DNA from: Malacoraja senta
Taxonomy: Eukaryota
Direction of reading: 5' to 3'
Assembly: GCA_038087875.1 (NCBI GenBank)
Contig: CM075992.1
Span: 10,480,001 to 10,544,000 of the forward strand
DNA length: 64,000 nucleotides
Under the pieces are notes generated by a model that made no database searches, had not been told where the DNA came from, and saw only the letters and a program-made list of their open reading frames with translations. Positions 1 through 64,000 of this stretch are shown here, piece by piece. The translations under genes and the position numbers were made by a program. Within the stretch, counting starts at the first letter, position 1. Every line of letters starts with the position of its first letter.

Positions 1-264
1 GCCTCAAACTGGCCCTGACCTCGGGTGGATTAGGAGGAGGAGGAGGACTGGACATTTTAGTGCCTTCCATGACAGTGGAGAGTGGGGATTCTACTGTGGG
101 GGGGGTGTTCGTGTTGAATCTCTTATAGTGTGTTGTGTCAATTTTTTTTGTACCTCTTTTTATTATTGTTATGGATAATTTTCTCTGTAAAGCACTTTGG
201 CTTTTGATTGAAATCGATTGAAAAGTGCTATATAAATACATTTAATTTACTTTACTTTACTTTA

Positions 265-1178
265 CAATCCCTGCAGGCTGTGTTTGAGTTAAAGCCTTCG
301 TCAAGTTCTGAACTATTTTACTGGAGAAATTAGTTCCTCTGTCACTGATTATTCCCATTCGTATCCCTAATATAGGTATTATTTACTTTATTAAAATATT
401 GACTACCGTCCTTGCATCATTCCTCCATGTGAGATGTGCTTCCACCTATCTAGAGAACATATCAACTATGACCAGAATTTGGTAAAAATCCTTTGTTGCT
501 TACATATGTACAAAATCAATTTGCAAATTCTCAAAAGGCATTTCAGGTTGTGGTAGGTGATCAAATTTTGCAGGCGTCTTCCCTCTATCATTTTGTTAAC
601 ACACCAGACATGTTATTTCAACGTTACCAATTACTGTATGACTGATATACCTGGTGCATATCATGGTTGGGACAATGCGTGTGCCATGCCCTTTCCATGT
701 GAGCCTCTCCATGAGTTAGGCTCTTGAGGTAAACTACCCGATCATCAGGGTGGACACAAACATTGCGGTCTTGATTACACCCTGCTTTGCTCCAGGAATT
801 ATTTTCCTTAAGTGATACTAGGCTCTGGGCATCATGTAACTGGGTTGCATCAATGCTACTCGGGGGCTTTCTTTGTGTTGCAGACTTAATTTTAACAGCT
901 TGTAATTGCGGGGTTTGCCTCAGGGGCAATCCGTTTGGCTACATAATACGCCTATCAGTTTCACCTTGAAATACCAACATCCGTTGATATTTGAGCTTCG
1001 CATTAAATAACTGCAATTTGCCGTGGCAATTGAATAGCATCCAATAATTTAAGACCAGTTTATCAAGCAACATATGTTATTTCATGTGGATGTTATGAAT
1101 CCTCTATTTTTCCATAACTTCCCAAAGTCATGTACAACCCCAAACGCACAGCGAGAATCGGTTAGCACCTTTACCCTT
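265..1178 (-). pseudogene. Decayed retroviral pol (RNase H C-terminus to integrase core), duplicate copy without the gypsy insertion
   Basis: Same sequence as 2469-2937 plus 6951-7395. The minus strand reads DSRCAFG.VHDFGKLWKNRGF, THGEAH, PFENLQIDFVHM and IISDRGTNFSSK. Confidence 0.8.
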
Positions 1179-1810
1179 TATTTTACTTCGGAGTCACGGG
1201 AGTGACAACTTGAAGACTCCGCCAGCACGCATGCGCATCATATAGTCTATCGCATTGCGCACGACTGGCTGGGGGGTGGGGGAGGGGGAGTGGGGAGCGC
1301 TGCTCCACCAGCGGCCAAACCTGAAGGTAAGTTTTTAAACAGTTTTCCAGGGTACGTTTTGCAGGAATCTCTGTAAGCCTTACAGAGGTCCTGCTAAATT
1401 TCGTGGCGAAGTCCGGATGGGCCGCCGAAGACCCTTTATGGACCGAGGGGGAACCCCAGTCACGGACCACAGGGAATCCCGGTCACGGCCTCGGGGTATC
1501 CCGCCCACGGACCGCGGAACCCGCTACGGAGACCACGGAATGCAGGTAGCGGGCGGCGGTCGAATTCGCCTTTTCGAGTCGCTGGCGGTGGAGCCAGCGG
1601 CTTCAGACTGGTGCCGGTAGCACCCAGGCCACCCGCTTGAGGGTAAGCCACCATTTCACTCTACAGTTGCCGGCTACGGACCACGGGAGGTGGTGGCTGT
1701 CGGGGTCGCACGGTCAGCGACTTCGACTTGGACAGCCCAAAGGGGGCAATCAAACAGAGTCGGAGAGGTCCGGGCAGGACGTGAAAGGTGGTACCGGCCA
1801 GGAGGGTCTC
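1179..1810 (+). mobile_element. 5'-terminal fragment of the DIRS1-like element, duplicate copy
   Basis: Begins TATTTTACTTCGGAGTCACGG and matches 7396-~8025; truncated at the duplication junction. Confidence 0.85.
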
Positions 1811-2468
1811 CAGTCCTACCTGGTCGGAGATGCGGTTTTCCTCCAAATCGCGTCTCCGGTCTCCCCATACGGCCTTCCATCGGTCTGGAGCGGCATTTCC
1901 TTCCGGGGACCACAGCTTCGGCGGCACAGCGCTGGGACACCAACAAGGAGCGGGCGATGCCTTGCCGGGTCGCCGCTCCGCAGTGCTGTGACCGCCGACC
2001 ACCAACATCGAGCAGCCGCGGTCTGCGGTCTGCGGTCTGCGGTATGTGGCCTGCGGTTTGAGGGCATCCCGCCGCGGGCGGGCGGCGCTGGATCAAAAAC
2101 ACCGCGGAGTCGAAGCTCCAACCGGCGCGGCCTGAGGTCCACGGGCGTCGCTCATCGGCCTGAGGTCCACGGGGCCTATACTCATCGGGCTGCCGTTGCG
2201 GCGACTGGCTGCTGTGGCCTCAAACTGGCCCTGATTAGGAGGAGGAGGAGGAGTGGACATTTTAGTGCCTTCCATGACAGTGGAGAGTGTGGATTCTACT
2301 GTGGGGGGATGTTCGTGTTGAATTTCTTATAGTGTGTTGTGACATTTTTTTTTGTACCTCTTTTTATTATTGTTATGGATAATTTTCTCTGTAAAGCACT
2401 TTGGCTTTTGATTGAAATCGATTGAAAAGTGCTATATAAATAAATTTAATTTACTTTACTTTACTTTA
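1811..2468 (+). mobile_element. Non-autonomous retroposon fragment with (TTTAC)n tail
   Basis: GC-rich body resembles 13218-13310. Ends AAGTGCTATATAAATAAA...(TTTAC)n. The 3' part is repeated at 1-265. Confidence 0.55.
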
Positions 2469-2937
2469 CAATCCCTGCAGGCTGTGTTTGAGTTAAAGCC
2501 TTCGTCAAGTTCTGAACTATTTTACTGGAGAAATTAGTTCCTCTGTCACTGATTATTCCCATTCGTATCCCTAATATAGGTATTATTTACTTTATTAAAA
2601 TATTGACTACCGTCCTTGCATCATTCCTCCATGTGAGATGTGCTTCCACCTATCTAGAGAACATATCAACTATGACCAGAATTTAGTAAAAATCCTTTGC
2701 TGCTTACATATGTACAAAATCAATTTGCAAATTCTCAAAAGGCATTTCAGTTTATGGTAGGTGATCAAATTTTGCAGGCGTCTTCCCTCTATCATTTTGT
2801 TAACACACCAGACATGTTATTTCAACGTTACCAATTACTGTATGACTGATATACCTGGTGCATATCATGGTTGGGACAATGCGTGTGCCATGCCCTTTCC
2901 ATGTGAGCCTCTCCATGAGTTAGGCTCTTGAGGTAAA
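2469..2937 (-). pseudogene. Endogenous retrovirus integrase (zinc-finger region and core), decayed
   Basis: Manual minus-strand translation gives EMPFENLQIDFVHM*AAKDFY*ILVIVDMFSR*VEAH...DARTVVNILIK*IIPILGIRMGIISDRGTNFSSKIVQNLTKAL, a retroviral integrase core with in-frame stops. Confidence 0.85.
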
Positions 2938-3141
2938 TGTAGATGATATATGCATGTGCCTTTAACATAGTGACCTCATACCTACTAACCACTCCCCATA
3001 TCACAAGTATAACTACAACCTCCCCACCCACAGATCGCTCTCTAGTTCCTGTGACAAACCACGTACAGCTAGTGCAATATGTAATGCTCCAGTATGAATA
3101 AAGATAGTAAAGTAACGATGCCTCGTTATAGATTCTTTACA
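2938..3141 (+). repeat. 5' LTR
   Basis: TGTAGATG...CTTTACA, contains AATAAA, direct repeat of 6742-6945. Confidence 0.95.
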
Positions 3142-3237
3142 TGGTGTCAAACCACTTACCTTGCGCCTCCTGTCTATCGGTTTATCATTTAATTTTGTCC
3201 CAGTTTTTTGTTTCCCCCGCCCTCCTATTTCTTTGTT

Positions 3238-4929
3238 ATGGCCACTTCTGCCCGTAAGCCCGATGTGCTCGTTTTCGATTTGGACATCGCCCTTCGATGG
3301 GACGTATTCAAACGTGACTTTGAACACTATGTCACGATCGCTCATCCTGCCGCCACCGCTGATCTCAAAGCCTCTCTGCTTCTCAACTTGGCTGGTCCCG
3401 AGGCCCTGACTCGCTCTGACTTCTTCGTCTACGCTGATGGAGAATCTGCGCGGGACCCGGTATGTCTGGTGGCTAAGTTTAATGCTATTTGTGATATTCC
3501 AACAAACTGCATCTTAGAACGTTTTAAACTGTTCGCGCGGCGTCAGCTCCCTGGGGAATCTGCTGAGAACTATGTCTCTGCGCTGTGACACCTGGCCAGG
3601 CGCTGCCGGCTCCACACGTGGACCCCCGATGAGATTATCAGGGACCTTCTGGTTTACGGTCTCCGCGATGATAAGCTCAGGGCCGAACTTCTGCGCAAGC
3701 CCGATCTGACTTTCAACGATGCGATGCACGCCACCCGCTTAGCTGAAGCTGTCACCTCGGCGGTGTCACCGGCTGAACAGGCGATTAACTTTGCCAGCAC
3801 TTCCAGTCATCTGATGAACACGCCCCGGTTGCGGCCCCCGGGGTCGCTCGCTGCTCAAGGGGGACGTGCCCCGGGGTTCGGTACTGCTCCCGGGGGAGGT
3901 GCCCGGCAAAGGTGCCCTAATTGCAACTTCACCACTCATCAATACAATGTGTGCCCTGCCTTGGGTAAAACGTGCGTTGTCTGCAAGAAATTGAACCATT
4001 TCGCTGCGGCCTGTCGCTCCCGTGGGAAGCCTGTCGCTGCTCGGAGTGGAAATTTAAACAACCTTCTACAAACTGATAGTGAGCTCAGCTCCCAGTGTTA
4101 TTTCGACGAACGACGAACAGTCTGTTTCTGAATCCGACTCCTCTCAGGGGGAGAACAGCTTGTATACTGTGTTGGGCGCACCTGCTATGATAACGGACCC
4201 TTCTGTGCGAGTCACTGTGAACAACTCGACCTTCACTGCTAAGATTGACACGGGGGCGGTTGCGAACGTTATGTCAACATCTCTCTTCAAACAGATAAGG
4301 ACTAATGAGCAGATTTTTTCTCAGAACTCAACCTTGCATGCCTACGGGGGGGGGGATTCTTACTCCTGTGGGCAAGGCCACGCTACGCTGTAAGATACTA
4401 GAGACCTCTCGGCCCCTCACCTTCTATCTCCTCGACCAAAAATGCATTCCCCTGCTGGGTATCCGGGCATGCCAGGAAATGGGCCTGGTATCCTTCCACC
4501 GTGACATCCACCAGGTGCATGCCCTCATGGACCCGCTGGCTGATTATCCCGACCGCTTTGATGATGAGCTAGGCAAACTACCCTGCAGCTACAAGATTGT
4601 AGTGGACCGTAAGGTCGATCCAGTGGTCAATGCACCTCACCGTGTCTCCTTCGCCATGAAGGACAAAGTGCAGTCGACACTACACAGTATGGTACAAATG
4701 GGCATCCTAAAGGCGGTCATCGAGCCCACCAGGTGGGTCTCTTCCATGGTTGTTGCTGCGAAAAAGGACAATGGAGCAGTTGTTTTCAGGTCTACCGTGC
4801 GCCATCATTGTTGACGACATCCTCGTTTACGGTAAGGACGTTGCCGAACACGATGTCAAGCTCCGCCAGGTCCTGGACCGGGCCCGGCAAATCAACTTGA
4901 AACTGAACCCCAAGAAGTGCCGATTTCGC
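3238..4929 (+). pseudogene. Gypsy gag-protease-partial RT, disrupted
   Basis: Gag (ERFKLFARRQLPGESAENYV, premature TGA at 3586), zinc knuckle CVVCKKLNHFAAAC, protease KIDTGAVANV, RT pieces EPTRWVSSMVVAAKK and IIVDDILVYG. Frameshifts and an internal RT deletion are present. Confidence 0.9.
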
Positions 4930-5138
4930 ATCCCACTTCTGACACCATGTAAAGAATCTATAACGAGGCATCGTTACTTTACTATCTTTATTCATACTGG
5001 AGCATTACATATTGCACTAGCTGTACGTGGTCTGTCACAGGAACTAGAGAGCGATCTGTGGGTGGGGAGGTTGTAGTTATACTTGTGATATGGGGAGTGG
5101 TTAGTTGGTATGAGGTCACTATGGTAAAGGCACAGGCA
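4930..5138 (-). repeat. Inverted near-complete LTR plus 18-nt tRNA-Leu-derived sequence inside pol
   Basis: 4948-5138 is the reverse complement of the LTR lacking ~14 nt of its 5' end. 4930-4947 is ATCCCACTTCTGACACCA. Confidence 0.92.
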
Positions 5139-5160
5139 CACCGTTCGTCACCCATATGAG

Positions 5161-6672
5161 ATGTCTGATCTAATGGTGCTCCAAATGAACATCGTCCCTT
5201 CACAGCAGATGAAGTCCCTGGTTGAACACACTACCAATGACCCTGCCCTGCAACAGCTGTCTGCCGTCATCCAGCGGGGCTGGCCCGACCGTCGTTCCGC
5301 ATTGCCGGCTGGCGCCGTGCCCTACTTCCTGGTCCGTGATGAGCTCGTACTACACGACGGCGTGGTGGTGAAGGGTCACAAGGTGGTGGTGCCCGCGGCG
5401 CTGCACGACCACTATTTTCAAGTCGCTCACCGCGGTCATCCTGGGGCCGAAGCCACCGTGTCTCTCGCCCGGAGCCAGTTCTATTGGCCGGGTATGGCCA
5501 AATACATCCGGGAGAGGGTCTCCTCGTGTTCCACCTGCAACAGCCTCGCCCCCCACCAGCAGCGTCAGCCGCTTCTGCAGCAGCCCGCGCCCGAGCTGCC
5601 CTGGATGGCGCTTGCCGCCGACATTTTCGAGTGGCGAGGCAAACACTTCCTGGTTCACGTTGACTCCTACTCCAGCTGGTTTGTGGTCGACCGGCTGCGC
5701 TCCCTAACCTCTTCGGCCATCATCGACAGGTTATACCCTCATTTTGGCACTTTTGGCCCCCCGGCAAGCCTGCAGTCGGACAATGGCAGCCAGTTCACGA
5801 GCGCCGAGTTTAAAGCGTTCGCTTCCAGATGGAACTTCCGCCATTTCACCAGCAGCCCGGAGTACCCGCAAAGCAACGGTCTGGCCGAGCGTGCCGTCCG
5901 CAGCGCGAAGCACCTGCTGGAACAGTGTGGTGGCATTAACTCCGACTTCCATCTGGCCCTCCTCAACCTCCGCAACATTTCCCGCGACTCCGCCATGGGT
6001 TCTCCTGCTCAGCGGCTCATGTCTCGCGCTACCAGGCTCCCGCTCCCGGTGGCCCAGCGCTCCCTCATACCCTCCGTCCTCCCACCTGCGGCGGTTCAGA
6101 AACGCATTGCCTTCAGGCACGATGTCCAAAAGCGTTCACATGACAGGTCCTGCCACCCGCTGCCGCGCCTCTTCCCCGGTCAAGTTGTCCGTATGCAGAC
6201 CACTTCCGGTCACTCCAAGCTTGCTACTGGCGTCGGCTCAGCTGGGTCGCCCAGGTCCTATCTCGTCGACCATGCGGGAGCCATTTACCGTCGGTCCCGC
6301 CAGCACCTTCGGCTCGTCAACGAGCCGCGTCCTCCTGCCGCGGATCCGTTTGCTCCCCCACTGCCGACTTCGCGTCCGGGCGTTGATCTGCCCGTCCTTC
6401 CTAACATGCAACGTTCTCCACCTCCTCAACTCCTTCCGTCCCACCCTGCTCCGACTAGTCCTCGCTCGCCTGCCCGCGCTCCGCCCGCTCCTGATCCCGC
6501 ATCACCTCCGGGTTTGGTGCCGCGGTCTCCTCCGTCTCCTCCCGTTTCCCCCTTTCAGGTTCGTCTGCCCCCATCGGTGCCTCTTCCTCCTGCCGGAAGG
6601 GAGGATGGCGAGATGCGAACCCGGTCGGGACGTCTTGTCAAACCGCCTGTCCGCTATGGCGATTTTGTTTAA
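5161..6672 (+). CDS. Gypsy integrase, open 503-aa frame with proline-rich C-terminal tail
   Basis: HHCC (HRGH...CSTC), catalytic AADIF / SDNG / 35 aa / AERAV, and C-terminal RTRSGRLVKPPVRY. Stops just upstream of the PPT. Confidence 0.88.
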   Translation: MSDLMVLQMNIVPSQQMKSLVEHTTNDPALQQLSAVIQRGWPDRRSALPAGAVPYFLVRDELVLHDGVVVKGHKVVVPAALHDHYFQVAHRGHPGAEATVSLARSQFYWPGMAKYIRERVSSCSTCNSLAPHQQRQPLLQQPAPELPWMALAADIFEWRGKHFLVHVDSYSSWFVVDRLRSLTSSAIIDRLYPHFGTFGPPASLQSDNGSQFTSAEFKAFASRWNFRHFTSSPEYPQSNGLAERAVRSAKHLLEQCGGINSDFHLALLNLRNISRDSAMGSPAQRLMSRATRLPLPVAQRSLIPSVLPPAAVQKRIAFRHDVQKRSHDRSCHPLPRLFPGQVVRMQTTSGHSKLATGVGSAGSPRSYLVDHAGAIYRRSRQHLRLVNEPRPPAADPFAPPLPTSRPGVDLPVLPNMQRSPPPQLLPSHPAPTSPRSPARAPPAPDPASPPGLVPRSPPSPPVSPFQVRLPPSVPLPPAGREDGEMRTRSGRLVKPPVRYGDFV

Positions 6673-6741
6673 CTGTCCTAGCGCATGAGCCGTGGTCGCC
6701 CTGTCACCATTGTATTTGCCTGTCGTTTCGAAGGGGAAGGA

Positions 6742-6945
6742 TGTAGATGATATATGCATGTGCCTTTAACATAGTGACCTCATACCTACTAACCACTCCC
6801 CATATCACAAGTATAACTACAACCTCCCCACCCACAGATCGCTCTCTAGTTCCTGTGACAGACCACGTACAGCTAGTGCAATATGTAATGATCCAGTATG
6901 AATAAAGATAGTAAAGTAACGATGCCTCGTTATAGATTCTTTACA
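6742..6945 (+). repeat. 3' LTR
   Basis: Preceded by PPT GAAGGGGAAGGA and followed by TSD GTAAA. Confidence 0.95.
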
Positions 6946-6950
6946 GTAAA

Positions 6951-7395
6951 CTACCCGATCATCAGGGTGGACACAAACATTGCGGTCTTGATTACACCCT
7001 GCTTTGCTCCAGGAATTATTTTCCTTAAGTGATACTAGGCTCTGGGCATCATGTAACTGGGTTGCATCAATGCTACTCGGGGGCTTTCTTTGTGTTGCAG
7101 ACTTAATTTTAACAGCTTGTAATTGCGGTGTTTGCCTCAGGGGCAATCCGTTTGGCTACATAATACGCCTATCAGTTTCCCCTTGAAATACCAACATCCG
7201 TTGATATTTGAGCTTCGCATTAAATAACTGCAATTTGCCGTGGCAATTGAATAGCATCCAATAATTTAAGACCAGTTTATCAAGCAACATATGTTATTTC
7301 ATGTGGATGTTATGAATCCTCTATTTTTCCATAACTTCCCAAAGTCATGTACAAACCCAAACGCACAGCGAGAATCGGTTAGCACCTTTACCCTT
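6951..7395 (-). pseudogene. ERV pol: RNase H C-terminal half and integrase N-terminal linker
   Basis: Minus strand reads TDSRCAFG..HDFGKLWKNRGFITS, IQLPRQIAVI*CEA...RGN**AYYVAKRIA, ENNSWSKAGC...VHPDDRVV. Continuous with 2469-2937 once the gypsy is removed. Confidence 0.82.
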
Positions 7396-8879
7396 TATAT
7401 TACTTCGGATTCACGGGAGTGACAACTTGAAGACTCCGCCAGCACGCATGCGCATCATATCGTCTATCGCATTGCGCACGACTGGCTGGGGGGTGGGGGG
7501 GGGGGTGGGGAGCGCTGCTCCACCAGCGGCCAAACCTGAAGGTAAGTTCTTAAACTGTTTTCCAGGGTACGTTTTGCAGGAATCTCTGTAAGCCTTACAG
7601 AGGTCCTGCTAAATTTCGTGGCGAAGTCCGGATGGGCCGCCGAAGAACCTTTATGGACCGAGGGGAACCCCAGTCACGGACCACAGGGAATCCCGGTCAC
7701 GGCCTCGGGGTATCCCGCCCACGGACCGCGGAACACGCTACGGAGACCACGGAATGCAGGTAGCGGGCGGCGGTCGAATTCGCCTTTTCGAGTCGCTGCC
7801 GGTGGAGCCAGCGGCTTCAGACTGGTGCCGGTATCACCCAGGCAACCCGCTTGAGGGTAAGCCACTATTTCACTCTACAGTTGCCGGTTACGGACCAGGG
7901 GAGATGGTGGCTGTCGGGGTCGCACGGTCAGCGACTTCGACTTGGACAGCCCAAAGGGGGCAATCAAACAGAGTCGGAGAGGTCCGGGCAGGACGAGAAA
8001 GGTGGTACCGACCAGGAGGGTCTCCCTCCGACATTCTAGGGGACGTCTTACCCAGCCTGATATGGTCCACTAAAAGAGGGCCATGTCAGCACAGGTCAAC
8101 GGGGTCTTACGGCAGCACCTGTGACAGGGCCGCTCACAGATCTCCCTCTCGATGAAGGGGAGTGCATGGGTCAGTGTGTGACTGACCCCAACCCCGGAGG
8201 AATGTCCATGGCACATGCTGCCATTCATGAGCTTTGGCTAAACACCCCTACGCCACATGGCAGTTAAATTGTATTCTTTCAAATATATGGCTATACAGAG
8301 TGAGCACCATTATGCTACTTCAGCGGTTGTTCCTGGTATCATACATGAATCATCCTGCCAGTGGAATGAGACCTGCCATGGCAATCTAGATCCCTGGGCT
8401 GGAAAGCCTGTACCAATAAGCCACCTGTGCGAGCTACACATGGTGGTGTCATGGTAAATCCACCCAATAAAGGGACTGTGGAAGATTTTTCCCCTCGACG
8501 CCGAGTTTATTCATATAAAATAATCAAATCTTTGATTTAACTGGGATGGGCGTCTCCGTTCATACAATGACAAATAACTGGCAGGTTTTCCATCATTTCT
8601 ACCACTATGTCTAGCGTACGGGGGCCAGAGGCGCTCCAGTCCGTCCCGGCAGACTACATTCGTTCGGAAAGGAGGAGGACACAGAGTCACTAGCGCGTGC
8701 AGCCTGTTTGGTAAAGAAGATAACGACAGAGCATCCATTTGCACAACTATTGCTGGCGGCTGCTGAAGGAAGCAACCTGACAAACCCCAACTCAGAGTGA
8801 GTGCCAAGTTTGGGCATCAATGTCAGACACGATTGCGACTCGTCGCAGTTAAGAACGGTCCATCCTAAGGCATGTCAGG

Positions 8880-9245
8880 CAGCAACTCCTTGTTCAGGGT
8901 TGCAAATTCCTCCCACTCAAATGAGTGGAGTGGTAGAGGGTGCTACAGAAGTGCACATGTGCCTGAAGCGACACCTATTTCAGGGTTGCAATTCCTCCCA
9001 CTCGATCGACCGTAGTGATGGAGATGGTGCTAAAATGCATGCACACATGCCAGAGGCAGCTCCTGGCTCAGGTTGCATAAGTCCTCCCATTCGGACGTAT
9101 GAAGGATGAAGCTGGTTGAGGCAGCTCCTGGGTTAGTTTGCATAAGTCCTCCCATTCGTATGTATGAAGCATGAAGCTGGTGGAGTCAGCTCCAGGGTCA
9201 GGCTGCATAAGTCCTCCTATTCGGAGATATGAAGGATGAAGATGG
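8880..9245 (+). repeat. ~66-bp tandem repeat within the DIRS element
   Basis: Three good copies of GCAGCTCC...TGCATAAGTCCTCC.ATTCG...TATGAAG.ATGAAG at ~9056, 9122 and 9187, plus two diverged copies upstream. Confidence 0.75.
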
Positions 9246-10329
9246 AACCATATATATGACACTACCTGTCACGGATACAAGTTGGTAATATTTACACTTG
9301 GTTTTTGTACAGATGAATAACATGAGATTAGTTTATACTGCACTGCATACAAGCACCAGAGTTCTCGAAAATATGCTGGAGTGCCTTTCAGGGCAGGCTC
9401 GCTATTGTGGCAGATGTGGCCTGTTCATTGTTAACAGGTTCCACTCGCATGTGCAGTATCGACATTTCTCAATAGGGAACTTCGTGACTGTTTAACTTCC
9501 ATGGGATCAGTTTCCATTCACAGGGCACCGGAGGTATTTGAAATTTAGCTGAATGGGGCAATGATACAGTCAGAATCGTTGCAAAATCGGCTAATTTCAG
9601 CTCCCAGCTTATTTACCAAATTACTACAACCAGTGCTTCGGCTGTTCAGAGCTAAAAACAATTATTATGGCCCAACAGGATGATATTCTAAACACTGAAT
9701 TTTGCTAAATTAGCTGTATCAGCCACAAGACTATATTTGAGAAATTTGGTTTCTCATCCATCCAGTTAAATTTAAGTTAAATTTACGTTGATACCAACTG
9801 TAATTATTGAAAATTGGGATTTACAATTAATTCTATTAATTTGTTTGGGACTCCGCCCTGAGGCAAGAGATTGGAATTAATTCTCAAGTACCATTGCTAG
9901 CAGACCTTTGCTATTCCCAGCTGAAACTATCAAAGTCACCATGGTGGACGAACAGTATTCAGCATTGCTCCATTAACTTTTCATCAATAAATCTTCAGTT
10001 AATTACAAACTGATGCTATTCCTCAAAGAAAAATTACTAATACCAAGGCGGATGGGATTGGCATGAGTTACCAATTGTTCAGTTATATGGTATGATCAAC
10101 CTATAGACACCAGGTGCATTCTGTGGATTAAAGGGTTGTATGAATATGCATAATCTGCATGCTTAAGTCCAAGTTGATTCACTTTGGTGGTGGTATATCT
10201 TAATCACATGCGTATAATCAAGTCAAAGTATCCGGTGATAGTTTTACCTAACCTCATTTAACACAGGTATATCATCAATTGTCAACACAGCATTGATGTT
10301 GGATCACAATGTATTTAATGACATTGTGG

Positions 10330-10590
10330 CTCGATGGATCGCTAAAGATCGAAATGTTTGCATCCAGGCCCAATTACCAGTTGCAAAATATGTGGCATAT
10401 CAATGGCGGTGGATGCATTCCCGCTCCACTGGGGAGGAATGTTCTTTTATGTCGTCCTCCATTTTGCCTCATCAGACGGGTCTTGCAAAAATTCAGCAAG
10501 TTGCCGCTTCAGGCATTTTCGTAGTGCCTGTCTGGTTTATACAGCCATGGTTCCCGCTGATGTGGGGAATGATAATAGAACCATATGGTT
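10330..10590 (+). pseudogene. DIRS Dam-like N6-adenine methyltransferase domain remnant
   Basis: IEMFASRPNYQL, PPFCLIRRVLQK and IFVVPVWFIQPWFPLM across frameshifts. Confidence 0.75.
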
Positions 10591-10899
10591 ATTTCTGACA
10601 CAAAGTTTGCTGGTTTAGCCGTGACTCGGGAAACCATCCTCTGCATAATATAATCAATTCTTTGACTTGCAGACTCTGAAAAGACCGTTCCTGCTGCTCG
10701 GGTTGTTAAACCAAACCCTGGTCGTGCTCACTGCAGATTGCAGGGATAGGACCAAACAGCAGTATTTCCTCATAAGGAGATGGGGGTATTTGTTTTATGT
10801 TTATATTACATTTAATTCGGCACGGAAAACTGACGTCTTAAAGGTCAGATTATATGGGGTTGACAATCGTTAAGTTCAAGTGCTATTGACTGTGCCTAA

Positions 10900-11620
10900 A
10901 GTGCCTTCTCATCATGTTGGTTGCGGGGAGCAAAATGCACTCTGGCGGGTCTCACCCTCTCAGATTTAGGTTATGAAGGATATCTTCAACTCAAAACCTC
11001 CTAGGCCTAGGTAGGCAGAGATATGGGATGTTAACATAGTGCTACGTCGCTTCACTGGTGGGATCCAGCTACACCCTTGTCCTTGGTCAAACTCACTTAC
11101 AAGTGGTTATGCTCATGGCGCTGAGTTCAGCGCAACGGGTCCAGTCATGGCATTAGCAGGGACTGGACAGGATGATCATATCTGCGGGCTAAATAACATT
11201 TTATGTTTATGACTTAGGCAAGCAGAGTAGACCAGGGGCAACAGGTCTCAAACTAGATTGTTTGCATATCTCATGGACCTTCGGTTGTGTGTGGTACATC
11301 TACACCAGAATGTAAAGGTCACTAAGAGCCTTAGAGACACTGAACTAGCAATGTTGTCAGTTACATAAAGCCTCGTAAGAATGTATCACTACAGACCATC
11401 TCCAGGTTGTTAAAACGGGTCTGGTTTATACAGGAGTGAACACTGACATTTTCAAGTCTCACTCCACCAGGGCTTCAAGAACCTCAGCAGCAGAGTTATG
11501 GACGTTAGATGGACCACATCCTGGCGGCTGCAGGGTGGTCTACTAAAAGATTTTTTCCAAACGTTTAGAACTAACCCATTACAGATTGGGGGTATTTGCC
11601 AACTCTATGTTAGGTTCTGT
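10900..11620 (+). pseudogene. DIRS tyrosine recombinase remnant
   Basis: MKDIFNSKPPRPR..EIWDVNIVL, VVMLMALSSAQRVQS, FKSHSTRASRTSAA and ILAAAGWST motifs. Confidence 0.85.
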
Positions 11621-11975
11621 TTCATAGTTTCCTCCGGGTTGAGGGAGGTTACTATTATCATTATTAATTAAAAGCATCAACATGTCTATATCTATGTCAT
11701 GTCTGAATGCATTATTCATGTTCACTCATCATTGGTCAACTGATGCAGTGTGTGACGCATGGATTAGTTTCCACGGCATGAAATCACAGAGCTTTAAAAT
11801 CTTCACGTAATCACTACCGTGACTCCGAAGTAAAATAGTAAGATTAAACGAGAACTTACCAGTTTGAAGTTTGATCTATATTTCATGAGGAGTTACGTTG
11901 AGGGATTACGTGCCCTCCATGTCGAACCCTCTATCATAAAGGTCAGCTGGTACTCTAGTTATCTTATCTTACTAT

Positions 11976-12295
11976 CATGGCCACAGCGAGCAACACCGTA
12001 AATTGGAGGAAATGCACCTCATATTCTGCTTGGGCAGTCTACATCCTGGTGGCCTGAACGTTGAATTCTCCCAATTCTGCTAGCCCTGGCTGTCCCCTCC
12101 CCCTTCATCAGCCATCTGGTTGTCTCCTCCCCTCCCCCAGCCCTCGGGCTCCTCCCCCTCCTTTTCCTTTTTTCCTTTCTTCTCTCCCCACCCCCTATCA
12201 GTCTGAAGAAGGGTTTCGGCCCGAAACGTTACCTATTTCCTTCGCTCCATAGATGCTGCTGCACCCGCTGAGTTTCTCCAGCATTTTTGTGTACC
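11976..12295 (+). mobile_element. Penelope-like element 3' fragment inserted in the DIRS right-terminal region
   Basis: KLEEMHLIFCLGSLHPGGLNVEF (end of the GIY-YIG domain) followed by a pLTR-like tail. Flanked by 15-bp direct repeat ATCTTATCTTACTAT (11961-11975 and 12296-12310). Confidence 0.85.
12196..12236 (+). ncRNA. Minimal hammerhead-ribozyme core of Penelope type
   Basis: CTGAAGA-A-GGG TTTCGG CCC-GAAAC-GTT matches CUGAnGA...stem II...GAAAC-GUH. Confidence 0.65.
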
Positions 12296-12469
12296 ATCTT
12301 ATCTTACTATGTTTAGTTCGGCTTCTGTTATCTGTGATTTCACACCGCTGCTTTGAAGATTGACGTGCATGCATGCTGGCCGGGTCTTCACGTAATCCCT
12401 CAACGTAACTCCTCATAAAATAAAGATCAAACTTCAAACTGGTAAATTCTCGTTTAATCTTACTATTAT

Positions 12470-13035
12470 TAGATATTTGCATCCTAACCTTTTGCAAATA
12501 TGCAGGCACGAGTCAGGACATACAGCTCAGCTTCCTGAGCAGACGTTCCGGTTGATAAAGCATATGCCTCCAGCACTAGGTGGGGTGTGACTACTGAATG
12601 TCCTGCTAATAATCTGTCATCGCTAGGTCGGTGTAAAAAGCCATCAGTAAATAGTACCAGGTCACGATTATCAATCGGATGATTCTGTAAGTCCAGCCGT
12701 GGAGTGGCAGCGGATTCCAAAAGCAATAGACAATCTTTGTCACAGTCTTCTTCTGCCTTCCTGCAACTGGAATCCCAGATACTGTACAGTAGGCTGGCAG
12801 AACTCTAATTTTCCCAGGGATACTTTATGACCTCTTGCTGCCAAATGTTGCAGCAAATTAATTGATTCTTCATCATAATCAGGACCTGTCACAGACGCTA
12901 AAAAAAGGATCAAAGTAGACCTCTCTGATAATTGTCATTCTTCCAGATTATTTTTTCATTGCTGCTGCATATACGGCCGGGCTTTCAGGGGTAGCCTAGT
13001 CCAGGTATATTGTTCATCTTTGTAGGCAAAAGCAA
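12470..13035 (-). pseudogene. ERV pol connection and RNase H N-terminal half
   Basis: ORF 12484-12726 reads PRLDLQNHPI...LFTDG...AGHSVVT...LEAYALSTGTSAQEAELYVLTRAC, typical of gamma/epsilon-type retroviral RNase H. Confidence 0.85.
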
Positions 13036-13039
13036 CCAG

Positions 13040-13365
13040 GAACTAGCTGTTTTTATGCCGAGGTTTGGTGCCGCGTGCGGCAGTCTCGACAGCAGCTGTC
13101 CGTCATTTCTTCCTTTTTTGTTATTTTTAGTCTGTCTAAATGTATCATTTTAGAGGTATTTTAGTATTTTTTATGTGGGGGTGGGGGGTGGGAGGGGCAA
13201 AAGGGGAAACTTTTTTCCCAGTCCCTAACTGATAGAGGATGCTTCTTTCCTCCGAGCCGCATCTACGCCCCCCCCCCTCGTGGCATACCATCTGGATTGG
13301 CGCGGCCTCTCCAATCATCCCGGCGAGAGGGCCTGAAACGTCGGGCCATCCGTATCGGCGACTGT
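13040..13365 (+). mobile_element. 5' fragment of a non-autonomous retroposon family
   Basis: Resembles the reverse complement of 47160-47275 and, further 3', 1811-1900. Confidence 0.45.
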
Positions 13366-13439
13366 CTATATTACAATAATTTCAATTTATCATTATTAAC
13401 TTTTACGATTCTTCTGTTTCCTTCTCATCGAAGGTTCCG

Positions 13440-13818
13440 TCTGCGCGATGCAGTTTACATCTGGTAGCATGTACCCAATCGGGTTTTTCTTTAACTTTTG
13501 CTGCTGTTCGTGTTGTTAGTCGCACCAAATATGGTCCTTTCCATCTAGGAGAGAAATAATCTTTATCCATTTCTCACACATACACCTGATCTCCTGGTTT
13601 AAATGGGTGCAAATTTCCTTCTCTCGGAGGGACTGCTTAACTTCCTCATAAATGTAACAACTATTTCACACATGGCTAATTAGAGTTCCCATCTTTCTCA
13701 AGGCATATATCACAATCGGCATGGCGACTTGACAAAATGACATATTTTGCTGGCATGCTTTGGCAAAATGTGCTTTTGTCTCTCCATTTTCTCTTTCTAC
13801 CACCTCCGAGGACTGTTG
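13440..13818 (-). pseudogene. ERV integrase core end and C-terminal GPY/F domain
   Basis: QSSEVVERENGETKAHFAKAC ... LHPFKPGDQVYV*...FSPRWKGPYLVRLTTRTAAKVKEKPDWVHATRCK. Confidence 0.85.
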
Positions 13819-13819
13819 T

Positions 13820-14021
13820 ACCGTGAAATGGGTGGACTATGTATAAACAATGCTGTAATTTATACATGGTGAAACCAATATGTATAAAACTGGCCTATAT
13901 TCAAATTTGACAATGTGCACTGTAAACACATGATTTTTTCTATTCAATTCTCAAATTGTGGAGTACAGAGGCAAATAAATAAATGAGGGGTTTTGTCCAA
14001 ACCATTATGGAGGGCATTGTA
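13820..14021 (+). mobile_element. Solo right terminal repeat of a Tc1-family transposon
   Basis: Matches 61857-62052; ends CCATTATGGAGGGCATTG-TA. Confidence 0.75.
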
Positions 14022-14184
14022 TGTCGTTTACATTGTTCATGAAGAGAAGGATAGTCGGGCTGGAGAACGAGAAATATCATATGGGTGTGTTGAAACAGGC
14101 ATTAATGGCGTTTGGCTGTACGCATGTAGTCTGTATGTAAATAGATCAGGCAGTTAAGATGTGAACCATTATTGTAGTTTCTAT

Positions 14185-14860
14185 ATTCATAGAGTGATAC
14201 AGCGTGAAAGCAGGCTCTTCGGACCAACTTGCGCACAACGGCCAACTGGTCCCAGATAAACAATCTCCACCTGCCGCATTCGGCCCATATCCCTCAAATA
14301 TGTCCAATCCATGTACCTGTCTAACTGCTTCTGAAACGTAGGGATAGTACCTGCCTCAACTACCTCTTCTGGCAGTGTGATCCATCACCCCATACTTTGT
14401 GTGGACAATTTGGCCCTTAAATTCCTATTAAATCTTTTCCTTTAATCTTAAACAAATGTCCTCCGGTCTTCATTCACCTACAAGCAAGAGATTTGTGCAA
14501 CTACCCGATCTATACCTCTCATGATTTTATGCACCTCTACATGATTACCCCTCATCATCCTGTACTCCAACGAATAGAGTCCCAGCCTAGTCAACCTCTC
14601 CATGTAGCTGAAGCACTCTAATCCTGGCAAAATCCTCGTAAATTTCTCTGCTCAACAAACTCTTCAGATCTCTACGATTTACTGCGTTGGTCATGCCCAT
14701 GTTAGACTTTCCAAAATGCAACACCTCACATTATTTTGTGTTGAAATCCGACTGGACAATGGATTAAGAACTTGCTGTAATTTTTCAAAACAATCCTCAC
14801 TTTCTGCAAAATTGCTGACATTTGCATCATCTGCAAACTTGCTAATGGTGCCATGTTTGT
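14185..14860 (-). mobile_element. CR1/L2-type LINE 3' fragments
   Basis: Decayed LINE tail sequence. Minus-strand GTISKFADDANV-type RT motif near 14815-14850. Confidence 0.55.
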
Positions 14861-15269
14861 TCGTATCCATATAATTGATACAGATGTCAATGATTCTTTG
14901 ACATCTACAGTCTCTGTAGCACCTACATCACAGATTTTGCAGCTGAACACCATTAAGTACAGCACAAAACACGGTTCCCAATCATTCACGTCAAATGCGG
15001 ACGTGTGCTACACCGCAGCCAAAGCTGACATTTGCTCCAAATGCTCGCTTCAACCTGATTGATTAACATCGAGTAGATTAGTGGAGAAGCGACGAATAAA
15101 ACATTGCGTGCAATGCGTTGGACATGATCCCTGGTGACTAACAGCGTCGTTATATCCTATCTCCTTATTCACAATTCGAACCGAATTAGCACAATACAAT
15201 ACCATTCCGTTTATTGCTTTTTGAACCTCAGATTAAGTTCAAAGGAAATTTGGTTTCTGCAGTCATACA

Positions 15270-16211
15270 ACAAGAAAATAACCAAGCCGCACACCAACAC
15301 AATTTTGGTCCCACAACCCCTCCCCGCCCACACATCCCCCTCCACCCACAAAGTCCCCGCCCCCATACCCCTCCCCCACAACACCCTCCCACCACCACAC
15401 CCATTCCTCCCACAATCCCATCGCCCCCTCAACACCCTCCGCCCCTATAATCCGCCGCACATTCAACAACCCCCCCGCCCTCAACACTCCAAGCCATAAC
15501 TCCCGCCCAAACACCATTCCCCGACATCCCCCCCCGCGCGCATCCCTCCGCTCCGCTCGCAGGCCCCCTCTGCCCCACACACCCACCCGCCCACACACCC
15601 ACTCCCACAAACAAACACCCTTCCCAAAACATCCCCGCCCTCACACTCCCTACCGCCACAAGACCCCTGCCCACATATCCCTCCTACCCCCACATACCCC
15701 CGATCTCAAAAACCCCCGCCCCCACAACCCTGCTCCCCACCCACACACGCCCCTCCCACACAGCCGACCCACCCGCCCACACACCCCTGCACCCGGCCAC
15801 AAACACCCCCTCCCCCACACACCCGCCCTCCTGAATCACTCCTCCGCCCCTCCCACACACATCCACAGCTCCCTTCGCAACCTACACCGCAACCGCCACA
15901 ACTCCCTCCCCTACAACCCCATCCCCCTACACCACCCCTCCGACACTTCCACGCCCACACACACACCCCTCGCTTCCTCCCCACTGCACCACTCCCCGCC
16001 ACCCCCCGCCACACTCTCCACTTCCATCTCCCCATTCCCTCCTCCCATTGCGCACATTAACAGGAGGCGGAAGTGTGCTGGGGATGACGGGAGATGAGCC
16101 GCGCCAGCGCAGTTAGGGACTGTGGGTGAGCGGTGGAAAATTGCGTAATGGGAATATAATGCGTTGGGGGAATATTACGTGGGGAATAGGCACGGGTCCC
16201 ACTTACTCTAG
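15270..16211 (+). mobile_element. Helitron-like non-autonomous element 3' part with C-rich degenerate repeats
   Basis: Ends CGGGTCCCACTTACTCTAG-T, homologous to the hairpin+CTAG end at 42080-42107. Confidence 0.55.
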
Positions 16212-16266
16212 TCTCTCTTTTAACCACTCCAAACCATGTGCCCAGCAGTGTAACTTTTACATGCTA

Positions 16267-17882
16267 CTAGACCACGTGTCACCCGTTGGATCCCATCCCC
16301 TCAACGAGCGGTTGCGGGGGCGGGGGGGGGGGGGCTGCGACGTCACACATACACATTATCCACCCCCACACACACTAACCCCTCTTTCATATTTTATTAA
16401 CATTATTCATTCGCTCCTTCTCCCCCATCGACGCCCTATCCACTCACTCGCGGCTAGCGAGGGAGGAAGTGGAGAGGGCTTGGGTGGAGAGCAATGGGAG
16501 GGTGGTAGAGAGGCAGAGGATGAAGAGGGTGGGCGAGCGGTATAGAGAGGGAGGGGCCGTAGAGAGTGTGGTGGTAGAGAGAGAGCGGGGTTAGAGAGCG
16601 AGGGGGTTAAAGAGGGAGGGGGTAGAGAGGGAGGGGGCAGAGAGGGAGGGGGCAGAGAGGGAGGGGAAAGAGAGGGCCGGGGGTAGAGATGGAGGAGTGG
16701 TAGAGAGGGAGGGGAGGTGGGTAGAGAGGGAGGTGTAGGGGGTGAGCGAGGGATGGGTAAGCGTCAGAGGGGAGGACGGCTCCAAATGCAATACCACTCA
16801 CCTATAGGTCGCAATACTCACCACTCCCTGGAGAAGGAGGGAGGTAGTGAGGGAGTGGTGGTAGATAGGGTGTGGTGGTAGAGGGAAAGGGGGAATAGAC
16901 GGAGGCAGAGAGGGAGAATGAGATGGCAGAGAGAGAGGGAAGAGAGAGAGTGAGAGGGCAGAGAGAGATGGCAGAGATGAGAGATGAGAGAAATGACAGG
17001 CAGAGCGTGTGGGCAGAGAGGGCAGCGAGGGGCGAGAGGTCAGAGAGGGAGAGAGAGAAAATAGGCCAGAGGGAGCGGGTAGAGAGAGGAGAGAGGACAT
17101 GGAGATAGAGGGCCGAGAGAGATAAGGCAGAGAGTGAGACCGAGGCCAGAGAGAAACAGTGCAGAGAGAGACAGTGAGCGGAGAGTGAGAGAAATTGTGC
17201 AGAGCGAAAGAGAGGGCTAGGAAAGCGAGACTGATGAGAGAGGAGGCAGCGAGAGGCAGAGAGAGAGAGAGAGGCTGAGAGTTAGAGAATCACAGAGAGA
17301 CGCAGAGAGAGGCACAGTGAGAGAGGCAGAGCGAGAGGCAGAGAGAGAGGCAGTGAGAGAGGCAGAGAGAGAAAATGAGAGAGAGAGAGAGCGAGAGGCA
17401 GAGAGAGAGAGAGAGAGAGCGAGAGAGGCAGAGAGAGAAAGAGGCAGAGAGAGGCAGAGAGGCAGTGAGGCAGAGAGAGCAGAGAGAGCAGAGAGAGCAG
17501 AGAGCAGAGAGAGCAGAGAGGGAGAGGCAGAGAGAGAGAGAGAGGGGCAGAGAACGAGCATAGAGAGAGGCAGAGAGAGTATAGAGAGAGAGGCAGATAG
17601 AGAAATAGTGGCGGGGAGAGAGGGGGGCAGAGAGAGAGAGGCCGACACAGAGAGGCACAGAAAGAGGCGGAGAGAGAAAGAGGCACAGAGATAGAGACGC
17701 AGAGAGAGAGATAGTCAGAGAGCGACACACAGGGCGGCAGAGAGAGGCAGAGAGAGAGAGAGTGGCAGAGAGGAAGAGGCAGAGGGATAGAGAGCGGGGG
17801 CAGAGTGAGAGAGATAGATAGAGAGAGAGAGGGAGAGACAGGAAGATAGAGAGAGGGAGAGAGGGAGAGAGAGGGAGAGAGT

Positions 17883-17969
<87 letters not shown>

Positions 17970-18655
17970 TGGAGAGAGAAAGGCTCCACCGGCGGCTTCT
18001 TTTACGGTGCAGTTCACGGCCCCATCCCAAGCCACGGGCACCGCCCTCACTCCAGCTCCATGCTCTGCTCCAGCGCAGGCCCAGCCGCTCATTCGGACCG
18101 CGGGCGGGCGTCGATGAACCTGACCCCTGCTCGTCCTTGCTTCCATCGGCGGCTTCTTTATCTGCGCCGTTTGCGGCCCCATCCCAAGCCCCGAGTACGG
18201 CCCTCACTCCAGCTCCAGGCTCTGGTCCAGACCAGGCCCAATCGCCGGGCTAGGCCCGCGGTAGTAGACTCCCCACCAGGGAGAGGGCGGGCGACGACGA
18301 CCCTGACCCCTGCTCATCCTTGGATCACCGGCGGCTTCTTTTTCGGCGCTGGTCACGGCCCCATCCCCATCTTCAAAATGTCGTAGGAGAGCTTGAGTGC
18401 CCCTCCCACGCGGTGTCCCGTCGTGCCTTGTGAGTCGATTGTGACGTGAATCGATTTTTTTCCCTCGAAATTTTGATGCTGTTGTCAAGCGTTATTTACT
18501 TCAGAAATAGAGGTTGAAATGCGACACGAAGATTTTTTATCGCTTCCGTGGTTTGGAAGAAGATTCAAATTAAGGAGATGAAGAGAAAGTCAAAACAACC
18601 CCGCAAACAAACAGTCGTTTAGAATGTCGAGAACAAATGGAAGAGTTTTAACATA
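16267..18655 (-). mobile_element. Helitron-like non-autonomous element carrying GA-rich microsatellites
   Basis: A-CTAGACCACGTGTCACCCGTTGGATCCC terminus at 16267, shared with 18659. GA-rich interior, then a GC-rich ~130-bp duplicated segment at 17985-18370. Confidence 0.55.
16850..17980. repeat. GA-rich / (GA)n microsatellite
   Basis: Degenerate GAGAGAGGCA units ending in a pure (GA)n run at 17885-17963. Confidence 0.9.
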
Positions 18656-18658
18656 ATA

Positions 18659-19240
18659 CTAGACCAAGTGGGACTCGTTGGGTCCCGTCCGCTCAACGCG
18701 CGGTTGCGGCGTAAATCCCACACGCTAACCCCCCCCCCCCCACCCCCCACACAGACACTCTACAACCCCCCCCCCCCTTGATATAATATTAATATTAATA
18801 ATTTGCTCCTTTCCCCCCCAACCCCCGCCCTATCCTCACACTCATAGACCCCAACTGCGCAGGTGCGGTTAGAGAGGGCGAGGGAGGGGGGTGTCGAGAT
18901 GCAGAGGGAGGGGGTAGAGAGGGAGACGGTAAGGGGTATTCAGAGGGAGTGTAGAGAGAAGGGGAGAGGGTAGAGATTGAGGGGTAGGTGGGGCGCACGG
19001 CGTCAAAGGGGTGGCTGGTCCCCGAACGCAATACTCCACCACTCACCCGTAGTTGTCAAAAGTCAACACTCCCCAGAGCGGAGGGATAGAGAAAGGGAGA
19101 AGGGGCAGAGAGGGTGGGGGGCTGAGAGGGAGGGGGGCTGAGAGGGAGGGGCCAAAGAGGGAGGGGGCAGAGAGGGAGGGGGAGAGAGGAAGTGTGGGCA
19201 GAGAGGGAGGGGGCGGGCAAAAAGGGAGGGTGGCAAAGAG
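18659..19240 (-). mobile_element. Helitron-like element 3' end abutting the 40-bp satellite
   Basis: A-CTAGACCAAGTGGGACTCGTTGGGTCCC (hairpin + CTAG on the minus strand). Collinear with 16267-16850. Confidence 0.6.
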
Positions 19241-22200
19241 GGAGAGTTCAGGCAGAAAATCCAACGTCACAGCACTCCAAGCAGAGTGCAGGCAGCAGGT
19301 CCAGCCTCACAGCACTCGAGGCTGAGTGCAGGCAGCAAGTCCAACCACACAGCAAGCAGATTGCAGGCAGCAGGTCCAACCTCACTGCACTCCAAGCAGA
19401 GTGAAGGCAGCAAGTCCAACCTCACAGCACTCCAAGCAGAGAGCAGGCAGCAAGTCCAACCTCACAGCACTCCAAGCAGAGTGCCGGCAGCAAGTCAAAC
19501 CTCACAGCACTCCAAGCATAATGCAGGCATCAATTCCAAACCTACAGCACCCCAAACAGCGTTCGGGCAGCAAGTCCAACCTCACAGCCCTCGAACAAAA
19601 CGTGCAGGCAGCAAATCCAAACTCACAGCACTCCAAGCAGAGAGTGGGCAGCAATTCGAACATCACAGCACTCCAAGCGGACAGCAGGCAGCAAGTCCAA
19701 CGTCACAGCAGTCGAAGCTGAGTGCAGGGGGCAAGTCCAACCTCACAGCCAACAGAGTGCAGGTAGCAAGTCCAAACTCACAGCACTCCAAACAGAGTGC
19801 ATGCAGCACGTCCAAATTCACAGCACTCCAATCATAGTGCAGGCAGCGAGTCCAAACCTACAGCACCCCAAGCAGAGCTCAGGCAGCAAGTCCAAACTCA
19901 CAATAGTCCAAGCAGAGAGTGGGCAGCAATTCGAACAGCACAGCACTCGAAGCAGAGAGCAGGCAGCAAGTCCAAGCTCACAGCCGTCCAATAAGTGTGG
20001 AGGCAACAAGTCCAATGACACAGCACTCCAAGCAGAGTGCGGGCAGCAAGATCAACCTCACATCAATCGAAGCTGAGTACAGGCAGCACGACCAACCTCA
20101 CACCAAGCAGATTGCAGGCAGAAAGTACAACCTCACAGCATTATAAGCAGAGTGCAGGTAGCAAGTCCAACCTCACAGCACACCAAGCATAGTACAGGCA
20201 GCAGGTCCAACCTCACAGCACTCCAAGCAGAGTATAGGTAGCAAATCCGAACTCACAGCACTCCAAGCAGAGTGCAGGCAGGAAGTCTAACCTCACAGCA
20301 CTGCAAGCAGATTTCAGGTAGCAAGTCAAACCTTACAGCCAGCAGAGTGCAGGCAGAAAATCCAACTTCGCAGCACTCCAAGCAGAGAGCAGACAGCGAG
20401 TTCAACCTCACAGCACTCGAAGCAGAATGCAGGCAACAAGTCCAACCTCATAAGACTCCAAGAAGAGTACAGGTAGCAAGTCAAACATCACAGCAAGCAG
20501 AGTGCAGGCAGCAAGTCCAACCTCACAGTATTCCAAGCAGAGAATAGGCAGCAAGTCCAACCTCACAGCACTCCAAGATTAGTGCAGGTAGCAAGTCAAA
20601 CCTCACAGCCAGCAGAGTGCAGGTAGCAAGTCCAAACTCACAGCACTCCAAGCAGAGTGCATGCAGCAAGTCCAACCTCACAGCAGTACAAGCAGTGTGC
20701 AGGCAACACGTCCAACCTTACAGCACTCCAAGCAGAGTGCCGGCAGCAAGTCTAACCTCACAACAATTCAAGCATAATGCAGGCAGCAAGTCCAAACCTA
20801 CATCACCCGAAACAGGGTTCAGGCAGCAAGTCCAAACTCACATCCATCGAAGCAACGTGCAGGCAGCAAATCCAACCTCACAGCACTCCAAACAGAGAGT
20901 GGGCAGCAATTCGAACATCACAGCACTCCAAACGGAGAGCAGTCAGCAATTTCAACCTCACAGCACTACAAGCAGTGTCCAGGCAGCAAATCCAACCTCA
21001 CAGCACTCCAAGCAGTGTGACGGCAGCAAGTCCAACCTCACAGCACTCGAAACTGGGTGCAGGCAGCAAGTCCAACCTCACAGCCAGCAGAGTGCAGGCA
21101 GGAAGTTCAAACTCACTGCACTCCAACGTGTGCAGGCAGCAAGTCCGACTTCACAGCACTCCAATCATAGTGCAGGCAGCAAGTCCAAACCTACAGCACC
21201 CCAAGCAGAGCCCAGGCAGCAAGTCTAAACTCACAGCAGTCCAAGCAGAGAGTGGGCAGCAATTCGAACATCACAGCACTCCAAGCAGAGAGCAGGCAGC
21301 AAGTCCAAGCTCACAGAATTCCAAGCAGTGTGGAGGCAACAAGTCCAACGTTACAGCACTCCAAGAAGAGTGCGGGCAGCAAGTCCAACCTCACATCACT
21401 CGAAGCTGAGTGCAGCTAGCAAGTCAAACCTTGCAGCCAGCAGAGTGCAGACAGAAAACCCAACCTCACAGCTATCCAAGCAGAGAACAGGCAGCAAGTC
21501 CAACCTCACAGCACTCCAAGCAGAGTGCAGTAGCAAGTCCAACCTCACAGCACGCCAAGATTAGTGCAGGTAGCAATTCAAACCTCACAGCCAGCAGATT
21601 GCATGCAGCAAGTCCAAACTCACAGCAGTCCACGCAGTTTGCAGGCAACAAGTCCAACCTTACAGAACTCCAAGCATAGTGCAGGCAGCAAGGCCCTCAC
21701 AGCATTCCAAGCTGAGTGCAGGCTGCAAGTCCAAACTCACAGCAAGCAAATTGTAGGCTGAATGTCCAAACTCACAGCATACCAAGCATAGCGCAGGCGG
21801 CTGGTATAACCTCACAACACTCCAAGCAGAGTGCAGGAAGCAAGTCCAAACTCACAACACTCTATGCAGTGTGCAGGCAGCAAGTTCAAACTCACAGCAC
21901 TCCAAGCAGAGTGCAGGTGGCAAGTCAAACCTCACAGCCAGCAGAGTGCAGGCTGCAAGTCCAACCTCGCATCACTCCAAGCAGAGAGAAGGCCGCAAGT
22001 CCAAACTCACAGCACTCCAAGCAGTGTGCCGGCAACAAGTCCAACCTCACAGCAGTCTAAGAAGAGTGCAGGTAGCAAGTCCAAACCTACAGCACCCCAA
22101 ACAGTGTTCAGGGAGGTCTCCAAGAAGAGTGCAGGCAGCAGGTCCAACCTCACAGCACTCCAAGCAGAGTGCATGCAGCAAGTCCAACCTCACAGCACTC

Positions 22201-25200
22201 CAAGCAGAGAGTGGGCAGCAATTCGAACATCACAGCACTCCAAGCGGAGAGCAGGCAGCAAGCTCAAACTAACAGCACTACAAGCAGTGTGCAGGTTGCA
22301 AATCCAACCTCACAGCACTCCAAGCAGTGTGACGGCAGCAAGTGCAACTTCACAGCAGTCCAATCAGTGTGCAGACAACAAGTCCAACCTTACAGCACTC
22401 CAAGCAGAGTGCAGGCAGCAAGTCCAACCTCACAGCACTCGAAGCTGAGGGAAGGCAGCAAGTCCAACCTCACAGCAGTTCAAGCAGTGTGCAGGCAACA
22501 AGTCCAAATTTACAGAACTCCAAGCAGATGCAGGCAGCAAGGCCCTCACAGCACTCCAAGCTGAGTGCAGGTGGCAGGTCCAACCTCGCAGCAAGTAGAT
22601 TGCAGGCAGAAATTCCAAACTCACAGCATACCAAGCATAGTGCAGGCGGCAGGTACAACCTCACAGCACTCCAAGCAGAGTGCAGGCAGCAAGTCCAACT
22701 TCACAGCACTCCAAGCATAGTACAGGCAACAAGTCCAAACCTACAGCACCCCAAGCAGAGCTCAGGCAGCAAGTCCAAACTCACAGCAGTCCAAGCAGAG
22801 AGTGGGCAGCAATTCGAACATCACAGCAATCCAAGCAGAGAGCAGGCAGCAAGTCCAAGCTCACAGCCGTCCAAGCAGTGTGGAGGCAATAAGTCCAACG
22901 TTACAGTACTCCAAACAGAGTGCGGGCAGCAAGTCCAACCTCACAGCACTCCAAGCATAGTGCAGGCAGCGTCCCAACCTAAAGCACCCCAAGCAGAGTT
23001 CAGGCAGCAAGTCCAATCTCGCAGCTCTTCAAGAAGAGTGCAGGTAGCAAGTCAAACCTCACACCAAGCAGAGTGCAGGCAGCAAGACCAACTTCACAGA
23101 ACGTGAATCAGTGTGCAGGCAGTAAGTCCAACCTCACAGCACTCCAAGCGGAGTGCATGCAGCAAGTCCAACCTCACAGCAGTCCAAGCAGTGTGCAGGC
23201 AACACGTCCAACCTTACAGCACTCCAAGCAGAGTGCCGGCAGCAAGTCTAACCTCACAACAATTCAAGCATAATGCAGGCAGCAAGTCCAAACCTACACC
23301 ACCCGAAACAGGGTTCAGGCAGCAAGTCCAAACTCACATCCATCGAAGCAACGTGCAGGCAGCAAATCCAAACTCACAGCACTCCAAACAGAGAGTGGGC
23401 AGCAATTCGAACATCACAGCACTCCAAACGGAGAGCAGGCAGCAAATTCAACCTCACAGCACTACAAGCAGTGTCCAGGCAGCAATTCCAACCTCACAGC
23501 ACTCCAAGCAGTGTGACGGCAGCTAGTCCAACCTCACAGCACTCGAAACTGGGTGCAGGCAGCAAGTCCAACCTCACAGCCAGCAGAGTGCAGGCAGCAA
23601 GTTCAAACTCACTGCATTCCAACGTGTGCAGGCCGCAAGTCCAACTTCACAGAACTCCAAGCATAGTGCAGGCAGCAAGTCCAAACCTACAGCACCCCAA
23701 GCAGAGCCCAGGCAGCAAGTCTAAACTCACAGCAGTCTAAGCAGAGAGTGGGCAGCAATTCGAACATCACAGCACTCCAAGCAGAGAGCAGGCAGCAAGT
23801 CCAAGCTCACAGCATTCCAAGCAGTGTGGAGGCAACAAGTCCAACGTTACAGCACTCCAAGCAGAGTGCGGGCAGCAAGTCCAACCTCACGTCACTCGAA
23901 GCTGAGTGCAGCTAGCAAGTCAAACCTTGCAGCCAGCAGAGTGCAGACAGAAAATCCAACCTCACAGCTCTCCAAGCAGAGAACAGGCAGCAAGTCCAAC
24001 CTCACAGCACTCCAAGCAGAGTGCAGTAGAAAGTCCAACCTCACAGCACGCCAAGATTAGTGCAGGTAGCAATTCAAACCTCACAGCCAGCAGAGTGCAG
24101 GTAGCAAGTCCAACCTCACAGCACTCCAAGCAGAGTGCATGCAGCAAGTCCAAACTCACAGCAGTCCACGCAGTTTGCAGGCAACAAGTCCAACCTTACA
24201 GAACTCCAAGCAGAGTGCAGGCAGCAAGGCCCTCACAGCATTCCAAGCTGAGTGCAGGCTGCAAGTCCAAACTCACAGCAAGCAGATTGTAGGCTGAATG
24301 TCCAAACTCACAGCATACCAAGCATAGTGCAGGCGGCACGTATAACCTCACAACACTCCAACCAGAGTGCAGGAAGCAAGTCTAAACTCACCGCACTCCA
24401 TGCAGTGTGCAGGCAGCAAGTTCAAACTCACAGCACTCCAAGCAGAGTGCAGGTGGCAAGTCAAACCTCACATCCAGCAGAGTGCAGGCTGCAAGTCTAA
24501 CCACGCAGCACTCCAAGCAGAGAGAAGGCCGCAAGTCCAAACTCACAGCACTCCAAGCAGTGTGCCGGCAACAAGTCCAACATCACAGCAGTCTAAGAAG
24601 AGTGTAGGTAGCAAGTCCAAACCTACAGCACCCCAAACAGTGTTCAGGGAGGTCTCCAAGAAGAGTGCAGGCAGCAAGTCCAACCTCACAGCACTCCAAG
24701 CAGAGTGCATGCAGCAAGTCCAACCTCACAGCACTCCAAGCAGAGAGTGGGCAGCAATTCGAACATCACAGCACTCCAAGCGGAGAGCAGGCAGCAAGCT
24801 CAAACTAACAGCACCACAAGCAGTGTGCAGGTTGCAAATCCAACCTCACAGCACTCCAAGCAGTGTGACGGCAGCAAGTCCAACTTCACAGCAGTCCAAT
24901 CAGTGTGCAGACAACAAGTCCAACCTCACAGCACTCGAAGCTGAGTGAAGGCAGCAAGTCCAACCTCACAGCAGTTCAAGCAGTGTGCAGGTAACAAGTC
25001 CAAATTTACAGAACTCCAAGCAGATGCCGGCAGCAAGGCCCTCACAGCACTCCAAGCTGAGTGCAGGTAACAGGTCCAACCTCGCAGCAAGTAGATTGCA
25101 GGCAGAAAGTCCAAACTCACCGCATACCAAGCATAGTGCAGGCGGCAGGTTCAACCTCACAGCACTCCAAGCAGAGTGCAGGCAGCAAGTCCAACTTCAC

Positions 25201-26045
25201 AGCACTCCAAGCATAGTACAGGCAGCAAGTCCAAACCTACAGCACCCCAAGCAGAGCTCAGGCAGCAAGTCCAAACTCACAGCAGTCCAAGCAGAGAGTG
25301 GGCAGCAATTCGAACATCACAGCACTCCAAGCAGAGAGCAGGCAGCAAGTCCAAGCTCACAGCCGTCCAAGCAGTGTGGAGGCAATAAGTCCAACGTTAC
25401 AGTACAAACAGAGTGGGGGCAGCAAGTCCAACCTCACAGCACTCCAAGCATAGTGCAGGCAGCGTCCCAACCTAAAGCACCCCAAGCAGAGTTCAGGCAG
25501 CAAGTCCAATCTCGCAGCTCTTCAAGAAGAGTGCAGGTAGCAAGTCAAACCTCACACCAAGCAGAGTGCAGGCAGCAAGACCAACTTCACAGAACGTGAA
25601 TCAGTGTGCAGGCAGTAAGTCCAACCTCACAGCACTCCAAGCGGAGTGCAGGCAGCAAGTCCAACCTCACAGCACTCCAGGAAGAGTGGAGGTAGCAAGT
25701 CAAAACTAACACCAAGCAGAGTGCAGGCAGAAAGTCCAACCCCACAGCACTCCACGCAGAGTGCAGACAGCAAATCCAACCCCACAGCACACCAAGCAGA
25801 GTGCAGGCAGCAAGACAATCCTCACAGCATTCCAAGCAGTGTGCAGGCAGCAAGACCAACCTCACAGCACTCTAAGAAGAGTGCAGGCTGCCAGTCCAAC
25901 CTCAAAGCACTCCAAGCAGAGTGCAGGCTGCAAGTCCTACCCCACAGCACTCCAAGCAGAATGCAGGCAGCAAGTCCGACGTCACAGAACTCCAAGCGGA
26001 GTGCAGGCCAGCAAATCCTATTTCGCAGCATTTCAAGCAGAGTGC
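19240..26045. repeat. Satellite array with ~40-bp unit GCAGAGTGCAGGCAGCAAGTCCAACCTCACAGCACTCCAA and higher-order structure
   Basis: About 6.8 kb of diverged 40-bp and shorter variant units. Diagnostic variants recur at an offset of 2496 bp (20777/23273, 21328/23824, 22680/25176). Confidence 0.95.
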
Positions 26046-26695
26046 ACACACATACTCTCACAAACACACAGACACCCACAGAAACAGACACTCACATTCA
26101 GGCACACACAGACACACACACAGACACACACAGACATACACGGACACACACAGACATACGCACACATACACACAAACACACAAGCACATCACACACTCAT
26201 AAACACGTACACACACAGTCACTCATACACACAGACCGACACAAACACACACTCACGCACACACTCACACACTCACATACACAGACATACACACTCACTC
26301 ACAGACACAGACAGACACACTCACTCACAGACACAGACACAAAGACAGGCACACAGACAGACACACAGACAGACACACAGACAGACACACAGACAGACAC
26401 ACAGACAGACGCACAGACAGACGCACAGACACACAGACACACTGACACACAGACACACAGGCAGACACACAGACAGACACACAGACAGACACACAGACAG
26501 ACACACAGACAGACACACAGACAGACACACAGACAGACACACAGACAGACGCACAGACAGACGCACAGACAAACAGACAGACACACAGACACACTGACAC
26601 ACAGACACACAGGCAGACACACACAGACAGACACACACACAGATACACACATACACACACACACAAACAAAGAGACGCTCACACACACCATACAT
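26046..26695. repeat. CA-rich / (CACACAGACAGA)n microsatellite
   Basis: Direct reading. Confidence 0.92.
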
Positions 26696-26899
26696 ATGGC
26701 AGTAAACGTTTTTGTATATTCAAACGGCTGAGCGCAGAACCCACTTTGGGCCTTCCGCAGTCAGCAACACTTCGACATTCAGCAAGACCTATGCACTCAC
26801 CGGAAATGACGCAATCAGCGTAACCACTAAGCGGAAATCACGAAATTAGCGGGACTTTTGTAAACACGGTCGGACCTAAAAAAAAGCGTTTATTCTTTC

Positions 26900-27190
26900 C
26901 AGGCACAGTTGCAACAGGCACAGTTGCAATAGCCACACATTTGCAATAGCCACCCAGTTGCAATAGGCAACCAGTTGCAAAAGGCACAGTTGCAAAAGGC
27001 ACAGTTGCAACAGGCACAGTTGCAACAGGTACAGTTGCAAAAGGCACCATTGCAAAAAGCACTGTTGCAAAAGGCACAGTTGGAACAGGCACAGTTGCAA
27101 CAGGCACAGTTGCGAAAGGCACAGTTGCGAAAGGCACAGTTACGAAAGGCACAGTTGCGAAAGGCACAGTTGCAAAAGGCATAGTTGCAA
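26900..27190. repeat. 15-bp tandem repeat GGCACAGTTGCAA(C/A)A
   Basis: About 19 units, followed by a (CAAGT)n tail. Confidence 0.9.
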
Positions 27191-27318
27191 GTCAGGTCAA
27201 GTCAAGTCAAGTCAAGTCAAGTTTTATTCGTCACGTGCGCATAAAGTGCAGTGAAATGAATTTGCCAGCAGCGGAACAATAAAAAAATAACACACAAAAA
27301 AAATTTAACACGACTTCT

Positions 27319-28402
27319 GACTTCCGGTGCAGTAATGGAGCAGTAAGTGGCGCTCGATTTAGCTCCGCTCCGAAAAACCGACCGAATAAAAAACACTCAC
27401 CAGCAGGTACCCGACGTCGCGCAAGTGACGTCATCAGAAATCGCCGCGATACCGACTTGATACCGGTATTTTAAATGAAAAAAAACGGGCTCACCGTAGG
27501 AATCTGCCTACTCGCCTCTGAGTAGACACAGAACACGAAGGCAGGGTCTTCAAGAAAAATAAACCTTTCAAGATTCTGAGGGAGAAGGACTTATTTCTAC
27601 CATGGAAATGCAAGCACATGATCAAGCTTTAAGACTGGCTGTCGTAAAAAACTTTGGAGAAATGCTGGCTCAAAAGCTTGGAAAATTAGAAACAAAACTT
27701 GATGTTCAACTCAATGCTGGGAAAATAGAAATCTGTGGAAAAATTGACACTCTGCAAGCTCGAATCGAAGAGGTGAATTCCTCTGTGAAAGGAGAAATTA
27801 AAAAGGTCGAAGAAAATATCAGCAGTAAGTTGGAAATTATCCCTCACCTCAAAAAAAAACGACGCTATCAGAGAACTGAAGGCTACAACTACGGATATTT
27901 CTCAGACAACTCAAAGACTGAAGAAGGAACTTGACCATGTTTCTGAATGACCGAGAAATGCCTAGTTCTCGAAGGTCGCTCTAAACGCCAAAACTTGAGT
28001 GAAGGAAGTTGTAAAAGATTCTCGGCACTTTACTGCCGACTTACTCCAACTGGTATTTAATCTGCCTGAGAGAGCCAAAATTGACCTGGCACATCGAGCT
28101 CAGAGAGCCCGACCAGGAGCTGGAGCTGCACCAAGCCAACCTATTCTACAACTACACGAGCCATCTGTGTAGATATCACGAAGAGAGTTGCAAGCGCAAG
28201 AAACCTGGTGTTTGAAGGAGAAAACATAAGAATCTTCAGAGACTATCCAGCAGAGGTTGTCAGGAAGCGAACACTTTTCTGCGTCGCGTGCTATCCTCGG
28301 AGACATACCAGGCTTAAGATATGGACTAATGTATCCAGCCAAATTATGGGTCACATACAGAGAATCGGAACGTTTCTTCATCGACCCGGAAGAGGCATTT
28401 AA
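27319..28402 (+). mobile_element. L1-clade LINE 5' UTR and decayed ORF1
   Basis: Starts GACTTCCGG. Coiled-coil ORF 27602-27934, then LEGRSKRQNL, IDLAHRA, FEGENIRIFRDYPAEVVRKR and YGLMYPAKLWVTY (L1 ORF1p RRM/CTD motifs). Confidence 0.85.
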
Positions 28403-28414
28403 ATATGCACAATG

Positions 28415-29262
<848 letters not shown>

Positions 29263-29319
29263 CCAATATGCACATATGTACGCACACACTAATTGACATT
29301 AACTAACACTAAGAAATTA

Positions 29320-31935
29320 ATATTGATGGGGGGTCTTGGTGTGGTACAAAGAAGAACTAGACAGTCACATTACATCAATAAAACAGGGGAAATCTCTGGA
29401 ACTCTCTGCCACAGAGGGTAGTTGACGCCAGTTCATTGGCTATATTTAAGAGGGAGTTAGATGTGGCCCTTGTGGCTAAAGGGATCAGGGGGTATGGAGA
29501 GAAGGCAGGTACGGGATACTGAGTTGGATGATCAGCCATGATCATATTGAATGGCGGTGCAGGCTCGAAGGGCCGAATGACCTACTCCTGCACCTATTTT
29601 CTATGTATCTATGTAAATCACATATATGGTTGAAACTAGATAAAACAATTGGAATAACTGGAAAAGATATATATCTATGTGCCGCCTACATACCCCCAAT
29701 AGAATCACCATATTTTGAAGAGGATATATTTGAAACTCTCCACATGGAAATCAATCATTTCCAGGCCCAGGGAAATGTGCTACTATGTGGAGACCTGAAT
29801 GCAAGGACCGGATGTGAACCCGATTCCATAGACCCACAGGGCAACAACCATGTGTTCGGTCAAACCCCCTTGTATGTCACACCAACTATCATTAACCGGA
29901 ACAACCTGGACTGTGAAATAAATAAAAGTGGTAGAGAGGTAGTGCATCTCTGCCGAGCCTTGGGCCTGTACATAGTTAATGGTAGGCTCAGAGGGGACTC
30001 GATGGGAAGGTTTACATATTCCTCATCTCTTGGGTCTAGCGTGGTAGACTACGCAATTACTGACATAGACCCCTGCACTATCAGTGCATTCACTGTTAGG
30101 CAGCAGTCCCCTCTTTCAGACCATAGTCAAATCAATGTGTACCTAAAATTCCTGTTCAAACTAAAGACGTAAAAAAGGAACCAAGTAAGCTGTATAAACT
30201 AAATCAGACTTACAGATGGGCTTCAGACAGTGGAGATAAATTCATCGTGGCCCTGAATTCACCTGATCTCACAAATAAAATATTGAAATTCAAGACAAAC
30301 CCATATGAGACTACTAGAGATGGTGTAAACATGGCTATGAAGGACATTAATATGATCTTTCACAAGGCAGCTATTAAACCTGACCTTGTGAAACAGAAGA
30401 GAAAAATTATCAAAAAAAACAACCATGAAAAATGGTTCGACCACGAGTGTAAGAATGTCAGAAAAGATCTGAGGAAAATATCGAACCAAAAACACCGTCA
30501 ACCAAACAATCCAGACTTACGCATTAGATATAATGAAACTCTTAAAAGGTATAAAACACACGATTAGGAACAAAAGACAAAATCACACTCACAAAAGACT
30601 TGAAGAAATTGAAAATTCCATAAATCAAAACCAATTTTGTGATATGTGGAATAACATGAGTACAACAAAACTACAAACATTACCAATTCAAGAGGGTGAT
30701 ATCTGGAGAGCACACTTCAAAAATCTATATAAAGACATCCCAATAAATAAAATAAACTCAAATCACTCTCATATCAAAGAAAAACTCCAAACACTAGAAA
30801 TAGTAATCAAAGATTATCAAAACCCCCTTGATTTCCCAATTACTTTGGAAGAACTGACCTTAAAAATAAAATCTCTTCAATCAAAGAAAGCCTGTGGTCC
30901 AGATAGCATTAAAAACGAAATGCTCAAATACAGCACTCCGGAAATGCAGGACATAGTACTTAGGCTGTTCAACATCATACTACGTTCAGGTTATTTCCCT
31001 GATATTTGGTGCCAAGGGCTTATTTCACCCATTTATAAGAGTGGAAACAAACTAGACCCAAATAACTACCGCGGCATCTGTGTCAGTAGCTGCCTAGGGA
31101 AGTTATTCTGCAGTATCATAAATAACAGAATGCAGGATTTCCTTAACAAACACAACATTCTCAGTAAAAACCAAATTGGCTTCCTCCCAAAACATCGTAC
31201 CACTGACCACATTTACACCCTCCACACTCTCATTGAAAAACATGTACACCAAGCAAAAAATGGAAAAATATTTGCCTGTTTTATTGACTTTGAGAAAGCA
31301 TTTGACTCTATTTGGCATGAAGGGCTCGACTACAAACTCCTCTGTTGTGGTATAGGAGGAAAGGTATATGACCTTATCAAATCAATGTATCTGAATAATA
31401 AATGTGGCGTTAAAATTGGGGACAAACGTACTGATCTCTTCACCCAGAGAAGAGGCGTCCGGCAAGGCTGCAATCTGAGCCCGACACTGTTTAATTTATA
31501 TATAAACGATTTGGCAATAAAGCTGGACCAGAGCACTGCGCCGGGCCTCTGTCTCCTGGAGGGAGAGGTAAAATCTCTGTTTTATGCGGATGACTTGGTT
31601 CTGCTGTCCCCCACGGAACAGGGACAGCAGCAACAGTTGGACCTACTTGATGAGTACTGCCAAAATTGGGCCCTGCCAGTAAATCTAAAGAAAACCAATA
31701 TCATGATTTTCCAGAAAAAACCCAGATGTCAGGAAGATACATACAAATTTACTCTCAATGGTATTATTATCGAACACACTATGAGCTATACTTACCTTGG
31801 TCTAACTGTTGCAGCATCAGGGAGCTTCAATATGGCAGTGAATGTACTAAAAGAGAAAGCTCGAAGAGCTCTGTATGCAATAAAAAGAAGATTCTACAAC
31901 ATCCAAATTCCCATTAAAATCTGGTTTAAAATATT
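29320..31935 (+). mobile_element. Non-LTR retrotransposon ORF2 (APE endonuclease + RT), frameshifted, running into the gap
   Basis: APE motifs LCGDLNART, SSVVDY and LSDH; RT motifs KACGPDSI, NYRGI, FIDFEKAFD, GVRQGCNLSPTLF and YADD. Confidence 0.9.
29390..29612 (+). mobile_element. CR1/HER1-type LINE 3' tail nested in the APE domain
   Basis: Reverse complement of 43054-43285. Ends CTATGTATCTATGT; possible AAATC duplication at the ends. Confidence 0.8.
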
Positions 31936-32135
31936 NNNNNNNNNNNNNNNNNNNNNNNNNNNNNNNNNNNNNNNNNNNNNNNNNNNNNNNNNNNNNNNNN
32001 NNNNNNNNNNNNNNNNNNNNNNNNNNNNNNNNNNNNNNNNNNNNNNNNNNNNNNNNNNNNNNNNNNNNNNNNNNNNNNNNNNNNNNNNNNNNNNNNNNNN
32101 NNNNNNNNNNNNNNNNNNNNNNNNNNNNNNNNNNN
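31936..32135. other. Assembly gap (200 N)
   Basis: Run of N. Confidence 1.
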
Positions 32136-34670
32136 GTGTTTTGGAGCATTAGCTATTACTTCCACTTTCGCATTCACAGGGCGAAGCCCTATTTGAGTCT
32201 ACCTCTGACTGCGCAAATGCACATTTACTTTGTCGCAGTTTGACATTGTGGCAGTTTAGTTGTGTGAGAACTCGCTCGAGGATTTCCAGATGTTCTACCA
32301 TGCCCTCTGTGAATATCAGTAGGTCATCGTGGTTGCAGAAACAGTGCGGAATCACGTAACATTTTGTCCGTGACAGATAGAAAGATTTTCAGGGAGAATT
32401 TCACACCATAATGGCAGCTTCGTATATGAATACAAGTCCTTATGTGTATTTATAGTCAAATACTGCTGACTTTCCTTGTCGACATTGAGTTGGGCATAAG
32501 CGTGAGACCAGTTTAGTGAAGACTCTTGCTCCGATAGGTTCTGCGTACAGACCTTGCGAGGTTGGTAACGGATATTGTTCGTCGTCAACGGCTTGGTTGA
32601 TTGTGACTTTGTTGTCACCGCATACTCGAACAGTTTTGTCGACCTTGGGTACGGCCACAATTGGCGTTGCCTAGTTACTCTGGTCTTTCTTCACGAGTAC
32701 TCCATTCCGCTCTAACCTGTCGAGTTCTTCCTCCACTTGTTGCTTTCCTGCATATGGAACAGATCTTGGTCGACATATAAACAGGTTCCACATCTTGCTT
32801 AATTCGAATGTGTGCAGAGTACCCTCTTATTCCGTGTAACCGGCAAAAAATTCTGCATCTTTACTTATGACGTTTTCAATAAGTGATTTGGACAAATTGA
32901 CGCTGAAAATGTTCTTCCAGTCCAACTCTATTCTACTCAGCCCATCCTTTCCCAGGAAGGTTGGTTTATTTCTGTTGACGGCCATTATGATGGGCAGTGT
33001 TACCGCCTGATCATTAACCTGAACTTTACTGTTCATTTGTCCGCATGTCTCCAAAACTTCGCCGAGTAGGTTCTCAGCTTGACCTTACTCTCAAACAATG
33101 GTATCTGTGGGAACTTTGTTTCGACAATACTTTGCTCATGACCGAACAATTTGCTCCCGTGTCAATAAACATATCGATTAACTGTTCATTAATCAATTGT
33201 TTAGTTCGAAACTCGTTTCCTTGGCCGGTTGTAGGCTTATCGATGTTTTGTTGAATATATGGTGTACAAACCAAGTTTCTTTCCATCTGGGTTCATCTCC
33301 AAGTTGTGAACATTTTTTCTGGTTTTGTGGCTTGTTTCCCGCAGGTTATTGGTTTCTTGTTTTAAGCTTAGCCCGACATGCTGTGGTGATATGGCCTTTC
33401 TTCTGACAGTTACAGCACATGGCCATTTTGAACAGACAAAATTGGGATGAGTGATTACCGTTGCAACGATAACAACTGGCTGAACTCGACACCCGCCATA
33501 CTTTGGTTTGGGTTTTGGTTTAGCGCCTCTTGATTTGGCCATAGGCACTGACTTGTGACTGTAAACGGCCACTGCAGTCTGTGGTGGACGAAATTCGCGA
33601 ATATTCTTTGATGCCTTCTCCATTGTGGTAGCAATTTTGCATGCTTTCTCGAATGTATGATCTGGAGTGTTCATGAGTTTGGACCGAATTCGTTCATCTT
33701 CTAGACCACAAAGAAATCTGTCGCGTTGTGCGCGCCCGAGAAAGGTTTCAAAGTTACCGGGCAAAGTGAAGTTTTTCAAGGCCACACTCATTGATTGTCT
33801 CATTCTGCTTCTGGTTTCTAGTGCAAAATGTATAGCTTTCTGCACTTTCCAGAGGCTTTGGGTTGAAGTGCTCTTCCAACTTCTTAATAATGTCATTGAA
33901 TTGCACTGATTTTGCCTCTACGGGCGTAAGGAGGTTCCCGAATATGTCGTGCACTTCAGGACCGAACTTCGTGAGCAGAATCGCTTTCATGCGTTCGTAA
34001 ACGGCCTTATTTGATTCAGTCACTACTCCTCCTTCACCGCTAATCTCCATTATGTTGTTTGCCATGAAAAACGTGTTCGCTCTCTCCATATAGGAGTTGA
34101 ATGGCTCTCTACTCTTGTCGGAAATTCCAAGGTTTCCGTGGACGTGAACGATGATGTAGCCCGTGCATTTCTATTTTTAAAGTCCGTTCAAAAACCACGA
34201 TTTCCTCTCTGTTCTGGTGTAACAATTCACCTAAAACTTAGCTGTCCAATGGCTATACATCTTGATGAACTGGACAACAGAAAAACTCAGTCTAAAATCC
34301 TATACATTCCCGAGGACACCATCTTGCCACGTAGAAACAACACAGAGATAGTCTACAAACTCTCGGAGATTTGTACCGCTGCCGTTGTAACCTACTGTCC
34401 CCCGCATAGAAGGATCTGTGGCCTACCGTGTCCAACTCGTAAACAACTGCGACACAGCTCCGTATTTGCTGTTTAAAATGTTAAATTTTGCTACATGCAA
34501 AAGAGTCCTGCACTATATTTAAAGTATGAGTTCACAAACTCTATCCCGTCCTCGTAGCCAATTTTGATATATTCCGGACAGCAGAATCAAGAACTAAACT
34601 TACACACTGGTTGCCTGGATCACGTGAGAGAGATTTATTACACAACATTCCCTGCTTATATTGAGCACCA
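32136..34670 (-). mobile_element. Decayed Ty3/gypsy element (LTR remnant, PBS, gag, protease, RT)
   Basis: Minus-strand PBS TGGCTACGAGGACGGGAT (34543-34560), resembling the complement of the tRNA-Ser 3' end. Gag RDRFLCGLEDERIRSKL, protease FIDTGANCSV, RT VRVCGDNKVTINQ and HLEILERVL. Confidence 0.85.
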
Positions 34671-34675
34671 GCTCA

Positions 34676-34925
34676 TTTTCACACAGATTGTTGTGAGTGT
34701 GTGGAATTATCTGCCTCTGAAGGCGGTGGAGGCCGGTTCTCTGGATACTTTCAAGAGAGAGCCAGAAGGGCTCTAAAAGATAGCGGACTCAGGGGATATG
34801 GGGAGAAGGCTGGAACGGGGTACTGTTTTTGGATTATGAGCCATAATCACATTGAATGTCGGTACTGTCTCGAATAGCCAAAAGGCCTATTCCTGCACCT
34901 ATTGACTATTGTCTATTGTCTATGA
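34676..34925 (+). mobile_element. CR1/HER1-type LINE 3' tail
   Basis: FTQIVVSVWNYLP and (CTATTGT)n tail. Confidence 0.8.
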
Positions 34926-35959
34926 ACATAAACATGAATATGTATGAATACATTACACTCCCCATCGAAAAAGAGAAGGAGGGATCTCTCTAGCGAGAAG
35001 CGGAAGGGGGACGAATGAGAATTCTTCAGGGAGGAGGCCAGTACTGTGGTGGAAGAACATTTTCCGCTCTCTGGTTCAGGCCCCGGTCACATTTTCTGGA
35101 GAGGCTTCTGGAGAGGGTGTCGATGGGGACCACTCGGGCGATATGGAGCAGGAGGAAATTCCTGTTGGGGAGAGAGTCCCACATCAGGCACCCGAGGAAG
35201 CCCAGGACCAACCGAACCAGGGCGATGTGCGGAACACGCCACAGGAGGTAGAAAATGTAGGCGGGAATGGGGTATGGGAAACTAGCCTTTCTCTCCCCAG
35301 AACTTGGGGCCAGAGGGACTCCCTGAGTATGATGCACCAGAGACTATTAGGGACCGCACTGCGGGAGGGATAGACTCCCCACTCTCGATTGTCTTGAATT
35401 CCCGGGTACATATGGGGAAGGCCCCTCTGGCACTGGCACCAGGGTTGGGACCGACTTGGAGTAGATACCAGCGGGTGGGGCACAGGAAACCTGTGTACAG
35501 GATGGGGCGGATGTATCGATCACTAATGGTGGGTCCGGGGATGGAGATGGTGACTCCATCTGCAGTGTATAGGTGGAAGGGTCACCTCGGACAATGAATT
35601 AATGGACGTTCTCGCTCCTCTGAAGCAGTACACTTAATCCAGTTGAGGAAATCCGTGCGCTCATCAACGGCACCGAAGGAGCCCAACATCGGCCCAGACT
35701 GGCCTCCCTCCGCCGCACCTCATCCTCAGAAGGAGGGGAGGGTTAAGGAGGTGCAGGGGGTGAAGGGAACGACCGGCGTCAAGTCAGGTCCTTCTTGGAC
35801 GACCTGGAGATGGGCGCCAAGTCCAAGAGCAGCGTTGTTCCTCTTGAGGGTACATGGAGCAGTAGAGATTCACTTGCAGCCAGGGTCCGCAGGGCAAAGT
35901 GCACCGCCACGCCTCCTAGTATCCGCAGGAGGGGGGGGCGTGATGCTGCTGTGAGCGAC

Positions 35960-36280
35960 CGAAGTACGGGTGACGGTATCTTGGGAGTGGGAAGGGCTGA
36001 AGTTGTCCTTGTTGGGTTGATCCTAGGCCTGGCCAAGCTGGTCATTCGCGAGTCCTGGCGCTAGGCGAAAGAAGGCTTTGCCCGAGCCAGAAACTTGCCC
36101 CTTTACCATGGTTACGTCCGCGCCCGGGTGGTGTAAAAGAGGGTGGTGTTATTTGTACCATAGTTGTTTGGTATTTAATGTTTGTATAGTTTGATGATTT
36201 TGTATTATGGTGGTGGGCTTGTCACCACAGTTTTGTTTTTTTTGGTTTGTTTGTATCATGTTATAATTAAATAAATGATC
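35960..36280 (+). mobile_element. Tx1/L1-type ORF2 extreme C-terminus and 3' UTR
   Basis: VLVGLILGLAKLVIRESWR followed by a T-rich UTR and AATAAA. Confidence 0.6.
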
Positions 36281-36282
36281 TT

Positions 36283-37190
36283 TTGATACCAAAAAAGCTG
36301 GTTACCAAGCTCACGGAACTGGGTCTCTGCGCATCCCTCTGCAATTGGATCCACGACTTCTTCATCCAAAGACCACAGCCTGTTCGAATTGGCAGAAATA
36401 CTTCAACCTCATTAACAATCAGTACGGGGGCACATCAAGGCTGGCTGCTCAGCCCCTGCTCAATACTTATGACTGTGAAGCCGGACATAGTGCTATCTCC
36501 GTCATGACATTCGCCGACGACACCAACTTTGTGAGCCGAATTACAGATGGTGATGTGTCAGAGTGTAGATCGCACGAATGACCAAATGTTGCCAGCACAT
36601 CAAGCTGGTTCTCATTATCTGTAAAACCAAATAACTGATTGTGGACCTTGGAAAAGGAAGGTTCAGGACCCACAATCTTGTTTATATCAATGGGACGATG
36701 TTGGAGAGAGTCAAAACCTTCACATTCCTTGGCATAAATATATCCGACTATCTTTGCTGGACCATGCACACTGATGCAATTATAAAAAAAAGCACATCAG
36801 CGCCTCTACTTCTTGAGAATATTACGGAGATTCGGTGTGTCAAAGAGGATTCTGTTGACTTCTACACGCGCACAGAAGAGCGCATATTGACTGGTTGCAT
36901 CGTGGCCTGGTTCGGCAAATTGAACGTCCGGGAAATATCGTAATACCATCAGAATCGGAAAAGACTGCAAAAAGTTGTGAACACTAATCTCTCCACCATC
37001 GCAGGAATTTATCGGAGTCGCTGCCTCGAAAAACAGCCAACATCATCAGAAATCCACACCTGCCAGGCCACACACTAATCTCACCACTGCTATCGGGAAG
37101 AAGATATAGGAGCCTGAGACTGTACCGTCCAGGTTCAGGAACAGCTTCTTCCCGACTGCCATAAGGTTATTGAACACTACATCCTCATAA
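36283..37190 (+). mobile_element. Rex1/Babar-type LINE RT fragment, decayed
   Basis: LCNWIHDFF..RPQPVRIG...STGAHQG.LLSP, FADDT, ERVKTFTFLGINIS and RFRNSFFPTAIRLLN. Confidence 0.85.
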
Positions 37191-37199
37191 CTTTGAGGT

Positions 37200-37322
37200 A
37201 CAATAATAATAATTATTAATAATAATTATAATTATAATTATATACAATTAATTTATTATTATTATTATTATTAATAGTAGTATTATTATTACTATTATTA
37301 TTATTATTATTATTATTATTAC
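37200..37322. repeat. (AAT)n/(TTA)n microsatellite
   Basis: Direct reading. Confidence 0.9.
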
Positions 37323-37381
37323 ACAGTTATTGTTTGTTTTTTGAGCATGTGTGTACGTATACATATAGATATACTCGACTA

Positions 37382-38607
37382 CTAGGTTGTGGGGGAAGGG
37401 TGTGTGGGCTGGGTTGGGGGGTTGTGGGAGGATGGGTGTGTGGGGGGGGTTGTGGTGGGACGGGGGTTGGGCGGGGGCTTTTGTGGGGGAATGGGTCGGT
37501 GGGGGGGGTAAGTTGTTGGGGCGGTGGTTGTGTTGAAAGGGAGGTTTGTGTGCGGGGAGGGTTATGGCGGGAGCGGCCTGTGTTAACCGGGGGGTTGTGG
37601 GGGAAGAAGGGTGTGCGGGCTGTTGCGGAGGAGGAGAGCGCTCGGCGAAAAGACGGGGCAAGTACCATGGGGGAGATGGGCTATCACAGGCAGGAGAAAA
37701 TACGGGGAGCAGAGGATTACGGGCTGGAGCTGACGGTGCGATGGGCAGTCATGGCGAGCGCTGGGCGCTGGCCGTTCTCCTCCGCCGGGATCAGAATCTT
37801 CGCTTTCCGTTTGGCGATACCGGCGATATCTCCGACCCCGGGATGGGCTGGGCTGGGATTCCTACTCTGGGCTGGGCGTGACTGCGTCTTCGACTCTGGG
37901 CTGGGCTGGGACTCCGACGCAGGGCCGTGTCGGGTATCCGAAGCCGGGCTGGGTCGGGTCTCCGACGCCGGGCTGGGTAGGGTCTCCTCCTTTGGGCTGG
38001 GTAGCGTATCCGAATTTGGGCTATGTCGGGTCTCCGACGCTGTTCTGGATCGGGTCCCGGAAGCAAGTCTGGATCGGGTCTCTGACGCTGGGCTGCTTCG
38101 GGCTGGGCTGCTTCGTGCTGGGCTGCGTCGAGCTGGGTTGCTTCGGGCTGGGCTGTTTCGAGCAGGTCTGCTTCGAGCTGCGCTGCTTCGGGCTGGGCTG
38201 CTTCGGGCTGAGCTTCTTCGGATGGGTTGGGCTGCTTCGAGTCCCTTGGAAAATTGTATCCGGTTGGAAAACTCCACCGGCCATCGTCAGCTCCAGTAAA
38301 GACGCGATGTCGCAGGAAGGGCGGACCGTCCCGGGGAATGACAGAAGAGAATAATCCGCGCGGCGCTGGGCTGGCAGAAGAAGAGATCGATCTGCGCAAG
38401 CGCGTATTTTAAAAATATTTTGTAACCTCGCTAAGTTTCACAATATTTAACCGATCGGAACTTAACTTGGTGCACTCACAGCATAGGATCTCGGTGAGTG
38501 TATTGGCGAAAAATCGTAGCGTTATCGCATACCGTTTTTGCGCAAATAGAATGACCGCCCAAACCGGAAAGTAAAAAGATCGAGTTTTAATTATTTATTA
38601 TAGAAGA
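37382..38607 (-). mobile_element. Helitron-like non-autonomous element with internal 15- and 24-bp repeats
   Basis: Minus strand starts A|TCTTCTATAATAAATAATTAAAACTC and ends CTAG|T. Internal GGGCTGCTTCGGGCT repeats. No clear 3' hairpin. Confidence 0.55.
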
Positions 38608-38645
38608 TATAAACCTATATGAGTATGTGTGCATACATGTGAACG

Positions 38646-38678
<33 letters not shown>

Positions 38679-40169
38679 TGGACGTTTTATTCTTTGTCGT
38701 TTATCATATTATTTATTTTGATTACATATTGTGTTATGCGCCAGCAAGTAAGAATTTCATTGTTCGATCTTGGACATATGTAATAAAACACTCTTCACTC
38801 ATGACTCTTTATTGTCATAATTCTCAGTTAAACATAATTCCTGCTTCCTTTATTTCCCATCAAACCTTTTCCGACTTCAGCTTATCAATGATCCCTGGGT
38901 ATTGGACAAAAATCAATGGGGTAAATATTTTTTTTTAATGTTGCTTCAATCCGCTGAGATGCACATGACCTTTATGACACGCACCATCGTCTCAAATAAC
39001 ACGCACGCGTGGGAATTTGTCTGCAGCATCGTGAGTTGGCAGTACTCTATTCAAGACTTCGGACATTCTGACAAACACACTCAACATCCCTCAAACATTA
39101 AGCATGTTAATGCAGATCGAGAAGGGTGCAAGTTATATTATGCACTTTTCAAATTATATCGATGAGCGATCTTGTGGTATAAGTAAGCAGAAGTAGTTCT
39201 TCGCCCAGGGAAACGTGAAATTCAGCTGCGGATGAATGAACCAGCAGTTATATTCCGAAGAGAACGACACGCAGGTTTCTCCTCTTCGCTTCCTGTTCAG
39301 GTTCAAGTAATGAGATGAGATGTCGTACCTGATCGGAGAGTTTTTGTTCAATATACATCGCGCGAGGTTGTGCCTGGTGATATCGTGCATGGTGTGTTGC
39401 CGGCCGTTGTAAATGATTTGTTCCAGTAGGCGCCCGACGGTCTGACCATTCCTCATTGTCAGTCGTCAGCATTATTCACCAAGCAGACATGAATTGGTCA
39501 GCAATTAATGTGTTCTGCAAGATTCCATTCCGAGATTAGCTCGTCACATCGACGCGAGTCCCTTCAAGAGCCCAACTGTCAAATTACCAGACACGGCTCC
39601 TTCCCCAAGACATTCATGTCGACGTGAGTCTTGAACCAGGTCTTCAACAAGAATATTAGGAACTTTTCTTAATTCGTGCTGTGGTAAATAAATCACAACC
39701 TAGTTACGGTTTCATCGCTGTTGCAAAGGGCCTGAGCTCAACGTTGTGTATTTTTCATCAGAGCTAACCCGCTTGTTTTCTTTTGTGCATATCTCTCCAA
39801 ACCTCAGGTGTATTAACAGTTTGTTTATACAAAAACTAGAGCTGGAGTGCACACATTTGGCAGTTCAGCTTACCATTTACAAGCCGGCAATAAACTTCCA
39901 TCTACATTAATCCTATATAACTGCACTTTCGATGGATTGGTGCTACCAGTACTCGTCTCAAGTGTGATGAGATTCTCTGCCTCCATCACCCCTCGAACAT
40001 TGCGTTCCAATTACAAACCTTCTGCTTTCCCACACCCCTCTGATTCTTTAATTATGCCTGTTATGTTGTATTATTCTGCTTGGAAATGTGAAGCTTTCCG
40101 AACTTGGCACCTTGCCTGTGTTCATCACTCTCAAATCCCTCTCAGCCTCCACGTCTATGAATAATGTGG

Positions 40170-42107
40170 ATGTCACAGTTTTCAGTTTGCAAAAGTCGGA
40201 TGTGACTCCAGAAGTCGGGCATAAGTCAGTCAGTCCACAAGCCGTGATTCAGTGTGTCAGTCCAGAGGCCATGAGTGAGTCAGTCAGTCTGTCAGTCCAG
40301 AGATCACGAGTTATTCCCAAGGCTGTGAGTGCAGCGGCCATGAGTAGGTCGCTCACCCCCCCCCCCCACTGACATCCCCCACCTCAAGACGCGGTCTTCC
40401 GCCTGACTATAGGATGCTACCCGTCCTGAAGCGGCCCCCATCCCCCGCTGCATTACACCCCCCTCCCTCAGCAGCCCACGAAAGCCCCCGCCTGAAGCAG
40501 TCCCTCCCCCCTCGGCTGCAGGACGTTTGCCACCCCACCCCACCCCCGACAGCCTCCGCATCACAAAAATGTTTTGCACAAATTCTCAGTGAATCCAGAG
40601 GATTGAGAATTACTACAAAACAATGGAATTCTTTAATTTGCCACAAGCATGAAATGGAAGGATGCACGTTGATGATTACAATCCAGAATTTCTGCAGGAA
40701 TTGCTATACGATAGAACTGAACAACAGCAATTTGTTGAGGATAATGGGCCTCTGCTGAATGCTGAGCAGAGAGCAGTGTATGCCCTCAATTTAGCAGAAG
40801 GTGAAGACATTCCCCTTCAGCAGACCCAATTCCCCATTCAATCCAGTTTTGCTATGACGATCCATACAGCAAAAGAATAAACAATGCAGAAGGTGTTGAG
40901 CTACCTCGACAAACCGGTATTTCAGCATGGAAAACTATATGTGTCTCTTAACTGAGGAAAGATGAAGGGAAATGTCAATTTTTCCTGAATGATGGAACAT
41001 CGACCAAGAATGTTGTCATTAAGAGCGTTCTTCGTTGAATGATGGCTTTTGAGATAAATTCTCAGATTTTCTTGGTTAAAATTTGACCGCTGAATCTCTG
41101 TATTTAAATGTTCTCTTATTTTTATCATCAGCAAAGAGACATCAAGACGCAGTGAGAAGCAACACGAGACACAACAAGAAATAACTTAATAACTTTCACT
41201 TTAAAAATTTAAATTGTTCTTATATTTAAGAGTCATTCACATTTTAAACTTTAATAAATCCCTTTTCCACTTTTCAAGCCTGCGTGTTCTTCATCACAAT
41301 GGGAAACAATGGGCAGGAATGGATGCTCTGTGGGAGAGCCACTAAGAGTGCATGGGGGGATGTTGTGGGGAGATGGACTGAATGCGTGGGGGGAGGGTAA
41401 TGGCAAGGAGCAGAGTGGTATGGTGAAGGGAGCAGGGGTGACTGTGTGAACTGCCAGCGTACCAGGCGTGAGTGGCTGCACTGCCAGCCCACCAGCTTTC
41501 AGTGACTGCACTGGCAGCCCACCAGCCGTCAGTGACAGAACTGCCAGCCCACGAGCCGTGAGTAAGTGAGCTGCAAGCCCACCAGCTGTAAGTGACTGAT
41601 CTGCCAGCCCACCAGCCGTGAGTGACTGCACTGCCAGCCCACGGGCCGTGAGTAAGTTAACTGCCAGCCCACCAGCTGTAAGTGACTGAACTGCCAGCCC
41701 ACAAGCCGTGAGTGACTGCACTGCCAGCCCACCAGCCGTGAGTGACTGCACTGCCAGCCCACCAGTCGTGAGTGACTGCACAGCCTGCCCACTAGCCGTG
41801 AGTGACTCCACTGCCAGCCCACCAGCCGTGAGTGACTGCACTGCCAGCCCACCAGCCGTGAGTAAGTGAACTGCCAGCCCACCAGCCGTCAGTGACTGAG
41901 CTGCCAGCCCAAGAATCCATTCGGCCCACAATGTCCATGATTGCCCTCTGGAAACCAGTCCCTTCGGCTCACAACACCAACACTAGCGCAACAGAAAGCA
42001 CCCCCCTCTGGTCAGCAATATTGGAATTGGTAGAGAGGTGGAATATTGTGTTGGATGACCAGCTCTCCCGTGTGATGCTGGGACCCAACAGGTCTCACTT
42101 AGTCTAG
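40170..42107 (+). mobile_element. Internally deleted Helitron with PIF1-helicase remnant (5' boundary approximate)
   Basis: LLNAEQRAVY and QFPIQSSFAMTIHTAKE*T...LDKPVFQHGKLYVSL at 40750-40950; 3' hairpin GGGACC..GGTCTC then CTAG|T at 42104-42108. Confidence 0.8.
41450..41910. repeat. 30-bp minisatellite CTGCCAGCCCACCAGCCGTGAGTGACTGCA (~15 copies)
   Basis: Exact 30-bp period visible in the line layout. Confidence 0.95.
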
Positions 42108-42199
42108 TGTTCTTATGGTGCTGTCTCAGATAATTCCTCTGGATGCTCGACCAATATACCCACCACCCACTGAATGAAAACGTTGTCCCATCAGTGTCT

Positions 42200-42720
42200 G
42201 CTATTTCATTCAATTTCTCCCCTTAAACCCCTGTGTTGTGTTTTGTTGCATCCCCGTCCTTGTAAAAGACCATTAACATTCATCCCATTTAAGGTCTTTA
42301 ATATGACATCTCAGGCTTTTGTGCTTCAAGAAACAAAGTACTTCCAACCTTTCCTTATAGCAAATGCCCTCGCGTCGAAGGAAAATGTGCATAGCAGATT
42401 ACCGAAATATTTTCTTTGGTGGGGTAACCAAAACGGGATACAATATTCCAAATGGAGCCTCGCCAACTTATTTTCAAACTACTGCATACGTCGCCAGCTG
42501 TTGCCAATTTGCGCACTTGATTAAGATCATGTACTAATTTTTGATCGACTTCACTCTCTACTATATTACCTACGTTAGCGTGACTTGCAAACTTACGAAT
42601 CATACCCAGTATAAGCATGCCCTGTAGGTTATCATAAAAATCATATAGAAGACCACGAAAATTAATAGGCCCAGATGCGATCACTGAGGCTCGCCATTAG
42701 TCAAGAGCCCGAAAAACTAA
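42200..42720 (-). mobile_element. Old CR1-type RT fragments
   Basis: GMIRKFASHANVGNIVESE (decayed ISKFADDTKIGG) and LEYC-type motifs. Confidence 0.55.
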
Positions 42721-43053
42721 CGTTGCAGTCCTGCAATAATCGTACATGTTTTTACTTGAGACATTGCTCGTGTTCTCTGAGCAGTTATACCACCCCCCCC
42801 CCCACCCACCCACACCACCCCCCGCCCAACTCTGGAAAAGTGGTAGGACGGAAATTTCAAACGAAATGATAGATAACTAACGTGCCAAATGCTGAAAAGT
42901 GGGAATATTGTAGAAACAAGTGTCATTGATACTGGGCTGATTGACCTATTTCTGAGGGGCATGTACGATCAAGTATTCTCTCTCATATCACTGCAGGTGG
43001 CTTGCTTCATCTCTGTTCTGTGAGAATACGCGGGTAGTTAGTGAGCAGTCACA

Positions 43054-43535
43054 GAAACATAGAAACATAGAAAATAGGTGCAGGAGTAGGCCATTGGGTC
43101 CTTCGAGCCTGCACCGCCATTCAATATGATCATGGCTGATCATCCAACTCAGTATCCTGTACCTGCCTTCTCTCCATACTCCCTGATCCCGTTAGCCACA
43201 AGGGCCACATCTAACTCCCTCTTAAATATAGCCAATGAACTGGCCTCAACTACCTACTGTGGCAGAGAGTTCCAGAGATTCACCACTCTCTGTGTGAAAA
43301 ATGTTTTTCTCATCTCGTTCCTAAAGGATTTCCCTTTTATCCTTAAACTGTGACCCCTTGTACTGGACTTCCCCAACATCGGGAATAATCTTCCTGCATC
43401 TAGCCTGTCCAACCCCTTAAGAATTTTGTAAGTTTCTATAAGATCCTCCCTCAATCTTGTAAATTCTAGCGAGTACAAGCCAAGTCTATCCAGCCTTTGT
43501 TCATATCAAAGTCCTGACATCCCAGGAATCAGTCC
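43054..43535 (-). mobile_element. CR1/HER1-type LINE 3' end
   Basis: YSLEFTRLREDLIETYKILKG...TRGH...FFTQRVVNLWNSLP with an (AGAAACAT)n tail. Confidence 0.92.
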
Positions 43536-43559
43536 AGTTAGTCTATATACATAGTACAT

Positions 43560-43805
43560 AACACAATGTGTGTGCTTGTCAGTGCATGTGCATGTGTATT
43601 TGTGAGTGTGTGTGTGTGTGTGTGAATGTGTGTGTGTCTGCATGTGTGTGTGCGTGAGCTGATGTGTGATTTTGTGTGTGCTGAAGTACGATTGTGTGTG
43701 TCTGCATGCGTGTGAGTGTGTGTGTGCATGTGCTGATATGTGTTCGTGTGTGTATGCATGTGTTGATGTGGGTTTGTGTTTGTTTATGTGTGTGTGTGTG
43801 TGTTT

Positions 43806-43856
<51 letters not shown>

Positions 43857-43915
43857 CGTGTGTGTGTGTGTGTATGTGTATTTTGTGTGTATGTGTATGT
43901 GTATTTTGTGTGTGC
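43560..43915. repeat. (TG)n microsatellite
   Basis: Direct reading. Confidence 0.95.
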
Positions 43916-43919
43916 TCAG

Positions 43920-44940
43920 TCAACAAAGGGCTGGAGGAATTTAGCGAGACGGAGAAGCAAGTGGACAAAGCATGATTTGATACGGGACATTTTTTCACTA
44001 ACTATAGAAAATAGGAGAGCTGGAAAAATATGTGGGGACGCGAGAAAGCGTGGCAAATGATGGATGGATACAAGTAATGGAGGTCAATTGGCAGAGGTAA
44101 CGAAAGACACAAACTGGTATCTGACAAGGGCGATGGGGAAGTACATATGAATTCGGAGGGAAGGACATTCGAGGAATGCAAAGAGCAGAGAGGAGGGAGG
44201 AGATAGAACAAAAATTGGGGTTGCGTGGATTGGAGTTGTATGAATTAATAAGGAAAGGCATAGCATGCCTGGCGTCGAGAGATACTGGCATATATTGCTC
44301 TACATTGCTCCGGGAAATGGAAGGACAGAGGGAGGCAAGGAGCTCTACCTTAAAAGTGGAAAAGTAATTGTCCACTCTACGCTCTAAACCACGCAAACGG
44401 ATTATGAAGTGTTGCTCTTCCAATCTCTTTGCTACCTCACTCTGCATTTTAATGACCAAGGACACAAACATCGCTGCAGGGATGGAAATGGGTTTTAAAT
44501 GGTTAGCAACCTAGATTTCCAAGAATACAGAGCGTTAGTTATCGACGAACTCACCGCCTAGCCTATGTTTTTTCTGCTTCGTGTAAAGTAGGCCACATCT
44601 GGAGAGGCAAATACAGTCTATAAGATGAGCGGAGCTACGTGAGAAACTCTGTCTCAAAGTGCCGATGTCCTGTGGTCTCACGATGGAGATAAAGTTGAAG
44701 ATGTTGGGAAAGGTGTTCATCTCCTGGGTTGACATGGTATGGGGAAGGTTTTGCAGGAAAATATAAAGTAGACGAAGGAGTTGCAGAGGATGTGCTGCCT
44801 GCAAAAGTGGAAACGGGTGGAGATGGGAATATGTGACCGTTGCTGGGATGGCGTTACCTTTGCGGGAAATGCCGTGCAATGATGTTGGGGTAAATGCTAA
44901 GGGCCAGATGATCTCATTCCATCTGGGGTGATAGGGAGCG
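43920..44940 (-). mobile_element. Old Penelope-like element (GIY-YIG remnant)
   Basis: SSAHLIDCICLSRCGLLYT...HRLG.EF and KRLEEQHFIIRL. Confidence 0.75.
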
Positions 44941-45599
44941 CGTTTTTAATTGCGGCACACAGAGATGACATGCACGAAGAGACCGGGTGCAGGCATAAGA
45001 TTGGTGCGCGTCAGGGGGTCTGTCATTGGTTTACATTCTGTCATAGAGCGTGTGAAGTGTGTCTCACCACTGCTCACTGATACATCCACAGTGAACAACT
45101 CATCTCTTTCGGCCCCCTGAAATTTGTGTAACATATGGATGCCGTGTAATCTGGCACGGTTAATAGCTAACACGTTTTCCATAATATTAATGTATAATGC
45201 GTTACAGACACTTGGTTGCAACGTCGGATGGTAGGGCGAGCACAATTTATATTAACCGAATCCAGGAATATTCGGTACCTTTTTTGGAACAACCTCTGCT
45301 GCACAAGCCACTCATACAATTACCTCAACTATTTGCCCTAGAATTGATAAATGTTTCATGTGGCGATTCAGTTTTAACCTTCAGAAACACTATCACACCA
45401 AAATAAACTGCAGAGGAACATCAACATGAGGACAGATAACTCTTACGACGGCGCACACACACTACCGATGGGGTGCGGAAATTTCAGAATGGTCAGGTTG
45501 CTCAAATCATAATTGAAAAGTATGTATAATGGTAAAGGTAAATAGGGCGCAGATCGACTGTCGAAGTCTCAGAAAAGGATAACAATCTATCAGGAGGGC

Positions 45600-48250
45600 A
45601 ACATGGCGACCAATATAAAAAGAAGGCTGATGAATACATAATTGCCGTTGGCAAGTTAACATGCACTCAATATTCGAATCAAGGCGAATAAACTTAAATT
45701 ACAGTTAGAAATATATAGGAGGAACGTTGTGGGCTTTAGAGAGCCATGGCAAACAGCCGATCAAATATGGTAGCTGAACATCCAATGATAGATATCCTAC
45801 AGAAAGCACAGGCATAAATGGGATTGGCGGCTTTGAAGGTCATGGCCGGAATTCAATCCTTAGTAAGAAATGACATAGGGTCAACAGATGTTAGAGAGTT
45901 GTGGGTAAAATAAGTATCTACAAAGAAAGAAAATACCCGGATGGGAGATACATACTTGGCTTCTAAGTAGCGGCAGTGATTTAAGGTATCAGTGATGTAG
46001 CGTATCAGTAAACTGAAAAGGCACATTACAATGATGACTCTGTGCGGGCAGAACGGGCAACTCAGATTGGCATTGAATCCCAAGCGAAAAGTATTTAAAA
46101 TAAAGGCCAACAAGATAGAGCAGCTGGTGGTCGACCACAGCAGAGAACAGACAATTCCGGAATTGGAGTTGTGGAACGAACAAAATTTGACCAGCGAACT
46201 TAAACTGGGGAAACCACTCGGCTGCAGTGATCAAGATTTGATATTTCAACCAGTAGTTTGAAAGAGAGAACTCAAAATCGCATGTATCGATGTTACTGTT
46301 GAGCAAATGTATGACGGAGACATTTGGGACGAGGTGACTAAATTTAGTTGAGGGGAAAGCATGCACAAATGACGATGAATCAACAATGGCAGGGTTTTCT
46401 TGGAGTAGTGTGGAAGACGCGGCATCCTTTCATTGCAAAGTGAAAGAAATATACTAAACGGAGAGAGAGGCGACTGTGGATGACAAAGGAAGTCAAATAC
46501 AACATAAAAGGAAAAAAAGAATACATCTAAGGTTCGTGGGAAGGTGGAGAATTGGGAAGCTTGAAGGACTGAGGGGAAGCAATTTAAATAGGTTTCAAAT
46601 GTTTCAAATGGGTTCCATTGTAAAATGAAACAATTATGTTACGGTGATATGCGAATTACCATAGAGTCCTACTAAAAATGCAACAATTCATACAACTACA
46701 TAAAACTTAACATTAACATCCACCGTAACAGATTCCCCACATTCCTCGCTGTGATGGAAGGCAATTCAGTCTAATCTTATTCTCTCTTTACTCTCTCGCG
46801 GTCGCGATGTCGAACGATTCATCGAGGCGATCGAAGCGCCTGCGTCGGGACGATCGAAGCTCCCGCGACGGGGCGATCGAAACTCCCGCGTCCGGGCGGT
46901 CGAAGCTCCCGCGTCGGGGCGGTCGACGCTCCTGCGGCTTGGAGTTCCCGGGCAAGCTCAGCGATGTTAAATTCCGCAAGCACGCGCGGTAATGGTCAGA
47001 GGGCCATCAATGACAAAGGGATAGCGGGCTCCACGATGCCGTAGGCTCCCGCGGTGGAGCTCCCGAAGTTGGTCTCTGCAAAGGCCGCCAACACCGCGAC
47101 GTTAGGCCGCAGTGTGGACGGTGATACGATACCGATAAAATCGCACACCCGTCGATCTAAGTATCCCCCAAACCCCTCCCCACCCTGACATAAAACAAGC
47201 TAAACAAACTAAAAACATACCTTGAACATACTAAATTGCAACAAAGGGATAGACAGACTGTTGGCGAGGCAGCAGGCCCTAATAAAACAAAATATAATAC
47301 ATATATTTTGTATATATAAAGGGCTAAGCAGAGGTAAGTGTGTACAATGTACCGCTGACATATGATGCTGGAGAAGGAGGAATGGAAGACAAAACATTTG
47401 CGGACAAACTGAATAAGATTTTGTATCACAGTGAAAGACACCAGCAACATGTCAGAAATTCAAAGGATTCAGGGGCTAGTAATGAGTGCCGTCGCTATTG
47501 CGGATGAGAAGCTGCTTAGGAATTTGTTAGGTTTGAAGATCTATAGTTCACCGGTGCTGGATGGAATACCCCACAGGGTTATAAAAGAGGTAGCCTTAGA
47601 GATTCTGGAGGCTTACTGGTGATCTTTCAGGAATCACGATAGTCAGCAATTGCTCTAGAGAACGGGGTAATCAGAAATCTGACTGCACTTTGCAATGAGT
47701 GAGCAAGGAAAAAGAAAGAAAATAATAGGCCGCTTAGTCTGACTTCAGATATTCATAGAATGTTATAGTCTATTGTAAAGGATCTGGTTTCAGCGTACTT
47801 TTAGGCGTATGATAGTAGGCCATTTTAAGCGGAAGTCCTGCCTTACAAAGTTGTTGGAATTCTTTGAGAATGTAACATCCAGGATAAGGGCAAAGCTCCT
47901 AACTGACAGCAGCGGAATTACGCCAGTCGGCGCACCACGTTCAAGCCATTCAATCATGGTTAAACTATTGTTCCCATCTAACAGCATTCTTCTGCCCTCT
48001 TGCCATAAACCCTGGCATGGAGAGTGAGTGGATGTTGTTTATTTGGATATTCAGATGGCCTTGATAAAGCGCAACACGCCATACAGTTAAAGAAGGTGGG
48101 AGTCCGTAGTGTTCGATTACTGTCATTGATAAAAGATTGCTGACTGGCAGAAGGCAAAGTGTGGTACGAAATAGGGTCCGATAAGTTTACGTATTATTTT
48201 ATTGATCTGGATGATGGAATAAGTGGCTTTCTGGCAAGGATTGCGGACAG
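45600..48250 (+). mobile_element. Heavily decayed CR1-type LINE ORF2
   Basis: PLGCSDQDLIF (APE end), SSPVLDGIPHRVIKE, NRPLSLTS, KSCLTKLLEFFENVT and DVVYLDIQMA. Confidence 0.7.
46595..47280 (-). mobile_element. Non-autonomous retroposon nested in CR1, with ~22-bp CpG-rich repeats
   Basis: (GTTTCAAAT)n tail at the left, GGGCGATCGAAGCTCCCGCG units at 46825-46935, 5' end similar to 13040-13220. Confidence 0.55.
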
Positions 48251-49170
48251 TACAACCTCCGTGGAACTCCTAGATCCACTCATCACTTCCTATAGGCGCT
48301 CTCCTTCAATCACTGGAGATTTAACACCTGTCACAACACTTCATCCCTCGTCTCCAGCGAGAGACCGCAGGACATTTTAACTGTGAGACTGAGTCACGCA
48401 TAGCTCCTCTAACCTCATCGACTGCAATAAATGCTCCCGGTGTGTCCTACCTTACACCAACCAGACGCAACCAAGAGGAGGTAATGCTTTCGCTGAATAC
48501 TGCCTGATGTCCAATACTAGCCCTCTGTCTTCCAAATACTAGCGCTTTGTCTTCCAAAGTTAGCTGGATCAGGTTGCGAGCAATTTGAAACCCATTTGCC
48601 ATGTCCATACCTACTTTGTTGTCCTTCATTCAGTTAATTGCCAGAGTATGGTGCCGCTCACATTGGAGGGACATCACCTCATATTCCGCTTGGGTAATCT
48701 ATAGCTTACCACATGGGCATTGTATTTTCCACTCATAACGTATACATCATATTCCTCACTCTTTCATTCCCATCCCCACTCTGAAGTACCTCCATTTCTC
48801 GCACTATCTCCCACTTCCCCTGCCTAGTACACACATCTCACATCCTTAAAACCCTAATTCCTTTGTCTCGCCTGTTTCCTCTCTGCCCTATCCCCTTCCA
48901 CTAATATCACTCTAGCTTCGTATTGCATTCCTCTTCTTTCTTATCTGACACCCTTTTATGTCTGTTGGCACTTGCTCCATCCCTTTGCCAATCTACCCCA
49001 TTATTAATTTCCAGCAATCATTTGCCGTGCTTTATCTCGTCGTCACTCTCTTTCCGAACTGTCTCCCCATTTACAGAATTAGTGCGAAGGAAGGCCCCGA
49101 ATAGAAACAACGTCTGTATTTTCCCTTCACTGTATAGCTGAGTTGCTCCATCCCTTTTTGTTTTGCTCCC
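48250..49170 (+). mobile_element. Old Penelope-like fragment (duplicated at 53655-54430)
   Basis: SSSNLIDCNKCSRC...Y and LEGHHLIFRLGNL remnants; pyrimidine-rich tail. Confidence 0.65.
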
Positions 49171-52100
49171 TCAGAATGTTTATGTTATGGTCCGTGGACT
49201 AAGTGGGCTGCACGCAGTCCATCCTGGACCACAGTAGACAGCTGACTGACGACCCACAGTTCCATGGGCTCAGAGCGCACTGTTCCGACAGTCACATGCC
49301 GAATTTAAAGCAGGCAACCTGCAGTGACCTGAGAGCGAAAATGTGTTCGAGGAAGGCCCCGCAAAATCGGGCCCTTCTGCCCACCGTGTCTATGTCATTC
49401 AACTTATAATATTATCAGATTTCTGCACTTGGCACATTGCTTTACACACTTCGGTATAAGCAGCCTTCCAACCGAGATTAGCGGCATCAGAACGGCGGAG
49501 ACAACCCCAGCTAAGTCTGAATAAATATATATAGGATTGTTGCAGGGCTCAACTTTTTTTTCCCTCTGAAGGTATTAGGTCCATTGCTGCTAGTGGTTTA
49601 TAACAATGATGTCGATGAATAAATACAGGGCACGAATAATAAGTTTGCCTATCACACTAACGTAGGTGGTATCGTAGGAAGTGAAGATGGTTTAAGTATC
49701 TAGGTAAACTGTGCAAGTGGGCGAAGCTGCGACTTTATTCTACGACTGTACCATACGATGCTGTGACGGCATTCAAATCATTGTGTCCAGTATTGCTGAC
49801 CTTCCATAGAAAGGATTTCGTTAATCTGCAAATAATGCAACGCGCAGTTAGCAGAATGTTGCCAAGACGCGAGCATCTGAGCTACAAGGAAATGTTGGAA
49901 AGATAGAACTTTGTTTTTTGAAGTGCACGGAATTGAGATCTTAAAGACATGATAAATGATATACTTTCAAGCGTTACATTTTTCCAAGATATATGTATCA
50001 CGAAAGAGGACAAGGGTGTAGGGCGAGACGAGGAGCGATTTCGCAGAAAACAAAGAACTAAACTTTGCTCACAGTGGGTGAAGTTGTAGATGTATTAACC
50101 GGGACAGGTTCTTAACAACATTAAAAAACTGATGTGTACGTGAATCGTGTATATTCTTCACTATGGTCTATACATTGTTTTACCACGTTTATGCTTCCAT
50201 GGATCTACGGGCCAAGGGTACACTGTTCATCCATATTGGCTGGAATCCTCCGTTTACGGCACATGTTTCACCCAGAACATTTCCCTCAAACAGTAGAACT
50301 AACATTTGTGCCATTCATAAACAGAGCTCCAACCACCCGCGTCGAGATCCAAGTTACTATTGCATTTAAAGACGTGCGAAGGCAAACCCTTGCCTGAAAC
50401 CACTCGCCACTGTCTTCATATCTTTGTAATGAAGGAGGTTGATCGAATCCTAGAAATTACCTGGACCCCGGTATTATTAAGAAATTATTACCCCATTGCA
50501 GTGTGATTGTTTGTAAATTGTAGTTGGATGAGGGTAAATATGGTTAAATGTTGTTCAATTACAGCTGGGGTGCCGTGTTCTGACCGACTCGCCACACAGC
50601 TGGATTGCAAATGAATCAGAGGATCTAGAGTAGTTTTGCCACAATCTCCCCTGAAACTGACCATGTCAGTTATCAGGTGAGGTCGGATAGGCTACACCTA
50701 TTTGTGTCTATAGCAGTGGAAACCAAGAGGGATTTGGTAGTAGTGAGGAACATGACGTTTAATTACATTTTAGTAGGGTGTGCGAAGAGGGGTGTGAAAT
50801 AAGATCAAAGAAGAGGCCAAATCATTGTCGGCTCCTAATGGTGAGCCAAATGACATCCTTTGCGCACTCTTGTTCCATGGCTCTTTCTGTTTAATTTCTT
50901 TGTTTGAAACAGACTGGCAATACATCTGGAATCTGTAATCAATGGTATGGAACAAAACAAGCGGAAAACACGGAAAAGAATGCACAGCTTTGGACTCAAG
51001 CCCTTTGCGATTACAATGCAGGCTAAGCTGTATATATTGCAGTGTATTATCGTGAAACGTTCTGATTTTATTTTGGAACATGTGATTTATTAGGAAAAAC
51101 TCACGTGGTAATAATGACCCTATTGTTAATATTGTTGAGACAGTTAGACACGCCGGTCTCACAGCGCCTGGCGTCTGTGTGACGGGCTCTTCTCGGAATG
51201 GAGACCATGCACACATATTTATTGCTAAACAGTTCATGCCCGCCAAGCAAATCATGCTGGCTGTTGATTGTTATTCTAATGCCAATGACGAATAGTCAGG
51301 CTGACTGGCGCCTCCTGGAATACATCGACCACAACAGCATGTCACCCCAGCACCATCATCACGCCATGCCAGTCAAGACAAGGCAGTCTTTCTCGGTATA
51401 TATAGCGCAAAGTCTCCGATGAGATTCAACATTTTCTCGCATTCTGTGAGACTGAAAGGGAAGCGAAGATGAGAAACATGCTCCTGTTCCTCTTTGGAAT
51501 ATTGCTCCTGACTCATCCCTTCGCAGAAGGAATGAGCCCAGACAAGGGTGAGTAAATATTTTTTGTGAACACATACTCGAGATCGCTCATCGACAGCATT
51601 GGGAGAGTGCTGATTTAAAGCATCCACCTTTCTCGTTCTGCATTATTATTTTCAATGTTGGTGAGGTGATAAGTCAATGGCAAACCGACTTCACACCTCC
51701 CCAATTTGAATGGAGTAGTGTCAAATCGCGATGCTGTGCTGCAGCCGAATTCCCAGCTGTGAGTATGGTTTGCCACGCAAGAGCCGTCCATAAAACCAGT
51801 CAATGGTCTAGAAGACAGAAACAACTTACCTATTTCTGTCACATCTTTACCCCATTGTTTTTTAGTGCTGCTCAGGTATCGGACGTTCACGGCTTTACGA
51901 ACATATTTTATATGTCATCCCTATCACCCTCCCCTGATGAAAGTGCATACAAACAAAATATAAGTAATGCTTAGAAAGCTAAAATTGGGCAGGTTTTGTC
52001 GGGAAATTATGGAAGCAGGAAAGCCGTTTAACGGGATAGCGCGTTCGATATTCAGACTGCGCATCCCCAGGTCAAAGATCATTCTGCAAAAACATTTCCG

Positions 52101-53282
52101 GAAAGCAGTGGAGCAGTGGACCATTTAATACGTTATTTCCAGCTTTGATCCTTGTAGGTAAGACAAACTACGAAATTACAAGCTAAGATTATGTTGTTGT
52201 TTGTATTGTATCGATCACGGAGAAAACCCACGCAGGTCACGGGGAGAACGTAGAAATTCCCTACACCAGCACCCGTACTCGGGATAGAACCTGTGTCTCC
52301 GGCGCTGCATTCGATCTATGACAGCAACTCTACCGCTCTGCTACCGGGACCTGTCCCAAAGTATGTTCATGTCCTCGGGCTGTTTGAACTCAATCCAACT
52401 TTGGACTGAAGAGCTCTCTGAACATTGAAACCATATTTTCAAACATTCATACTCATACCTGAAAAATAAAAGCCATTGTACATTCATTTCCTCCAATGAC
52501 TGCCTGCCCTGTGTAGTGACGCCTATGCCTCATGTAGTGTTTGTCCTTTGGAACAATATGCGGCGCAAATCAAAGCTCAGATCTTCCCACATTTGGTACT
52601 ATGACCACTGCCATTCAGCTGACGATTTGCAACTGTCAGCGTCCCCTTGCAGAAGATGAGCTTTCCCATTTAATTCTAAAGTATCAGCACCGTTTGCCAC
52701 GAATTACAAATGGATGAGGCCTCAGTACTTGACCCTCAGACAGATCTACGACCATACGTTGCCAGCTAGAATTGACACGTATATCTCCAAACGATCCTCT
52801 CACTAGGTGAGATAATTCCCTCTTAAATTCCATCTGTCAACCTGCAACAGCACATTGCTTCATGCAGCCGTCCTTTCCTTCTGGCTTTAGTAAATACAGA
52901 CCTTCTAGAATTACTGGCTTGTACGGATGAGAGTGATGAAGAAGCTATTCGTCCTCGGGTTTCATGCCGATTGCCAATGCCCAAAATACGTTATTGAAAG
53001 CTTGCCTCGTTTTTCCCTGCATCTGTAAATAAAATTATCTACTGATCGTTCATTCTGCATTTATTTTGTGTCACACAGCACAGTGCAGACGGAAGAACGG
53101 AACTTGTTTGAAAAGTTGCACCAAGCGCTTGGTGGTGGTCGGAGATTGCGCCGGCGCGTTAAAATGTTGCGCAATACCAAAAGGGAAATGAATTGCTCGG
53201 CCGGGAATTCAATTTTATTTGGGTCTGGTATCAACTGACTCACAAGAACTACAGTTTGAAAAGCTGTATGAATAAATAATAG
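48367..53282. repeat. Copy 1 of a ~4.9-kb tandem segmental duplication
   Basis: Collinear with 53655-58529 (offset ~5.25-5.29 kb). Confidence 0.95.
52218..52347 (-). mobile_element. tRNA-derived V-SINE (HE1-like) 5' fragment; second copy at ~57460-57590
   Basis: Minus strand GGTAGCAGAGCGGTAGAGTTGCTG (A box), GGTTCTATCCC (B box), then V-domain TACGTTCTCCCCGTGACCTGCGTGGGTTTTCTCC. Confidence 0.8.
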
Positions 53283-53344
53283 TTGCATGAACACATCGTC
53301 GTTTCTCCCTACTTTTATTTTGAAGTGAACTACGTGAAAGAAAC

Positions 53345-53654
53345 TCTCCCTCCTCCTTCTCCTCCCCCTTCTCCTCCTTCTCCTTCTCCTTCTCCTTCTC
53401 CTTGTCCTTCTCCTTGTCCTTCTGCTTCTCCTCCTCCTCCTCCTCCTCCTCTCCTCCTCCTCCTCCTCCTCCTCCTCCTCCTCCTCCTCCTCCTTCTTCT
53501 TCTCCTCTCCTCCTCCTCCTCCTCCTCCTCCTCCTCCTCCTCCTCCTCCTCCTCCTCCTCCTCCAACTCCCCCCCCCTCCTCCTCCTCCACCTCCTCCTC
53601 CTCCTCCTCCTCCTCCTCCTCTTCCTCCTACTCCTCCTGCTCCTCCTCCCCCCG
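53345..53654. repeat. (CCT)n microsatellite at the duplication junction
   Basis: Direct reading. Confidence 0.95.
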
Positions 53655-56600
53655 GCAGGACATTTTAACTGTGATACGGAGTCACGCATAGCTCCTCTAA
53701 CCTCACCGACTGCAATATGTGCTCCCGGTGTGTCGTACCTTATACCAACCAGACGCAACCAAGATGAGGCAATGCTTTCGCTGAATACTGCCTAATGTCG
53801 AATACTAGCGCTCTGCCTTCCAAAGTTAGCTGGATAAGGTTGCGAGAAATTTGAAACCCATATCCATACCTACTTTGTTGTCCTTCGTTCAGTTAATTGC
53901 CAGAGTGTGGTCCCACTCACATTCGAGGAACATCACCTCATATTCCGCTTGGGTAATCTATAGCTTACCACATGGGTATTGTATTTTCCACTCATAACGA
54001 ATACATCATATTCATCGCTCTTTCCTTCCCATCCCCACTCTGAAGTACCTCCATTTCTCGCACTATCTCCCACTTCCCCTGCCTAGTACACACATCTCAC
54101 ATCCTTAAAACCCTAATTACTTTGTCTCACCTGTTTCCTTTCTGCTCTATCCCCTTCCACTAATATCACTATATTTCGTATTGCATTCCTCTTCTTTGTT
54201 ATCTGACACCATTTTATGTCTGTTGGCACTTGCTCTATCCCTTTGCCAATCTACCCCCTTATTTTTTTCCAGACATCATTTGCCGTGCTTTATCCCGTTG
54301 TCACTCTCTTTCCGAACTGTCTCCCCTTTTACAGAATTAGTGCGAAGGAAGGCCCCGAATAGATATATCGTCTGTCTTTTCCCTTCACCGTCTAGTTGAG
54401 TTCCTCCAGTCCTTTTTGTATTGCTCCCTCAGAATGTTTGTGTTATGGTCTGTGGACTAAATGGGCTGCACGCAGTGCATCCTGACCGCAGCAGACAGCT
54501 GACTGACGACCCACAGTTCCATGGTCTTAGAGCGCACTGTTCCTACTGCCAGATTTAAAGCAGGCAAGCTGCAGTGACATGAGAGCGAAAAGGTGTTCGA
54601 AGAAGGCCCCATAAAAACGAGCCCTTCTGCCCACCTTGTAAATGCCAATCAACGTATAATATTATCACATTTCTGCACTTGGCACGTTGCGTTACGCACT
54701 TTCGGTATAATCAGTCTTCCAACCGAGATTAGCGGCATGAGAACGGCGGAGACAACCCCAGCTAAGTCTGAATAAAAATATATAGGATTGTTGCAGGCTC
54801 ACTTTTCTTTCCTCTGAAGGTATTAGGTCCATTGCTGCTCGTGGTTTATAACAATGATTCGATGAATATATACAGGGTATGAATAATAAGTTTGGCTATC
54901 ACACTAAAGTAGGTGGTATCGTAGGAAGTGAAGGTAGTTTAAGTGTCTAGGTAAACTGTGCAGGTGGCGCGAAGCTGCGACGTTATTCTACGACTGTACC
55001 ATACGATCCTGTGACGGCATTCAAATCATTGTGTCCAGTATTGCTGACCTTCCATAGAAAGGATTTCGTTAATCTGCAAATAATGCAAAGCGCAGTTAGC
55101 AGAATGTTGCCAAGACGCGAGCATCTGAGCTACAAGGAAATGTTGGAAAGATAGAACTTTGTTTTTGAAGTGCACGAATTGAGATCTTAAAGACATGATA
55201 AATGATATACTTTCAAGCGTTACATTTTTCCAAGATATATGTATCACGAAAGAGGACAAGGGTGTAGGGCGAGACGAGGAGCGATTTCGCAGAAAACAAA
55301 GAACTAAACTTTGCTCACAGTGGGTGAAGTTGTAGATGTATTAACCGGGACAGGTTCTTAACAACATTAAAAAACTGATGTGTACGCGAATCGTGTATAT
55401 TCTTCACTATGTCTATACATTGTTTTACCACGTTTATGCTTCCATGGATCTACGGGCCAAGGGTACACTGTTCATCCATATTGCTGGAATCCTCCGTTTA
55501 CGGCACATGTTTCACCCAGAACATTTCCCTCAAACAGTAGAACTAACATTTGTGCCATTCATAAACAGAGCTCCAACCACCCGCGTCGAGATCCAAGTTA
55601 CTATTGCATTTAAAGACGTGCGAAGGCAAACCCTTGCCTGAAACCACTCGCCACTGTCTTCATATCTTTGTAATGAAGGAGGTTGATCGAAATCCTAGAA
55701 AGTACCTGGACCCCGGTATTATTAAGAAATTAATTACCCCATTGCAGTGTGATTGTTTGTAAATTGTAGTTGGATGAGGGTAAATATGGTTAAATGTTGT
55801 TCAATTACAGCTGGGGTGCCGTGTTCGGACCGACTCGCCACACAGCTGGATTGCAAATGAATCAGAGGATCTAGAGTAGTTTTGCCACAATCTCCCCTGA
55901 AAATGACCATGTCAGTTATCAGTTGAGGTCGGATAGGCTACACATATTTGTTTCTATTGCAGTGGAAACCAAGAGGATTTGGTAGAAGTGAGGAACATGA
56001 CAGGTTTTAATTACATTTTAGTAGAGTGTGCGAAGAGGGGTGGGAAATAAGATCAAGAAGAGGCCAAATCATTGTCGGCCAAATCATTGTGAGCAAAATG
56101 GCCTCCTTAGTGCACTCTTGTTCCATGGCTCTTTCTGTTTAATTTCTTTGTTTGAAATGGCAATACATCTGGAATCTGGAAACAATGGTATGGAACAAAA
56201 CAAGCGGAAAACACTGAAAAAATGCACAGCTTTGGACTCAAGCCCTTTGCGATTACAATGTAGGCTAAGCTGTATATATTGCAGTGTATTATAGTGAATC
56301 GTTCTGATTTTATTTTGGATCATGTGATTTATTAGGAAAAACTAACGTGGTAATATTAACCCTATTGTTAATATTGGTGAGACAGTTTCACAAGCCGGTC
56401 TCACAGCGCCCTGGCTTCCGTGTGATGGGCTCATCTCGGAATGGAGACCATGCACACATATTTATTGTTAAACAGTCATGCCTGCCAGGTAAATCATGCT
56501 GGCTATTGATTGTTCTTCTAACGCCAATGAGGAATAGTCAGACTGACTGGTGCCTCCTGAATACATCGACCACAACAGCACGTCACCCCAACACCATCAT

Positions 56601-58529
56601 CACACCATGCCAGTCAAGACAAGGCAGTCTTTCTCGGTATATATACAGCAAAGTCTCCGATTAGATTCAACATTTCCTCGCATTCTGTGAGATTGAAAGG
56701 GAAGCGAAGATGAGAAACATGCTCCTGTTCCTGTTGGGAATATTGCTCCTGACTCATCCCTTCGCAGAAGGAATGGACCCAGACAAGGGTGAGTAAATAT
56801 TTTTTTGTGCACACATACTCGAGTTCGCTCATCGACAGCATTGGGTGAGTGTAGATTTAAACTATCCACCTTCTCGTTCTGCATTATTATTTTCAATGTT
56901 GGCGAGGTGATAAGTCGATGGCAAACCGACTTCACACCTCGCCAATTTGAATGGAGGAGTATCAAATCGCGATGCTGTGCTGCAGCCGAATTCGCAGCTG
57001 TGAGTATGGTTTGCCACGCAAGAGCCGTCCATAAAGCCAGTCAATGGTCTAGAAGACAGAAACAACTTACCTATTTCTGTCACATCTTTACCCCATTGTT
57101 TTTTAGTGCTGCTCAGGTATCGGACGTTCACGCTTACGCGCATTTTTTTAATATGTTATCCCTATCACCCTCTCCTGATGAAAGTGCATACAGACAAAGC
57201 ATAAGTAATGCTTAGAAAGCTAACATTGGACAGGTTTTGTGGGGAAATTAATGAAACAGGAAAGCCGTTTAACGGGATAGCGCGTTCGATATTCAGACTG
57301 CGCATCCCCAGTGTCAAAGATCATTCTGCAAAAACATTGCCGGAAAGCAGTGGAGCAGTGGACCATTTAATACGACATTTCCAGCTTTGATTCTTGTAGG
57401 TAAGAAAAACTAACGAAATTACAAGCTAAGATTATGTTGTTGTTTGTATTGTATGGATCACGGAGAAAACCCACGTAGGTCACGGGGAGAACGTTCAAAT
57501 TTCGTACAGCAGCACCCGTACTCGGGGATAGAACCTTGGTCTCGGGCGCGGCATTCTATCTATGACAGAAACTCTACCGCTCTGCTACCGTGACCTGTCC
57601 CAAAGTATTTTCATGTGTTGGGGCTGTTAGAAATCAATCCGACCTTGGACTGAAGAGCTCTCTGAACATTGAAACCATATTTTCAAACATTCATACTCAT
57701 TACCTGAAAAATATAAGCCATTGTACATTCATTTTTCCCAATGACTGCCTGCCCTGTGTAGTGACCGCCTATGCCTCATTTAGCGTTTGTCCTTTGGAAC
57801 AATATGCGGCGCAAATCAAAGCTCAGATCTTCCCACATTTGGTACTATGACCACTGCCATTCAGCTGACGATTTGCAACTGTTAGCGGCCCCTTGCAGAA
57901 GATGAGCTCTCCCATTTAATTCTAAAGTATCAGCACCGTTTGCCACGAATTACACATGGATGAGGCCTCAGTACTTGACCCTCAGACAGATCTACGACTA
58001 TACGTTGCCAGCTAGGATTGACGCGCATATCTCCAAACGATCCTCTCACTAGGTGAGATAATTCCCTCTTAAATTCTATCTGTCAACCTGCAACATTACA
58101 TTGCTTCATGCAGCCGTTCTTTCCTTCTCGCTTTAGTAAATACAGACCGTCTACAATTACTGGCCTGTAAGGATGAGTGTGATGAAGAAGCTATTCGTCC
58201 TCGGGTTTCATGCCGATTGCCAATGCCCAAAATACGTTATTGAAAGCTTGCCTCGTTTTTTCCCTGCATCTGTAAATAAAATTATCTACTGATCGTTCAT
58301 TCTGCATTTATTTTGTGTCACACAGCACAGTGCAGACGGAAGAACGGAACTTGTTTGAAAAGTTGCACCCAGCGCTTGGTGGTGGTCGGAGATTGCTCCG
58401 GCGCGTTAAAATGTTGCGCAGTACCAAAAGGGAAATGAATTTCTCGGCGGGGCATTCAATTCATTTGGGTCTGGTATCAACCTGACTCACAAGAACTACA
58501 GTTTGAAAAGCTGTATGAATAAATAATAG
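53655..58529. repeat. Copy 2 of the ~4.9-kb duplication
   Basis: Collinear with 48367-53282. Confidence 0.95.
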
Positions 58530-58534
58530 GCTTC

Positions 58535-60060
58535 CCAAACATTGTGAACAATGTCCTCTATCTTGCTTGTCCAGTCCTTTCATAATTTAACTGTTTTTGT
58601 AAGATCCCCTCTCCTCCATCTAAATTGCAGTGAATACAAGCACATTATTTCCAATGTTTCCTCATATGACAGTCCCGCCTATGCGGGGATTAACCTCGTA
58701 AACCAATGCTGCACTACTTCAATAAGAAGGATTGTCCTCCTCAAATTGGGAAACCAAATTGCACACAATACTCCAGATACAGTCTCACCAGGGCTCTGTA
58801 CAAGTGCAGAAGGACTGCTTTTCTTCCTATACCCAATCCTCTCGTGATGGCGGCCAACATGCCATTAGCTTTCAATAGACAATAGACAAGAGGTGCACGA
58901 GTAGGCCTTTCGGCCCGTCGAGCCATCGCTTTCGTCATTGCTTGCTGTGCCTGTATGTTTACTTTTAATGATGGGTGCACAAGGACACACAGGTCTCGTG
59001 GCACTTCTTTTTCTCTCATGCGACACCATTGAGATAATGATCTGCATCCTTGTTCCTGCCGCCAAAGTGGATAAACTCACATTTATCTACATTATTAGAC
59101 TAAATGGTTCCCGTTGGGTCCCAGTCATACGGGAGGCCTGTTCCGCCAACGCAACCCGTTCCCCCAAAGCAATATTCCACAATATTCCCATCAGTCTATC
59201 CAATACTATTTCTCGCCGAATGTAATTTTCTTTCATTTCCTCTGTGTCCCTAGATCCTATGTCCACTGGTACATCTGGGAGATTACATAGAAACATAGAA
59301 ACATAGAAAATAGGCCAGTCGGCCCTTAGAGCCTGCACCGCCATTCAATATGATCATGGCTGATCATCAATTCTTCCTTAGTGAAGACAGAACCAAAGTC
59401 CCTGTTCAACACTTGTGCTATTTCCTTATTCCCCGTAATAATTGCACCTGTTTATGCTTCAAGGGACCCACATTTGTCTTTGCTAATCTTTTTTTATTGC
59501 ATACCGAAAGAAGCTATTAATATCTTTATTTAATTTTTGGCCAGCTTACTCTCGTACTCATCGTTTCACGCCGTATTGCCCTTTTTGATTTCTTATTTTG
59601 TACTTTGACATTTTCCCAATCCTCTGGCTTCCGCTACTCTATGCTATGATATACAATTTTTATTTTATTTATTCTATCCCAAACCTCCCTTGTTAGACAC
59701 GGTTGCCTCTTACTCCCTGATATTCTTACTTCCTCTTTGAATGAAATCATCCTACATCTTCTGGATTATGCGCAGAAGTTCCTGTCTTTGCTGTTCCATC
59801 GTCATTCCTGCTAGGATCCTTTTCCAGTGGACCTTGGCCAATCCGTCCCTCGTGCCTTCATCGTCCCCTTTGTTCAACAGCAACGCTGACAATTCTGATT
59901 TATCTTTCTCCCTCTCAAATTGCTGATTAAAACGTAACTATATTATGGTCACCAGCTCCTAGCGTTTCTATTACATTGAGTTCCCTTATTATATATGATT
60001 CATTGGACTAAACGAAATCCAGAATTAACTTTTCTCTGTTCGGCTCCAGTGCAAGATGAC
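58535..60060 (-). mobile_element. Decayed CR1-type LINE with nested fragments (Helitron-type end at 59095-59180, CR1 tail at 59286-59368)
   Basis: KANGMLA.ITRG...VLLHLYRALVRLYLEYCVQF and EVPRDLCVLVHPSLK. Confidence 0.75.
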
Positions 60061-60234
60061 CTAAGAATCACTGAAAAAAACACAAAAAATCTCCCCAATT
60101 GTTTACTTTCACAGCCAATCCACGCAATCAATCCTGCACCTGCCGCTCCTCTTGAAGGTATTTGTGCAAGCTGATCCCGACCGTTTCTTTTAATCACTCC
60201 TTCATCTGCCGCTCATCTGCCGACCTTGAAGATA

Positions 60235-62050
60235 CAATGTCCTCCATAATGTTTGAAATACAATACCATCATTTATTTATTCGCCTTTGGACTCCACAAA
60301 TTTAAAATTGTAACAGAAAATAAAATCACATTGGTTAAGTGCACATTATTAGATTTTATTAAAGGGTATTTTTACACATTACACCCCCACCCCATCCCAT
60401 TTAAGGGCATCATAACGTTTGGGACACATGGCTTCGCAGGTATTTGTACTTGCTTAGGAGTGTTTAATTGCCTCCTCAATGCAGCCATAAGAGAGTTCTC
60501 AGCACCTAATCTGTCCTCCAATCTTTCAATCACCTTTGGATATTTTCATTGCTGTTTGTCAAAATGAGGACCAAAGTTGTCCCAATGAAAGTCAAGGAGG
60601 ATATCATGAGACTGAGAAACACCAATAATACTGTTAGAGACATCAGCCAACATTTTGGTTTACCAAAATCAACTGTTTGGGACTTCATTAACAGTAAATA
60701 GACCACTGGTGATCTTACTAATCCCAAATGGACTGGCGGGCCAAGCAAGACCACCACAGCTGATGACAGAAGCATTTTCTCTATAATAAATTAAAACACA
60801 AACCAAATACCTGTCCCACAGATCAGAAACACATTTCAGGAGTAAGGTGTTGATTTTGCAATCATCAGTAACCAAATAACACTTCATAAACAGAAATATA
60901 GAGGCTACACTGCAAGACGCAAACCACAAAGCCGCAAAAATAGGATAGCCATGTTACCGTTTGCAACGAAGTACTTAAAAGAGCAACCACTGTTCTGGAA
61001 AAAAAAGGTTTGTGGACAGAGAATAATAATAATAATAATACATTTTATTTGTGGGCGCCTATACAAAAGTCTCAAGGACACCTTACAGAGTTTAACAAAG
61101 ACACAAATAGTCGGCGTAAAATAAGTTATAAAGACATTACCAATACACAAATGAAAGACAGAATTCAATCCAAAGACACAAAAAAGAAAATCAGAAAGAC
61201 AATGTGAGGAGAGAGCAGCGGCAGCTAAACCGCGCCAGAGAAGACGAAGTTTAACATATCAAAGTGATGGCAAGAGCAAAATACGGAGGAGAGAATAAAC
61301 TGCCCAAGATTCAAAGCATACCACCACATCTGTGAATCATGGTGGTGGTGGCGTTATAGCCTGAGCATGCATGGCTGCTGTAGGTATTAGCTAACTTATC
61401 TTTATTGATTATACGACTGCAGGTGGTAGTAGCACAATGAATTCAGAAGTGTACAGACAAATCCTATCTGATCAAGTTCAATCAATTGCCTCAACTCATT
61501 GGCCGGCGGTTCATTCTACGGCAAGACAATGATCTGAAACATACTGCTAAAGCAACAAAGTAGATTTTCAAAGCCTAAAAATGGTCAATTCTTGAGTGCC
61601 CAAGTCAATCACCCGATCTGAACCCGTTTTGTATGCTGAAGAGAAAACTGAAGGGGATTAGCCCCTAAAGCAAGCATAAATTGAAGGTTGCTGCTATAGA
61701 AGTCTGGCAGAGCATCACCAGATAAGTCACCCGGCTATTGGTATGTGGATGAATCGCAGACTTCAAGGAGTCATCACATGCAAAAGATATGCAACAAAAT
61801 ACTAGACATGACTACTTTCATTAACATGACATTGCTGTGTCCCAAACATTATGGTTCCGTGAAATGGGGGACTAGGTATTTGTAATTCCTACATTGTAAA
61901 TTCAAAATGATTAAAAATGGCCTTTATTAAAATCTGGCAAATGTGCACTCTAATCACGTGATTTATTTCTATTACTTATCTCAAATTCTGGACTACAGAG
62001 GCAAATAAATAAATGATAAGTCTTTGGCCCAAATATTATGGAGCTCACTG
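60235..62050 (+). mobile_element. Tc1-family DNA transposon, IR/DR type, dead
   Basis: TA flanks (60233-60234 and 62051-62052); termini CAATGTCCTCCATAATGTTTG and CAAATATTATGGAGCTCACTG; inner repeats at ~60411 and ~61838. Transposase remnant from ATG 60564: LPKSTVWDFI, TGGPSKTT, SVNHGGGGVI, QDNDLKH, PSQSPDLNP. Confidence 0.92.
61022..61237 (-). mobile_element. Short retroposon tail inserted in the Tc1 transposase
   Basis: (AAT)n tail; CAGAGAA repeated on both sides, at the WT(D/E)E motif position. Confidence 0.65.
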
Positions 62051-62052
62051 TA

Positions 62053-62460
62053 CCTGTTGCAGTCTGGCCCCGACCGGTTATTGAATCACCCGATCCCGAA
62101 AAAAAAAGAAAAACTTCCCAAGAGATTACCCTCTCAGCCAATCACCATACTCCCTCCTTAACATGTCGCTCCGCTGACGACCTTGAAGGTATGTTTTGGA
62201 GGATGGCTTCCACCGGTTCTTCAATCACCCGCTCCTGAAAACACATTGAAAAACTCAAAGATATTTGCTTCTCAGCCAATCCCCATACTCTCTCCCCATT
62301 CACATGCCTCTCCTCTGTCACCCTTGAAGGCATCTCTAACCGGTTGGCCCCGACCGGTTTTTAAATCATCCGCTCCTGAAAAAAACTCCCCGAGATTACC
62401 TTGTTAGCCCATTCCCGCACTCACTCCTTCACCCGCCGCTCCTCTGTCGACCTTGAACAT
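62053..62460. repeat. ~120-140-bp degenerate minisatellite with CCAAT motif (continues at ~60060-60232)
   Basis: Recurring CCGACCGGTT...AATCACCCG.TCC.GAAAA...AGCCAATC...GACCTTGAAGG units on both sides of the Tc1. Confidence 0.7.
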
Positions 62461-64000
62461 AAGTGACGCCGTCTTGTGTTTTTTTTAATACCTCTCAAAT
62501 GTGCTTCCAAATGCTCCCCTCTCGACATAAATACTTACCCTCTTATTCCTGGCCCCGCTGCCTTGAGAATTAGTAATTATCTTAGCAACCTCTCAAAAGA
62601 AAACGTCAGAAAGCTTTCTGAAACATATTATCTTCCACTACCGCAATCTGCGTCGTTCCATGAAGTCAATTCTAGGGCATTTCCCTCATCAAACTTCCTT
62701 GGTACTTCTTCGCAAAACTTAATCAAATGAGAGACGATCTTCCATGCACAAAGACGTGTTTTCTATCCCTTTTGAGGCTCCTTCTGTAATATGTTGCTGG
62801 AAGAAGGAAAAGTGGACGATATATTGTCAATCAAATCAAGAGTTACATTCCTCGACACAAACTACATTAGTTCTGCATAGCCACGGAGTCAAGGAATCTG
62901 TCAAGGACTCTACCACTTTCTCATCCATGTAACATACATCACCATTCACTCGAACCCCATATCGAGTTAGATAATAACCATAACCATATAACCATTACAG
63001 CACGGAAACAGGTCATCTCGGCTTTTTTTTTAATTTAAAAAAAATGTAATTACTTCCCCCTAGTCCCATCTACCTGCACTCAGACCATAACCCTCCATTC
63101 CTTTCCCGTCCATATACCCATCCAATCTATTTTAAAGGATAAAATCGAACCTGCCTCTAATGAGCCCTGAAAACATATATGAAGAGAAATAAGACAACAT
63201 AAGGCAAAACAAGGGTGACCTCTGTGATAGTGACCTAAATTGAAGATTGGAAACAAGCATAAAAAAAAATAGTTGTGTGTTTAAATTGTAAACGCTTCGG
63301 CTTTGAGTACCTTTCTGTCTTGTCAAATGTAAAAGGTAAGCCCAAATGCTGGTCGTTCCTGTCTCCAAGAATGCAAACATCTAAAAGTATAATAGAGTCA
63401 CGCTATCGTACGGCATGGAAATATTTCGTCAACCGTAACTAGCCCAATTCGACCAAGGTGCTGCATCGAATCGGGACCCATTTGCTGCCGATGGGCCATA
63501 TATCGCTAAGCCTTTGTCTCCGTGTTTCTGTCCAATTATCTACCAGCATTTGTTGAGATTTTCTTCCAGGCGAACACCTCTGAATACGCCAATTGCACAA
63601 TGACGGGCACAACACATTCTGTCGGCACTGCAAGGACAGGGAGCTGGTAGATCTTGTGGCGTGATTTTCTGAGCATGCTGCCCATTTTGTCTGAAAAAAT
63701 TGGTTCATCACCGAACTCATTAAAAATCACAAAGACCTCGCATGGTTAACGGTCAAAGGGACCGTGGAAACGAACCGCTGTTAGTTCCCCATGTCGCCTG
63801 GCGGCATTCTGGACCAAGCAATTAGCTGGCAACGATGTATTCTGCATCCCCATTCAGGTGACATTGAATAGAACAGAGTCAATAGTTACTTAATAATCAT
63901 CCGGGATTCGAATATTGAAATCTATGTGATAGGAGCAGAATTCGGCCATTCAGCCAATCAACCCTCCTTCGGTTCAGTTTAGTTCAGTTTAGTATATTGC

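Follow-up and report, generated by a model that had tools for sequence, protein, structure and literature searches.

Plus-strand transfer by elements whose PBS is far shorter than 18 nt has been worked out mainly in yeast. In Ty1 and Ty3, according to the sections consulted of PMC5371799, the first plus strand over-copies the primer by 12 nt, becomes a dead end and accumulates in particles, and transfer is done by a later, tail-less plus strand. HIV-1 strong-stop DNA, in the excerpted biochemical data of PMC13191261, falls into products P1–P5 with a main stop before m1A58 and minor stops at 55, 54 and 37, and its 18-nt PBS accepts the product. Retroviral deletions with insertions replace the lost segment from elsewhere in the particle through short homologies at the joints, non-homologous switching being ~1000-fold rarer than homologous switching (PMC3187697, in part). 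Pieces of the Ty1 3' LTR bearing additional bases that only the cDNA contains are captured, without a TSD, at unrelated breaks (PMC11372161, in part). One inherited PBS base of the MusD/ETn family has been attributed to a misread m1A58 of the primer (bioRxiv 10.1101/2025.05.12.650695, in part), and autointegration yields inversion circles in which a processed LTR end is joined and an LTR lies beside an inverted segment (PMC7197481, in part).

Here we describe, in a window of 64,000 nucleotides (the whole stretch of DNA analysed, from Malacoraja senta contig CM075992.1), an inverted LTR fused to the 3' end of tRNA-Leu within the pol region of a gypsy element, an observation that our analysis confirmed. 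As in Ty1 and Ty3, the PBS is short and not inherited from the tRNA, the primer is over-copied and tailed product accumulates; unlike the yeast dead end, the tails here measure 18 to ~60 nt and lie in integrated, TSD-flanked copies. Their stops resemble those of HIV-1, but the evidence for them comes from insertions in the germ line, and tRNA-Leu serves as the primer. Replacement of a lost segment through short homologies recalls the retroviral deletions, whereas about 3 in 10 exact-pattern junctions of the host LTR subfamily are aberrant here. In contrast to captured Ty1 cDNA, the partner is almost always the element itself, and in contrast to the single MusD/ETn base, the genome holds hundreds of separate events with a mismatch spectrum. 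Autointegration was rejected as the origin of the insert, which lacks a processed LTR end: its U5 end carries 18 nt of tRNA and its U3 end is trimmed. The excerpts consulted of PMC6894440, PMC7197481 and PMC7472051 describe no such integrated products, and a literature search covering main texts and few subscription journals brought up no account of integrated LTR copies in which a long stretch of primer tRNA goes with signatures of its modification. Each part has a precedent (over-extension of strong-stop DNA, products that are dead ends, deletions with insertions, an m1A58-derived PBS base); the genome-wide record we did not find described.

The host element and its insert are organised as follows (window positions):

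2933–2937, plus strand: left copy of the 5-bp TSD, identical to the 5 nt at 6946–6950
2938–6945, plus strand: gypsy-type LTR retrotransposon with two LTRs, a PPT and a 5-bp TSD
2938–3141, plus strand: 5' LTR, 204 nt, with 2 differences from the 3' LTR
3142–3149, plus strand: PBS of the host element, complementary to tRNA-Leu over 8 nt only
3164–3170, plus strand: 7-nt box complementary to the tRNA-Leu variable arm, 14 nt behind the PBS
3238–4131, plus strand: gag-like reading frame with a stop near 3586
4190–4766, plus strand: protease and start of RT, frameshifted
4767–4771, plus strand: RT deletion junction between two 5-nt direct repeats, ~265 nt lost, separate from the insert
4772–4929, plus strand: RT fragment up to the left junction of the insert (RVT_1, E 1e-6, just below cut-off)
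4925–4934, plus strand: imperfect microhomology zone, pol and tRNA equal at 7 of 10 positions
4930–4947, plus strand: copy of the last 18 nt of mature tRNA-Leu (59–76, CCA included)
4948–5138, minus strand: third LTR, inverted, nt 14–204, with 3 private substitutions within its first 33 nt
5129–5140, plus strand: right junction, a 6-nt tandem repeat (probable slippage) overlapping pol by 2 nt
5139–6672, plus strand: pol resumed, integrase (Integrase_H2C2 and rve over cut-off)
6731–6741, plus strand: polypurine tract (PPT), read from the sequence
6742–6945, plus strand: 3' LTR, 204 nt
6946–6950, plus strand: right copy of the 5-bp TSD

The structural marks of Ty3/gypsy elements are all present: direct LTRs with TG...CA ends, a PBS, a PPT and a short TSD. 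The order protease, RT, RNase H, integrase is likewise that of Ty3/gypsy, with RNase H taken from two siblings and the window's own protease (aspartyl-protease match, E 6e-5) and RT matches below Pfam cut-offs. A Pfam search of both gag-like pieces returned 0 matches. With 15 differences from close siblings in 3367 sites, the host copy is young; it is also dead, carrying the gag stop, pol frameshifts, the ~265-nt deletion and the insert. Only window loci have the deletion junction at 4767–4771, the left side of which is present in 47 loci. The flank is a ~2.2-kb tandem duplication at 97–98% identity (1–733, 2217–2937, 729–1811, 6946–8025), the element sitting in one duplicate and the other supplying a paralogous empty site, near 729–733, with a single copy of the host TSD sequence. 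No tRNA genes were found within the window.

The 18-mer at 4930–4947 directly adjoins the U5 end of the inverted LTR (4948–5138), just as the sequence-only reading had reported. With up to 2 mismatches allowed it occurs once in the window (shuffled sequence, mean 0.02). The tRNA-Leu(CAG) genes of this genome (L133, L134) end in the same 15 nt with which the 18-mer starts, as does an intron-bearing tRNA-Leu(CAA) gene (L132/L244), in keeping with its earlier assignment to tRNA-Leu(CAA/CAG), and CCA is not encoded after these genes. In a gene search, 13 of 16 matches were set aside: they were not tRNA-Leu(CAA) loci whose exon is exact or nearly so, and 12 of the 13 were unrelated repeats. U5 runs straight into the complement of the primer's CCA end, and the tRNA part is longer than the 8-nt PBS and templated by mature tRNA; the proposal that the insert copies LTR plus mature primer tRNA is thereby supported. 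Simple recombination with a sibling had been named as the result to fear, should family members normally carry the full PBS. Behind the 5' LTRs, however, the PBS is 8 nt long, identical in 23 of the 25 cases listed and in one with an additional variant base, so the 18-mer was not derived from the PBS of an ordinary sibling.

At its other end the inverted LTR begins at nt 14, leaving 13 nt of U3 absent, or at nt 18 if the 6-nt repeat at 5129–5140 is a slippage product; the U3 shortfall first put at ~14 nt therefore holds in kind, with 13 nt counted and up to 17 nt on slippage. As first described, the insert is not flanked by a TSD and takes the place of RT/RNase H coding sequence; we find ~680 nt replaced, a segment that holds RNase H in both siblings scanned.

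These features bear on the idea that a tRNA-extended sibling inserted or recombined here in opposite orientation and was then trimmed by deletion. Such parents exist, as three siblings (L197, L201, L233) have a 5' LTR, a tRNA tail and antisense pol, and one LTR allele of the insert occurs in another subfamily. We nevertheless give this route very little credence: a second TSD is absent, the U3 end is not intact, each insert junction is unique among 40 scored matches per search, the remaining 158 nt of the inverted LTR match the host subfamily and not the other one, and ordinary siblings lack an 18-nt PBS. A simple nested sibling insertion was rejected, its own TSD and intact LTR ends both being missing.

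Public contigs, from one study and probably from other individuals, neither support nor count against the junctions of the window copy. In 2 runs searched at 100% likeness, no contig crossed either junction and 5112–5144 was uncovered, and those of 4 runs likewise bridged neither junction; such contigs demonstrate presence, not absence, and the window insertion may be polymorphic. The joint of U5 with the 18 nt (4930–4966) was found in contigs of both runs searched at 100%, which supports the class of fusion; the window copy's own junctions are given by the assembly alone. The uncovered stretch would suit an assembly artefact in a young, high-copy repeat, but this is barely credible, since assembly software has no way of adding CCA or spliced tRNA sequence, the U5 joint recurs in both runs, and the TSD and the empty paralogous site are clean.

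The fusion had been described for this one copy, but it recurs across the genome. Using exact patterns, we counted 31 tRNA-extended junctions in the host LTR subfamily (12 or more nt of tRNA complement after U5) against 73 places with the normal 8-nt PBS junction, the latter with duplicates uncollapsed; 28 of the 30 extended loci retrieved are distinct. By these exact patterns, about 3 in 10 subfamily junctions are tRNA-extended, and the fusion is a frequent family-wide product, not a one-off. A looser U5 pattern covering related LTR families gave 303 places, and copies running through the T arm past A58 numbered 308 places genome-wide; reversed-pattern controls for both genome-wide scans gave 0 places.

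Among the 30 other places of the subfamily, 24 have the tail on a terminal 5' LTR of full length; the remaining 6 comprise 4 truncated or undetected LTRs, 1 middle LTR of a tandem and 1 internal inverted LTR. A 5-bp TSD flanks 21 of the 29 subfamily cases checked (three of these cases being one event, and one having a 1-nt shift). Behind the tail, 28 of the 30 carry on within the element itself: 20 enter it in sense and 8 in antisense, and the tail of the window copy also joins the antisense strand first, as in those 8. Further jumps are frequent, and these copies finish at a normal 3' LTR. L197, L201, L233 and L234 have different TSDs and one common antisense pol acceptor (position 2651 of L225), a hot spot for jumps where 5 nt are homologous to the 18-nt end. 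Sharing of the three-LTR structure by other copies, raised at the outset, came down to one internal inverted case, L217. L217 was dropped as a clean second three-LTR copy, having no TSD and a 3' LTR that differs at 8 sites. The internal three-LTR layout is rare, and the window holds the rarer case in which the tailed LTR is internal; in most such copies it stands at the 5' end.

This consistency also bears on a break in pol, made after integration and patched with free strong-stop cDNA, like Ty1 capture at yeast breaks. The absent insert TSD, short junction homologies and clustered substitutions would fit end-joining, the Ty1 captures cited above set a precedent, and the tails of L200 and L221 are joined to non-element DNA. 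Against this, 28 of 30 other tails join their own element, whose ~100 copies of 4.7 kb occupy far below 0.1% of the 1.94-Gb genome, and tails so consistently joined to their own pol or element make break repair after integration unlikely. The inverted LTR and its host also belong to the same subfamily, and elsewhere in this copy another deletion lies between 5-nt repeats. Strand transfer and break repair had been offered as alternatives; aberrant strand transfer fits, and break repair is much less likely than a jump within the particle. L200 and L221 each consist of a solitary LTR bearing 18 or 31 nt of tRNA, and possibly represent one-ended integration or capture at a break.

The tails look, from their sequences, like reverse transcripts of mature, modified tRNA. 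Tails of 18 nt are the most frequent, making up 9 of the 28 distinct junctions in the subfamily and 9 of 30 when the set is widened, with further peaks at 34–35 nt (7/30) and 47–50 nt (3/30); the tailed copies may not all be independent, and their downstream junctions mostly differ. For the error spectrum, copies were required to hold tRNA sequence beyond A58. Among the first 100 of the 308 read-through copies, counted by hand, 29 carry a mismatch opposite A58 (17 A, 9 C, 3 G), against 2 errors in 400 at four non-CpG neighbours (Fisher p 5e-20); two nearby CpG positions have 7 errors each. A separate count of G opposite A58 from a 116-place set was dropped, as 4 of its G cases reflect one acceptor hot spot that supplies those bases.

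The intron of the tRNA gene allowed the template to be read directly. After removal of 8 non-LTR or shifted cases and of duplicates from 58, 48 distinct copies reach position 38; 43 stop within 3 nt, 5 continue across the intron in spliced frame, and 0 of 48 follow the 31-nt gene intron beyond 4 nt, which identifies the template as mature tRNA. Three of the 5 spliced-crossing copies have A opposite G37. At one variable-arm position, where the 4 gene loci found all have the same base, 37 of 48 copies differ, and absent isodecoder genes could lie behind part of this signal. The longest tails (L261, L252, L269) run spliced through the anticodon and show a break or mismatch near position 26, as m2,2G26 would be expected to cause. 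Human tRNA-Leu carries m1A58, m1G37 and m2,2G26, with m3C47d in CAG isodecoders (PMC5066629, in part), and m1A causes arrest plus misincorporation (PMC4787781, in part). By position and by arrest or mismatch signature, the tRNA-Leu of this species would carry corresponding modifications, m1A58 included.

We then turn to the joints of the insert itself. Microhomology with the flank had been suspected, and pol and tRNA do agree at 7 of 10 positions over 4925–4934; the usable part is 4 consecutive identical nt, 4931–4934, inside the 18-mer. Of 8620 internal sites, 50 offer a comparable 4-nt match. At 4926 and 4930 the window's base is that of the tRNA, and at 4929, the A58 position, it is that of pol. 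That 4930 keeps the base of the tRNA is what one would expect had a tRNA-tailed strand primed on plus-sense pol. Positions 4925–4928 match the tRNA too, and at 4926, where the window is of tRNA type, 31 of 32 close siblings differ, the tRNA base recurring, as counted by hand, in ~22 of the first 100 among 799 less closely related copies. The claim of a match of exactly 18 nt, ending at A58, is accordingly insecure: 18 nt is the commonest tail length (9/28), but here a copy of 18 nt and one of 23 nt with G opposite A58 are about equally likely. The longer reading requires the rarest error class; under the shorter one, the base at 4926 is parental or a later change.

On the right, the inverted LTR stops 13–17 nt before the U3 end, and a stop so close to the end of the template favours a PPT-primed strong-stop template copied almost fully. 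The three private substitutions near this end are clustered (p ~4e-4 at the copy's own rate of 15/3367, a post-hoc test). Slippage explains one of them. The allele at LTR nt 28 is seen in 3 other LTRs, of a different subfamily; a search covering this one allele found no donor subfamily for all three. The cluster may have been patched in from a different template, or it may reflect an error of local assembly.

Taken together, we put at roughly 80% the probability that the insert arose as a plus-strand strong-stop DNA of excess length, which two aberrant RT jumps in the particle joined into the element's cDNA before integration. The family PBS pairs with only 8 nt of tRNA-Leu. On the Ty1/Ty3 model, the first plus strand would copy the LTR and continue into the primer up to the methylated base, leaving a 3' tail that would have no partner at the PBS. 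Judging from the junction sequence, this tail could have paired with pol RNA at 4931–4934 and primed synthesis toward the 5' end. The opposite strand would later have copied the product, slipped 13–17 nt short of the template end and jumped, with 2 nt of homology, to an ordinary minus strand at 5139, a jump that would have removed ~680 nt and restored integrase, PPT and 3' LTR. The whole three-LTR cDNA would then have been integrated; the element does have normal outer LTR ends on both sides and a 5-bp TSD, the marks of integrase. A variant would have one minus strand make both jumps, switching onto the LTR, reading into the tRNA and switching back; its sequence outcome is identical, and we mildly prefer the two-step route. 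In L217 the inverted part extends beyond the PPT, which better fits the single-minus-strand route.

The simplest reading of the family as a whole is that it works like Ty1 and Ty3, with the tail stopped by base methylations instead of after 12 nt. Tailed strands would often prime on any element sequence offering a few bases of homology, and any product with two proper LTR ends would be integrated. More broadly, and with less assurance than for the insert, we think it probable that gypsy families with a short PBS in this animal routinely rescue tRNA-tailed plus strands by microhomology jumps, that roughly one new insertion in three or four is a copy rearranged in this way, and that the genome serves as a natural tRNA-sequencing record of arrest or misreading at m1A58, variable-arm m3C, m1G37 and m2,2G26. 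If so, it would hold hundreds of dated single-molecule reads of germ-line primer tRNA-Leu. The window's single three-LTR copy is chiefly a pointer to this genome-wide set. The tailed copies are in vivo end products of plus-strand transfer in an animal germ line, from which the failure rate, stop sites and jump rules could be read using genome sequence alone. Marks of tRNA modification likewise become readable where a species lacks tRNA sequencing, and through time via LTR divergence. For annotation, an apparent PBS of at least 18 nt in such families marks a failed copy, not the true family PBS.

Several further observations accompany these results. The 7-nt box at 3164–3170 is kept in the leaders of several subfamilies and may complete a two-part PBS with which the T arm could stay folded; a box-like match arises in 798 of 20000 shuffled leaders (~4%), weak on its own, and leader folding showed nothing unusual (z 0.24). 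Some tails meet the leader exactly at this box (L087, L071, L094). A second, decayed mobile element at 8000–12470, which may be DIRS-like, has a 65-nt triple repeat (9053–9247) and 79-nt inverted repeats at 11834–11912 and 12389–12467. L215 and L216 (G000:C2317:1734486-1738342) are tandem tailed, deleted copies sharing their middle LTR and junction. In a fold-back form (L137, L160, L257, L284, L286), the tail copies its own strand and yields inverted LTR-tRNA pairs, in one instance with A-rich filler.
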